Source: Isurus oxyrinchus (lineage: Eukaryota). Taken from it: DNA of 64,000 bases. Location: assembly GCA_026770705.1 (NCBI GenBank), contig JANJGN010000026.1, positions 35,712,001-35,776,000 of the forward strand. Reading direction: 5' to 3'. The notes under the pieces were generated by a model. It was not told where the DNA came from and searched no databases. It was given only the letters and a program-made list of their open reading frames with translations. Within the stretch, counting starts at the first letter, position 1; the number at the start of each line of letters is the position of its first letter. Made by a program: the position numbers and the translations under genes. Shown piece after piece: positions 1-64,000 of this stretch.

Positions 1-447
1 TCACCCTGTGTGTCTGTTTACCCCGTGAGTACCGATCACACAAACAGACATTATGTGGATTTCATATAAGGCTGCCCGAGTCCATCCCAATTACAGACAG
101 GGGGTTTAACCCGGTTCTGTGATTCGGCTCTGATGGTCCATGAAACTATCTCTGTTTAATTTCCAGGAGTTTTCAGTCAGCAGTGACACAAACCCCGGCA
201 GCGGTGACCAGGAAGTAATGTCAGTCTCTCACCATTACCTGTGTTTTCCACGCTGGTTATTGGGATATTGTCCAAACGGTGCTTTTCATCAGACAAACCC
301 AGACCGGAGCAGAGCGGGAGCGGATCTCCAGCGGGGGGACATTGTTTGTGTCAATGGATAAAACAGAAAAGACATTTTCGTTGGAAATTTGGGATGTGAG
401 AGTTGAAGGCACTGCCACCTATTACTGTAAAGCTCAGTACTACGTTA
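1..447 (+). pseudogene. NAR-TCR V gene segment (IgNAR-like V), cassette 1, pseudogene; 3' end of leader exon 1-24, V exon 167-447
   Basis: Leader end + GT donor at 25; acceptor ttccAG 165-166. Conceptual V: SVTQTPAAVTRK*CQSLTITCVFHAGYWDIVQTVLFIRQTQTGAERERISSGGTLFVSMDKTEKTFSLEIWDVRVEGTATYYCKAQYY. IgNAR-like framework with short FR2/no CDR2 and an extra FR1 Cys. 1-nt deletion near 180 and in-frame TAA at 216-218 relative to the cassette 2 paralog. Confidence 0.88.
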
Positions 448-485
448 CACAGCGACTGGCCTCGGCTTCCCGGGATACAAACATT
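448..485 (+). other. RSS of NAR-TCR V1 (CACAGCG - 22 nt - ACAAACATT)
   Basis: Heptamer 448-454 and nonamer 477-485 directly follow YYCKAQYY; near consensus CACAGTG/ACAAAAACC. Confidence 0.85.
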
Positions 486-692
486 CTCATGCAGATTATC
501 ACAAAAACAAGTAAAAAAGCGGAGTTAATTCTGCCGTTAAACGCCCAGAGTTCAGCCTCATACCGTCTGTCCCCCAGTCTAGTTTGTAGTGAGATTGGAT
601 TATTACCGTTAACAACTTGAGTTTTAAAACTACGAAGCGTGTGCGGATGGTGAAGGCTTCCCCGGGGTTGGTGTCGGTGAAACAGTGGAACG

Positions 693-2778
693 TAGAAACA
701 TAGAAATAGGAGCTGGAGTAGGCCGTTCGGCCCTTCGATCTTGTTCCGCCATTCAATATTATCATGGTTGATCCTGGATCTAAACATCATATTCCCGCTT
801 TCTGTCCATACCACTTAATGCCACTAATATCCAAAAATATGTCGATTTTTTTCTTGAATATACTCAGTGACTCCATAGACTTCTTTGGTCGAGAATTCTA
901 CAGGTTGACCACCCTCAGAGTGAAGGAATCTTCCTCATTTCGGTCGCAAATGGCCTTCCCCGTATTCTGCTGTGGACCCTGGTTCTAGACTCCCCAACCA
1001 AGGGAAACATCCTTCCTGCATCTAGTCTGTCTAGCGCTGTTAGAATTATATGTGTTTCAATCAGAACCCCTCTCATTCTTCTAAACTCTAGTGAATGCAG
1101 GCCCAGTTGAACCAATCTCTCCTCATACAACTGTCCTGCCATCCCCAGTATCAACCTCGTGAACATTCGCTCCACTCCCTCTACGGCAAATATATCTTTT
1201 CTTGCGTAGAGAGACCAAATCTGCACGCAATGCTCCTGGTGTGTTCTCACCAAGGCCCTTTGCAACTGCAGTAAAACATCCTTACTTCTGAAATCAAATC
1301 CACTTTAAATGAAGGCCAACATATCATTTGCCTTCCCAATTGCTGCACCTGTCTGTTTAGTTTCATTGGCTGGTGTACAACGACACCCAGACTCCTTCGT
1401 ACACCCATATTTCCCAATTTATCACCATTTATATAATGTTCTGACTTTCTGTTTTCACACCGAAGCGTATAACTTTATATTTATCCACGTTCTACTGCAC
1501 TTGCCATGTGATTGCCGACACAGAAAACTTGTCTAAATTGCCCTGAATCCCTCTTGCATGCTCCTCACATCTCACAGCCTCGTGCAGTTTTGTGTCGTCA
1601 GCAAACTTGGAAATATTGCATTTGGTTTCCTCATCCAAATTATCTATATATGTTGTGAATAACTGGGGCTCAAGCATTGATCGATGCGGTACACCACTAG
1701 TCAAGGCCTGCCACTGGGATAAAGACCCATTATTCCCACTGTCTGTTTCTGGTCTGTCAACCAATTCTCAGTCCAAGCCAGTATATTACCTCCAATCTCA
1801 TGTGCTTTACTTTTGTCCACTAGCCTCTTAGGTGGGACCTTATTAAAATCTTCTTGAAATCCAAATACACCAGATCTAGTGGTTCTCCGTTATCTATCCT
1901 ACTAAAAAACTCGAGTAGATTAGTTAAGCATGATTTCCCTTTCATAAACCGATGCTGACTTTGTCTAATCTCATTGATGCTTTCCAAGTGTTCAGTTATT
2001 TTATAACAGACTCTAGCATTTTGCCCACAACTGATGTTAGGCTAACTGCTCTGTAATTATCTGTTTTTGCTCTCCTTTCTTTTTTTTTAAATAATCGGGT
2101 TACATTTGCCACCCCCAATATGTAGGAACTGTTCCAGAGTCTATAGATTTTTGGAAGGTGACCACCTATGCATCCAATATTTCCAGCGCCACCTCCTTTA
2201 GACATCTGGGATGTGGATTATCAGGCCCTGGGGATTTTCCAGATTTTAACCCCATTAATTTCTCCACCACAATGTTTTTCACTAATGCTGATTTCCTTCA
2301 ATTCCTCGCTCTCACTGGGCCCGTGGTTCCCTAACATTTCTGGGAAATTATTTGTGTTGCCTTTTCTGAAGGCAGAACCAAAATATCTCTTCAATGTTTT
2401 TGCCATTTCTTTGTTCCCAATTATCGTTTCCCCCGTTTGTGAGTGTTTGTTTACTAATCATTTTCTCTTCCGCATATTTATGGAGGCTTTTACAATCAAT
2501 TTTTATGTTCCCTGCAAGTTTACTCTCGTACTACATTTTCCCCTTCTTGATCAGTCTTTTTTCCAGTTTTGCTGAATTCTAAACTACTTCCAACCCTCAG
2601 GATTGAAGCTTTTTCTGGAGATTTTTTATGTCTACTCGTTAGATCTAATACTATCCCTAATTTCTTTTGTAATCCATGGTTGAACCATCTTTCCCATATT
2701 ATTTTTGCGCCAGACGGGAATGAATAATTTTTGTAATTCATGCATACGCTCCTTAAATATTAACCATTGCCAATCCAC
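693..2778 (-). mobile_element. CR1-clade LINE, 5'-truncated, decayed ORF2
   Basis: Minus-strand fragments NYRAVSLTSVVGKMLESVIK, SGVPHRSMLEP..ISKFADDTKL, LGLHSLEFRRMRGVLIE; (TTTCTATG)-type tail read as tagaaacatagaaa at ~693. Confidence 0.9.
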
Positions 2779-3034
2779 TTTAATTTTAATTTCCACCATT
2801 CAGTTATCTTTCTTTGATATTTTTCTCGGTTTATATGAAGCGAATATCTCATTCCCAGGACCATTTACGCAGAGCTCAGGGCCTCAGAAAGAATAGTTTG
2901 AACAGATAGAGACTTTGAAACATTGAATATTGATTATTCATTTAAACCTGCTGTATAATTGTCTACTGCCTGATGATGATTTCCCGGCAGTTGAGTTGTC
3001 AATGGTTCTTGAACTGGGAGAGTGAGAGTGGTGT

Positions 3035-3080
3035 GCGAATTATGTAGATGGATCCAGGATGGTGGTGACTGGCACAGCCG
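3035..3080 (+). pseudogene. NAR-TCR J segment, cassette 1, pseudogene
   Basis: YVDGSRMVVTGTA, homologous to J at 13506-13558; donor mutated to ATAAGT (3081); RSS heptamer deleted. Confidence 0.8.
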
Positions 3081-3639
3081 ATAAGTGACTCTGAAGCCCG
3101 CATGTTGCAGACTGTGCCGGATATTGTTCACAGTCAGCTTCTTGTGATCAACATCGTTTCAATCACATCGAAGCTAAAAAAAATACGATTTCTAAGGGAC
3201 CTTTTCCGTTGCAGGCTTCGATTTAGGAATAGGGTATGATCGGACAGTCGAGTCATTTACCCGCCATTTGTTTCAATTGTCTTCATATACCCAATCATTT
3301 CCTCCTTTTCCATCCTCAGATCGAAATGTGAAAGTTTGGAACTGCAGACATTTCTCTTTATTGAATGTCGATGTTTGAGAGATGGGATTGCTGTGATTTA
3401 TCTGTATCCCTGATTACTGTGAATTAAAAACGCAAAGTGCAGTGAGAGAGTGAGGATGATGCATTAATCTTATAAAGGAGAACAGGGACATAAGGAAAAA
3501 AATATAAACTGAGAGAATGTTCATTTAGAACCAGCAAGAAATAATTCATCGAATGGGAGAGAAGGATTGGATGATCTCTGGCCTGTTCAAAGTACAATCC
3601 GAGCACAGGGTGGTGGGCGATGTTTATGGAGAGAAGGAC

Positions 3640-3930
3640 TCCAGTTTGGAATGCTGTGTAACGTCTGGTATCTTACTTAGGGAAGGTTGTACATGCTTTG
3701 GAACAAATGTTCATCAGACTGATTCCTGAAGTAAAGGGATTGTCCTATGGGAAGGGAATTAGTAGACTGGGCCTGTGTTCCTTGGAGTTTACAGCAATGA
3801 GGGCGATCTCATGAGAACACATGATATCCTTAAGGAGCTTGAGAGGGAAGGTTCTAGGTGGGAGTTTCCTCAGGTTGGAAAGTCTATAACTGGGAGCCAT
3901 AATTTCAGCATAAGGGGTCGGCCATTAGAA
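3640..3930 (+). mobile_element. Old CR1 3' fragment shared by both cassettes (paralog ~14470-15010)
   Basis: CR1 ORF2 C-terminal similarity at the same position in both cassettes, so inserted before the cassette duplication. Confidence 0.7.
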
Positions 3931-4480
3931 TGGGGAAGAGAGAAGTTTCAATCAATGCTGATTAATCACAATCACTTTCATTTCGATCATGTTTTGCACA
4001 GTGATGCTGATGCTGATTGTCTCATACAATCATTTTTTGGAAACTGATTGCCATACTGATAATAAATGTTCCATCGGGGTGTCACTCACCAAGGAAAATA
4101 GATGCAGAAATGTAATATACAACATAGAACCATGCCGAGAGGTAGAATGACATTCGGCCCATCGTGGAGGTGCTATCACTTTCAAAGTACAATCCAATTT
4201 TTACCATTTTTCCTGTTGTAGTATAGGTACATCAGCCATTTGAAAGTTCCCACTGAGTCTATTCGCACCACCCATTCTGACCGCGCAGTGCAGATTGGAA
4301 AAATTCTCGATGCAAAAGAAAATTATCATCTCTGCACTTAATCACATCTCAATGACGGTGAATACGGTTGGAACAGGCTTGCTTCAAGTTTAGAAAAACG
4401 AACCTTTCATGTCATTGACAAATTCTCCCAGGTAAACCATGGCTAAACAAACAAATAATGTTCATTTTTTTATTCTCCAG

Positions 4481-4568
4481 ATTCCAGTTCCCTGGTGTCT
4501 TAGTGCCCGCCTCTACAAACATCTGCTGTCGGTGACACCATTACTTGAAGCTGTGAATGTTCAGGGTT
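4481..4568 (+). pseudogene. Leaderless supporting TCR-delta V, cassette 1; only FR1 remains
   Basis: Acceptor ctccAG at 4479-4480; (D)SSSLVS*CPPLQTSAVGDTIT*SCECSG, homologous to 16500-16587; then fused directly into the RSS array. Confidence 0.8.
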
Positions 4569-4817
4569 AGATCACGGAGAGAGCTGTTCAGAAACCTGAA
4601 CATGGTGGGATTACAGACACATAGTGATACAGAGCACGGAGAGAACTGTACAAAAACCTGAACATGGTGGGATTACAGACACACAGTGATACAGAGCACG
4701 GAGAGAGCTGTACAAAAGCCTGAACATGGTGGGATTACAGACACATAGAGATACAAAGCGCGGAGAGAGCTCTATGAAAACTTGAACAAAGTGGGGATTC
4801 CAGATACAGTGATACAG
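4569..4817 (+). repeat. Tandem array of 23-RSS units (~62 bp), cassette 1; runs into assembly gap
   Basis: CATAGTG(4620)-23-ACAAAAACC(4650); CACAGTG(4682)-23-ACAAAAGCC(4712); degenerate units at 4744 and 4805; partial first unit; linker TGAACATGGTGGGATTACAGACA. Confidence 0.9.
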
Positions 4818-5213
4818 NNNNNNNNNNNNNNNNNNNNNNNNNNNNNNNNNNNNNNNNNNNNNNNNNNNNNNNNNNNNNNNNNNNNNNNNNNNNNNNNNNN
4901 NNNNNNNNNNNNNNNNNNNNNNNNNNNNNNNNNNNNNNNNNNNNNNNNNNNNNNNNNNNNNNNNNNNNNNNNNNNNNNNNNNNNNNNNNNNNNNNNNNNN
5001 NNNNNNNNNNNNNNNNNNNNNNNNNNNNNNNNNNNNNNNNNNNNNNNNNNNNNNNNNNNNNNNNNNNNNNNNNNNNNNNNNNNNNNNNNNNNNNNNNNNN
5101 NNNNNNNNNNNNNNNNNNNNNNNNNNNNNNNNNNNNNNNNNNNNNNNNNNNNNNNNNNNNNNNNNNNNNNNNNNNNNNNNNNNNNNNNNNNNNNNNNNNN
5201 NNNNNNNNNNNNN
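4818..5213. other. Assembly gap (N run)
   Basis: 396 Ns. Confidence 1.
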
Positions 5214-5850
5214 TAAAATAGATAGAATACGTTTTTGCCATTTAAGGACTCTTCGTTCCGGAGACAAAGGAGCAGGAAAAACAAATTGATAGATTTTATA
5301 TGATGATTGACATAGCTTCAGATATAAATGTACATGCTGACACTGACTGGGATAAAAAGCTTGTCAGAGAAGCAATTAGAATTATAGATCCATGAATAGA
5401 AGAGAGTTGTATCAATGTTGGAATGGGCAAACAGAGAGAAAATTAAAAATGAATGAAACAATCAAATAACAATGTTGGTTGACAGCCAAAAGTGAAAACT
5501 CCATCGATATATTGGCCACATTATTTGCGCTCTGGGACCCTGCGCTTTATTTGGAGCCTCCTGTCAGTCGAAGCTTTCGGAATCAAGGTGGGGGGCAGAG
5601 GTGGGAGAGGAGAGAGGAGAATTTTGAGTGGTCTTAGCCAGCATATCGGCACCCATCACTTCCTGCATCTATGCAGAAGCCCAATTTCAATGAGCTGCCT
5701 ATGATCATTGCCGCAGTTTGTGACAATCAGCACTGCCTGCGGTCCCGCAGGCAGTCTCCCTGAACTCTTCTGTTGTGCCCCTGATACCTGGACTTGAGAA
5801 TGTGTGAGGGTTCTGTGTATTCTTGCCGGTCACTGTCTATTTCTCTCTCC

Positions 5851-6033
5851 NNNNNNNNNNNNNNNNNNNNNNNNNNNNNNNNNNNNNNNNNNNNNNNNNN
5901 NNNNNNNNNNNNNNNNNNNNNNNNNNNNNNNNNNNNNNNNNNNNNNNNNNNNNNNNNNNNNNNNNNNNNNNNNNNNNNNNNNNNNNNNNNNNNNNNNNNN
6001 NNNNNNNNNNNNNNNNNNNNNNNNNNNNNNNNN
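5851..6033. other. Assembly gap (N run)
   Basis: 183 Ns. Confidence 1.
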
Positions 6034-6080
6034 ATGCGTTTGCTCGCAAAAAATAAATATTTCATGTTTAGAAAATATAA

Positions 6081-8625
6081 AAACATAGAAACATAGAAAG
6101 TAGGAGCAGGGCTAAGCCATAGGCCCTTCGAGCATGCTCCGCCATTCACCATGATTGTGGCTGATCATCCAACTCAATAGCCTGCTCCCGCTTTCTGCCC
6201 TTACCCTTTGATCCATTTCGCCCCAAGAGCTATATCTAACTACTTCTTGAAAGCATGCGATATTTTGGCATCCAATACATTCGGTGGTAGCGAATTCCAC
6301 AGGCTCACCACTCTCTGGGTGAAGACATTTCTTCTCATCTCAATTCTAAATGGTCTACCCCGTATCCACAGACTGTGACCTCTGGTTCTGGACTCCCCCG
6401 CCATCGGGACCATCCTTCCTGCATTTACACTGTCTGGCCCTGTTAGAATTTTATAGTCTTCTATGAGATTCTGCTCTCATTCTTCTGAACCCACGCGAAT
6501 ATAATCGTAACCGACTCAATCACTCCTCAGATGTCTGTCCTGCCATCCCAGGAATCAGTCTGATAAACATTCGCTGCACCCCCCTCTCTAGCAAGAACAT
6601 TCTTCCTCAGATAAGGAGCCCAAACCATATTCCAGGTGTGGTCTCACCAAGGCCCTGTACAATTGCAGCAATACATCCTGCTCCTGTACTGGAATCCTCT
6701 GCTATGAAGGTGAACGTACCATTTGCCTTCTTTTGCACCTGCTGCATCTGCATGCTTACCTTCTGCGATTGGTGTACGACGACACCCAGGTCTCGTAGCA
6801 CATTCCCCCCTCTCAATTTATAGCCATTCAGATAATAATCTCCCTTCCTGTTATTGCATCCAAAGTGGATAACCTCAAATTTATCCACATTATGCTTCAC
6901 CTGCCATGCATTTTCCCACTCACGCAGCCTGTCCAAGTCACACTGAAGCAGCTCTGCATCCTCCTCACAGCTCACCCTCCCACCCAGCTTTGTGTCATCT
7001 GCAAATTTAGAGGTATTACATTTAGTTCCCTAAATTAAATCATTAATATCTATTGTTAATAGCTGGGGACGCAGCACCGATCCCTAAGGTACCCCACTTG
7101 TCACTGCCTGCCATTCGGAAAATGTCCCGTGTATTCCTCCTCTTTGTTTCATGTCTGCCAACCAGTTTTCTATCCATCTCAACACACTTTCCCCAGTCCC
7201 ATTCGCTTTAATTTTACATGCTAATCTCTTCTGTGGGACTTTGTCGAAAGCCTTCTGAAAGTCCACTGGCTCCCCCTCATCAACTCCACTAGTGACATCC
7301 TCGAAAAATTCCAATAGTTTTGTCGTAAATGCATGCTGACTGTCCGATTCTGCCAATATTTTCCAAGTGCTCAGCTATTAAATCTTTTATAATGGTCTCT
7401 AGAATTTTCCCCACTAGTCACATCAGGCTGACTGGCCTTTTATTTCCTGTTTTCTCTGTACCTCTCTATTTAAATAGTGGGGTTACTTTAGCAACCCTCC
7501 AATCTGCAGGAACTGTACCAGAGTCTATAGGATCTAGGAAGATGACCACCAATGCATCCATTATTTCTAGTGTAATTTCCTTAAGTGCTCTAGGATGTAG
7601 ATTATCAGGCCCTGGGGGTTTTTCGGCCTTCAATCCCATCAATTTCCCCAACACCATTTCCCTACTAATACAAATTTCTTTCAGTTCCTCCCTCTCTCTA
7701 AACCCTGTGTTTCCCAACATTTCTAGTATGTTATTTGTGACCTCTTTGTGAAGACTGAACCAAAGTATGTATTTACTTGGTCAGCCATTTCTTTGCTCCC
7801 CATTATAAATTCCCCTGTTTCTCACTGTAAGGGACCTACATTTGTCTTCAACAACCTTTTTCTCTTCACATACCTATAGAATCTTTTACAGTCAGGTTTT
7901 ATGCTCCCTGCAAGCTTATTCTGGTACTCTATTTTCCCCTTCTTAATCAATACCTTGGTCCTCCGTTGTTGGATTCTAATCTGCTTCCAATGTTCAGGTC
8001 TTTTTTTTTCCTGGCCAATTTGTATGCCTCTTCCTTGCATCTAATACTATCTCTAATTTCTCTCATAAGCCATGGTTTAGCCACGTTTGTTGTTTCACTT
8101 TTGCGCCAGGCAGTAATAACAATTGTTTCAGTTCACCCATGCGCTCCTTCAATGTTTGCCAATGCCTGTCCACCGTCATCCCTTTAAATAACGTTTCCCA
8201 ATCCATCATTGCCAGCTCACGCCTCACACTATCGTAGTTTCCTTTATTAAGGTTCAGGGCCCCAGTTTCAGAATCAACTACGTCACTCTCCATATTGATG
8301 AAGAATTCTATCATATTATGGCCACTCATCCGCAAGGGGCCGGCACATCCAGATTGCCAATTATTCCTTTCTCATTACACAATACCCAATCAAGAATGGC
8401 CTGTTCTCTAGTTCATTTCTCAACGCATTGGTCCAGAAAGCCATCCCGTATACACTCCAGGAATTCTTCCTCTACAGTATTTGATTTGGCCAATCTATAT
8501 GCAGATTAAAGTCACCCATAATTACAGATGTTTCTTTATTGGATACTTCTCTAATTTCCTGCTTAATTCCAGTCCCAGCTTCACCACCACAGTTTCGGGT
8601 CTATATACAACCCCCACTAACATTT
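6081..8625 (-). mobile_element. CR1-clade LINE, decayed ORF2
   Basis: Fragments PGPDNLHPRALKE, DFQKAFDKVPQKRL, WQAVTSGVP, LQCDLDRLREW; aaacatagaaacatagaaa tail at ~6081. Confidence 0.9.
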
Positions 8626-8749
8626 TATGCTCCTTATACTCATCGATAAGCAAAACTCAATTTCTGGGTGTGCTTGTTAAAATGTTCTATTTTAAATGTT
8701 CCATTCAAATGTTCCATTTTAAACATTTTCAAATGGAACACAAATGGAA

Positions 8750-9945
8750 TATAATTAATGCAAGGAGCGTGAGGAGCTGTGGACCCAGATATGCACGAAG
8801 GGCATGATATCATAGCTATGACCAAGGCTTGGCTAAAGGATGGCCAGGATTGGCAGCTCAACCTTCCTGCTTATAGTGTATTCGGACGAGGTGGTGAGAG
8901 GGATAGAAGAGTTGGATTGGGGGGGAGGGGAAGGGTGGGGGGGGGGTGTGGTGGGCGGGGTGGGGGGGTTGCAACATAGATCAAGGAATCTTGGGGAATG
9001 ATCATATTTTAGAAGGGTCATCAAATGAAACGCCGTAGGTACAAGTAAGAAACGCTAAAAGAGCAAACACGAAATTGGGTGTGTACTATAGGCCCACAAA
9101 AAGGCAGGTAGTGATCGAGGGCCAAAAGTGTCATCACAGGTTGTTTTCCTTGGAGCAACGAAGGTTGAAAGGGGACCTGAGAGATATGTATATGATTATG
9201 AGTGGCACAGGTAGGTTGGATAGGAAGGCAATTTTTCAATTATTAGAGGAGTCAATAACCATGAGGCAGAGATTTAAGCTAAGAGGCAGAAGACAGATTT
9301 ATGTGTGAAAACAGTGTGCACGGCCGCCTCCCCCATTGTTCCATATGTTGCTGCTGTTCCCGGTTTGACGTTGGTTGGATCAGCAGTGGAGTGGGATGGG
9401 GTTTACATTTCTGCGCTGACAAAGGAATTGGGGTTTGTAGAAAAACAGGCCAATTAGCTTAACATCTGTCATTGGGAAAATGTTGGAGTCTTTTATAAAT
9501 GATGCAATAGCAAAGCCTTTAGAAGTACATAGTCTAATGAAGCAGAATCAGCATGGCTTCAAGAAGGAGAAATCGTGCCTGACAAATTAATCTTAATTCT
9601 TTGGTGAGGTAACAAGTAAGATTGAAAAAGGAGAACCAGTAGATGTAATGTATTTCGATTTCCAAAATGCGTTCGGTAAACTACTTCACACAAGGCTACT
9701 TAGCAAGGTAACACCCCACGGTTTTGGGGGTAATATCTCAGCATGGATAAAGGATTGGCTAACTAATAGAAGACAGAGAGATAGATTAAGGGGGGCATTT
9801 TCAGGATGGCAATCTGTAACTAGCAGGGCGCCACATGGATCAGTGTTGGGGCCTCCATTATTTATACCATATATTAATGACTTAGATGATGGAAGTGAAT
9901 GTACAATCGTCAAATTTGCAGATGACACAAAATAGGTGAGAAGAT
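8750..9945 (+). mobile_element. Fragmented CR1 pieces (endonuclease, RT, 3' ORF2)
   Basis: DIIAMTKAWLKDGQDWQLNLPAYSVF; GVYYRP; FSLEQRRLKGDL; YFDFQNAFGK..SVLGPPLF..KFADDTK. Confidence 0.75.
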
Positions 9946-9999
9946 AAGTGGCATGAGATCAGTGCCTGATTATAAACCATTATTCGAGAATTAAGCAAT

Positions 10000-10880
10000 A
10001 CTCATTTATTAGTGCACTGGACTGTCACACTAAATGATACCTTATCTATTACTGCATTAGATTGCCTCCACTTATGTTCCACCAGGCACAAGTTTTGTTA
10101 TTACTAACTACAACATCTTAATGCTAACGTCTATATTACACCAGACACTGCCTCAGTCGAATTACACGAGACCACACCAACTTTATGTTGCATTCGTCTT
10201 TTTTTCTAGTTATTTGCAAGAGGATGCATATCCTTCTGTGTTTCCCCAGGCCACATCTCAGTTATTATTGTAATAGATAGTCTCCGTTAGTGTTCAGCAA
10301 CATCCTGTCTCAGTGTTACACCAGACAATGTCACACTTTATATTACAATAACCTGTGTCTCTGTTTAAGGTACATGAGACACAATCTCATTTGTTGCGGC
10401 ATCTGACATGTCTCTGCTTGTATGACTCTAGGCCCTGCCTGATTTACTACTGAATGATACTCTGTCTCAGTTTATATTACAGTGGCCATTTTCTATGCTC
10501 TACTGCACTAGGACATGATTGAATTTACATTGCACTAGGCCACGTCCCTGCTGATATTGCACTACGACAGTACTCACGTTATAAAATAATAGCCTTTGGC
10601 CCTCTGTAGATTACATTAGACCATGTCTTTATTCATGTTAGCTGGAGACCTGTCTGAACTATTATCTCATTACCCTTGATCTGCTTATATTTCGGTAGGC
10701 CCTAACTTTTTTATTCCCGCTCGAATCCAAACTCCTGTTTACATTACACGAGACCCAATTTCTAGTTGCATTACTCCAGGCCTTGTTTCAGTTAATACTG
10801 AAATGGACCCTGCCTCTATTTATGTTACACCAGGCCGTGCCTTTGTTGCTACTATTCTTGACCAAATCCCTGTTTATATT
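10000..10880. repeat. Highly degenerate ~27-bp tandem repeat
   Basis: Consecutive 27-mers such as cattactccaggccttgtttcagttaa / tactgaaatggaccctgcctctattta / tgttacaccaggccgtgcctttgttgc; rough consensus TATTACACYAGGCCCTGTCTCTGTTTA. Confidence 0.6.
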
Positions 10881-11040
10881 AACTAAGTTTATGTGCACGA
10901 CACATTTATATGTGACCCTTAACAGTGATTTACACTAATTATTATTCTCAAAGCAGCATTTTTATCACGTTAAGAAAGCTGACAGAAGTTGGCCGGACGA
11001 GCAGAAAAAATTGTAACTTTACATTTTGCATCTCAAGTCA

Positions 11041-11341
11041 TCGGCCATGTTTGTGTGACGTACAGCCGGCCATGTTTGTGTGAAGTACTATCGGCCATGT
11101 TTGCGTGACGTACTGTCGGCCATGTTGGTATGACAAAGCTGTCGGCCAGGTTTGTGTGACGTACAATAGATCATCTTTACGTGACGAAACTGTCGATCAT
11201 GTTTTTGTGACGTACGGTCGGCCATGTTTGTGTGACGTATTGTCGGCCATGTTTGCGTGACGAAACTGTCAGCCATGTTTGTGTGACGTAATGTTGATCG
11301 CGTTTTTGTGACGTATTCGACCGTGTTTGTGTGACGTGCTG
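11041..11341. repeat. 25-26-bp minisatellite, ~12 copies, CRE-like core
   Basis: Unit TCGGCCATGTTTGTGTGACGTACTG; most units carry TGACG(T/A). Confidence 0.95.
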
Positions 11342-12094
11342 CGGTTCTTAATTTTCGTTTCGCCTTTTAATGGCATTTCCGTACCTGCCCGCAATGTTGA
11401 GCAGCTTTTTCCCGAACTCCGCTGTCAGCTTCGTGAAGCCTCTGACTTCGGCCTTGTCACGGGGTTTATTTGATTGAGTATTGCTGTTGCTGGTTGAGAG
11501 ATAATCGTACACCATAAACAGTTTTCAGAACAGCATGTAGTGACTGTCATCTTTAAAGAGAGCGCCCAAGCGCACAGCCCCCCAAGGTCTGTTGTACCCC
11601 CGAGTGCCGTTTCATTCTCAGTTACTGCAAACAGAAATTCTGAATATTCCCAATCTGGAAGTCAAACATGGCTGAAATTAAACGCCATTTTAAATGTAAT
11701 GCATCGCAGAGCTGGTGCAGGAAGCATTTGGCTAAATGACAGGGAGAATCTCCGGAATATTGGAGTAAGAGTGGGTTGGGGGCTTTCTCCCGGTGTCCTG
11801 GGCCCACATTCCACCTCTAACAAACACCAACCAATACAAACACATGCACCGACCTCCCAGTTCACCACTGTGGGGAAAGGAAGGCGACAGCACAACTGGC
11901 AGAAAGAAAAGCTCCCCTTCTCCACCCCTGTACACCAGAGTATTGTGGGAGGGGTTTTCACATCCGGATCACTATCCAAATGAAGGGTCAGAAAGTTGCA
12001 GTTTCCTTTAATAAACCTGTCTCTTATTTCCACAACACTTAGCCAGCGACCCGGGAACCATGCGGCCCATCAATAATCTGAGCGAAACTGCCCT

Positions 12095-12196
12095 GTGCAA
12101 ATCAACTCGATCCCCCTAAAATATTTCAATCCAGCTCTGAGATCCGGTCTCCCAGTGCAGTCCAAGGTTGCAGTCTGCAGCTCCCCGGAATATAAA
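12095..12196 (+). promoter_or_regulatory. NAR-TCR V promoter: octamer-like GTGCAAAT (12095-12102) and TATAAA (12191-12196)
   Basis: TATA box 18-23 nt before leader ATG 12214; 7/8 match to Ig octamer ATGCAAAT about 90 nt further upstream. Confidence 0.5.
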
Positions 12197-12213
12197 CCCT
12201 CAGCTCCAGGCAG

Positions 12214-12722
12214 ATGGGAATCCTCCTTCTTTTCACTGTGTGTGTCTGTTTACCCCGTGAGTACCGATCAAACAAACCGACATTGTTTGGATTTAATATA
12301 AAGCTGCCTGTATCCATCTCTATTACAGACACTGTCCTGGGTTTTAAACCCGTTCTGTGGTTCGGCTCTGATGCTCCATTAACATCTCTCTGTTTAATTT
12401 TCAGGCTCTTTCAGTCAGTCAGTGGTACAGACCCCGGCAGCGGTGACGAGGAAGGAGTGTCAGTCTCTCACCATCACCTGTGTTTTCAATGATAATTATT
12501 ATTATTTTAAAAATGGGCATTTCTTCAGACAAACCCGGGACAGAGTGGGAGCGGATCTCCAGCGGGCGGGGGTGAGGTGGGGGGGGGGGGGGGGGGGGGG
12601 GCGGTGGGGGGGGGGGAGATTTGTTGTGTCGGTGAATAAAGCAGAAAAGACATTTTCTCTGGATATTCGAAATGTGAGAGTTGAAGACACCGCCACCTAT
12701 TACTGTAAAGCTCAGTATGACA
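12214..12722 (+). CDS. NAR-TCR V gene segment, cassette 2: leader exon 12214-12256, V exon 12405-12722; open as assembled but with aberrant poly-Gly insert
   Basis: MGILLLFTVCVCLP(R)SFSQSVVQTPAAVTRKECQSLTITCVFNDNYYYFKNGHFFRQTRDRVGADLQRAGVRWGGGGGGGRWGGGRFVVSVNKAEKTFSLDIRNVRVEDTATYYCKAQYD. Phase-1 GT/AG intron, canonical Cys pair, plus the non-canonical FR1 Cys described for NAR-TCR V. Confidence 0.85.
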
Positions 12723-12760
12723 CACAATTATGGGCCTCGGCTTCCGGCGATACAAAAACT
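12723..12760 (+). other. RSS of NAR-TCR V2 (CACAATT - 22 nt - ACAAAAACT)
   Basis: Heptamer 12723-12729, nonamer 12752-12760; spacer homologous to that of V1. Confidence 0.8.
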
Positions 12761-13092
12761 CTCACTGCAGATTGTCACAGAAACAAATGGAAAAGCGGAG
12801 TTAAGTCTGCACAGTTCCCCCACAGTTCCGCCTTAGTTCCCCCGTCTGTCCCACAGTCTAGTTTATAATGAGATTGGATTATTTCTGTTAACATCTTGAG
12901 TTTTATGAATGCCGAGTGTGTGCGGATGGTGATGTCTTTCCCGGGATTGGTGTCAATGAATGGGGATTGGGAACGACTAATCCTATTTACAAACCCCGAA
13001 CACCAGATATGATCCTGGTCTAACAGCTGGAATCGGGAGCCGGCAGTCCCCGCTGTCTAACTAATGTCTCCAAATATCACCAAGTACCCGGG

Positions 13093-13165
13093 AGATTTTC
13101 TACTGACTTGTAAAACTGTGTGGATGGGTGCAGCAGTCACAATAGGAGAGACCTGTATAATTTAA
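13093..13165 (+). other. Candidate NAR-TCR D segment (coding 13121-13137 TGGATGGGTGCAGCAGT) with flanking RSSs
   Basis: 5': AGATTTTCT-12-AACTGTG; 3': CACAATA then a weak nonamer (12-spacer ATAATTTAA or 23-spacer ATAAATTCT); lies between V and J. Confidence 0.65.
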
Positions 13166-13466
13166 ATATAAATTCTCTGGGCCCGGATAGTGAATTGTCG
13201 GGTTGATGTTATCATCGCTGGAATCTGGTTACATTTCATTGTAATTTCCACCATTCAGTTATCTTTCTTTGTTATTTTTCTCGGTTCGCATGAAGCGAAC
13301 ATCTCGTTCTGGGCACCATATATTCAGAGCTCAGGGCCTCGCAAAGAACAGTTTGACCCAACAGAGACTTTGGAACATTGAATATTGTTTATTTATTTAA
13401 ATCCGCTGAATGATTGGGCAATTTCTACTGTCTGATGATGATTCCCCGGCAGGTTGAGGTGTCGGT

Positions 13467-13558
13467 GGTTGCTGTACCGGGGAGACTGAGGGCGGCGTCA
13501 CTGTGGTGGTATATTAAATATATCGATGGATCCGGGACGGTGGTGACTGTCACAGCCG
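13467..13558 (+). CDS. NAR-TCR J segment, cassette 2 (RSS 13467-13505; coding 13506-13558)
   Basis: GGTTGCTGT-23-CACTGTG, then WYIKYIDGSGTVVTVTA and donor G/GTAAGT at 13559; phase 1 is compatible with the supporting V acceptor (G+AT=Asp). Confidence 0.88.
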
Positions 13559-16499
13559 GTAAGTGACTCAAAACCCCGCCGGGTTACAGCCTGTCCTGTG
13601 TAATGTTCACCGTCAGTTTATTATTGATATCAGTGGAGTTTGGGTGGGATGTGAGAGTTGGTGGATTCTGGGCCATTATTGGTTTAACGGGCACATCGCG
13701 GACAACATCAACATCACGGACTCTCACACTCTAATCGCTTTTTATGAGCGCAGATTGTCGACAATCCGCACTCCACTCCCGCTGTTAACTGTGACCGAGT
13801 GAGATCTATCTGTCCCTTAGAGCCCAGGAGCGGGGTCACAGAGCTCTCTCCTGGGTAGCGGATTGCAGTCCCAGCCGCATAATGTGAATGAGCTACCGGG
13901 TGAATAAACTCAACACAACTATGGCCAGTTTGGATACCTGCAGCTGCTCGTTCAATACCTGACCCGGGAGAAAAACGGGGAGAGTGACACCACGGACTTC
14001 AGAAATAAGACCCTGATGTGGGTCCAGGTGGAATTTTATTTTGGAAAATCAGTGACTGAAATTAGTAACATTCTCCCCGCCATTTCTTTCAATTGTCTTC
14101 AAAAAACCAATCACTTTCCTCCTTTTCCACCCTCAGACTGAAATGTGGAAGTTTGGATCTGCCGACACTTCTCTATATTGAATGTACATGCTTGAAAGAT
14201 GGGAAATTTTGTAATTTATCTGTATCCCTGATTACTATGAATTGAAACAGCACGGTGCAGTGAGCGAGTCAGGGTAATGCATTCATCTTATCAAGGAGAA
14301 TAGGGACAGAAGGAAACAATTAGAAACTGTGGGAATGTTCATTGAGAACCAGCAAGAAATAATTAATCGAAAGGGAGGGAAGGATTGGATGATTTCTGGA
14401 CGCCTTTGAAAGTACAATCCGCCCCCAGGGTGTTGGATGAGGTTTATGGAGGGAAGGACTGAAATGGACTCCAGTCCGGAATGCTCTGTAAAGTTTTGTT
14501 CTCCTTACAGAAGAGAGATCAATCTGCATTGGAAGGAGTGCAACAAATGTTCATCAGACTGATTCCTGAGATGAAGGGATTGTCCAATGGGAAGGGATTT
14601 AGTCGTCTCTGTCTATATTTCCTAGAGTTAGAAGAATGAGAGGTGATCTCACGATAACATACATTATACTGAAGGGTTTTGACAAGGCATATTCTGGGTC
14701 GGTGTCTCCCCAGACTGAGGAGTATAGAGCTCGGGGTCACAACTTCAGAGTAAATAGTCATCCATTAGAACTGAGAAGGAAAAAAACATCTTCATTAGAA
14801 CCATTGTTGTGAATCTGTGGTATTCTGTAACTCAGAGGTCTGTGGATGTTCAGTATCTGTTTGCTTTGAAGACAATATTTGATAGGTTTGCGGACACTAA
14901 AATATCAGGAATATGGGGAGAGTGCGGGAATGTGACGTTGAGGTTATAAATCTGCCAGGATATTCCTGAATGGCTGAGCAGGTTTGAAAGGTGATATGGG
15001 GGCTCCTGTTTCTATTGATTGGATTCTCTGCTTTGATTTTTTATACTCCTGAGAAAAGAAATCAGCAACAATCCACATCTCTTTGCGAAGATTGAACAGG
15101 CCGGGTCTCTTTTTTCTGGAAAACAGAACCAAGAGGAGAATCCATAGAAATCTTTTGAATCATGAACTGTTTTATGGTGGAGAAATTGTTCATTTGTGGC
15201 TGAGGTGCAAAGCAATAGCTGTCAACATATGACAGTAACTAACAGAACAAATAAAACATTTAAGACAAATGAATTTAAACAACGGCAGGTTAGAATGTGG
15301 AACTTGCTGCCACAGGGAGAGGTCGGGGCAGATGGTATTGATATATTTATTGGAACACTTGAAATTTCAGGAGGGAGAACGGAACAGACCAACACAGGGA
15401 GCTGGATGGAAATGGTCAGTTAGGTTACTGGTGAGGTCAAGCTGGAATTGATTATATACAAAGGCTGAATGGCCCATTCCTCTTTTGCATTCTTCTTCCT
15501 CTATAATGTAAAATTGAGAGAGAACTCCGCCCAGTGAACCCAGGAGAGAATCAACCAATGGGCGGAAGGAATTGAAATTGTCAGAGAGCCAGAAGAGGCA
15601 GTTCCCAGTGAGTAACAGTTAAAATCGCTGCGGAAACTGAACAGACTGAGCCCAACCGACAACTGTGAGAATTTGGGACAAGTTCCCACGATTGCAAAAA
15701 GCACAAGCAGCACAAAATTAACGTGAAATAAAAGGAATGTGAACTTAAAGAAATAAAATGAAATTAATTGCATGTGTTCGAAATTAAGCTGAACTGGAGA
15801 AAAGTGGACCCTATTGATAGAATATATAGAAATAGAACAAATGGCAGATAGAAATTCCCGAGCCGTTTTAAACCGCAGTAAATGATTGACCTTTCACCAC
15901 GAGAGATGCTCACTCACGGTTTGGCCCGATCGGTGCTGATGAATCCCGTCAGTTTGTGTTGGATCCTGCTGTGCGCAGTGATGCCACACAGCTGTGTTTC
16001 TCTGCAACAAACATGTTTTTTTTGGAAATTGATTGATTCACTGATCATAAAATGCTCCCCCGGCTATGTGTCTCACCAAGGAAAGTAGAAACCGGAATGT
16101 AATATAATTCATAGAATTATCCAGCACGGAAGGATGACATTCGGCCCATCGTGTAGGCACTGACCCTTTAAAAGTGTAATACAATTGTTCCCACTGCCCA
16201 TGAATTTTCTCCTTGCTCTATATTTGTATTTACATTTCTAGGACAGACCCATTACCCGTTTGAAAGTTACTATTGAATCTATCCCCAACACCAATTCAGA
16301 CAGTGCAGTCCTGATCGGAAGAACTCGCGATGTAAAATAAAACATCACCTAATTCCCCATTTGGTCATATTTTCATAACAGTGAACAAGGTTCAAATAGG
16401 CTTCCAGCAAATAAAATTACTGCAAAAAGCAGAGCTATTCACGCGATTGACAAATTCTCCTGGACAAATATTGGCTGTGTTCATTTTTTTATCCTCCAG

Positions 16500-16771
16500 A
16501 TTCCAGTTCCATAATTTCCCGGATTTCGCCTCTAGAAATCTCTGCCATCGGTGACACCGTTACTTTAAACACGGAATATTCAGGGTTCTGCACAGTACGC
16601 TGGTACCGTCAGTCCCCAGGACAGGCTCCGGAATATCTGCTTTAGGGACACATTTCAGGAGAGGAGAATAAAGAAAATGCTGCCTGTGGGAGAAAATCAG
16701 CCAGTTGAAGATCTCCAAATTATAATTGAGCGACTCCGCAGTTTATTACTGTGAACTGAGTTGGCGCACAG
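16500..16771 (+). pseudogene. Leaderless supporting TCR-delta V, cassette 2, pseudogene
   Basis: (D)SSSIISRISPLEISAIGDTVTLNTEYSGFCTVRWYRQSPGQAPEYLL*GHISGEENK...LKISKL*LSDSAVYYCELSWRT. CDR1 Cys typical of supporting V-delta; first canonical Cys lost; TAG at 16643-16645; FR3 deletion/frameshift. Confidence 0.88.
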
Positions 16772-17100
16772 CACAGTGATATAGAACACGGAGAGAGCTG
16801 TACAAAAACCTCAGCATGATGCACAGTGATACAGAAACCGGAGGGCGCTGTACAAAAACTTAACATGCTGGGATTACAGACACACAGTGATAGAGAACAC
16901 TGAGAGAGATGTACAAAAACCTGAACATGGTTGGATTACAGACACACAGTGATACAGAGCACGGAGAGATCTGCACAAAATCCTGAACATGGTGGGATAA
17001 CAGACACACAGTGATACAGAGCACGGAGAGAGCTGTACAAAAACCTGAACATGGTGGGATTATAGACACAGTAATGGAAGGCACGGAAAGAGTTCAAATA
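16772..17100 (+). repeat. Tandem array of five near-perfect 23-RSSs plus one degenerate unit, cassette 2
   Basis: CACAGTG at 16772, 16822, 16883, 16945, 17007, each +23 nt + ACAAAAACC/ACAAAAACT/ACAAAATCC (16802, 16852, 16913, 16975, 17037); CACAGTA at 17067. Confidence 0.95.
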
Positions 17101-17132
17101 ATTGTCAACTTTCGGGTTTAAATTGAAAGGAG

Positions 17133-17190
17133 CACACACACACACATACATACACACACCACATACATAAACACACACACATACACACAC
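17133..17190. repeat. (CA)n/(CATA) microsatellite
   Basis: Direct inspection. Confidence 0.9.
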
Positions 17191-17439
17191 AGAAGGGTAG
17201 TGGGGGGAGGGAATCATTCCACGAATGTATTTTCAATTGACTTTATAATTTTGTAGCACAGAATAAAATCGTTAAAGACATCAAGTTCGCACATTCTTTC
17301 TGGCTCCGCAGAGCCTTTAATATTTTTATACTTCGAGCCGCCGACAATACCCCTGCCAAAAGAATTCTTTCAATTATCCATTCTTGAACAAGCGATGTGC
17401 ACTATTTTGACATAAATGGTTGAAGGTGGCCTAACAGCC

Positions 17440-17800
17440 TGAGAAATAATGCTAAAACATCCGGGATTATCGGCATCATAACAGTGGCATAGAGTCCAAA
17501 TGCAAAGGAATACTACTGTTCCCCTGGAAAGTACTGATTACCCCTCAACTGGAGCATTATGTCCACTTCGGGCATCGCCCTTTAGGAGGGATGTGAATGG
17601 TTTAGAAAGGGCGCAGACAAGTTTACCAGAATCGTCCCAGGGATGCAGGACTTCAGTTAATTGTATAGATTGGGGAAACTGGGTTTGTTGTCCATGGAGA
17701 ATGGAAGGTTCAGGGTAGATCTGATAGAGGTGCTCAAAATCATGTGGCCCTGGGCTGAGTAGATCAAAATAAACAGTTTCTATAGGTGGAAGGGCAGAGA
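17440..17800 (+). mobile_element. Old CR1 3' ORF2 fragment
   Basis: FRRDVNGLERAQ and gtagatctgatagaggtg (GDLIEV-like) motifs. Confidence 0.6.
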
Positions 17801-19290
17801 AAAAGAACAGGAGGTTGGTTTTCGATTCGCTTCCTTGGTGAATGGGGCGTGGAAAGAAGCGGCTGCAACAATTCAATGCGCCTGGGAAGGCCCCTTTCTG
17901 TGGCACAGGTTGTGCGGGCGGCAGTCTGCGAGAATCGTCCTTCGCGGCTGGACAAACGATCAATTTTGTCCATTAAGACCGAATGTTTATATGATGTTTC
18001 GTATAAATCGAGCCTTTTTACCTACAAACACGTCAGATATGCACAGCCTGCTGTATCACACACTCACATACAGGGCCGACTGTCTGTCACAGAAACCTGG
18101 CATCCGGTTTTCAATGGCTCAGGGCAAAATATTGTCAGCAGGATAACAGCACGGTGATTGGCTCTTTCTCCCTTGATCCGGGGTCAGGAGGTGACGGCCT
18201 ATTTTTAGGCTCCGCCCAGCATTAAAACGCCCGGCTTGTAAATCGTGTAACTTTTGACCCGGTCCTTGGAAGAGGGATAAAACCACAGTTCTTAAAGGGT
18301 TTCGAGCTGTTTGGCTAAGTTTAGTATTTAGGAGGGATGATTAGTGGTTAAAATATGGATCGGAAGAAAGTGACATTTTTTTAATTCAGTCAGGTGGCTG
18401 AACATCAATTGCTTATTTTTAATTACTAACAACGATTTCGTACAGTCAACACGTAATGCAGATACAATAGTTTTCGAGGAGTACTTGCCATCAATTCAAT
18501 GCAATGTTGTTGTAGTAAACACAATCTGGATCTTGTTTATCGCTGTATCCTCTTAAAGCACAGTATATGGACTTGGGAATACAACAATAATTAGGATGAA
18601 TACTAAGAGAGACAGAGCCTAGTGTAATAATCAAAGAGGAAGTGTAAAATAATGTGGATCCATTAAAACATTCACAGAAAAAGAGCCTAACGTCAGAATC
18701 AAGGAGCCTAGGACTGATACAAAAATATCCTAATATTTCTTTATGTGACTTAATCACAATTTTATTTTATTGTGCCCGTGTAAGGCGCTTGGTAACATTT
18801 AAAATGTTTTAAAATGTTATAATACATGTTAAACGTGTGTAAATGCGTGTTGATGTTGTGAGATTAAGCTTTGTGTTGTGTGGATATTCCTTGGCTGCTG
18901 CTGGCATAACTTGCATTGTGTGGATATAACTTCCATTGTGTGGTATAACTTGCAATTTGACTGTCACTGTCATTCTGATTCTTACGTGGTCTCACGTCAC
19001 TGAGCTATGCTGGCTTCGGCCTAATAGCTAACAATGTTTCTTTCAGTGTCTCCCATAAATGAACATTCCCCATAACTAAGCATATTTTAGATCTGCGCAA
19101 GCACTAACAAGTTACATTCAAAACTACATTGGGTTGCATGAGGCATCAAGACTCGATAATCGTCTCCCAAGTGTCTCCCAACATTCTACTACCTCCCAAA
19201 AATAACATGAAAAATAATTGCTGAATCTATTTGTTCGGGTAACTGTAAATAATTATGGAAGCTAATTGTCTCTCTGTAGAATTCCAACAG

Positions 19291-19296
19291 TATAAA
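19291..19296 (+). promoter_or_regulatory. TATA box candidate of GPCR gene
   Basis: TATAAA about 60 nt before ATG 19355. Confidence 0.45.
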
Positions 19297-19354
19297 TAAC
19301 ACAGAGAATCTCTGTCATCAACTATCACGGGCAGAGAACATCTCTTCCCAGAAA

Positions 19355-22300
19355 ATGCACGGCCGAATATCTGGTGTAGTTTATGCCATTTACTATCCAA
19401 TTCTTGCTGCTATTGGAGTTCCGGGTAAGTCTTTGGGCTAAACCATCAATTGGACAAAGCACTGTTTTATGGATTTCCAGCATCCGCAGTTTTTTGTTTT
19501 TATCTCTGTGTTTAATTGACTGCCACTTCTCTTCAAGAAATGCCTACCTTGAACAAGTACTGCTCTTCTCTCCGACAGGATTTTCGTATCTCTCTTTTGC
19601 CTTGTTCACTGCTTGCTTGTCCCTACAACCACCGCCCGGCCCCCCCCCCCCCCAACCCACATCTCTCCCCACAACCCCAACCCCCCACCCCCACCTTAAA
19701 CCAGCTTATATTTCACCCATCTCCTAATTTTACTCAGTTCTGTTGAAGGGTCAGCTTTATTTTTCTCCGTCAATGCTGCCAGACCTGCTGAGTTTTTCCA
19801 GGTATTTTTGTTTTTGTTTTGGATTTCCAGCATCCGCAATTTTTTTTGTTTTTATCACTGTTGTATGAAGCTGGTTCTGTCAATGACAATTAAAAATTGT
19901 GATATAGTCATCTTCAGGCATTTCTTTAAACTCACTTGATCAGGGATATACAAACTTTCCACCGTTTTAATATTCCTTTGTTTTAAACTTAAGCATTAAT
20001 AATTAAGTCTCTGAAAAACCCAAAACTCTGCGTCTATTCCTTTCCACCATCCGTGCGAAGGCTGCACAGGTTGCTAGATTGATTTCTAAAAAGTAATATT
20101 CTGGTAACCTTTTCGAAATCGATAGTTAACGGATATCCTTCTACAAGTGAGTAACTGAAGAATACATATCTAACGATACCAACTTTAGGTAGATTTTGAT
20201 TTTGTGTTAGTCTAAAAATGGCAATTGCCGTTGTTATATGTGCCTTGAATTATGGTTCCATTGTTTTCAGGTGAATTACAATTCTGGACGGATGTGGAAT
20301 GAGCTGCAGATTCATTAACAGCCATTTCACATTTCTGCCTGAAGTTAAGATTCACCTACCTGAAATGGTTGAGGTGTGAAATTGATCTTGAGCTGTGAAG
20401 CAAGCTGGCTGCCAGTTTTACACTCGATGCAGTCCTCTGTCCCATTGACATCGGAGGCTTGGAAATCGGACCAAATGTAAAACTGTCAGCTCATTCGATC
20501 CAGCCTAAAAACGGTTCCTGCCCCATGGAAGTCAAAGGGTATCGAGTGCAGGTGGGAGTGTGGAGCTGTGGCCATGCTCAGATCAGCCAAGATCTTATTG
20601 AATAACGAAGCAGGCTAGAGGGGCCGAATGGCCTGTCTGTGCTCCTGATTCGTATGTTTGTATGTCTTTGAAATACTCGCCCTAGGCTACTGAATTAATA
20701 GTTTAGAGTCAATATAGTGATCTTCTCTTTGAGTTTGGGCTCCTTTACATTAAGCCAATCAATCACTATTTCCCATTCTGCGCTAAAATTGCCCTTTAAT
20801 TTGTCTCTTTCTGGGTTTGCTGTTACAAGGAAAGCCATGAAGTTATGAACTAAATGAAGTCTAAAAATGAATGCGGAGATCTGATCAAAATAATCACTGG
20901 TGTCAAATGTTTTTAATTACAAAGTCAATCATTATACTTACCGAGTAAGTTAACATAAGTAGTTATGTTTCAGTTCTTTATCGCTTTCATGAGAAAACCA
21001 GGTGAATATTTACTTTTTGTATCGTATCTTACTGAGTCGCCGCTACTTTGTTCTAATGATTTTGCTACTCTGTGTTCTGAAACATTTTTCTCTCGCCAGA
21101 GCTAGTTGAGCGAGGAAGGAAATGCTGTTGTGTTGTTTCATACATGACAAAATCTCCGGTAGATAACCGAGATCAGTCGTGTTTGCAAAAAATTTGTTGT
21201 GGCTGAGAAAAGGAATGTACATAGACCTTTCATGCCAACCAGGTTATGTTCCGCGAGCGGAAGCTCATGCTTACGTCACTGGGTTAATGATCCAGAGGCC
21301 TGAGCCAATGACATGAGTTGCAATTCTAATTCTACTAATTAATTTAAATGGAGATAATAAATAACTCTGGAATAAAGTTGAAGTGCCAGAAATAGTGATC
21401 AGGCTAGTACAAGATCATCACAATAAACTTTACCCGGTTCACTAACGTTCTTCAGGGAAGGACATCTACTCCGGCTGAGATATGATTCCAGATCCACAAC
21501 AATGTGGTTGAACATTAACGGCCTTCTGAAATGACCCAGAAAACCACTCAATCGGTAGGTGGCGGCTCGCCACCACCCTCTAAAAGGCAATTCGTGATGG
21601 ACCTTATACCTTATACCCTGGCGTTGTGTGCTCTTTTTTCTTGCAATTTTTGGATACTTACCTGGCAAGGGAGAGACCTTCATTGCGTTTCTGCCAGGGA
21701 AAGAGCAATGGCTATAACCAGTCAAACCCCTTACTATGGGGTACCTAACACCATCTGAGTCATGGTGAAGGGCAGCGAGCAAGGAACAGGAATGGATAGG
21801 ACCTTCTTCACCAAGAGGATCCTATTCAAGCTGTGTGGTTTTGAGGCTGTGGAGATCTACTGCCTACAGGATTTCCCCAGCGCTGGTTTCTTTGATGTGA
21901 CCTTCAAGCAAGTGGCAGCTTGTGTCAAACTACTGAAGGTGTTTGAGGAAAAGGAAGACCTGCCAGAAATGAAGATCCTGACAGCGGAGCCGCTCTTTGC
22001 TCTACCGTTGCAACGAGAACGGGTTGCAACGGTGCATCTGTACAACCCCTACGTCCATGTCGCTGACGTGCTCACCTTCCTTATCAGGTACTTCGATAAG
22101 GTTGGGAGCTGCACTGAGGTTAAAGATAATTTGGGGATCTGGACATGTAAACGCCAGGTTAATGTAATGCTCAAGACCGACGGTAAGGGAGCCAGTTTCC
22201 ACCCCACTTCCAGATTTGCTACGCTGGGCAACCCAAACTTTCTAGCTCATGCGGCAAGTCTGGTCATGTGGCGGCCAGCTGCAGTGCTGTCCTCTACAAG

Positions 22301-25300
22301 AACTGCAAAAAGGAAGGGCACCAGACAAAAGATTGTAAACTGGCTAAGTGCTGCAACCTGTGTGGCGAGGCAAGTCACCTCTACAAGACCTGCCCCAAAC
22401 GTTGCCTTACTTATGCACAGGCAGCTAAAGCCAACAAGGGGGAAGCAGATGAAATGCCTCACGTCATTCCAACCACCAAGGCCCCCAGGGAGAACAACGG
22501 GACAAAGGAGGACACAGAGAGAGACAAGGTGGAGGAAAAGATTGGGGCAACAGACGGCCAACCAACAGCACTGCCCCCTGAACCTCCCACTCCTCAGGAG
22601 AGCGAATCAATGGAGGAGGAGGAGGCAGCAGTGGGAAAGCAGCAGGGGGAGTGGCAGCTGGTGAAGAGAGCCAAAAGGAAGAAGGGGCTAAAAAGAAACC
22701 AAGCCACTTCCCAGACAAGAGTCAAGAGGCGTCTCCTATCTGACACGGATGACAAGAGCAGCAGCTCTTCGGACGAAGAAGGGCCAGGGCGGCGCCAACA
22801 GAAGAAGCGGCAAAACGCTAGGGAGTTGGAGGATGAGACACCCGAGCTCCAGAACATTGGAGACAATGAAGAGACCAGCGCACCCCAACTTTGCCCACAA
22901 CCCGAAGAGGCCAGTGCACCACAACCCCAGGAATCTGGGAACAGTGAGGCGCTCAATGCACCCCAGCTCCGGGAAGCTGGGAGCAGCAACGCCCCAGAGG
23001 CGGAGAGGATTGGAGAAGCTTCTCCAACAGAGGACATTTCAAACCCCGCTCTCTGCATGGACCCCCAGATGCCACCCGAGCAGAACATCTCCAATGGAGA
23101 GGTTCAGGACGCTTTCCTCAGCCCATCCCAAGTGAAGCAATCTGAGCACACTACGGGCATGAAGGAGCAGACCAATGGTCTGGAACTCTCAAATACAACA
23201 GGTTTGGTAAGCGACTAACTGCTTTAAAATGGGTGTAAAGATTGTATCCATAAATGTGCGTAGCATTAAATCTACTACGCGATGTGTTGCGACCTTGGAT
23301 TACCTTGCTAAGGTCAAAGCTGACCTGTTGTTTCTGCAGGAGTGTGCGATACCGCACCTCAGCTCCTACAGGCAATGGTCACGATGGTGGTCACATGGGC
23401 CATCGATCTGGTCGGGAGGAAACGACTCTCGTTCCTCCGGCCTGGGGATTCTGCTGCGGGGAGACAGCTTCACCGTCTCCCAGGTTAAGGAGGTGGTGGG
23501 CAGGTGCCTCCTCGTAGCAGACGTAATGTATAAGAATGCTCCACTCTGGTTAATTACAGCCATCACAAGGGGCTGAGCGGCTGGAGGTTTTTCAGCAGCT
23601 CCCACTGCTGCTGGCGACCTCCAGGCTGGTCATTCTAGGCAGTGACTTCAACTGCATCATCGATGTGGCTGGACGATCCAGCAGGGCTGACAGCAGATTG
23701 GATGCGACATCCAGATGCCTGATGGAAACAGTAAAGGATGCCAAGCTGCACAACGTCTTCAGCAACCCTGCAGACAGAGCGCAGCATATATACACCTGGT
23801 CGCAGCCTGACAGGTCCATCTGTTCCAGGATAGATTTCCTCTTTGGGTCCCGTGCATTCACAGTCAGATCCACCGACGTCAAGCCGGTGTTCTTCTCTAA
23901 CCACTGCCTCCTACTGGCTGACTGTTACTTAGAGAAGGACCAGAGGGTTGGCAGGGGGTCATGGAAGCTAAACGTGGAACTGCTGACCCCAGAGAACATT
24001 GAGGAGCTCAAGAGGGATTACAAAGGTTGGAGAACCGTGAAACCTCTCTTTGAATCCCTGACACACTGGTGGGAAGCGATCAAGGGAAACATCAAGAGGT
24101 TTTTCGTCCTCAAAGGCACCCAGAAAGCTAGAAAGGAACAGAGGGAAATGTCCCGACTCCAGAAAAACATGCAGAACCTGCTCTGGCTGCAGTCGATGCG
24201 GGTCGATGTCAAGGAGGAACTCCAAGAGGTGAAGAGCCAGCAAGCCTCACTCTTTGCCTCGGAGGCCTCCAAGATCATCTTCCATTCCAGAGTCTGCTCC
24301 GTGGAGCAGGATGAGACGTGCTCACGTTTCTTCTTCCAAAAGGTACACAGAGAGATCTCTGTGCTCAGCAGCCTGAAGGAAGAAGATGGCTCAGTAAAGT
24401 CATCACAGTCTGACATTTTGAGGATCAGCAAATCCTTCTATGCTGGATTATATGACGTGAAGCCCACAGACAGCACGGCCTCCCAGACTTTCCTGTCCTC
24501 TGTCACGGAGGTCTTAGACGACAGTACACGGGAGAGTCTGGACAAAGTGCTAACTCCTGACGAACTGACTGAGGCCCTTGAGTCCTTCGAGAAGAGTAAA
24601 ACTCCCGGAAGCGACGGCTTGCCAGCGGAGTTGTATTCGGCTCTGTGGGACTGGATCAGCCCAGACCTGCTAGAAGTGTACGAGAGTATGCTCCTGGCCG
24701 GAAGTATGTCAGAATCCATGAGGAAAGGCATTATCACCCTCATCTACAAGCACAAGGGGGAAAGGGAGGAAATTAGAAATTGGTGACCCATTTCACTGTT
24801 GAATGTGGACTATAAAATTCTGTCCAAGTTCATCGCCAATCGGGTCAAATCCGCTCTGGAATTGGTGATCCACCCTGACCAGACCTGCACTGTGCCGGGC
24901 AGGAAGATCTCTGACAGCCTCACGCTGCTCAGGGCTACAATTGCCTACGTACAGGACAGGGGTGTGGATACCTGCCTCATCAGCCTGGATCAGGAGAAGA
25001 CCTTTGACAGAATATCGCACACCTACATGGTGGATGTGCTCTCCAAAATGGGGTTTGGGGAGGGAATTCGCAATTGGATCATACTGCTCTACACTAACAT
25101 CAGTAGTGCAGTCTCAATCAATGGGTGGGAATCAGATAGCTTTCCTATTAAATCTGGAGTCAGGCAGGGCTGCCCTCTCTCACCTGTTCTTTTCGTGTGT
25201 TGCATAGAACCCTTTGCTGAGTCCATCAGGAAGGATCCGGGCATAAGCAGTGTGACGATCTCAGGCAGTGGAGGCACTCAGGTCAAAGCCTCCCTGTACA

Positions 25301-28300
25301 TGGATGATGTCACCGTATTCTGCTTGGATCTGCTGTCAGTGCGCAGACTGATCCACATATGTGACCATTTCGAACTGGCCTCGGGAGCCAAGTTAAATCG
25401 TGGGAAGAGCGAGGCCATGTTCTTTGGGAAATGGGCTAACCGATCCTTTGTCTCCTTCACTGTCAGGGCTGATGGCCTGAAGGTGCTGGGGATATGTTTC
25501 GGAGGGGCCAGGGCACGCGTTAGAAACTGGAAGGAGCGAGTGTCTATGGTGAAAAGGAAACTGGGCCTGTGGGAGCGACGCTCCCTCTCCATTGCGGGTA
25601 AGAACCTGGTCATCAGGTGTGAGGCACTCTCGCTGTTGCTGTACGTGGTGCAGGTCTGGCCCATTCCATACTCCTGTGTGGTGGCGATCACCCGAGCCAT
25701 CTTCCACTTTATCTGGAGGTCGAAAATGGATCGTGTCCACAGGGACACGATGTACAAGCCTCTAGATAAAGGGGGAAAAACGTGCCCAACATCGCCCTCA
25801 TACTGATGGCCACCTTTGTGTGTGGCTGCATCAAGCGGTGCATAGACCCTCAGTACGCTAACACCAAGTGTCACTACATGCTGAGGTTCTACCTGTCCCC
25901 AGTGTTGTGAAGGAGGGGTCTGGCCACGCTGCCGTGGAATGCTCCAAGTAGTTGGACCATGCCGTACCACCTGTCCCTCGTGGGAAAATTTATGCAGGGA
26001 AACACCTTCGACCACAAGTCCAATAGGCAGTGGTCGGCACGTAACGTCTTAAAGGCCCTGAGGGAAAAGGAGAGGGTGGATCCTGTGGGATGGTTCCCTG
26101 AGCAGACTGACAAAGTCATTTGGCAGAATGCCTCATCACCAGAACTTTCCAACAAACACCAAGATGTAGCTTGGCTGGTGGTGAGAAAGGCCCTCCTGTA
26201 AGATCCTTCCTACACGCCAGGTGTCTCACCCCCTCTGCACGTTGCCCTCGAGGTGGCTGTGTTGGGGAAGGGACCATTGTTCACCTCCTCATAGATTGTG
26301 TCTTTGCGAAGAAGGTCTGGAGAGAGATGCAATGGTTTCTGTCGAGGTTCATCCCGAACAGTTCTGTGACAGAGGACTCTGTGCTCTACGGGCTGTTCCC
26401 AGGGACACACCGAGACAAACATCAACTGCAGCTGGAGGATCATCAACTCGGTGAAAGACGCTCTTTGGTCTGCCCGAAATTTGTTGGTTTTCCAGCGCAA
26501 AGAGTTGTCCCCGACCGAGTATTGCAGACTGGCACATTCCAAGGTCCAGGACTACGTGCTGAGGGACACAGTTAAGCTTGGGGCAGCCGCCGCAAAGGCG
26601 CAATGGGGAAGGGTCGCTGCCTAAGACCTTTCTGCCACAGTGCACTGGGGGGCTGGGAACTGTAAAGAGCCCCTCAGGCTGTACAGATTAAAATGAATGT
26701 CTGCCAATGATTGAAATATTCATTGTTTGCTCTGATACACCTTGTGATTCATGTTGTAAAAGTTGAACTTGATTGTTTTTTTGTAATGGTGATTTTAAAT
26801 GGTTCGAAATGTTTTTGAAGATTTATGAATAAAGTATATTTTTGAAAAAAAAATGGCAATTCGTGTTGGACAATAAATGCTGTTGCTCCAATGTCGCCTA
26901 AATCGAGTGAATGAATGAATAAAAAGGGCCTGGGTGTAGGAGGGGCTAGAGGGCTAACCCTACATCCAGAAAGTTGGAAGGTAAGTCGAAACTGCTGTTA
27001 ACTTGAGAATCAGGCGTTCTGCTGAGCTGTGCGCCACTGGAACAGACCTGAGAAGCTACCTGAGCATATATGAACAATGGGCAAGTTCCATGTTTCTGTC
27101 ATTATGTGTGGCTCTAAATGAGCATGATAAGGTTTTAGTGATAGGCAATATGTACCAATAGGCTGCAAAATTTGCATTCCGCTCAGTGCGAGATGAAACG
27201 TGGCGAATGGGAAATTCACATAGAACCAAACGTTCCCGATATTAGGGAGGCATAAAATCGATGACCTGCATTGAGATATCCATTTGATGCTCTGGGGGTT
27301 GCCAGACTGATATAAATGAGAAAGATTCTTCAGTTCGATCCGGGCCAAAAACGGTTGATGCCCCATGGGAATCAAAGGATATCGGGGGCAGGTGGGAATG
27401 TGGCATTGAGGCCGTAATGAGATCAACCGTGATCTTACTGAATGGTGAAGAAAGCTAGATGGGCCGAATGGCCTGTCTCTGCTCCTGATTCGTTTGTTTG
27501 TATGTCCCTGAAACATTCGCCCAAGGCTACTGAATTAATAGTTTAGTGCATAGCCACTATAGTAATCTTCTATTCATTGCGGTTACAGGGCACAGATCGG
27601 CACGCTCTATACTTCAGCCGCTCAAATGTCAGAATTCACCTGGGAGTGAAGACAAATGTTAGGAATAAAATTCGTTTTTCCTGTAGCTCAGACTGAGAGA
27701 GGTTCCAAACAAAATTCAAACCATGCCGGATGTTTTCTTCAATCATTGTGCACTGTCCCAAAAAAGAATTTCAGCGCCAATATTTGGTTTGACTCTCTTG
27801 GGGTATTGAATTGCCTTTTGGCCAATGGGGGTGAAGAGTGGGAAAAGAACTACGGACATGATTCTGGTTACATCTGGGGGTCCAGACTAACGGTTTAATT
27901 ATTTTAAACAAGAGTTGCTCTGGGCCTCGAACTGTAGCTCCTCCTCTTCACTGGTGTCACAGGGCCTGAAAATTATCCCTTCCATTTTGAGGCCCTCTAG
28001 AGGCAAGTGATACTCATGAAAATCGCCTCATCTTTATTTTATTAATCCAAATTATATCACCTTGGACATCAGCAATAATCCAACTTGTTGATTTAATTAA
28101 TGTCATTAGAATGTTAAAGTATGTCATGCATCCACACTTACAGGTAGCATCGCTACCGGGATCTGAGGTACATGATCCAAACCAGGGGGCTGCTCATCAT
28201 TGAGTACCAAAAAATTACTGAAAGTTATCTAGTTTACATATCCAGATGGACGATGTGTGATGACCTGGGAGATGATCATTGTCATGCTATATATACATGG

Positions 28301-30413
28301 TCATTTGCTCTTACAGCTGCAGATTTGCATATGGCACCATGTGTGCTCCATTCTCGCTGCGGTATGATTGATGTCTTTCGGGAAGCTCAGACAGATTTGT
28401 GTACAAGAACACCAGAGATAGAAGCAGCAGAAGACCATGCAACACGCCGAGCCAGCTCCTCCTTTAAATGAAATCATGGCTGATCCTGGGCTTCTATCCG
28501 CTTTCCGCCGGGTCCACATATCATTTGATTCCCTGAGACGTCAGAAATCTGTCTATCCAAGTCTAAAATCTTCTCAACAATGAAATATCCACAGACCTCT
28601 GGGTATAGAATTCCAGAAATGCACTAACTTTCTGCTGCTCTCCATCCGAAATGATCGCTCTCTTATCCCGAAGCTGTTCCCGGAGGCTTTAGATTTTCCA
28701 GCCAGCGGGAAAACCCTCTGCATGTCTATCCCGTCAAGCCCCTTGAGAATAGTACTTGTGATTACCTCCCATTCTTCTAAATCCCTGTAAATATAAGACG
28801 AAGTTATTTCGCCTTTCATCGTCGGGCAATAAACATGACACTTCAGCAGAATGCGAACTGTGGAAACGTGGACATATCGCCTTCAAACTAGCAGTGTTTC
28901 AGACATAAGTCATTTGGTTCTTCTCCAATTGCATACACCCAACACATCCTGCTTCCTAAATATCCTCCCGTGGAATCCTATCGAGCCAATTTAAACGATG
29001 TCACAGTGTACATTTCAACAACAGAAAGATAATTAATATGGCTACTGTGTTTAGAGGAAATGCCCTGTAACATGATGCAACATCCAAAGGTTGAGTGCCA
29101 AATACTACAAGTAACCTCGAGGCCTTCAGCTGTCATGTCCTAAGCTCTCTTAAATTCACTCCCTAAAACATTCCGCCTCTCTACTGCACTCTCTTCCTTA
29201 AATCGTCCCTTAAACCTATTTCATTCTCATCCTTTTTCGTCATTTGGCAAAACTTCTCCTTATGTGGTTGGATATCAAATTTTGCTGTATCACTCTCCTA
29301 TCATGCGATTGGGCCACTTTTTTACGTAAAAGGCGTGATATAAATGCAGCGTATCCGTGTTGTTTATGTTGAAACAGAGATGACATTGAAAAGCTATTAA
29401 TCATTGATTTGGTTGTCTTCTATAAACGAGGATGAAGTATCAAAAGCCTGTAACATTCAAGTCCCTGCTTGAACTTTACAATGTTAATTTTGTTTTTTCT
29501 CTCAGTTAACATGGTGACGATTGAGATCCTATCCCGAGGAAGGTGTGGCCTCTCCAAATGCATCGCTCGGTACCTGGTGTCCATGGCAGTGACGGATCTC
29601 CTAGTTGTTGTGAGCGCTGTGATATTCAATCGGATCATTGGCATTTATTTTCCCGTTAGTTTTATGTCCATGACTCCAGCCTGTACTCTCAGTACTGTGC
29701 TAATCTACGCAGCCACGGAGAGTTCTGTCTGGTTCACCATCGCTTTCACCTTTGATCGATACATTGCCATTTGCTTCCAAAAGCTGAAAACAAATTATTG
29801 CACCGAGAGAGTGGCGGCTGTGGTTGTAGGAACTGTCTGTCTGTTAAGCTGTTTAAAAAGTGTTCCCTGGTACTTTATGTATGAACCACTCTATATAATG
29901 AACAATGTACCGTGGTTTTGTAATGTAAAATCAAGCTTCTACACTTCATTCGCATGGACAGCCTATGATTGGTTTGCACGTATTTTAAATCCGGGTCTGC
30001 CATTCCTTCTGATTCTTTTGTTCAATGTTCTGACCGTCAGGCACATCATCGTGGCCAGTGGAGCCCGCAGGAGACTCCGAGCTCACAGCAGTGGAGAGAA
30101 GCAGAGTGATCCAGAGATCGAGAACCGGAGAAAGTCAATCGTTTTACTCTTTACCATCTCGGCAAGCTTCATTTTGTTGTGGATGACGTATGTTGTAAAT
30201 TTCCTATATGTGAAAATTACAAACGAACCTTATTTTACAGGTTCCAATTTCAATGATCCCAAATTCATTCGTCAAGAAAGCGGAAACATGCTTCAACTCC
30301 TGAGCTGCTGCACCAACACGTGTATTTATGCAGTGACCCAGAGAAAATTCAGAGAGGAGCTGAAAAATGCAGCAAAATATCTTGTGAATCTAATTCTGAA
30401 GTTAGTAAACTAG
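19355..30413 (+). CDS. Class A GPCR, GPR139/GPR142-like, 325 aa; exon 1 19355-19424, exon 2 29506-30413
   Basis: Exon 1 MHGRISGVVYAIYYPILAAIGVP + G/GTAAGT; acceptor ctcAG 29504-29505 gives in-frame V-N-M. 7TM pattern: MAVTDLL (TM2), FTFDRYIAIC (TM3), PFLLILLFN (TM5), FILLW (TM6), NTCIY (TM7). Confidence 0.9.
19472..19855. mobile_element. Penelope-like element remnant with terminal direct repeat and 12-bp TSD
   Basis: TSD cactgttttatg (19460-19471) / cactgttgtatg (19856-19867); ggatttccagcatccgca terminus at both ends. Confidence 0.7.
21278..21602 (+). mobile_element. Shark SINE (SacSINE1/DeuSINE-like), split by the Tx1 insertion; remainder at 26855-26925
   Basis: ggttcactaa..ttcagggaagga core and ggcaatt..atggrcaataaatgctg tail, also seen at ~48760-49110, 49560-49812 and 51030-51320. 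Confidence 0.6.
21654..21678 (+). ncRNA. U1 snRNA 5'-end-derived fragment in the Tx1 5' UTR (not a full snRNA gene)
   Basis: ATACTTACCTGGCAAGGGAGAGACC vs U1 ATACTTACCTGGCAGGGGAGATACC, 23/25 identical, starting at U1 nt 1. Confidence 0.85.
21708..23218 (+). pseudogene. Tx1 ORF1 (ZCCHC3-like gag with CCHC zinc knuckles, acidic/basic tail)
   Basis: MAITSQTPYYGVPNTI*VMVK..YCLQDFPSAGFFDVTF; knuckles YKNCKKEGHQTKDC and CNLCGEASHLYKTC; TGA at 21756-21758 and frameshift near 22230. Confidence 0.85.
23229..26624 (+). pseudogene. Tx1 ORF2 (APE endonuclease - RT - C-terminal CCHC), several stops/frameshifts
   Basis: SINVRSI, FLQE, SRIDF, PGSDGLPAELY, SGVRQGCPLSP, YMDD, CPRGGC..HLLIDC; TGA at 24784-24786 and other breaks. 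Confidence 0.92.
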
Positions 30414-30959
30414 GAAAGTCACATGTTTGAGTTTGGGATACTCGTCAAAATGTGTATTTTTATCTCTACGTTTTTCTCCCTGACATGTGGGGTGAAATTG
30501 ATCTTGCACAGCAGTGTAAAACGGCTCTAAACAACCTGCCACCAGTTTGTATCCTGCTTCACTGACGTGTCAAGTGAAGAAAAACGGGCTGGATGAAAAA
30601 TCCGCAGCCGGTTCGTGATCGCCAGGCTTGTGTAATCAGTCCCTCTAATCCTGTCCCGCCCTCCTTTAGAGGTTTCTCCTGAAGAACATCAGAAATGGGA
30701 GTAGGGAGGGCTATGCAATTCACTTCTCATGCTCCGAAACTCTGAGACTAGAGCCCATTCTATTCAATCTTCACCCTGTCTCTCTGGCACAAGGCAGCTC
30801 TGTCCCACTTCCTTCCTCCGGTTACCGAAGGGTACTGTAAAGTGATCTGATGGATTTGCAGATCTGTAAAGTTCACAAATGAACTCCGGAAAGTGCAATA
30901 CATTACTTGGTGGTGCACATTTACATGGGCCATTAAAGTATTTCAAACGAATGTGCTAA

Positions 30960-32040
30960 CAGCTGTAAGGAATCATTTACACACCAATGTTAAGCCTTCG
31001 AGAAGGAAATTTACCATCGGCAGATATGTCTTTTTGTGACTATTCCAAGTTCTCTTTACGGGCGCATATTTGCCCTGTACTCCCGCTATTCCCTCCTTGG
31101 ACGTCTCCCATTCTTCTGACACAGTTTTCCCTACTCGTAGCTGCTTCCAGTCCACTTGGGCGAAATCGTATTTCATCTTTGTAAAATTAGCCTTTCTCCA
31201 GTTTAGAACTTTTATTCCCGGCTCAACCTTATACTTTTCCCCATATATCCTAAATTGAATTGAGCTGCGGTCAGTATCCCCAAAATGTTCCCCTTCAGAT
31301 AAGCTTTCCGCTTGCCCGGGCTTATTTCCGAACATTAGGTCGAGAACTGCCCCCTTTCCTTGTTAGGTTTTTACATACTGGCCAAAAAATATTCTCCTGG
31401 ATGCAACTTAAGAATTTTGCTCCCTCCCTAACATGCACACCAAACTCTCCCAGTTAAAATTTGGGTCGTTAAAATCCCCCAGTTTTGCTGCCTTATTATT
31501 CTTACACCGCTCTGAAATTTGATTAAACATCTGATCCTCTATCGCTCCCTAACTATTTGGGGGCCTATGGTACACACCCAACAGCACGTTTGCCCCTTTT
31601 GTGTTTTTTTAATTCTATCCAGATGGCCTCATTTGATGCTCCTTCCAGGATATTATCCCTCCTCACTGCTATAATTGATTTCTTGAATAATACTGCGACC
31701 CGGCATCCTCTTCTAACCCCCTCTTGATCTCGTATGAGCACCCTATAACCAGGAATGTTGAGCTGCCGATCCTGCTCTTCTTTTAGCCAATTCTCGGTCA
31801 TAACTATGATGTCACACTCCCACGTACCTATCTGTGCCCTGAGCTCGTCTGTCTTATTCCTCAGCCTCCCTGCATTAAAATATATTCCATTTAGCCTTGC
31901 TAAACTCTCTTCTATCTTATCTAGTCTATGATTTCTCTGCCTTCCAGCCTCACTTACTAGCGTTTTAACTTCTAATTCCATCTCAGCTTCTCTCCCCGTT
32001 GAACTACGTTTCAGGATCCCCACACCCTGCCAATTTAGTT
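30960..32040 (-). mobile_element. CR1 fragment (ORF2 N-terminus / endonuclease)
   Basis: YFNAGRLRNKTDEL..DIIVMTENWLKE..LNIPGY; LNWRKANF. Confidence 0.85.
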
Positions 32041-32339
32041 TAAATCCAATTCAGTTTAAATCCATTCATGCTACATTGAGAGTCACGGAGCCATTCCTGA
32101 AAGATCACAGCAAAACACAACACTCAACAAGAAAAGGTCAGGAACACTTGCGGAATTATATTAGATGATTTAAATTCACATTTATAATATAACCGACCTT
32201 CATAAGTTTATTTACTTCAATTTACATAATGTATTTTACTGCAGTTTCTGTGCCTGACTGTAATATTGAGCAACCCTTCTGCAACTCCCCTGTCAGTGTC
32301 CTGCAGCCTTTGGCCGCGGCCTGTTCATGGAGTATATTT

Positions 32340-32930
32340 AGAACCATAGAACCATAGAAAAGTGACAGCACAGAAGGAGGCCATTCGGCCCATCTTGTCC
32401 ATGTCAGCCCGAGGACACCCAGGTGCCCTTTCTAATCCCACCATCCTGCGTCCGTGCCATAGCCCTGCAGAAAAGAGTGTAGAGTTTCTGCCTGTACCAC
32501 CATCTTGGGCAGTGAATTCCAGACACCCACTACCCTCTGCGTAAAAAAGTTCTTCTCATGTCCCCCCTACATCTTCTGCCACTTATGTTGAATCTATGTC
32601 CCCTGGTGCCAGAAGTTTCCACAAAGGGAAACAATTTTATTCTGTCTACTCTATCTATTCCCCTCATAATTTTGTACACTTCAATCAAGTCACCTCTCAG
32701 CCTTCTTTGTTCTAAGGAAAGCAACTCCAACCTCTCCTCATAGCTACACTTTTCTAACCCTGGCAACATTCTTGTAAACCTCCCCTGCACTCTCTCCAGA
32801 GCTATTGCATCCTTCTTGTAATGCGATGACCAAAACTGCACACAATGCTCCAGCTGTGGCCTCACCAGTGTTTTATACAATTCCAACATTATATCCTTAC
32901 TTTTATATTCTATAACTCTGCCAATGATGG
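32340..32930 (-). mobile_element. CR1 3' end
   Basis: LYKTLVRPQLEHCVQFWS..SLEQRRLRGDLIEVYKIM; agaaccatagaaccatagaa tail. Confidence 0.9.
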
Positions 32931-33073
32931 TATGCCCAATTCCAGCTGGGCATCAAATACTGGTCTTGCCAGTGACACCCACATCACATGAACAAATTAG
33001 AAAAAGGAAAGAAACTGGAATTGTCTGTTCTGAATTTCTATCCCTTACTGACTTCAGTAAACTCCTTTTACAG

Positions 33074-34068
33074 GATACTTGAACAGGAAGATTTGCTGAC
33101 AGGAAACTCAAAGAAAACATCACGTCACAATCTGACAGATTCACTCAATACATCTGGAGCTGGATATCATTGAATCTTTAATATAGAAGGAGAAATGTTT
33201 TACCAATTGCACAGCCTGAAAAAGCATTGCACCATTCACATCGAGGACAAATTGTGTGGATGAGGTTTGAACTAACCACCCAACATGGATAGCCACGAGG
33301 ACACCAGCACCATGGTGAAACCATGGAAATGTGGGGACTGTGGGAAGGGATTTGGTTCCCCATCAAAGCTGGAAATTCACCAACGCAGCCACAATGGGGA
33401 GAGGCCATTCACCTGCTCCGTGTGTGGGAAGGGATTCACTCATTCATCCAACCTTCTGAGACACGAGCACATTCACACTGAGCAGAGTTCAGTCATCTGC
33501 TCCGTGTGTGGGAAGGCAATCATTCATTCATCAAACTTTCTGAGGCACCAGCAAACTCACAGTTTAGAGAGGCCGTTCACCTGCTCTGTGTGTGGGAAGG
33601 GATTCACTCAGTCATCCTACCTGCTGACACACCAGCGCATTCACACAAGGGAGAGTCCATTCATCTGTTGCTTGTGTGGAGAGGGATTTAACCGATTATC
33701 CAGGCTTCTGACGCATCAGAGAATTCACACTGGGGAAAGTCCATACACCTGCTTTATCTTTGGGAAGGGATTTAATCGGCCATCCAAACTATTGACACAC
33801 CAGCGAATTCACACTGGGGAGAGGCCATTCACCTGCTCCATGTGCAGGAAGGGATATACCAATTCATCATACAATTCATCATACAATTCATCACACTGGC
33901 GAGAGGCCATTCACATGTTCCATGTGTGGAAAAGGATTCATTCGGTCATCCCACATTCTGACACATCAACTTGTTCATACTGATCAGAGACCTTTTAAAT
34001 GTTCTGACTGTGAGAAGACCTTTAAAAGTGAAAAGGATCTGATTACACACCAGCGAGTTCATAAGTGA
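33074..34068 (+). pseudogene. C2H2 zinc-finger gene 1, probably pseudogene (ORF 33285-33983, frameshifted before last two fingers)
   Basis: Repeated [16 protein letters not shown]; 12-nt triplication aattcatcatac at ~33861-33895 shifts frame; native end ..HQRVHK* at 34068; acceptor tttacAG at 33072-33073. Confidence 0.8.
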
Positions 34069-34184
34069 CTATGGGGATTGAAATCTGGTTACTGTTGCTG
34101 TTAATCCTGTTCAGGATTGAATTCTTTCATTTTGACAGCTGGAGTTTGTTTCTGCTGAAATATAATTGTGGAAAGATGGGTGGC

Positions 34185-36072
34185 AGCTCAGAAGACTGGA
34201 CAGAATTTAAAAAAGAGATCAATAACTGAAAGATTAACAAAGAAGGAAAAGGTCGAGAATGAGAGAAAGTTAGTTAGAAATGTAAAGACAGATAGTAAGA
34301 GTAAATATTGATATTTTAAAATGAAAAGAGTTAACAAAGTGAGGGTTGCTCCTATAGAAAGTGAGTCTGGGGAGTTAATAATGGCAGATGAATTGTAGAG
34401 GTATTTTACATTGTCTTCACTATAGAGGATACAAGTAATATGCCAAGAATGGCTGTAAATCAAGATTTGGAAGTGGGAAGGAGCTCAAGAAAATTACAAT
34501 CACTATGGAAGTGGTACTGAGCAAATTGTTGGACCTGCGGGCTGATAAGTCCCCCTGTCCTGATGGATTTCATCCTCTGGTCTTAAAAGAAGTGGCTAGT
34601 GAGATAGTTGATGCATTGGTTTTACTTTTCCAAAATTTTCTAGATTCGGGGAAGGTCTCATCAGATAGAAAAATAGAAAAGGGCGGGAGACAGAGAGCAG
34701 GAAAGTATGGGCCAGTTAGCTTAATATCTATCATAGGAAAAATGTTACAAGTGTTATAACAGGGCACTTAGATAAATTCAAGGTAATCAGGAAGAGTCAA
34801 CAAGGTTTTGTGAGAGGGAAATCATGCTTAACCAATTTATTGGGGTTATTTGAAGGAGTAATAGGTGCAGTGGATCAAGGGGAACTGGTGGATGTACTGT
34901 ACCTATATTTCCAGAGGGCTTTTGACAAGATGTCACATTAAAGGTTGTTGTGGAAAATAAAATCTCATGGTTTAGGGGGTAACATATTGACATGATTCGA
35001 AGATTAGCTAGCTAACAGGAAACAGAGAGTGGGCATAAATGAGTATTTTTCTGATTGGCAGAATGTGATGATTAGTGTGCCACAAGGATCAGTGCTGGGA
35101 TCTCAACTCTTTATAGTTCATATAAATGACTTGGATGAAGGAACCAATGGTATGGTTGCTAAATTTGCTTATGACACACAGGTAGGAAAATGAATTGTGA
35201 AGAGGACACAAGGAGGCTACAAAAGGATACAAATAGGTTAGGTGAGTGGGCAAAGATCTGTCAAATGGAGTATAATGTGGGAAAATGTGACGTTGTCCAT
35301 GTTGGCAGGACGAATAAAAAAGCATATTTGAATGAGATTGCAGAGCTCTGGGATTCAGAGGGATCTGGGTGTCCTAGTGCATGAATCACAAAAGGTTAGT
35401 GTGTGGGTACCACAAGTAATTAGCAAAGCTGAAAGAATATTATCGTTCATTGCAAGGGAAATTGAATATAAAAGTAGGGAGGTTATGCTTCAGTTATGCA
35501 GGGCACTTGGTGAGCCCACATCTGGAGTACTATGTGTAACATTGGTCTCATTATTTAAGGAAATATGTAAATGTATTGGAAGCAATTCAGCGAAGGTTGA
35601 GTTGATCATTACCAGGAATGGGCGGGTTGTCTTATGAGGAACGGTTGGACAGACTAGGCTTGTATCTGCTGGAGTTTAGAAGGGTAAGAGGCAACTTGAT
35701 TGATACACATAAAATAATGAGGGGTCTTGTCAAGGTGGATGTGGAAAGGATGTTTTCTTTCTGAGAGAATCTTTAACTAGGGACCACTCTTTAAGGGGTC
35801 GCCCATTTAAGTTAGAGATGAGAAATTATTTTTCTCTCGTAGGGTTGTGAGACTTTGGAATTCTTTTCCTCAAAAGGCAGTTGAGACAGAATCGTTGAAT
35901 ATATTTAAGGCAGAGGTAGATAGATTCTTGATAAGCAAGGGGTGAAAGGTTATCGGGGTCGGCAGGAATGTGTAGTTGAGATTACAATCAGATCAGCCGT
36001 GATCTTATTGAATGGTGGAACAAACCCAAGGGGCCGAGTGGCCTACTCCTGCTCCTAATTCGTATGTTCATA
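34185..36072 (+). mobile_element. CR1-clade LINE, decayed, inserted in ZNF 3' region
   Basis: ADKSPCPDGFHPLVLKE, YGPVSLISIIGKML, LQKDTNRLGEWA; 3' tail cctactcctgctcctaattcgtatgttc. Confidence 0.88.
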
Positions 36073-38969
36073 TATAAGTTGATAAACCATATCAATGGGC
36101 TTCTGTTTAATATTCTGGATACATGTCACATAGCATGTCAAACTTTGCTTTTCAAACATTGTTGTATAATTTTGTCTTTCGTACCTGAGTGTTTAACATC
36201 AGCTGACTGGAGCTCAGAAAGGACAATCTGGGGGAGGATCATACGGCAGGAACAGAACTTCAGCCTGGATGCAATCCTTTAAGGTCATACTGAAAGCGAC
36301 AAATGACACTTTGGTCTTTCTTATATCTCTTCACTGACAGCAAAACCCACATGTGGATTAATCCTGAGGTGTGTGAAAAATGTGTCACAACCACTTCTGT
36401 GCAATACATACAGCCTAAAGATGACCAAGGTCAGGCTGTGGAGTCCAAGGCCACATAGAAGAATGGATGGAGAAATACAAACTCCCTGTAAATCTAACAC
36501 TCTGATTTCTGTTTGGAATCATTGGGTTTCAAAGCTCCCAGGCACCGAGTAGAAGGCTCCTTTGCAACTGTGGTTGTACAACATGGGTCAGGCAGTCTGG
36601 AAACGTGCTGTTAAATCAGAGATTGATGTAAAAACTGTGCTCTGTTTCTGACTGAAACTGAAATGCAGGAATAAGTCTCCAGTTTAAAAATGACTGTGGT
36701 GATTATTCTGTGAAGTTTTTAAGGTTTATTGGTGACAGTCCTGAGTCCACTACTTTTAGCCAATATCAACAACAACTTGTATTGAAATAGCACCTTTAAC
36801 ATAGTAAAACGTAGCTAAAAGTAAATAGTGTAAAGTCTGTATTAAAATAACACAAGGAGGAATTCACAGGATCCTTTAAACTCCTGGGACAATTATACAA
36901 CAGACATTTGATCTCCAGATAAAGAAGGACCTACACCATGTTTCCAAGAATTCCCTGCTATATTGATGTATGTGTGTTAGATCCCAGGATTTTGTTGCCG
37001 TCTTCCTCCGCTTTGCTTCCTCAACTGTGCTTCCCAATTTGATAAACAATTAATTCATAAATAAATCAGTTCATCACTTCCTCGTGTCATTGTACACTCT
37101 GAATTAAAGTTTTAATGAACTGTACAGCAAAGTTTAATTAACTGGGAATTCTTATCAGTGATTTACTGTAATCCTGCTCCCAAATTTTAATATTGGATTT
37201 CTGATTTCTGAGTCCAAATCGTTTATAAAAAAATGAATAACAGTGGTTCAAGCATTGCTTCCTGTGGAACATCAATTCCCACCTTTTACCAGTCTGAGTC
37301 GCTACTCTTAACCTCTTCCCTCTGTTTTCTGTTTTGTAACCCGCTTGTTATCCATAACAGTGTGCACAAGGTGACCAAGATCATGCTGTGTGGAGTGAAG
37401 GGCCAGGCAGCAGATGGATGGAAAGATGGCTACAAAACCGAAATCAGAGGGTTAGATTTAGAGGGAGTTTGGAGCCATCTTTTCATCCATTCTGCTCTGT
37501 GGCCTGACCTTCACTGAGACCATCAATATAAGGGGAATTATCCAGAATACCAATAGGAAAGTTGAGGCTGCAATTATGCAAAGATGTTCTGTATTGTTTA
37601 AAATCTCCCACCAGGGCTGATCACCAGAGTGGCCATAGACCACCTAATATCGGTGGCTTAGCTTTTTGTCATTATGTCTGTTCAAGATGTTGTCCAGTAT
37701 AGATTAATGTTCAGAGAAAGTGCTGGAATTAAATAGTCAAAACTGCTTTGAGTCCCTGGAGGGTGATGTTTACTTGAATTTCTATAAACTTTTGGTCCTT
37801 AGAGACACTGATACTTTATCGCCAGTCTTAGTCAGTAGTTGGGTTGGTGATGTGAGGCATAACCTGGTTCACCTGATCAATAGGAAGTGAATCCATGTGG
37901 GTTTGTGTATGTGTTGTGTCAAACCAAGTGCAAGGTCCCATGTCCTTTGTAACAACATGAAGAGTCTGTTTTTTTTTCAAGATCCCTTCCTTTCCCCTCA
38001 CTATTATCCTCAGTTCAGAAAACATTTGTGTACATCATCCTCCAGCATGCTACCGTCTCCACTAAATACTTCCATCAGTCTTACTAACAGATAGGACTGG
38101 GATCACTAATATCACAGGAATAATTTCTGAAATGCTGTCATTCTGATTTTAAGTCTTCCTGGAGTAAGGCATTGATCCAGACCTTCCCACCTAACACCAA
38201 TGCTTATCCCCATCCGAGTTTCAGATTTTAATGTGATTGTCAGATATGTTTAGCATCTGTCCATCTGTGAGAGATGATGGTAATGCAACCTCAGAACTTT
38301 GGTGAGATCAGATGAGATGATCTGCTGCACTTCATATGATGGCTGAACAAGCCGATTCTGTAAAGGCGAAAGTGCCTCGGATGAAAGTTTTCCTTACTCG
38401 TGTTGCGAGACCATCTCTGCTGACACCTTGTTTGTCTGTGTTGGAGTTTCTGAAATAACATGTTGCTGTGGTGGTGAACTCCTGCCCACAGCTGGTGTTT
38501 CCAAATGCATCAATCATCAATTAGCTTCCCACTTGTCATGATTAATGTTGAGGGCTTTCATGTCTCATCTTTGAAGGTTTGTGATTGTGCAATATGGAAA
38601 ACATGTTTAACCTCTTTAAACCAGGTTCAGCACATCCCCTCCACACACATTACAACAAATTGTCTTTGAGATCAGTTTTTGTTTACATTCTGTGTTGTTC
38701 TGAATATTAAACTTATCCCTGACCTGTCCTAACCCTCATGCCGGTTCATTTATTGAAACCAAGGACTCCCCTTGTTCTAATAGTGAATTCCCTGTCTGCG
38801 CAGTTATTCCTTTAATTTTGTGCCTTGTTTCACCATGTTTCCACATTTCAGTAACAAATGTTGAAATATTTGCTCCACACCCACAGGGTTTCATCTGTTT
38901 AAAGCCACAAACAGAAAGGTCCAGTTTTCTCCTTGCGTTTGAGGCAAATCATCTTCCAAAATGATGCAG

Positions 38970-39460
38970 AGTTTCAGCCAATGAGGGAGACCCTGGTTCA
39001 GCCCCGCCCCTCCTTCACTCCAATTGGCTGGAGGGCCAGCCGCTCCCCCTTTGGTCCTGCAGAACTGTTACCTCTTCCTATTGGTTCAGACCTACCGTCA
39101 ATCACCCAGGCATTGTGATAGGAGCATGCGCATTGTGGCTGCTGGAGCTGGACATCAGTGTGCAGGTGCAATTCCGCCTCGATTTTGGAACATGCGCAGT
39201 GTGAGTGAGGGCGAAGGAAAGCTGCTGGTTTGTCCGGTCCGCAGCCGGTAAGATAAAGGGCGGAATTGAGGGAGAAATGCAGCCGGCGGGTGGACATGCA
39301 GGCTTCGGAAACACCTTGAGCAGTTGTGAAGCCAGAATAACAAGCTACCGGTTCCTCGCTGGTGTCTGTGGGCGGCAGTTGCACCGATCCGCGTTCCTCG
39401 GTGAGAGGCCCGGATTAACGACTGCCATCTTGTGCAGCGGGGCGCATGCGCGGTCATCCC
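38970..39460 (+). promoter_or_regulatory. CpG-rich ZNF promoter / first exon region
   Basis: CCAAT 38978, GC box 39001-39010, further CCAAT/ATTGG boxes, YY1-like GCCATCTTG 39424, NRF1 GCGCATGCGC 39442-39451. Confidence 0.7.
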
Positions 39461-40166
39461 TGCCTTGTCAGCAGGAGGAGAGAATATTGTGCATTTCTAT
39501 CCTGGACTGACAGGGCTGGGTTTTGGAAAATGATGAATTCATTGATTTTATTGTCAGTCTGCAGACAGGAGCAGGAGAATTGAACCCAGGCAGAGGAGAC
39601 GGAGGGAGAAAATTGTGAGTGGAGGAAAGAAATGGAGGAGATGGGTTTGGATTTCAGCCCAGGGAGGAGGGAGAGTGTGTTGTACGTGAATTTACAGCTT
39701 TGGGGGAACAAGAGAAAAAACAATATTCCGCTAAAACTAGAATTGTTCGTTCTGACTTTCCATCCCGGACTGACAGTGATGACTTTTATAAACTCGTTTT
39801 CCAGGGTATTAGAAGGGAAGGATTTGCAGATGTGAAACTCAAACCGAACATCTTCTGACAGAGTCACCCGGTTCACCAGAACTTGAATATCCTCGGATTT
39901 TGAATGTGGAAGGAGAAATGTTTGTCTGTTCTGTTCGTGGGGAAAGATACTTAACTTCAGTGTCACTGGAAAAACACCGAGACACACACACACACACCCG
40001 AGTGAGAGTGTTTCAGTGAACTGACTGTGGAAAGAGCTTTAACCAGCTGAACAGCCTGAAAAAGCATCACATCGGTCACAGTGAGGAGAAACCATACACA
40101 TGTTCTGTGTCTGGACAAGGTTTCAACTGATCATTCAACCTGGAGAGACACAAAGACACCCGCACT

Positions 40167-41066
40167 ATGGAGAAACCATGGAAATGTGAGGACTCTGGGA
40201 AAGGATTCAGTTACTCATATCTGCTGGAAAACAATAAACGCAGTTACACAGGGGAGAGGCCATTCACCTGTTCTATGTGCGGGGAGGGATTTACTCAGTC
40301 ATCTGGCCTTTGGTCACACCAGCGCATTCACACTGAGGAGAAGCTATTCAACTGCACTTCCTGTGGAAAGAGGTTCAGGCATTCTTCTGCACTCACTGTA
40401 CACCAATGCACTCACACTGGGGAGAGGCCATTCACCTGCTCCGAGTGTGGGAAGGGATTTACTCAGTCATTCCACCTGACACAGCAGCGAGTTCACACTG
40501 GAGAGAGGCTGTTCACTTGCTCTGTGTGTGGGAAAGGATTCACTGGGTTATCCCACCTGCTGTCACACCAGCGAATTCACATTGAAGAGAAGCCATTCAG
40601 TTGCACTTCCTGTGGAAAGAGTTTCCGGCAGGCATCCTCCCTCATTTTACACCAGCAAGTTCACACTGGGGAGAGACAATTTGCCTGCTCCATGTGTGGG
40701 AAGGGATTCACAGTTTTACCCAACCTGCTGAGACACCAGCGAATTCACACTGGGGAGAAGCCATTTAGCTGCACTTCCTGTGGGAAGAGTCTCAGGCAGT
40801 CATCCAACCTCACTGCTCACCAATGCACTCACACTGCGGTGAGACCATTCACATGCTCCGTATGTGGGAAAGGATTCAGTCGGTCATCCAACCTCACCGC
40901 ACACCAGCGAGTTCACACTGGGGAGAGGCCGTTCACTTGCTCGCTGTGTGGGAAGGGATTTGCAAAATCTTTCAACCTGCTGACCCACCAACGCACTCAC
41001 ATTGAGAAGAGGTTATTCAACTCTCAGTGTGTGGGAAGGGATTCACTCAGTCACGATGCCTCCTGA
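40167..41066 (+). CDS. C2H2 zinc-finger gene 2 (~8 intact fingers; decayed fingers upstream, last finger frameshifted; may be pseudogene)
   Basis: 299-aa ORF of tandem TGERPF-linked fingers; native terminus HQQVHK* out of frame at 41087-41089. Confidence 0.75.
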   Translation: MEKPWKCEDSGKGFSYSYLLENNKRSYTGERPFTCSMCGEGFTQSSGLWSHQRIHTEEKLFNCTSCGKRFRHSSALTVHQCTHTGERPFTCSECGKGFTQSFHLTQQRVHTGERLFTCSVCGKGFTGLSHLLSHQRIHIEEKPFSCTSCGKSFRQASSLILHQQVHTGERQFACSMCGKGFTVLPNLLRHQRIHTGEKPFSCTSCGKSLRQSSNLTAHQCTHTAVRPFTCSVCGKGFSRSSNLTAHQRVHTGERPFTCSLCGKGFAKSFNLLTHQRTHIEKRLFNSQCVGRDSLSHDAS

Positions 41067-41639
41067 GACATCAGCAAGTTCATAAGTGACTGCAGGGTTT
41101 GGATCCTGCTGTTCTTGCTGCTTGTAAGCTTGTTTAGTATTGATAGTCTGGCAATATTTTGTTTCTGCTGATGTTCACAACCGTATAACTGGCTCGAGTT
41201 TAATATTCTGGAGATATCACTGATTTTCAGGGCTGCAGTGTCCCTTTTTAAAAGCACCATCTGTGATCCTTCCCCTTAATTTCAAAAACTTTCAGCGGGA
41301 ACCCCTTGACAATAAAATTATGAACTTTTACTACAATCGTAAATTGATATTTGGTGAAAAATCTACAGTTCAGTGTCTGAAAGATTTAACGGCAGGGATC
41401 TAAATTTTTTTTCAATGCCAATGGGAAGAGGATAACCAGGGAAAGAGTAGGGCTCATTAGGGACCAGTGGGCCTTGACATCTTGACCAACATTCAAGGCT
41501 ATGGGCCAAATGCTGGTAAATGGGATTAGGTAGGTAGGTCAGGTGTTTCTCACGTGTTGGTGCAGAATCGATGGGCTGAAGGGCCTCTTCTGCACTGTGT
41601 GATTCTGAGACGATTTCAGGTGTGACTGGAAAAATGCCG

Positions 41640-42830
41640 AGAATCACAAACCCTGGTTAGAGCACACCTGAAGAACTGTGTTCAGTTCTGGGCAACAAAC
41701 ATCAGGAAGGATAGAAAGGCCTAGGAGGGAGTGTAGCACATATTTACCTGAGTGATCTGAGCTCCAAGGGTTAAGTTACAGAATGAGATTACAGAAAAGA
41801 GTCACGGAGTTATTGTGGCGCAGAGGAGGCCATTAGGCCCATTGAGTCCATGCCAGCTTTGTAGAGCAATCCAATCAGTCCTCTTCCCCTGCTCTATCCC
41901 CGTATCCTTGCAAGTTTATTTCCCTCATGCTTCTGTCCAATTTCCTTTTGAAATCGCTCACCATGTCCATTTCCACCCACCTCATAGGCAGTAGCCTCCA
42001 GGTCATTACCACTCACTGTGTAAAAATATTCTTCCTCACATCTCCCACACCTTTTTACCCAAAATCTTAAACCTCTGTCCTTGTGTCCTTGTCTGATCAG
42101 CTGATGGGAATAGCTTTTCTTTGTCCCCATATCTAAACCAGTCATAATCTTGTACACCTCTACCAATCTCCCCTCAACCTCCTTTGCAGGAGCCATTCTG
42201 GTAAATCTCCTCTGCACCTTCTCAACGACCTTCACATCCTCCCTAAAGTGAGGTGACCAGAACTGGATGCAATTCTCGAACTGTGGCCTAACCAGAGCTT
42301 TATAAAGAAGTCAGCATAACTTCCCTGTTTTTGTTCTCAATATCACTAGTTATGAAGCTCAAGATCCAATCGGCTTTGCTAACCACTCTCTTAATACATT
42401 CTGTCACCTTCAGAGATCAAAGCACATGAAGCCCCAGGTCCCTCTGTCCCTGCACGCTCTTTAGAGCTGTGCCATGAATAATATTTTCCCTCTCCCTATT
42501 CCTCCTGATAAAAGTCTTCACCTCACTGTGAGGGTTGTAATCCCTGGAATTTATAAGAATAAGAGCTGATTTGATCAAAGTTTTTGGGATATTAATTGGA
42601 ACTGACAGGATGGATAGAGTGGAACTATTTCCACTGATTGGGGAATCTAGGACAAGTGGGCGGAGGCTAGATATAGAATCAGGTTCCAACATCTTTTCAA
42701 AGAGAGAGTTCCAGATCCTGACAACTCTCTGTTGGTGCACTTCCCTGTTTTTGTACTCAGTACCTCTATTTATGAAGGCCAAGACCCCATATGCTTCACT
42801 GACTACCCCTCAATCTGCCCTCCATAAGAA
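41640..42830. mobile_element. Nested CR1 3' fragments in both orientations
   Basis: VQRRFTRM, LVEVYKIM, FINRGTEYKNRE, IKVFGIL..DRMDRVELFPL. Confidence 0.7.
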
Positions 42831-44716
42831 ATCGGTCCCACAAATGGTTTAATTATCACTTGTACTCACAAAGCTGATGTAGTGATACAAGATTTAAAAT
42901 AGTTCCTGTAATATGTGCCCTGAACACCACACACCCATCCCCAAGGCTATGTCATCCCATCTACAAGAACCGCGATCTTCAGATGATAAGGGAATTATCC
43001 AGGAATCTTATTAGTCTGAATGCAGGGAGAGAGAAGGGTGGTCTGTGACCACCCAGTAGCCAAGACCCCGATGTTAATGCAGTTTTCGGAAAACACTGTG
43101 ATTGTCCCTGTGATAGTGACACCAGTAAAAAGGGTGGAGGGAAGAGAGAGATCGGTGACTGGGCTGGAATAGAGGCCACGGCTGGCACAGCAGCTGAGAA
43201 GCACTTAGACATGGACAATATGTGGGAACAGGACGAGGCTGCGAGGCAGCAATGGACAGGAATCTTCAGTAAAAGAAATAAAAGGCAGAGAGATGAAATC
43301 CTGGAACAAGAAGGAGTGAAATCCAGAAAAGAGATGGTGGATGCACTGATCGAGAGAAAGGGAATGGTCAATGAGATCATTCAGCAGAATAAAATTGAGG
43401 TGAAAAGTCAGAACATGTCTAAAGCTGTTCCCTGTGTGATGTAAGGAAGGTTTTTTATTGGATCAGATACAACAAGGCCAGGAGGACATTGAAAAGCAAT
43501 AGAGAGCCCAAAGGCTCTGGAGGGGGAGGGTTAATAATCCCAGGGAGTCACAGGCTGCACAAACTTCAAATATGAGCCCAGACCCATGGTAAAGCAGTGA
43601 ACAAATAAATCCCTGAATTTACTGAGACTCTTTTCTGTGTCCCAGCTCCTAGAAATACTGACTGGAAAGGGCCCGGAATCTCAGGAGGCTGCACACCGCT
43701 GGCTGCTCATGAGGAAGTGATCTCCGATCAGATTAATGTGCTTCTGCTGTGAGTATTTAATAAAGTGTCTGAACCCCTCATTGTGCTTCCTGTCCAATAT
43801 CCGCCCCCATGCATGGACCTTCTGTTTTACCAACTGGGGGAAAAAAATGCCCGTTCACTGATTGGTATCATTGACAGCTGGTTTATCCAGAATGCCCTGT
43901 GGGTCAGAAAGTCCCCTATCAATGAGAACAGGAACCCAGAGCGCCAGCATGGGAACCGGGCTGTGCTCTGAGGCAGGGGCACAGCTGGGCAATGTTACTG
44001 AGGTGGAAATGGATGGTTTTAGTGATTTGTAGTCACAAGCTCAGCTTGGGCTGAAATATGACAACAAGGTTGTGAACAGTCTGGTTCAGCCTCAGAGAGC
44101 TGCAAGAGGGATGGAGTCGGTGGTTAGGGAGTGGAGACAATGGCTTTCATCTTCCCAACATTTAAATGGAGGAAATTTCTGCTCATCCAGTACTGGATGT
44201 CAGACAAGTTAGGACAGTGTGTGAGTTGGAGGTGATGATGTTCACTGACATCTGTTACCTTCGTCCTTCTAGGTAGTGGATGTTGAGGGTTTGGGATATT
44301 CTGCCAAAGTTCTGGTTGAGCTGAAGATGTATTAAACACATCTTCACCCCCTGCACCTCCCACCTCTCTCTTTCCTCCCATGGAGGCCAGAGTCCTGTGT
44401 AACCCAGACCAGGTGGCAGGTTCCATTCCCTGAAGGGCATTAGTGAACCAGTTGGGTTTTTATGACAATCCGGCAGTTTTCATGGTCACTTTATCCTGGT
44501 GCCAGCCCCACACATTACCAGATTCATTCAGCTCGATTTCACAACCTGCCTTTGTGTTTTTGTGGATTCTCTCTCACTCCCTTTTTTCTGTTTTAAATCA
44601 GTTTCACAGGGGATTACAAGGGGAGGATTTGCAGTCGGGAAACAGAAACAAAACATCACAGCAGAATCTGACATTCGCCCGATTTATCATAACCTGAATA
44701 TCATTTGATTTTGAAC

Positions 44717-45669
44717 ATGGAAGGAAAAAGTACCGTTCACAGTGGAGAGAAATTGTACACATGTCCTGTGTGTGGACAAGGCTTCAACCAATCATCTGAC
44801 CTGTCAAGACACAAGTGCAGCCACATCGGGGAGAAACCATGGAAATGTGGGGACTGTGGGAAGGGATTCAGATTCCCGTCAGAGCTGGAAGAGCATCGGC
44901 GCAGTCACACTGGGGAGAGGCCGTTCACCTGCTCCACGTGTGGGAAGGGATTTACCCTCTCATGCAACTTGCTGAGACACCAGCAAGTTCACAGTGACAT
45001 GAGACCTTTTAAATGCCCAGACTGTGGGAAGTGCTTTAAAAGTTCCTGGGAGCTGATGTACTATCAGTGTGTTCACACTGACAAGAGACCATTTAAATGC
45101 TCTCAATGCGGGAATGGGTTCAGGCGATCATCTCAACTCATTGTACACCAGCGAATTCACTCTGGGGAGAGGCCGTTCACCTGCTCCACTTGTGGGAAGG
45201 GATTCATTTATTCACCCCGCCTGCTGAGACATCTGTGAGTTCACATGGAGGAGAGACCGTTTATCTGCTCTGAGTGTGGGAAGGGATTCACTTGGTCATC
45301 CCACCTGCTGACACACCAGCAAGTTCACACTGGGGAGAGGCCATTTAGCTGCCCCAGTGTGGGAAGGGATTCACTCAGTTATCTAGCCTGCTGAGACACC
45401 AGCAAATTCACAGTGGGAAGAGGCCGTTTTCCTGCCCTCAGTGTGGGAAGAGATTCATTACCTCATCCAACCTGCTGACACACCAACGAATTCACACAGG
45501 AGAGAGGCCATTCACCTGCCCTCAGTTTGGGAAGAGATTCACTACCTCAAACAACCTACTGATACACCAGCGAGTTCACACTGAGGAGAGACCATTCACT
45601 TGCGCCCAGTGTGGGAAGAGATTCACTCATTCACCCCACCTGCTGAGACACCAGCGAATTCACAAGTAA
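44717..45669 (+). pseudogene. C2H2 zinc-finger gene 3; premature TGA 45236-45238 and later frameshift (originally ~11 fingers)
   Basis: [16 protein letters not shown]..; finger repeats continue past the stop to HK* TAA 45667-45669. Confidence 0.85.
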
Positions 45670-45889
45670 CGACAGTGATGGGATTTTGCTGTTCATCACA
45701 TCTAGGACTGAATCATGTTCATTGGGGCCTGTTTCCGCTGATGTTAATAAACTACAGCCCACTTACAGGGTCTAATCTGGCAAAAAGTCAAATAAATTAG
45801 TTTTGTGTTAAAGACACACCGTGTTGAATCTTTTTAATATCACTAACACAAGTTAGTTCCTTTTGAAGTGCTCTCCCTCTCCCCGTCTC

Positions 45890-46890
45890 CTCCATCCTCA
45901 CCTCCAATAACAAGTGTGAGGAGCTCCTGGAGCTTCTTTGTCACTAAGATTGAGACAATCTGATCAGCTGCCTTTGCTGCTTCCCTCCCTTCCACTTGCC
46001 CTCCCTGAAGTTCCCTGTTACCTGAGCCCTAAACTCTCATCTTTCTGTAGTTTCCCTCCCATCTCCCCTCATGCCCTCTCAGAGCTCATCTTATCCATGA
46101 AACCCACCTCCTTCTCCATCGACCTTTCTCCCACTAAACTGCTGATCACTCAACTTCCCAATGTCCACTGACTATGTCAATAGTTTTCTCTCTCAGGTAC
46201 TATCCCTCTCTCTTTCAGATCATTATACCCTTCTCAAAAAACAAATGCTTGACCCCAGTTTCTTTCCAAACTATTGCCCCATCTCCATCCTCCCTTTCCT
46301 CTCCAAAGTCCTTGTTGTCACCTCTCAAATCTGTGCCCATTTTTCCCAGAACTCCATGTTTGAATCCCTCCAATCAGGTTTCCGCCCCTGTCACAGTACT
46401 GAAACAGCTCTTATCAAAGTCACAAATGACATCCTATGTGACTGTGACAAAGATAAACTCTCCCTTCTCATCCTCGACCTGTCTGCAGCCTTTGGCAATG
46501 TTGACCACATCATTCTGCACCTTCGCCTCTCCCCTGTCGTCCAGCTAGATGGGGCTGTTCTATCCTGGTTCTATTCTTCTCTGTCTAATCATAGCCAGAG
46601 ACTCACTTGCAATATCTTCCCTTTCCAATCCCAGAGTTACCTCTGGTGTCCCCAAAGGATCCAGCCTTGGTCTCCACTTATTTCTCATTAACCTGCTCTA
46701 CACAATGATAATCTGAAAACACTGTCAGTTATCACATTTACACTGACAGCTCCTAGCTCTGCCTCACCAACACCTCTCTCGACTTCTCCACTCTTGGTAA
46801 ATTATCAGACTGTTTGTCTGATATCTGGTGGTGGATGTGCAGAAATTTCTTCAAATTAAACCTTGGGAAGACTGAAGTCATTGTCTGAAT
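45890..46890 (+). mobile_element. L2-clade LINE RT fragment, part of the duplicated ZNF unit
   Basis: NYCPISILPFLSKVL..QSGFRPCHSTETALIKVTNDIL..LDLSAAF; same junction at ~63250 (+) and ~51030 (-). Confidence 0.8.
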
Positions 46891-47349
46891 GACTGGTAGA
46901 AGCAGATTCAGTAGTAACTTTCAAAAGTGAATTGAATTTCAACTTCATAAGTAAAGATTTGGAGGGCGATCGGAAAAGGGCAGGCAAGTGCAACAGATTG
47001 GTAACATTTTCAGAGACAGGACAGGCACAGTGGGCTGAATGGCCACCATCCGTGCTCTATGAGATACTATTGTATGTTTATTATGAATCGTTCCATTATT
47101 ATAAATGACAGATTGTCATCAAACCACAGCAGAGAAGGAGGTCATTTGGCCTATTGAATCTGTGCTGACAAATTCAGCAAGCTATCCAGTTAGTCCCACT
47201 CCCCCATTCTTTACCCCATCCCAGCATCATTTCTCCTTCAAGAATTTATCCGATTCCCTTTTGAAGGTCACTTTTGAATCTGTATCCATCCAATAGTGAA
47301 TTCCAAATTCTTACCACTTGTTACTGAAAAGATTTCCTTATGATGCTAG

Positions 47350-47490
47350 CACAAAACTAAAATACTGCAGATGCTGGGTGTCTGAAATAAAAACAGGAAA
47401 TGCTGGAAACACTCAGCAGGTCTGACAGCGCCTGTGGAGAGAGAAACAGAGTTAACATTTTGAGTGCGTGTATGACTCTCCTTCGTTGCA
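47350..47490. mobile_element. Penelope-like terminal fragment
   Basis: aaaatactgcagatgctgg..aaacactcagcaggtctgacagc..gttaac motif shared with other copies. Confidence 0.6.
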
Positions 47491-49430
47491 CAATACCAAA
47501 TATAGAATAGCCTGTTCCCGAGTCAGTTCCTCGACATTCTAATCTAAAAAAAATCTTGTACACTCCAGGAATTCATCCACCACAGTAATATTGCTAATTT
47601 GGTTTGCCCAGTCTATATGCAGCTTAAAGTCACCCCTGAATACCGTAGCACCCTTGTTACATGCATCTCTAATTTCCCGTTTAATACTGACCCCCACCTG
47701 ATCACTGCTGTTTGGAAGCCTACAGACAACACCCACTAATGTTTTCTTCCCATTGTTGCTTCTTAGCTCCACCCAGACTGATTCTACATCTAGATTTTTT
47801 GAGCCAATTTCCTCTCTCACTATCACACCGAACTTGTGCTTAACTAACAATGCCACACCACCTCCTTTTCCATTTTTCCTGTCTGTCCTAAACATCGAGT
47901 ATGCTTGGACATTCGGTTCCCAGCCTTGGTCACCCTGCAGCCATGTCCCTGTAATCACAGTCATATTGTATCTGTTTACATCTACTTGCACTGTAAATCC
48001 ATCTACCTTATTGCGAATGTTCTGTGCTTTAGACTTTTTAACATTTTTACACATTTTTTTGTACTGTGGCTCTATTTACCGCTAGCCCTTGTTTCCTCTG
48101 CCTTCCACTTTTGCTTTCTACTTTTCTGTCTCTCATTCCAATCTTTGTTTCCCTCTCTTGTGTCTCCCTGCTCAGTTTCCTAACCCCTGCCAGCCTAGTT
48201 TAAACCCTCTCCCACAGTACTAGCAAATATCCCAGTGAGGATATTGGTTGCAGTCCTACTGGGGTGCAACCCATCCACCTTGTACAGGTCCCACCTTCCC
48301 CAGAATCAGTCCCAATGTCTCAGCAATCTAAATCCCTCCCTCCTTCACCATCTCTCCAGCCATGAATTAATCTGGTATATCCTCCTATTCCTGATCTTTC
48401 CAGCACACGGCACTTGGAGTAATCCTGATTCCAGGGGAATCCTGGGGGTCTTACTTTTTCACTTAATTCCCAGCTCCCTATATTCTGCTTTCAGGATCTC
48501 ATCCCTCTTTTTCCCTACATCATTGGTACCTATATGGGCAGTGACCTCTTGCTGTTCACCCATCCCTCCAGAATGTCCTGCAGCCACACAGTGACATCCT
48601 TGATGCTGGCACCAGGGAGACAACATACCATCCTGGTGTCATGTCTGTGGCCGCAGAAATGTCTATCTGTTCCCCTTATGATTGAATCCCCTGTCAATAT
48701 TTCACTTGCACTCTCCCCACCTTGTGCAGCTGAGCCATTCGTGATGCCACAGACTTTTTAAAATTCATTCATGAGATGTGGGCGTCACTGGCTGGGTCAG
48801 CATTTATTGCCCATCCCTAATTGCCCTTGTTCAGAGGGCATTTAAGAGTCACCCACATTGCTGTGGGTCTGGAATCACATGTAGGCCAGACCAGGTAAGG
48901 ATGACAGATTTTCCTTCCCTAAAGGGACATTAGTGAACCAAATGGGTTTTCACAACAATCGATAATGGTTTCATGGTCTTTAGACTTTTTAAATTCTGGA
49001 TTGTTTATCAAATTCAAATTCCATGCTGGGATTCAAACCCAGGTTCCCAGAGCACTACCCTGGGTGTCTGGATTATTCGTCCAGCAACAATACCACTACG
49101 CTACTGTTTCCCCTTTGCTTTGACCCGGGGAACCCCTGCACTACCTGCCTAATGCTTTTACTCTGTTTGGTAGTCACCCAATCACTTTCTGCCTGCGTAC
49201 TCTTTACCTGCGGTATGACCACCTTGCTGTATGTGTTATCCACGAAGATTTCTTCTTTGCTTTTGCTCCACAGTGACTCCGACCACAGCTCCAGCTCTGA
49301 AACGTGGACTTTGAGTAGTTGCAGCTGGAGACATTTCCTGCATACTTGGTCACCTGGAGACTTGAAGTTTCCCTGACTTCCCACATCGCATAGGAGGAGC
49401 ATTCCACTTGGCCGAGCCACCTGCCATGAC
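47490..49430 (-). mobile_element. CR1 5' half (ORF1 with zinc finger/esterase region + endonuclease), SINE inserted at ~48760-49110
   Basis: MECSSYAMWEV, VCRKCLQLQLL..VSELEL, ITGTWLQGDQGW..KGGGVALLVK..GDF. Confidence 0.85.
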
Positions 49431-50349
49431 TTAACTGTATAAGCCAGTTAACTAATGGACTAGCTGCAGCTGCAAGCAGAGCCTGTATAATCTGGCTCTG
49501 GGCTAAAACTCACTTTCTCCCAACCCAAAGAGTAACTTTTAGCAACATTTGGAAGGACAAGGGCAGCAGACAGAGGGGAACACCTCCCTCCAACCCACTC
49601 ACCATCCTAACTTGGAAATATGTTGCCATTCCTTCACTGTTGCTGGATAAAAATCCTGGAATTTCTCCCCAACAGCACTGTGGGTGTACCTACGCCATGT
49701 GGACAACAGTGGTTCAAGAAGACAGTTCACCACCACCTTGTCAAGGGCAATAAGGGATGGGCAATAAATGCTGGCCTAGCCAGCGATTCCCACATCCCAT
49801 AAATGAATAAAAATGTTAAAGAATGGTTAGACTTTAGAGCGAAATTAATCCTTAAAAGTCCCTCTCTTACCAAATGCCAATTTAAGCATTCCATTGCAAC
49901 CCAAAGCAACACTCGAGTGAAGATAAAAGCATAACGATCAATGGATTCTTTTATGCTGCCTGAATCTAGCTTCTGAAAACCTGATTAAGCCAGTTAACTA
50001 ATTAACTAGCTGCAGCTGCAAGCAGAGCCTGTATAACCCCTGTTTTAAAGCTGGACTAAAACTCAACTTCTCCCAACCCAAAGAACAACATTTAGTTAGT
50101 TGCTAAATTAAAGAAATTATACTTTAGATAGAAATTAACCCTTAAAAGTCCCTCTCTCATTAAACTCCAGCTGAAGCACTCTGATGCACCCCAAAGCAGC
50201 CCTCCTGTGCAGACCAGTGAGGGTGATAATGGAACATTTTTATATCAAAGTGTTGTGATACCTGATCACCTATTGAGTGAGTGAGCCTATAACAGTGTTA
50301 TTCAAATAATCACAGCTACTGCAGGTGATCCTCTGGCTACAATTTGATA

Positions 50350-52000
50350 AGAAAGGAATCAGGAGCATGATGTCCCATCTTGCTGGGCACCAGTGGAGGG
50401 TCATTGGGGGAGGATGGTTTGGTTCATGGTGTCAATGTCTGCAGAGAGGCCGAGAAGGACAAGGAGGGAGAGTTCATCTTGGTGACATGGAATGTAAGTT
50501 GTGATCCTAAGAGCTCATTCAACACTGTGACAGGGCAACAATCATATTGGGGGATTTCAAAAATGGAATTCCTGGAAAGATAGGCATGGATTTGGGAAGT
50601 GACAAGGACTTTGGATGCAAAAGGGAGGTTGGAGATGGGGTGGGAGTTTGTAAATATGTTGTGGTCAAGGATTGGTTTTATTGAAGAGGGGGTGATGATG
50701 GCAGATTTGAAGGACAGAGGAACAGGATCTGGAGAGAGAGAACCATTAACAATGTCAGTGAAAATGGGGAAGTTGGAGGATCAGCAGATTAGTGAGAATA
50801 GGGTCAATGGAGCAGAAGGTTGTTCTCATGGACAAGATGAGCTCTGAGAGGGCATGAGGAGAGATGGCAGATAAACATAAGAAATATGTGAGTTCAGGGC
50901 TAGGAGAAGGAGCAGCTTGAGAGGCAGTTGAGCCCGGTGTGTTAGTGGAAGGGAGGAAAGCAGCAGAGGCAGTTGATAGGATTGTCTTAATCATAGTTAT
51001 AAAGAAACCCCATCAGCTCCTCACACTTGTTTTTTTCTAATTCAATCATTGGATGCGGGCATTGCAGTCGAGGCCAGCATTTATTGCTCATCTCTAATTT
51101 CCCTTGAGAAGGAGAGGGTGAACTGCCTTTTTAAAGCAGCCCTGTGGTGTAGGTACACCCACAGTGCTGTTTGGGAGGGAGTTCCAGGATTTCAACCCAG
51201 CGACAGTGAAGGAACGGTAATATATTTCCAAGTCAGGATGGTAAGTGGCTTGGAGGGGAACTTCCAGGAGACGATGTTCCCATCTATCTGCTTGCCTTGT
51301 CCTTCTAGATGGTAACGGTCGTGGGTTCAGATCCCAATGTGATGTTTGGTTTCCGCTTCCTGACTGCAACTCCTTTCCTTCCAATATCCTGTGAAATTGA
51401 TATAAAAGAGAAAAGGAGAGTGAGACAGAACCCAGAAGACACAAAGGTAGGTTGTGAAATTGAGCTGAATAAATCTGGTAATTTGTGGGGCCAGCACCAG
51501 GAAAAAGTGACCATGAAAACTGCTGGATTGTCGTAAAAACCCAACTGGTTCACTAAAGTCCTTCAGGGTGGGAATCTGGTCTGGGCCTAAACAAAACTCT
51601 GGTTCTATGGGTGGAGAGAGGGTGTGTGTGAGAGAAAGAGAGGTGGGAGAGGCAGGTGGTGAAGGAGAAAAATTTTATATCTATAATTCGACGTTGACAG
51701 AATCACCCAAACCCTCAGATTCCACCACCTGGACAGACCAGGGTATGTGAACACCAGCACCTCCAAGTTCCCACCCAAGTCACGCACCATCCTGACTTGT
51801 CTGACATCAAGTACGGGATGCGCAGAAATTTCCTCTGAAGCTGAACGAGATTGTTCACAACCACGGTGTCATAGATGACTCCCAGATGAGCTTCCAACCA
51901 CACATCCACATCACCACCAAGATACCTCAGTAATATGGTCTGACTCCACCGTAGTCTCAGTTTATCTCCTGCAGAAACCATTATCGATTCCTTTGTTAAT
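50350..52000 (-). pseudogene. Inverted copy of the ZNF gene unit lacking its zinc-finger array
   Basis: 51330-51560 is the reverse complement of 44440-44670 (acceptor + exon start); 50350-51030 is the reverse complement of 45905-46600 (L2 flank); only a SINE lies between. Confidence 0.8.
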
Positions 52001-52201
52001 GCAAGGCTAAACTATTCTAACACACGCCCAGTCGGCCTTCAACATTCAACATTAAACCAGCCCCCTCCACCCCCGTAATCTTGAGGTCATTCAAAGCTCT
52101 GTTGCTTGTGTTTACTTGCACTACCTTGTTCACCCACTGCCACTGTGCTCGCTGACCTACAAATGCTCCCAGTTAAGAAGCACCAACTTTTAAAATTCTC
52201 A

Positions 52202-52428
52202 AACAAAAACAAAAATAGCTGGAAAAACTCAGCTGGTCTGACAGCCTCTGCGGAGAGGAATACAGTTAACGTTTTGAGTTTGTATGACTCTTCATCACAA
52301 CAGAGGAGAAATAGAAATGAGGTGAAATATAACCTGGTTGAGGCGGGTGGGGCAGGTAGAGCTGGATAGAGGGCCAGTGATAGGTGGAGGCAAAGAAGAG
52401 ATTGCCAAAGATGTCATAGACAAAAGGA
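52202..52428. mobile_element. Penelope-like insertion in an L2 tail, 11-bp TSD
   Basis: TSD taaaattctca at 52191-52201 and 52429-52439. Confidence 0.7.
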
Positions 52429-52939
52429 TAAAATTCTCATCCTTGTTTTCTTCCATGGTTGTGATCATTCGTATCTCCACAATCTCCACCACCAGCACAC
52501 AGTCTCCAAGATCTCTGCACTCATCTAATTCCAGCCTCTTGAGAATTCCTGATTTTAATCGCCATCAGTGACTGTTCCTTCAATTGCCTAGGCCAAAAGC
52601 TCTGGAATTTCCTTCTTAAACTTCTCTGCCTCTCCACGTCATTTTCCTCCTTTAAGATATTCCTTAAAGCCTACCTCTTTGACAAAGCTTTTGGTCACCT
52701 GCCCTAATATCTCCTTATGTGGCTGTGGCAAATGTTACTTTGTAACATTTCTGTGAAATGCAGTGGAATGTTTTATACTGTTTAAGGCACAATATAAATA
52801 CAAATGATTGTCACTGACTTGGGACATATATCGTTGTTCTGCCTCATCAATAAGACATTGTAACTCAAAGTGTGAAGCAACTTGATGGACAATTGTTCAC
52901 ATTTTGTAATTGGAAAAATTTCAATAACATTGCCCCCTA

Positions 52940-53355
52940 CAAAGATGGATGCCATGCATGCGCCCTGCTGCAAATGGCCCCCAATAAAAATAGCGGCCGT
53001 TAATCCGGGTCTGGAACTGGGAGAAAGTGGCAGCCCTGCTCTGTGCCGTCACCGAAGGCGAATATGAGAAAGAAGCTTTTCCCCATCGCCATTAATCACA
53101 CTGTGCATGCTACACTCAGCCCAGCTTTGCCCCGCGTTCACTCCGATTGGCTGGAGGACCAGCCGCCTCGACGCCCCTACAGCCCCGCCCTCTCCTTTTC
53201 TATTGGTCCGGATCTGCCGTCAATCATGAAAATACCTGGAAAAACTCAGCAGGTATTTGTTTTTCCAGGTATTTTTATTTTTGTTTTTGTTTTGGATTTC
53301 CAGCATCCGCAGTTTTTTGCTTTTATCTGCCATCAATCAGCCGGGCATTGTGAGC
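52940..53355. promoter_or_regulatory. ZNF-type CpG promoter with divergent modules
   Basis: 52946-53010 resembles the reverse complement of 39410-39460 (NRF1/YY1 module); 53115-53226 resembles 38995-39105 forward (CCAAT module). Confidence 0.6.
53227..53324. mobile_element. Miniature Penelope-like insertion with short inverted repeat, 15-bp TSD
   Basis: TSD atctgccgtcaatca (53212-53226) / atctgccatcaatca (53325-53339); aaaatacctggaaaaac..gtttttccaggtatttt. Confidence 0.75.
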
Positions 53356-53364
53356 TGTCAGCTG

Positions 53365-56300
53365 AGAAACATAGGAAATAGAAAGAGTAGGGCATGAAGC
53401 TCTTCGAGCCTGCTCCACCACTCAATATGATCATGGCTGATCCTCTATCTCAAAGCCATACCCCCGCTCTCTCCCCATGCCCCTTGAAGTCTTTAGAGCC
53501 TAGAAGTCTGTCTGTTTCCTTCTTAAATATATTCAGTGACTTTGCCACCACAGCCCCTTGTGATAGAGAATTCCACAGGTTGACCACCCTTTGAGTGAAA
53601 AAGTTTCTCCTCATCTCAATTCTAAATGGCCTACCCCGTATCCGGAGATTGTGACCCCTTGTTCCAGCCCCCGCCCCCCTCCACCAGGCAGAGGAAACGT
53701 CATCCCTGCATCCAGTCTGTCCAGCCCTGTCAGAATTTTATATGATTCAATGAGATCCCCTCTCATTCTTCTGAACTCCAGTAAATACAGGCTTTGTTGG
53801 CCCAACCTGTCCTCATACGACAATCCTGCCCTCCCAGGAATCAGTCTGGTCAACATTTGCAGCACTCTCTCTCTGGCAAGTATATCCTTTGTTAGGTAAG
53901 GAGACAAAACTTCACACAATACTCCAGGTGTGATCTTACCAAGGCCCTGTATAGCTGCAGTAAGACATCCCTGTTCCTGTCTCAAGTCCTCTTGCAATGA
54001 AGGCCAGCATACCATTTGCCTTAACAACTCGCTGCACCTGCATGCTTGCTTTCAGTGATTGGTGTACAAGGACACCAAGATCCCTTTGTACATCAACATT
54101 TCCCAATGTATCACCATTTAAATAATACTCTGCCATTCTGTTTTTCCTACCAAATTGAATAACTTCACACTTATCCATGTTATACTGCATCTGCAATGTA
54201 TTTGCCCACTCAATTGACTTGTCTAAATCACCTTGAAGCCTCTTGACATCCTCCTCATCACTCATTTCCATCTAGTTTTGTGTGGTCAGCAAACTTGGAA
54301 ATATTACATTTGTTTCCCTCCTGCAAATCATTGATATATACGATGAATAGCTGGAGCCCAATCACTGATGCCTGCGGTACCCCACTAGTCACCACCTGCT
54401 ATTCCAAAAAAGACCCATTTATTCTTACTCTCTGTTTCCTGCCGCTAACCAGTTCTCAATCCATACCAATATATTATCCCCAGTCCCATGTGCTTTAATT
54501 TTGCACACTAACCTCTTAGGTGGGACTTTAACCTTTCTGAAAATCCAAATACATCACATCCACTGGTTCTCCCTTATCTATTCTGCTAGTCATGTCCTGA
54601 AAATACTCCAGGAGGTTTGTCAAACATGATTACCCTTTCATAAATCCATGCTGACTTTGTGTAATCCTGTTGATATTTTCTAAATATCCTGTTGTCACAG
54701 CCTTTATAATAGATTCTAGCATTTTCCCTACACAGATGTTAGGCTAACCGGTCTGTAATTCCATTTCCTCCCTCCTTCCTTTTTTTAAATCATTTGCCAC
54801 CTTCCAATCTGCCAGGACTATTCCAAAATCTACAGAATTTTGGAAGATGACAACCAACGCATCCACTATTTCCATGGCCACCTCCTTTAGTACCCTGGGA
54901 TATAGATTATCAGGCCCTGGGAATTTATCAGCTTTCAGTCCCATTAATTTCTCCAGCACTGTTTTTTTAAGTAAAACTAATTTCCTTCAATTCCTCCTTC
55001 TCATTAGACCTAGTATTTCTTGGAAGTTATCTGTGTCTTCCTCCATGAAGACAGAACTAATGTAGTTGTTTAATTGCACTGCCATTTTCTTGTTCTCTAT
55101 TATAAATTCTCCTATTTTGGACTGTAAGTGACCTACATTTGTCTTCACTAATCTTTTTCTTCTTACATGCTTGTAGAAGCTTTTACAGCCCTCGTTTATG
55201 TTCCTTGCAAGTTTATGTTTGTACTCTATTTTCCCCTCTTAATCAATCTCTTGGTCCTCCTTTGCTGAACTCCAAACTGCTCCCAATCCTCAGGCTTGCT
55301 ATTTTTTCAAGCAACTTTATATGACTCCACTTTGGATCTAATATTACACTTCATTTGTTTTGTTAGCCATGGTTGGGCTACTTTTCCTGTTGTGTTTTTG
55401 CACCAGAAAGGAATATATAACTGTCGCAATGCGTAAATTCATTCCTTATATATTAGCCATTGCCCATGCACCGTCATGTCTTTTAATGAAATTCCCCAAT
55501 TTATCTTAGCTAACTCATGCCTTTTACCTTTGAGTTCTCTTTGTTTAGATTTGGGACCTGAGTTTCGAATTGGACTACTTTATTTTCCAACATAAGGAAG
55601 AATTCTCTCAAGTTATGGTCACTGTTTCCTAAAGAACCCCACACCACAAGATTATTAGTTAACCCTTTCTCATTGCACAAAACCAAATCCAAGATAGCCT
55701 GTTCCCTAGTTGGTTCTTCGACATACTGGTCTAAAAAAATCTCATGCAGACTCCAAGAATTAATCCGCCACAATGTTATTGCTAATTTGGTTTGCCCAGT
55801 CTATATTAGATTAAAATCGCCCATGATTATTGTAGCACCTTTGTTGTTTGCATCTCTAATTTTCTTTTTAATACTGTCACCTGCCTGACCACTACTGTTT
55901 GGAGGCCAGTACACAACTCCCACTAATGTTTTCCACCCCTTGTTGCTTCTTAGCTCCACCCAAACTGATTCTACATCTAGATTTTCTCAGCCGATATCCT
56001 ATCTCACTATTGCACTGATTTCATCCTTAACTAACAATACCACTCCACTTTCTTTTCCTTTGTGCCTGCCCTTCCTAAACATTGAACACCCTTGGATATT
56101 CGGTTCCCAGCCTTTGTCACCCTGCAGCCATGCCTTTGTAATCACAATCATATCATAGCTGTTTACATCAATTTGCACTATTAATTCATCTACCTTATTG
56201 CGAATTCTCCATGCATTCAGGGACAGTGCTTTTAGACTTGTCTTTATTTGCATCTTCTTTTGTACTATTGCCCTATTTGCTGCTAGCCCTCGTTTATTAT

Positions 56301-56390
56301 GCCTTCCACTTTTGCTTTTTACTTTCCTGTCTTTCAAGTCTATCTTTGTTTCCCTCTTCTATGTTTCCCACTCAGGTTTCCATCCCCCTG
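53365..56390 (-). mobile_element. CR1-clade LINE, near-complete decayed ORF2
   Basis: LNAWRIRNKVDEL, EPTREQAILDLVL, PGPDNLYPRVLKE, LQGDLDK, LEFRRMRGDLIESYKIL; gaaacataggaaatag tail. Confidence 0.9.
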
Positions 56391-57589
56391 GAGTCTGTGG
56401 GCTGTGGTGCAGGTGCCAATGATTGTGATTTGGGAATCCCCTCTGGGGCTACTTTCTTGATGAGCCAGTCTGCCTGGTTATTACCATCACCCTCTTCAGT
56501 AACTCCTGCTGCTGACGTACCTTCACCTTACAAACAGCAATTTGTCCTGGACACTTACCAGCAACATCCCAAATCATTCAGAGTTAGTAGTGGTGACTGA
56601 GTGGTTTCCTTTCTGTTGTCGAGAAGCCATATGTTTTTTGCCAGGATGAAAGATTCTGCATGAAGGAATTACAACTAGAAGAGCTTTCAGAATAGTGGTG
56701 CTTCTCTCAGTAACAGTTTGAAGGGCTGTGATGATGCTTTCTAGGCTGAATATTGTGGTGGTTATTTAATAAGGAAATTACAGCTGTCATGAGGAATCAA
56801 AGACACAGAACAAGTCTGGGACAGACTTTGTTTATAAAACAAAGATCCATCCAGATGAACAGTGGAGTCCAACAATGATGTGGCTTTTACTGGTTCATTC
56901 TACATGGCCTATTTCACCTGACATGTATGTAACGTTCTTTCATACTGCAACATTCCAGCCAATTCTTAATTGTGAGGTTGCAGGATATTAATTCATCTAC
57001 TCTATTACATCAGCGATACTCCCTTAATTGACCCTGTATTAAAAATGTCACTGTGGTATGTGGGGTATGTAGAATTATTGAATTAAACTCTACCAGGTAA
57101 CTTAATGCTTAATTAACCAGTGGACTCTTCATATCTGCTTAGTACACTGGACAATCGATCTTTGCACAAGGGTGAGTATGTCTAAGAGCTGTCCAACTGG
57201 AAAATCTTCTCCATTCATCTCTTGCATTACGACAGCAGACTGACAGCAGACTGTTCTGACTTGACCAGCAGGGCTGTGAAATCAATTTTAAAATCTTGCA
57301 AAGAGTCAGCACAGGCATGATGGGCCAAATGGTTTCCATCTGTTCTGTATCATTCTATAAAGCAGTGAATATTCAGTATCTGGAGAGAAATGAGAAAGGA
57401 ACCATTAAGAAAAGCTTTATAAGTTCTGTGTAGTTCCAGAGCAACGGTTTGAAACACTTTGAGAAATAGAACATATCATGCACCCGTTCACAAGCATGTA
57501 TGTGATTTCTTAAGTTAACTACCCCAATTTTTAACAAAATTATTTTCCATTCCGTTTGGAGAATCGATGGCACTACCGTTACCCAACAT

Positions 57590-58285
57590 GCACGGCGGCT
57601 GCGAATGTGCCTTATTAAAGGTACAGAAGCTCAGTGCGCAGGTGCAATGCTGGAACACGTCTCGGGCATGCGCAGTGTCACTGATCAGAGCCCTGTGAGT
57701 GCAATGGATGTTTTTTTCTGCGGGTGAGAGCTGGTGTGAGGAACGGAGCCGGCAGTCCTGGGTGGGGTGGGTGGAGAGAGGGCAGATTTTATAAACAGCC
57801 GCTGTAGGCCACAAGCTCCGAGTTAGACCCTGCAGGTCCAGCGTTTGTACTTCCGGGACTTTTTCTCTGGAATAGGCCCAGATTAATTGAAAACAAAGAA
57901 AACTGCGGATGCTGGAAATCTAAAACAAAAACAGAATTACCTGGAAAAACTCAGTAGGTCTGGCAGCATCGGCGGAGAAGAAAATAGTTGACGTTTCGAG
58001 TCCTCATGACGAAGGGTCATGAGGACTCGAAACGTCAACTATTTTCTTCTCCGCCGATGCTGCCAGACCTACTGAGTTTTTCCAGGTAATTCTGTTTTTG
58101 TTTTAGAGGCCCAGATTAATGACCATCATCTTTGTTCAGCGCTGAGCAGAGCGCGTGCGCGGCAATCTTGGTGACGCAACAGGGTGTGGGCGGGGCTCCA
58201 GGTTCCCGGTGAGCAGCAGATTGACAGGTCTGGGTTAAAGGCTGCCATCTTTCCAGGAGCCAGCTTTAGGACGCATGCGCGGCCA
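57590..58285 (+). promoter_or_regulatory. CpG-rich promoter/5' exons, probably of ZNF gene 4
   Basis: Several NRF1-like GCATGCGC/GCGCGTGCGC motifs, GC box, YY1-like GCCATCTT near 58243; similar to 39100-39460. Confidence 0.6.
57888..58106. mobile_element. Penelope-like insertion forming a perfect 91-bp-arm palindrome, 14-bp TSD
   Basis: Arms 57920-58010 and 58016-58106, loop GAAGG; TSD aggcccagattaat at 57874-57887 and 58107-58120. Confidence 0.9.
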
Positions 58286-58287
58286 TT

Positions 58288-58730
58288 CGAAGAACGGAAG
58301 ATCTCAGAATTAGGACCCGGAATAGGCCATTCGGCCCAGCGAGCCTGCCCCGCTGATGAAATAAACTCATGGCTGATCTGATTGTTCCTCCTGCCCCCAT
58401 AATCCTTGAGTCCCTTGTAGACTGAGCCTCCATTGCGGAAGAGAATTCCACAGACGAATGACCTTCTGAGAGAAGAAATTTCTCCTCATCTCAATGTTAA
58501 ATGGGAGCCTTCTTAGTTTAAAACACTGCCCCTTAGTTCTAGATTCTCCCTATGAGGGGAAACACCTTTCAGCATCTATCTGTCTAGAGCCCTCAGAATC
58601 TTATATGTTTCAATAAAATCCTCTCCCATTCTTATAAACTCCAATGAGTACAACCTTGCTTCAAACGACAAACTCCCTCATCCCAAGAATCAGACTAGCG
58701 AACCTTTACTGAATTGCCTCCCGTGCAAAT
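58288..58730 (-). mobile_element. CR1 3' end fragment
   Basis: ggccattcggccc..gagcctgc 3'UTR stem and ORF2 C-terminal similarity. Confidence 0.7.
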
Positions 58731-60827
58731 AATAAGCCTTGAGTATTCCTGGGACTGGAAAAAGGAGGGAATGTTGTGAATTTCTATCCTGTATTGATGG
58801 ATTTTGGAAACTTTTTACAAGGGGTTAGAAGGGGAGGATTTACACACAGCAAGCTCAGTTCAAGAGAATAGTTTATATATTCTGAATTTCTAACTACTAC
58901 TGATACTTATAACTCTTGTAATCTCCTTTCACAGGGAGCTAAAGATTTGAAAACTGTGATATTTTTCCCTGACTCAGTGCTTCTAATATCTTTCCAACTG
59001 CAGGCTCCAGCAGATTTTAAATTTGAAAACAGTGAAATTGTTTCGGGGGTGAGTACTATTGAACATTCATCTACCTTTTAGTGCTGTGCTCTGGCTCCAT
59101 GGCTCTGGAGCTGGTGTGGCCCCTTTACTGTGGATCTGAATCCATGTCCATCTATTGCTCTGTTTCACCTCTGCCCTCCCTGATCACCTTTCTGCCATGG
59201 TCTAACTTCCTTTGCCTGTAATAATGGTTGTAATTTAACCATGTTTGGTATTTTACTGTTCTTTCTACAGTTACTGTCTGACCTGCTGAGTACTTTCAGC
59301 ATTTGGTCTTTTTATTTTAGTTTTCCAGCAGCTGCAGTATCTTGTTTTTGTTTTATTCCAAGTATTTCCCTCAGAACTGAGTCTAGAAATACAGATAGAC
59401 CAATTAAGAACTGATTGGTAATGGGCTGCATGTTGGTGCAAAGGTTGATCCCCGGAATAGGTCCTTTTTCACAGAATCATTGAATGGTTACAATACTGAC
59501 GGAGGCCATTTAGCCCATCATACCCGTGCTGGCTCTCTGCAAGAGCAGATCAGTTAGTCTCACTCCCATGCCCTTTCCTCATAGCCCAGTAGTTTTTTTT
59601 TCTCTCCAGGATATTATCCAATTCCCTTTGTTTTGTTGCATCAGTTTGAGCTGGAGTGGAGATGGAGGAGAAGCTGCTGGGTTTAACCTCAAGGACTTTG
59701 GAAGCGAGTTGGGACCAATGATTTTAGTTGTGAAACTGTCAAGGGAGGAAAATTTCCAGGGGAGATCTGGTTGCTAACCGGACATTTAAACAAGCATTTC
59801 TTTAGATGCTTCAATCTATTTTACATATACATATTTTAAAAGTTTGTGGAATTTGGGTGACACTAACAAGACCAGCAACAGATATTGGCAATCCCCAGTT
59901 ACCTGTGGAGAAGATGATGTTTGACCTTCTTGAACCGCTGCAGTCTGTATGGTGAAGGTGCTCCCACAATGCTTTTCGGTAAGGAGTTACAGGTTATTCA
60001 CTCAGTGGTGATGATGGAATGGAGATATATGTCCAAATCAATGACAATGATTTGCATTTATATTGTGTCTTTAACATAATAAAACTTTCCAAGACATTCA
60101 CTGAAATGTTACAAAGCAACATTAGACACCGAGTCACATAAGGTGATGAGAGAGCAGGCGACCAAAAGCTTAGTCAATGAGGTAAAGTGGAGAGATTTAA
60201 GGAGGAAATTCCAGAGCTTGGGCCTGGGCAACTGAAGCAACGGCCACCATTGCAGGTGTGATTAAAATGTGGAATGCTCATGATGCTGCAATTAGATGAG
60301 CGCAGATATCTCAAAGGGTTGTGTGACTGAAGGAGATTACAGAGATATGGATGGGTAAGTCTAGAGGTAACAAAGGAATGGAGGAGAGTTTCAGAAACAG
60401 ATGAGCTGAGACTAGGAACGAGCCGAGCAATGTTACTGAGGTGAAAATAGGCGGTCTTGATGATAGAGGTGGTCAGAAGCTCAGTTTGGGGTAAAAGATG
60501 ACAGCGATCTTGTGAACAGTCTGGTTCCGCTTCAGACAGTTTCTGGGGAGCGGGATGGAGTCAGTGGTTATGGAGTGGAATTTGCAGCAGGGACTGAAGA
60601 CAATGGCAATCATGTTCCCAGTATTTAGTTGAAGGAAATTTCTGTTCACCCAGGACTGGATGTTAGACAAGTCAGGATAGTGTCTGAGTTGAAGGAGAAC
60701 TTGCAGGCGATGGTGTTAACATACACCTTCTACCCTGGTCCTTCCAGGTGGTTGAGCTTGACGGTTTGGGAGGTTCTGTCACCTTTTGGCCAAACTAGAT
60801 TTATAAAAGGACTCTTTCATCCACTGC

Positions 60828-60985
60828 CCCTCTCTCTCTCTCTCTCTCTCTTTCTCTTTCTCCCTCTCCCTCTCTCTATCTCTCTTTCTATATCTCTATT
60901 TCTCTCTCTCGCGCTCGTGCTCTTGCACTCGCTCGCGCTCTCTCTTGCTCGCACTTTCTCTCACGCTCTTGCTCTCTCTCTTTTT
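60828..60985. repeat. (CT)n / (CTCG) low-complexity microsatellite
   Basis: Direct inspection. Confidence 0.9.
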
Positions 60986-61318
60986 CCTCCTATAGTGTCC
61001 AAAGTTCCCTTTAGGTCCAGACTGGGTGACAGTTTCCCTTCCCTGAAGGACATTAATGAACCAGTTGGGTTTTTATGACAGCCCTTCAGCTTTAATGGTC
61101 TTTTTTCCGATTGCAAGTCCCATAAATTCATTCAACACAATTTCACAGTCTGTCTTTGTGTTTTTGTGGGTTCTCTGTCACTCTTTTTTTTCTGTTTTAA
61201 ATTTCACAGAGTATTAGAAGGGGAGGATTTGCAGCCGGGAAACTGAAACCAAACATCACATCAGGATCTGACAGAGTTGCCCAATTTATATTAACGTGAA
61301 TATTATCGGATTTTGAAT

Positions 61319-62272
61319 ATGGAAGGGAAAAGCACCATCCATAATGGAGAGAAACTGTACGTGTGTTCTGTGTGTGGACGAGGCTTCAGCCAATCATCTG
61401 GCCTGTCGAGACACAAGCACAGTCACACTAGGGAGAAACCATGGAAATGTGAGGACTGTGGGAAGGAATTCACTCATTCATCCGCCCTGCTGAATCACCA
61501 GCGTGATCACACTGGGGAGAGACCATTCACCTGTTCCGTGTGTGGGAAGGGATTCACTCGGTCATTCCACCTGATGACACACCAGCGAGTTCACACTGGG
61601 GAGAGACCATTCACCTGCTCCGAGTGTGGGAAGGGATTCACTCAGTCATCCCACCTGTTGACACACCAGCGTGATCACACTGGGGAGAGACCATTCACCT
61701 GTCCTGTGTGTGGGAAGGGATTCACTCGGTCATTCCACCTGATGACACACCAGCGAGTTCACACTGGGGAGACACCATTCACCTGCTCTGTATGTGGGAA
61801 GGGATTCACTCGGTCATCCAACTTGCTTATACACCAGCGAGTTCACACTGATGAAAGGCCTTTTAAATGCCCAGATTGTGGAAAGTGCTATAAAACTTCT
61901 GGGCAATTGATCTCCCACCAACGTGTTCACACTGAGGAGAGACCATTCAAGTGCTCTCACTGTGGAACTGGGTTCAGGCGATCAACAAACCTCACTGTAC
62001 ATGAACGAATTCACACTGGGGAGAGACCATTCACCTGCTCTGAGTGCGGGAAGGGATTCTCTGATTTATCCACCCTTCTAAATCACCAGCGTGTGCACAC
62101 TGGAGAGAGGCCATTCACCTGCCCTGAGTGTGGGAAGGGATTCACTCAGTCAGCCAGCCTGCTGAGGCACCAGCGGATTCACACTGGGGAGAGGCCATTC
62201 ACCTGCTCCGAGTGTGGGAATGGATTCACTGACTTGTCCAAACTGCTGAGACACCAGCGAGTTCATGAGTAA
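61319..62272 (+). CDS. C2H2 zinc-finger gene 4, intact, 317 aa, 11 fingers, no KRAB/SCAN domain visible
   Basis: [16 protein letters not shown]...HQRVHE*; 11 complete CxxC-x12-HxxxH units; acceptor tcacAG 61208-61209; in-frame TAA at 61292 upstream of the ATG. Confidence 0.9.
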
Positions 62273-62331
62273 CTACCGTGATTTGATTTTGCTGTCAACC
62301 ACATCCAGGAATGAACCATGTTCATTGGGAT

Positions 62332-62800
62332 TTTTTTTTCTTCTTCCTCTTCCTCCCATTTTACTTGGGGTCACCACAATGCTGCTTGATCACCTTTTCT
62401 ATCTCCTCCTATCACTTAAACATTCCTCTTCCAATCCCACTGCATTTCTGTCTCTGGCCACCACATCTTTCCATCTGGTCTTAGACCTTCGTCTTCTTCT
62501 TCCTGACAGTCCCACGTCCATCACTCACCTCACCATATTTTCTCTCTCTCTCTCTACGACAAACGACCAGACCATTTCAATCTCTTCTCAGCTACTTTCT
62601 TTGATGTTTCCACAATTTTCACTGACTCCCTGATGTACTGGTTTCTAATCCTGTCCTTTCTTGTCACTCCACACGTCCATCTCAACCTCTGTGTCTCATT
62701 AGTATCCAGTCGTTGTCCTCTCTTCCTGATATTGTCCAAGTTACCCTGGGTATTTGAAGCTATTCGTGTTGTCCAAGTCTTCACCCATCATCTTTACACC
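62332..62800 (-). mobile_element. RTE-clade LINE 3' fragment in the ZNF4 3' UTR, followed by SINE/Penelope scraps to ~63080
   Basis: RLRWTCGVTRKDRIRNQYIRESVKIVETSKKVAEKRLKWSG; GAA-rich tail; possible TSD ttgggat on both sides. Confidence 0.75.
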
Positions 62801-64000
62801 TTCACTCTGATTGTCTTCCTTAGGCTCAAACCGACAGTCCACAGGTTGGGTCTTTGGTTCACTAATATCCATCAGGGAAGGAAATCTGTCTGGACTCGAA
62901 ACGTTAACTTGGTTTTTCTATTTTCACTGATGCTGCTAGACCTGCTGAGTTTTTTCAGCATTTTCTGGTTTTATTTCAGTTTCCCAGCATTCAGAGTATT
63001 TTGCTTTTATTTAAAACAATCTCCATGTTGTATTGACCTTCCCGGTATTTCTCCATCACTTGTCTCAAAACAAAAATAGCTTTGGGATCTGTTTCTGCCG
63101 ATGTTAATAAACTCTATCCCAGTTATATGTGTTAATACTCTGGATAAAAGTCAAATAAATCAGCTTTAAAAGACTGCATGATGAGCCATTTTGATACCTC
63201 TCACAAATTAGTGCCTTTTTAAGGTCTCTCCCTCTTCCCTGTCTCTTCCTCCTCACCAACAAGTGTGAGGAGCTCATGGTGCTTCTTTGTCTCTAAGATT
63301 GAGACAATCTGATCAGCTGCCACTTCCTCTTCCCTCCCTCCCACTAGCGCACCAGGAAAAACTGCGCCTCAAGATCGGCCCAGCTGTAGCCCTAAACTCA
63401 CATCTTTCTTTAGTTTCTCTCCTGTCTCCTCTTATCCCCTCAAGAGCTCCTCTTGTCCATGGGATCCACCTTCTGCTTAATTGACCCTATTCCCACTAAA
63501 CTGTTGACAACACAGAAGAGTTTTGAAGGAGGGTGGAAGATGGGGGACCAATCAGGAGAAGATTGGAATTGTCGATTCTGGATGTAACAAAGTCATGGAT
63601 GAGGATTTCAGCAGCAAATGTGCTGAGGCAGGATGGAAACAACTGATGTTACAGGGGTGGACGGAGGTGATATTAGTGTTGGAGGAGGATATGTCGCCCT
63701 CACCTCAGGGTCAAATAGGAAACTAAGGTTGCAATTGGCCTGGTTCAGTCTCAGACTGTGGTCAGGGAGGGGGATGGAGCTGGTAATGAGGGTAACAAAG
63801 TTTATGGTGGGGGGAGGTTTCATGGGCCTACCTATTAATCCACCTCCTGGGCCACACTGTACAGACCAGAGAATCGATCCAATTCTACCTCATTGGATTA
63901 CAAGCCATTCGGTCCCATCTCAATGTGTTGGCGAAAATTACTGTTCACCAATTGGGTTTTCAATTACACTGTTACAACCCATAATTTTCCATGTGAGAGA

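Follow-up and report, generated by a model that had tools for sequence, protein, structure and literature searches.

A Tx1-type LINE family of Isurus oxyrinchus that inserts into U1 snRNA genes and likely borrows their promoter

Why does a retrotransposon in a likely receptor gene intron of Isurus oxyrinchus begin with the first letters of U1 snRNA? We examined this question in a window of 64,000 nucleotides (the whole stretch of DNA analysed here; C26:35712001-35776000 of a 4.98-Gb genome) and in related copies elsewhere in the assembly. The explanation that we consider probable is that the element is one decayed member of a Tx1-type LINE family, which inserts repeatedly at U1 nt 39/40 and also at U2 nt 38/39, with source copies likely using the upstream promoter of U1. 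The element would thus start with the 5' letters of U1 because its family inserts at one spot in U1 and likely borrows the promoter found there. The relevant features of the window are as follows.

21586-21602, plus strand: 5' target-site duplication (TSD) of 17 bp, 16/17 identical to 26855-26871
21603-21653, plus strand: junction insert of 51 bases, present only in this insertion and its segmental duplicates, ending in GG
21654-21684, plus strand: true element 5' end, formed by nt 1-31 of U1 snRNA, 28/30 to host U1 L033
21687-21704, plus strand: decayed copy of U1 nt 40-57 (the arm), after a fixed 6-base gap, 12/18 match
21708-23218, plus strand: ORF1, broken by an early stop and a frameshift, with two ZCCHC3-like RNA-binding domains and a CCHC knuckle
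23229-26624, plus strand: ORF2, broken, with AP-type endonuclease, reverse transcriptase, and zf-RVT
26828-26853, plus strand: AATAAA signal and short poly(A) tail, read from the sequence
26855-26871, plus strand: 3' TSD, 16/17 identical to the 5' copy
19425-29505, plus strand: likely host intron of a rhodopsin-family 7TM receptor gene, GT...AG and phase judged by eye

The element (21654-26853, plus strand) is oriented in the sense direction within the likely receptor intron, for which exon 1 comprises 19355-19424 and exon 2 begins at 29506 (PF00001, E=1e-21 on 29481-30410). A sequence-only reading of the window had described an element bounded by TSDs and an ORF1 start codon at 21708, and both are present. 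In ORF1, PF23057 and PF23058 were recognized in the window itself, and PF00098 fell just below the cut-off on another copy (L092). In ORF2, RVT_1 was recognized in the window, and Exo_endo_phos, RVT_1, and zf-RVT on copy L092. Two ORFs, the first with RNA-binding and CCHC domains and the second with an endonuclease-reverse transcriptase-zinc order, together with a poly(A) tail and a TSD, constitute the architecture of the Tx1 clade. ORF2 is 42-53% identical to vertebrate Tx1-type proteins, with 42% pairwise identity to a zebrafish "transposon TX1 uncharacterized 149 kDa protein", and the closest named match in the protein search is a horn shark protein (68%). A fugu reverse transcriptase (BAD04856.1), whose record carries no family name, is 44% identical, and no match in the search with the reverse transcriptase bore the name Keno. 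Elsewhere in the window, inspection of 12400-13570 by eye suggests a V exon end of immunoglobulin or T-cell receptor type with a recombination signal, as well as a J segment carrying a donor site, and C2H2 zinc-finger arrays occupy ORFs at 33285-33983, 40167-41066, 44717-45238, and 61319-62272.

The match to U1 nt 1-25 that the sequence-only reading had placed at 21654 was borne out by comparison with the U1 genes of the host, which were located with Rfam RF00003. Positions 21654-21678 agree with the genome's own U1 genes at 24/25 bases, and the identity to a U1 variant (L033) is 28/30. Family forms of the head are closer still (25/25 and 30/31), and a sister subfamily is identical at 31/31. 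The first 14 bases of the head occur once in the window, with none expected from 100 shuffles. An Rfam search, which that reading had proposed as a check, returned no U1 in 20500-23000 with cmscan, presumably because the U1 piece is too short, and none at the gathering threshold among 13 element loci. About 0.7 kb upstream of the element, a palindromic stretch at 20921-20950 also contains the first nine U1 bases and a donor-like word, possibly by chance.

The start of the element was first placed at 21603, which does not hold: it starts at 21654, with U1 nt 1, and the preceding 51 bases are specific to the locus. This insert was present in 6 of the 40 matches from a genome sequence search, namely the window locus and five others that share its flanks at 93-98% identity over the available flank, four of them over at least 4 kb on at least one side. 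Judging from these flanks, the insert-bearing loci are the window locus and its segmental duplicates. An Sm-like AATTTTTGG had been noted at 21645-21653 and is indeed located there, but the insert is confined to the segmental duplicates and the motif is therefore a junction accident; we rejected both the motif and the start at 21603 as family features. The insert appears to be partly a patchwork of reverse-complement pieces of the head, given that 7-mers of the reverse-complemented head cover 15 of its bases (a value equaled in 29 of 5000 shuffles). In two other copies (L084 and L100), the U1 5' end is repeated as short inverted pieces immediately ahead of the head; these produce donor-like words and probably represent fold-back of the cDNA end.

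The head is a family feature rather than a one-off chimera. Copies gathered with head-containing queries form a biased set, and therefore we took a second sample by using an ORF1 word (the first 30 of 201 matches to one 23-mer). The U1 head was present in 26 of these 30 copies, the remaining four were cut off before or inside it, and none carried an alternative head. In the biased set of 95 distinct headed copies, 55 begin at U1 nt 1 and 85 within nt 1-4. A 31-mer internal to the head has 122 exact occurrences in the genome, and the sister form has 25. Pairwise identity across 33 full-length copies has a median of 94.4%, and their longest stretch free of stops spans 993 residues; most ORF2 relatives have about 1120-1180, and so none of the 33 looks intact.

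All seven aligned U1 heads share the same anatomy: U1 nt 1-31/32, a 6-base gap, and an arm resembling U1 nt 40-57. A weak resemblance to U1 had been noticed at 21687-21699; the resemblance is real, but it is better read as part of this decayed copy of nt 40-57. The arm matches U1 at 12/18 bases in the window, at 13/18 in L361, and, in another organism, at 17/18 in a single contig end. Because nt 39/40-56 are duplicated by a tandem insertion in U1 (L255), the arm is likely a remnant of a TSD formed long ago in a U1 gene. Fold prediction pairs the arm back onto head nt 8-15. The predicted folding of the window head is no stronger than that of shuffled sequences (z of 0.02 to -1.1), so this hairpin is a prediction only. 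Sister families, which are about 78-90% identical, start with U2 nt 1-37 (30 loci, some beginning a few bases in), and between U1- and U2-headed relatives, common sequence ahead of the ATG is limited to about 10 bases. On the reverse strand of L051, a second truncated copy follows the first tail and consists of 20 head-arm bases joined to element position 4506, which we read as a one-off internal jump.

A piece of U1 3' flank beside one copy led us to three loci in which a poly(A) tail runs into the remainder of U1. Searching for such junctions then yielded 42 rows (29 with tail and U1, 11 with U1 alone, and 2 with the tail alone), and the tail joins U1 at nt 39/40 in all 28 loci inspected, a few of them with extra or changed junction bases. 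The 29 tail-U1 loci collapse to about 20 groups after duplicates are merged. By chance, approximately 0.00005 insertions would be expected at that base, assuming 5000 copies and 100 U1 genes. Furthermore, U1 upstream DNA adjoins the element in 10 of 23 stretches tested, and four of these ten (L230, L231, L238, and L240) keep the proximal promoter region. Of the 17 dispersed-type U1 promoters recovered in one search, 11 precede an intact U1 and 4 the element; one more is followed by a decayed U1, and the last has lost its U1. Copies within real U1 genes, which the sequence-only reading had proposed to look for, are thus present in this genome. The dispersed U1 genes themselves (L031-L036 and L344-L355) are alike for about 840 bases on the upstream side and for about 1.2-1.35 kb on the downstream side and then diverge, as if the gene had moved as a defined unit.

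The copies at the U1 site vary in subfamily and in truncation point. In a tree of 71 3' segments, whose bootstrap values are not fully settled, placing the U1-site label (22 rows; L256 escaped the labelling rule) takes 11 changes, of which well-supported branches force at least 5. Insertion into U1 has thus been repeated and independent. Regardless, specificity for U1 is weak: 29 U1 junction loci compare with at least 710 tails, as judged from the 710 exact genome occurrences of a 28-mer from the tail of the window copy, and these tails are mostly dispersed.

Tails also join U2 at nt 38/39, the site used by Keno, in 4 of 4 pattern matches, two of which continue through the rest of U2; one stacked copy at the U2 site is 95% identical to the window copy. 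The junction counts for U1 and U2 (29 versus 4) come from unequal searches. Comparison of 4465 pairs of 5' flanks from the 95 copies gave only 20 matches, mostly tandem copies of the element, and a single shared target other than snRNA was rejected, apart from two small hot spots. At one of these, U1- and U2-headed copies (L107, L296, L306, and L103) sit at or near the same spot of one repeat. At the other, three copies (L091, L105, and L188; also L068 and L069) lie within a few bases of one another in a different common repeat, with flank identities of 87-91% for the first three.

Some arrangements combine the two snRNA genes. A tandemly duplicated unit of about 7.4 kb (L242, L258, and L259, at C21:76.77-76.80 Mb) contains a U2-headed element whose tail is joined to the rest of U1, and it is either a recombinant or a copy that set out from a U2 gene and came to rest in U1. 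Decayed U2-headed copies are also fixed in the spacer of a mixed U1/U2 array (L278-L300, at C29:0.18-1.11 Mb, C4767, and C256), and were amplified along with the gene array.

Copies residing in U1 genes have also acted as sources. In four copies (L191, L192, L235, and L234), a single TSD encloses the element together with the remainder of U1 and another 0.27-1.0 kb of 3' flanking sequence, and three of the four end in poly(A); L192 is 5'-truncated. Because these products have their own TSD around the element, the U1 remainder, and the flank, U1-resident copies were transcribed. L191, L193, and L234 carry the head type of the window copy and fall in the same part of the tree. Another group (L146-L149) shares one flank at about 93-96% identity, suggesting a single locus of origin. 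For the commonest transduced flank, no source locus was found in the assembly, where the best other match is 86%. A search for long TSDs downstream of 11 U1-junction copies was convincing only for L234, and so several U1-junction loci may reflect either direct insertion or transduction. At L104:5703-5975 (the same piece as L146), a polyadenylated U1 3' flank lacking both U1 and the element lies among four stacked insertions with one TSD in common, and it is likely an orphan transduction from a U1-resident source.

The searches for promoters gave a more restricted picture. No U1 promoter DNA was detected in the 400 bases upstream of 84 headed copies, a region in which U1 genes match each other strongly, and no U2 promoter lies in register with any of the 30 U2-headed copies. 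When a young source copy was sought by its U1 start context, one exact and 21 near matches were recovered, none with a promoter, and no young promoter-linked copy of the subfamily of the window element was found in the assembly. The only full-length promoter-linked copy is L230, an older and decayed relative (85-91% identical), in which the order is promoter, one head, and element, with no second U1 start.

The base immediately before the head provides further information on the template RNA. Among the 51 copies that start exactly at U1 nt 1, this base is G in 32, compared to a background of 22% (p=5e-10). When only copies with a placeable TSD are considered, a final G is found in 4 of the 5 that have additional junction bases, and a G at -1 in 8 of the 17 that show microhomology. 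An untemplated G has been read as a trace of the cap for L1 and SVA (PMC4859970), and the G at -1 in this family is likely also a cap trace. From this bias we infer a capped RNA starting at U1 nt 1.

These observations, namely the fixed head, the fixed site, the promoter-linked copies, the transductions, and the G bias, can be joined in one proposed mechanism. Source copies would be transcribed by the external Pol II promoter of the U1 gene, which would give every full-length daughter a start at U1 nt 1. Early on, an insertion flanked by a TSD would have created a transcript of U1 nt 1-57 followed by about 10 bases of the element's own UTR, and a later loss of 6 bases together with substitutions would have given the present head. 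When such an RNA reenters a U1 gene, its cDNA would likely join across the nt 1-32 that the two have in common; the head would thereby remain single and stay in register with the promoter, an arrangement seen in L230. Most copies, including the one in the window, would land outside U1 genes and become promoterless dead ends. We thus read the family as a Keno-like Tx1 LINE whose specificity is weak, whose own 5' UTR amounts to about 10 bases, and which likely relies on an snRNA promoter. A master copy in a U1 gene, one of two origins suggested for the head by the sequence-only reading, is supported by the site-specific U1 insertions, the promoter-linked copies, and the U1 3' transductions. A counterpoint is that a shared part of the head (nt 33-57) passes down with the element and is not acquired anew, so that the homology step postulated above is needed.

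A tentative extension, which we hold to be possible though doubtful, is that the family parasitizes Pol II snRNA genes while lacking a promoter of its own, targets them by position rather than by sequence, and renews its head and its link to the promoter by homologous joining whenever it returns to a U1 gene. The cuts in U1 and U2 lie at distances from the start that differ by no more than one base, though the nick bases differ. Targeting by position may involve docking on the snRNA promoter complex or on paused polymerase, for example.

An unlikely alternative is that the head was gained once, from a U1 gene or by template switching, that an internal promoter in the head or ORF1 starts transcription at nt 1, and that copies in U1 genes are a side product of residual targeting. 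This would fit an assembly with no young promoter-linked source copy and the inheritance of head nt 33-57 across subfamilies. Contigs from public runs of two other organisms, whose RNA status is mostly guessed, also cover the head and ORF1, but they extend into unrelated upstream flanks, as expected of read-through. Among the matches listed, no contig bridges the tail and U1. Also against this reading, the element's own UTR is about 10 bases long and works with either a U1 or a U2 head; the transductions, moreover, reveal U1-resident sources at several depths of the tree, and one relative, the third copy in L233, has a head made of the other U1 variant.

A template switch onto U1 RNA, the other origin suggested by the sequence-only reading, is disfavoured; its recurrent form, in which the reverse transcriptase adds heads again and again in this way, is highly improbable and was already largely refuted by the results above. 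Template switching has been proposed for crocodilian SINEU-2 and for human snRNA/L1 chimeras (PMC4494074), and a few heads in the present family do differ by U1 variant. However, such a class of chimeras should show variable and independent junctions between snRNA and truncated LINE, and was rejected because the aligned U1 heads all have one shared junction, the 6-base gap, and the arm. In addition, in a set of 30 copies none has a head joined directly to an internal element position, and tails fused to U1 nt 39/40 would be left unexplained.

Finally, it is very hard to credit that the head is kept as a U1 mimic that pairs with splice donors, either in the host intron (a pairing that the sequence-only reading had suggested) or at target sites, because the conservation of nt 1-11 is explained by copying from U1, nt 8-11 are predicted to be paired inside the heads of the window, L092, L136, and L244, loop I is cut, the family head lacks an Sm site, and an excess of donor-like words of at least 6 bases near the junction (7/95 flanks versus 27/855 further away) does not become a clear enrichment at 7 bases or more (2/95 versus 9/855). 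Splice-donor-guided targeting was rejected on the same counts.

Several known systems resemble this family in part. R2 elements have a restriction-like endonuclease, are transcribed by Pol I, and are freed by a ribozyme. The present element differs in having an AP endonuclease and in keeping the 5' end of its target and likely a cap. The likeness is that R2, in 28S rRNA genes, depends on co-transcription from the promoter of its target gene (PMC4494074). Dada-U1 likewise targets U1 genes, but Dada elements are cut-and-paste DNA transposons with TSDs of 6-7 bp and with neither an RNA intermediate nor a head (PMC8869645, PMC4640811).

Keno belongs to the Tx1 clade and is specific for U2 (PMC4640811, PMC6136364, PMC4494074), where it is described as inserting 37-38 nt into the gene (PMC6136364). 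The present lineage is similar in that it is an AP-endonuclease LINE, its tails join U2 at the Keno 3' target, and its sister families start with U2 nt 1-37. It differs in that it also targets U1 nt 39/40, and its specificity is weak, with most copies dispersed; at 29 U1-junction loci and at least 710 mostly dispersed tails, the U2 specificity of Keno is not seen. The available text of PMC4640811 names only Keno and Utopia (U2) and Dada (U1 and U6) as elements that target snRNA genes.

The closest precedent comes from crocodilians, for which U1-headed Tx1 elements are already published: Kojima (2015) describes U1 heads on Tx1-2_Crp, Tx1-2B_Crp, and Tx1-4_AMi (PMC4494074). The Tx1-Mar group (these three and Tx1-11_Crp), together with SINEU, resembles the present lineage in comprising U1-headed autonomous Tx1 elements and a U2-headed sister, in being related to Keno, and in forming tandem insertions at one site (PMC4494074). 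Those families are old (85-87% to consensus) and target Mariner-N4_AMi (PMC4494074), whereas the present copies are younger, as their median pairwise identity indicates, and sit in U1 genes, where they are promoter-linked and transduced. A preference for one Mariner-type transposon was not seen in the comparison of 5' flanks among copies. As presented in that paper, the gain of heads was ascribed to template switching, and the transcription of snRNA-headed Tx1 and SINEU was left open because snRNA promoters are external to the transcribed part (PMC4494074). The literature covered, including the available text of PMC8869645, yielded no LINE that targets U1 genes; subscription papers and Repbase lay mostly outside this search, and the novelty of the U1 site is thus provisional. 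No usable case of an mRNA driven by an snRNA promoter was present among the literature matches listed.

The younger family found here exhibits the missing steps in one genome, including the U1 site, adjacency to the promoter, daughters that carry U1, and a likely cap trace, and it makes promoter borrowing directly testable. U1 is added to the targets of non-LTR retrotransposons, for which the 2015 survey, in its available text, gave only U2 among snRNA genes (PMC4640811). About a quarter of one class of U1 genes has been knocked out by a single family. The family also offers a case of a coding RNA likely made from an snRNA promoter and read beyond the 3' box. If targeting by position is true, it would provide a general origin for snRNA-headed LINEs and SINEs. 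Insertion at the U1 site, together with the likely borrowing of the promoter, would explain how such elements, which are known from crocodiles as well, come to be transcribed.
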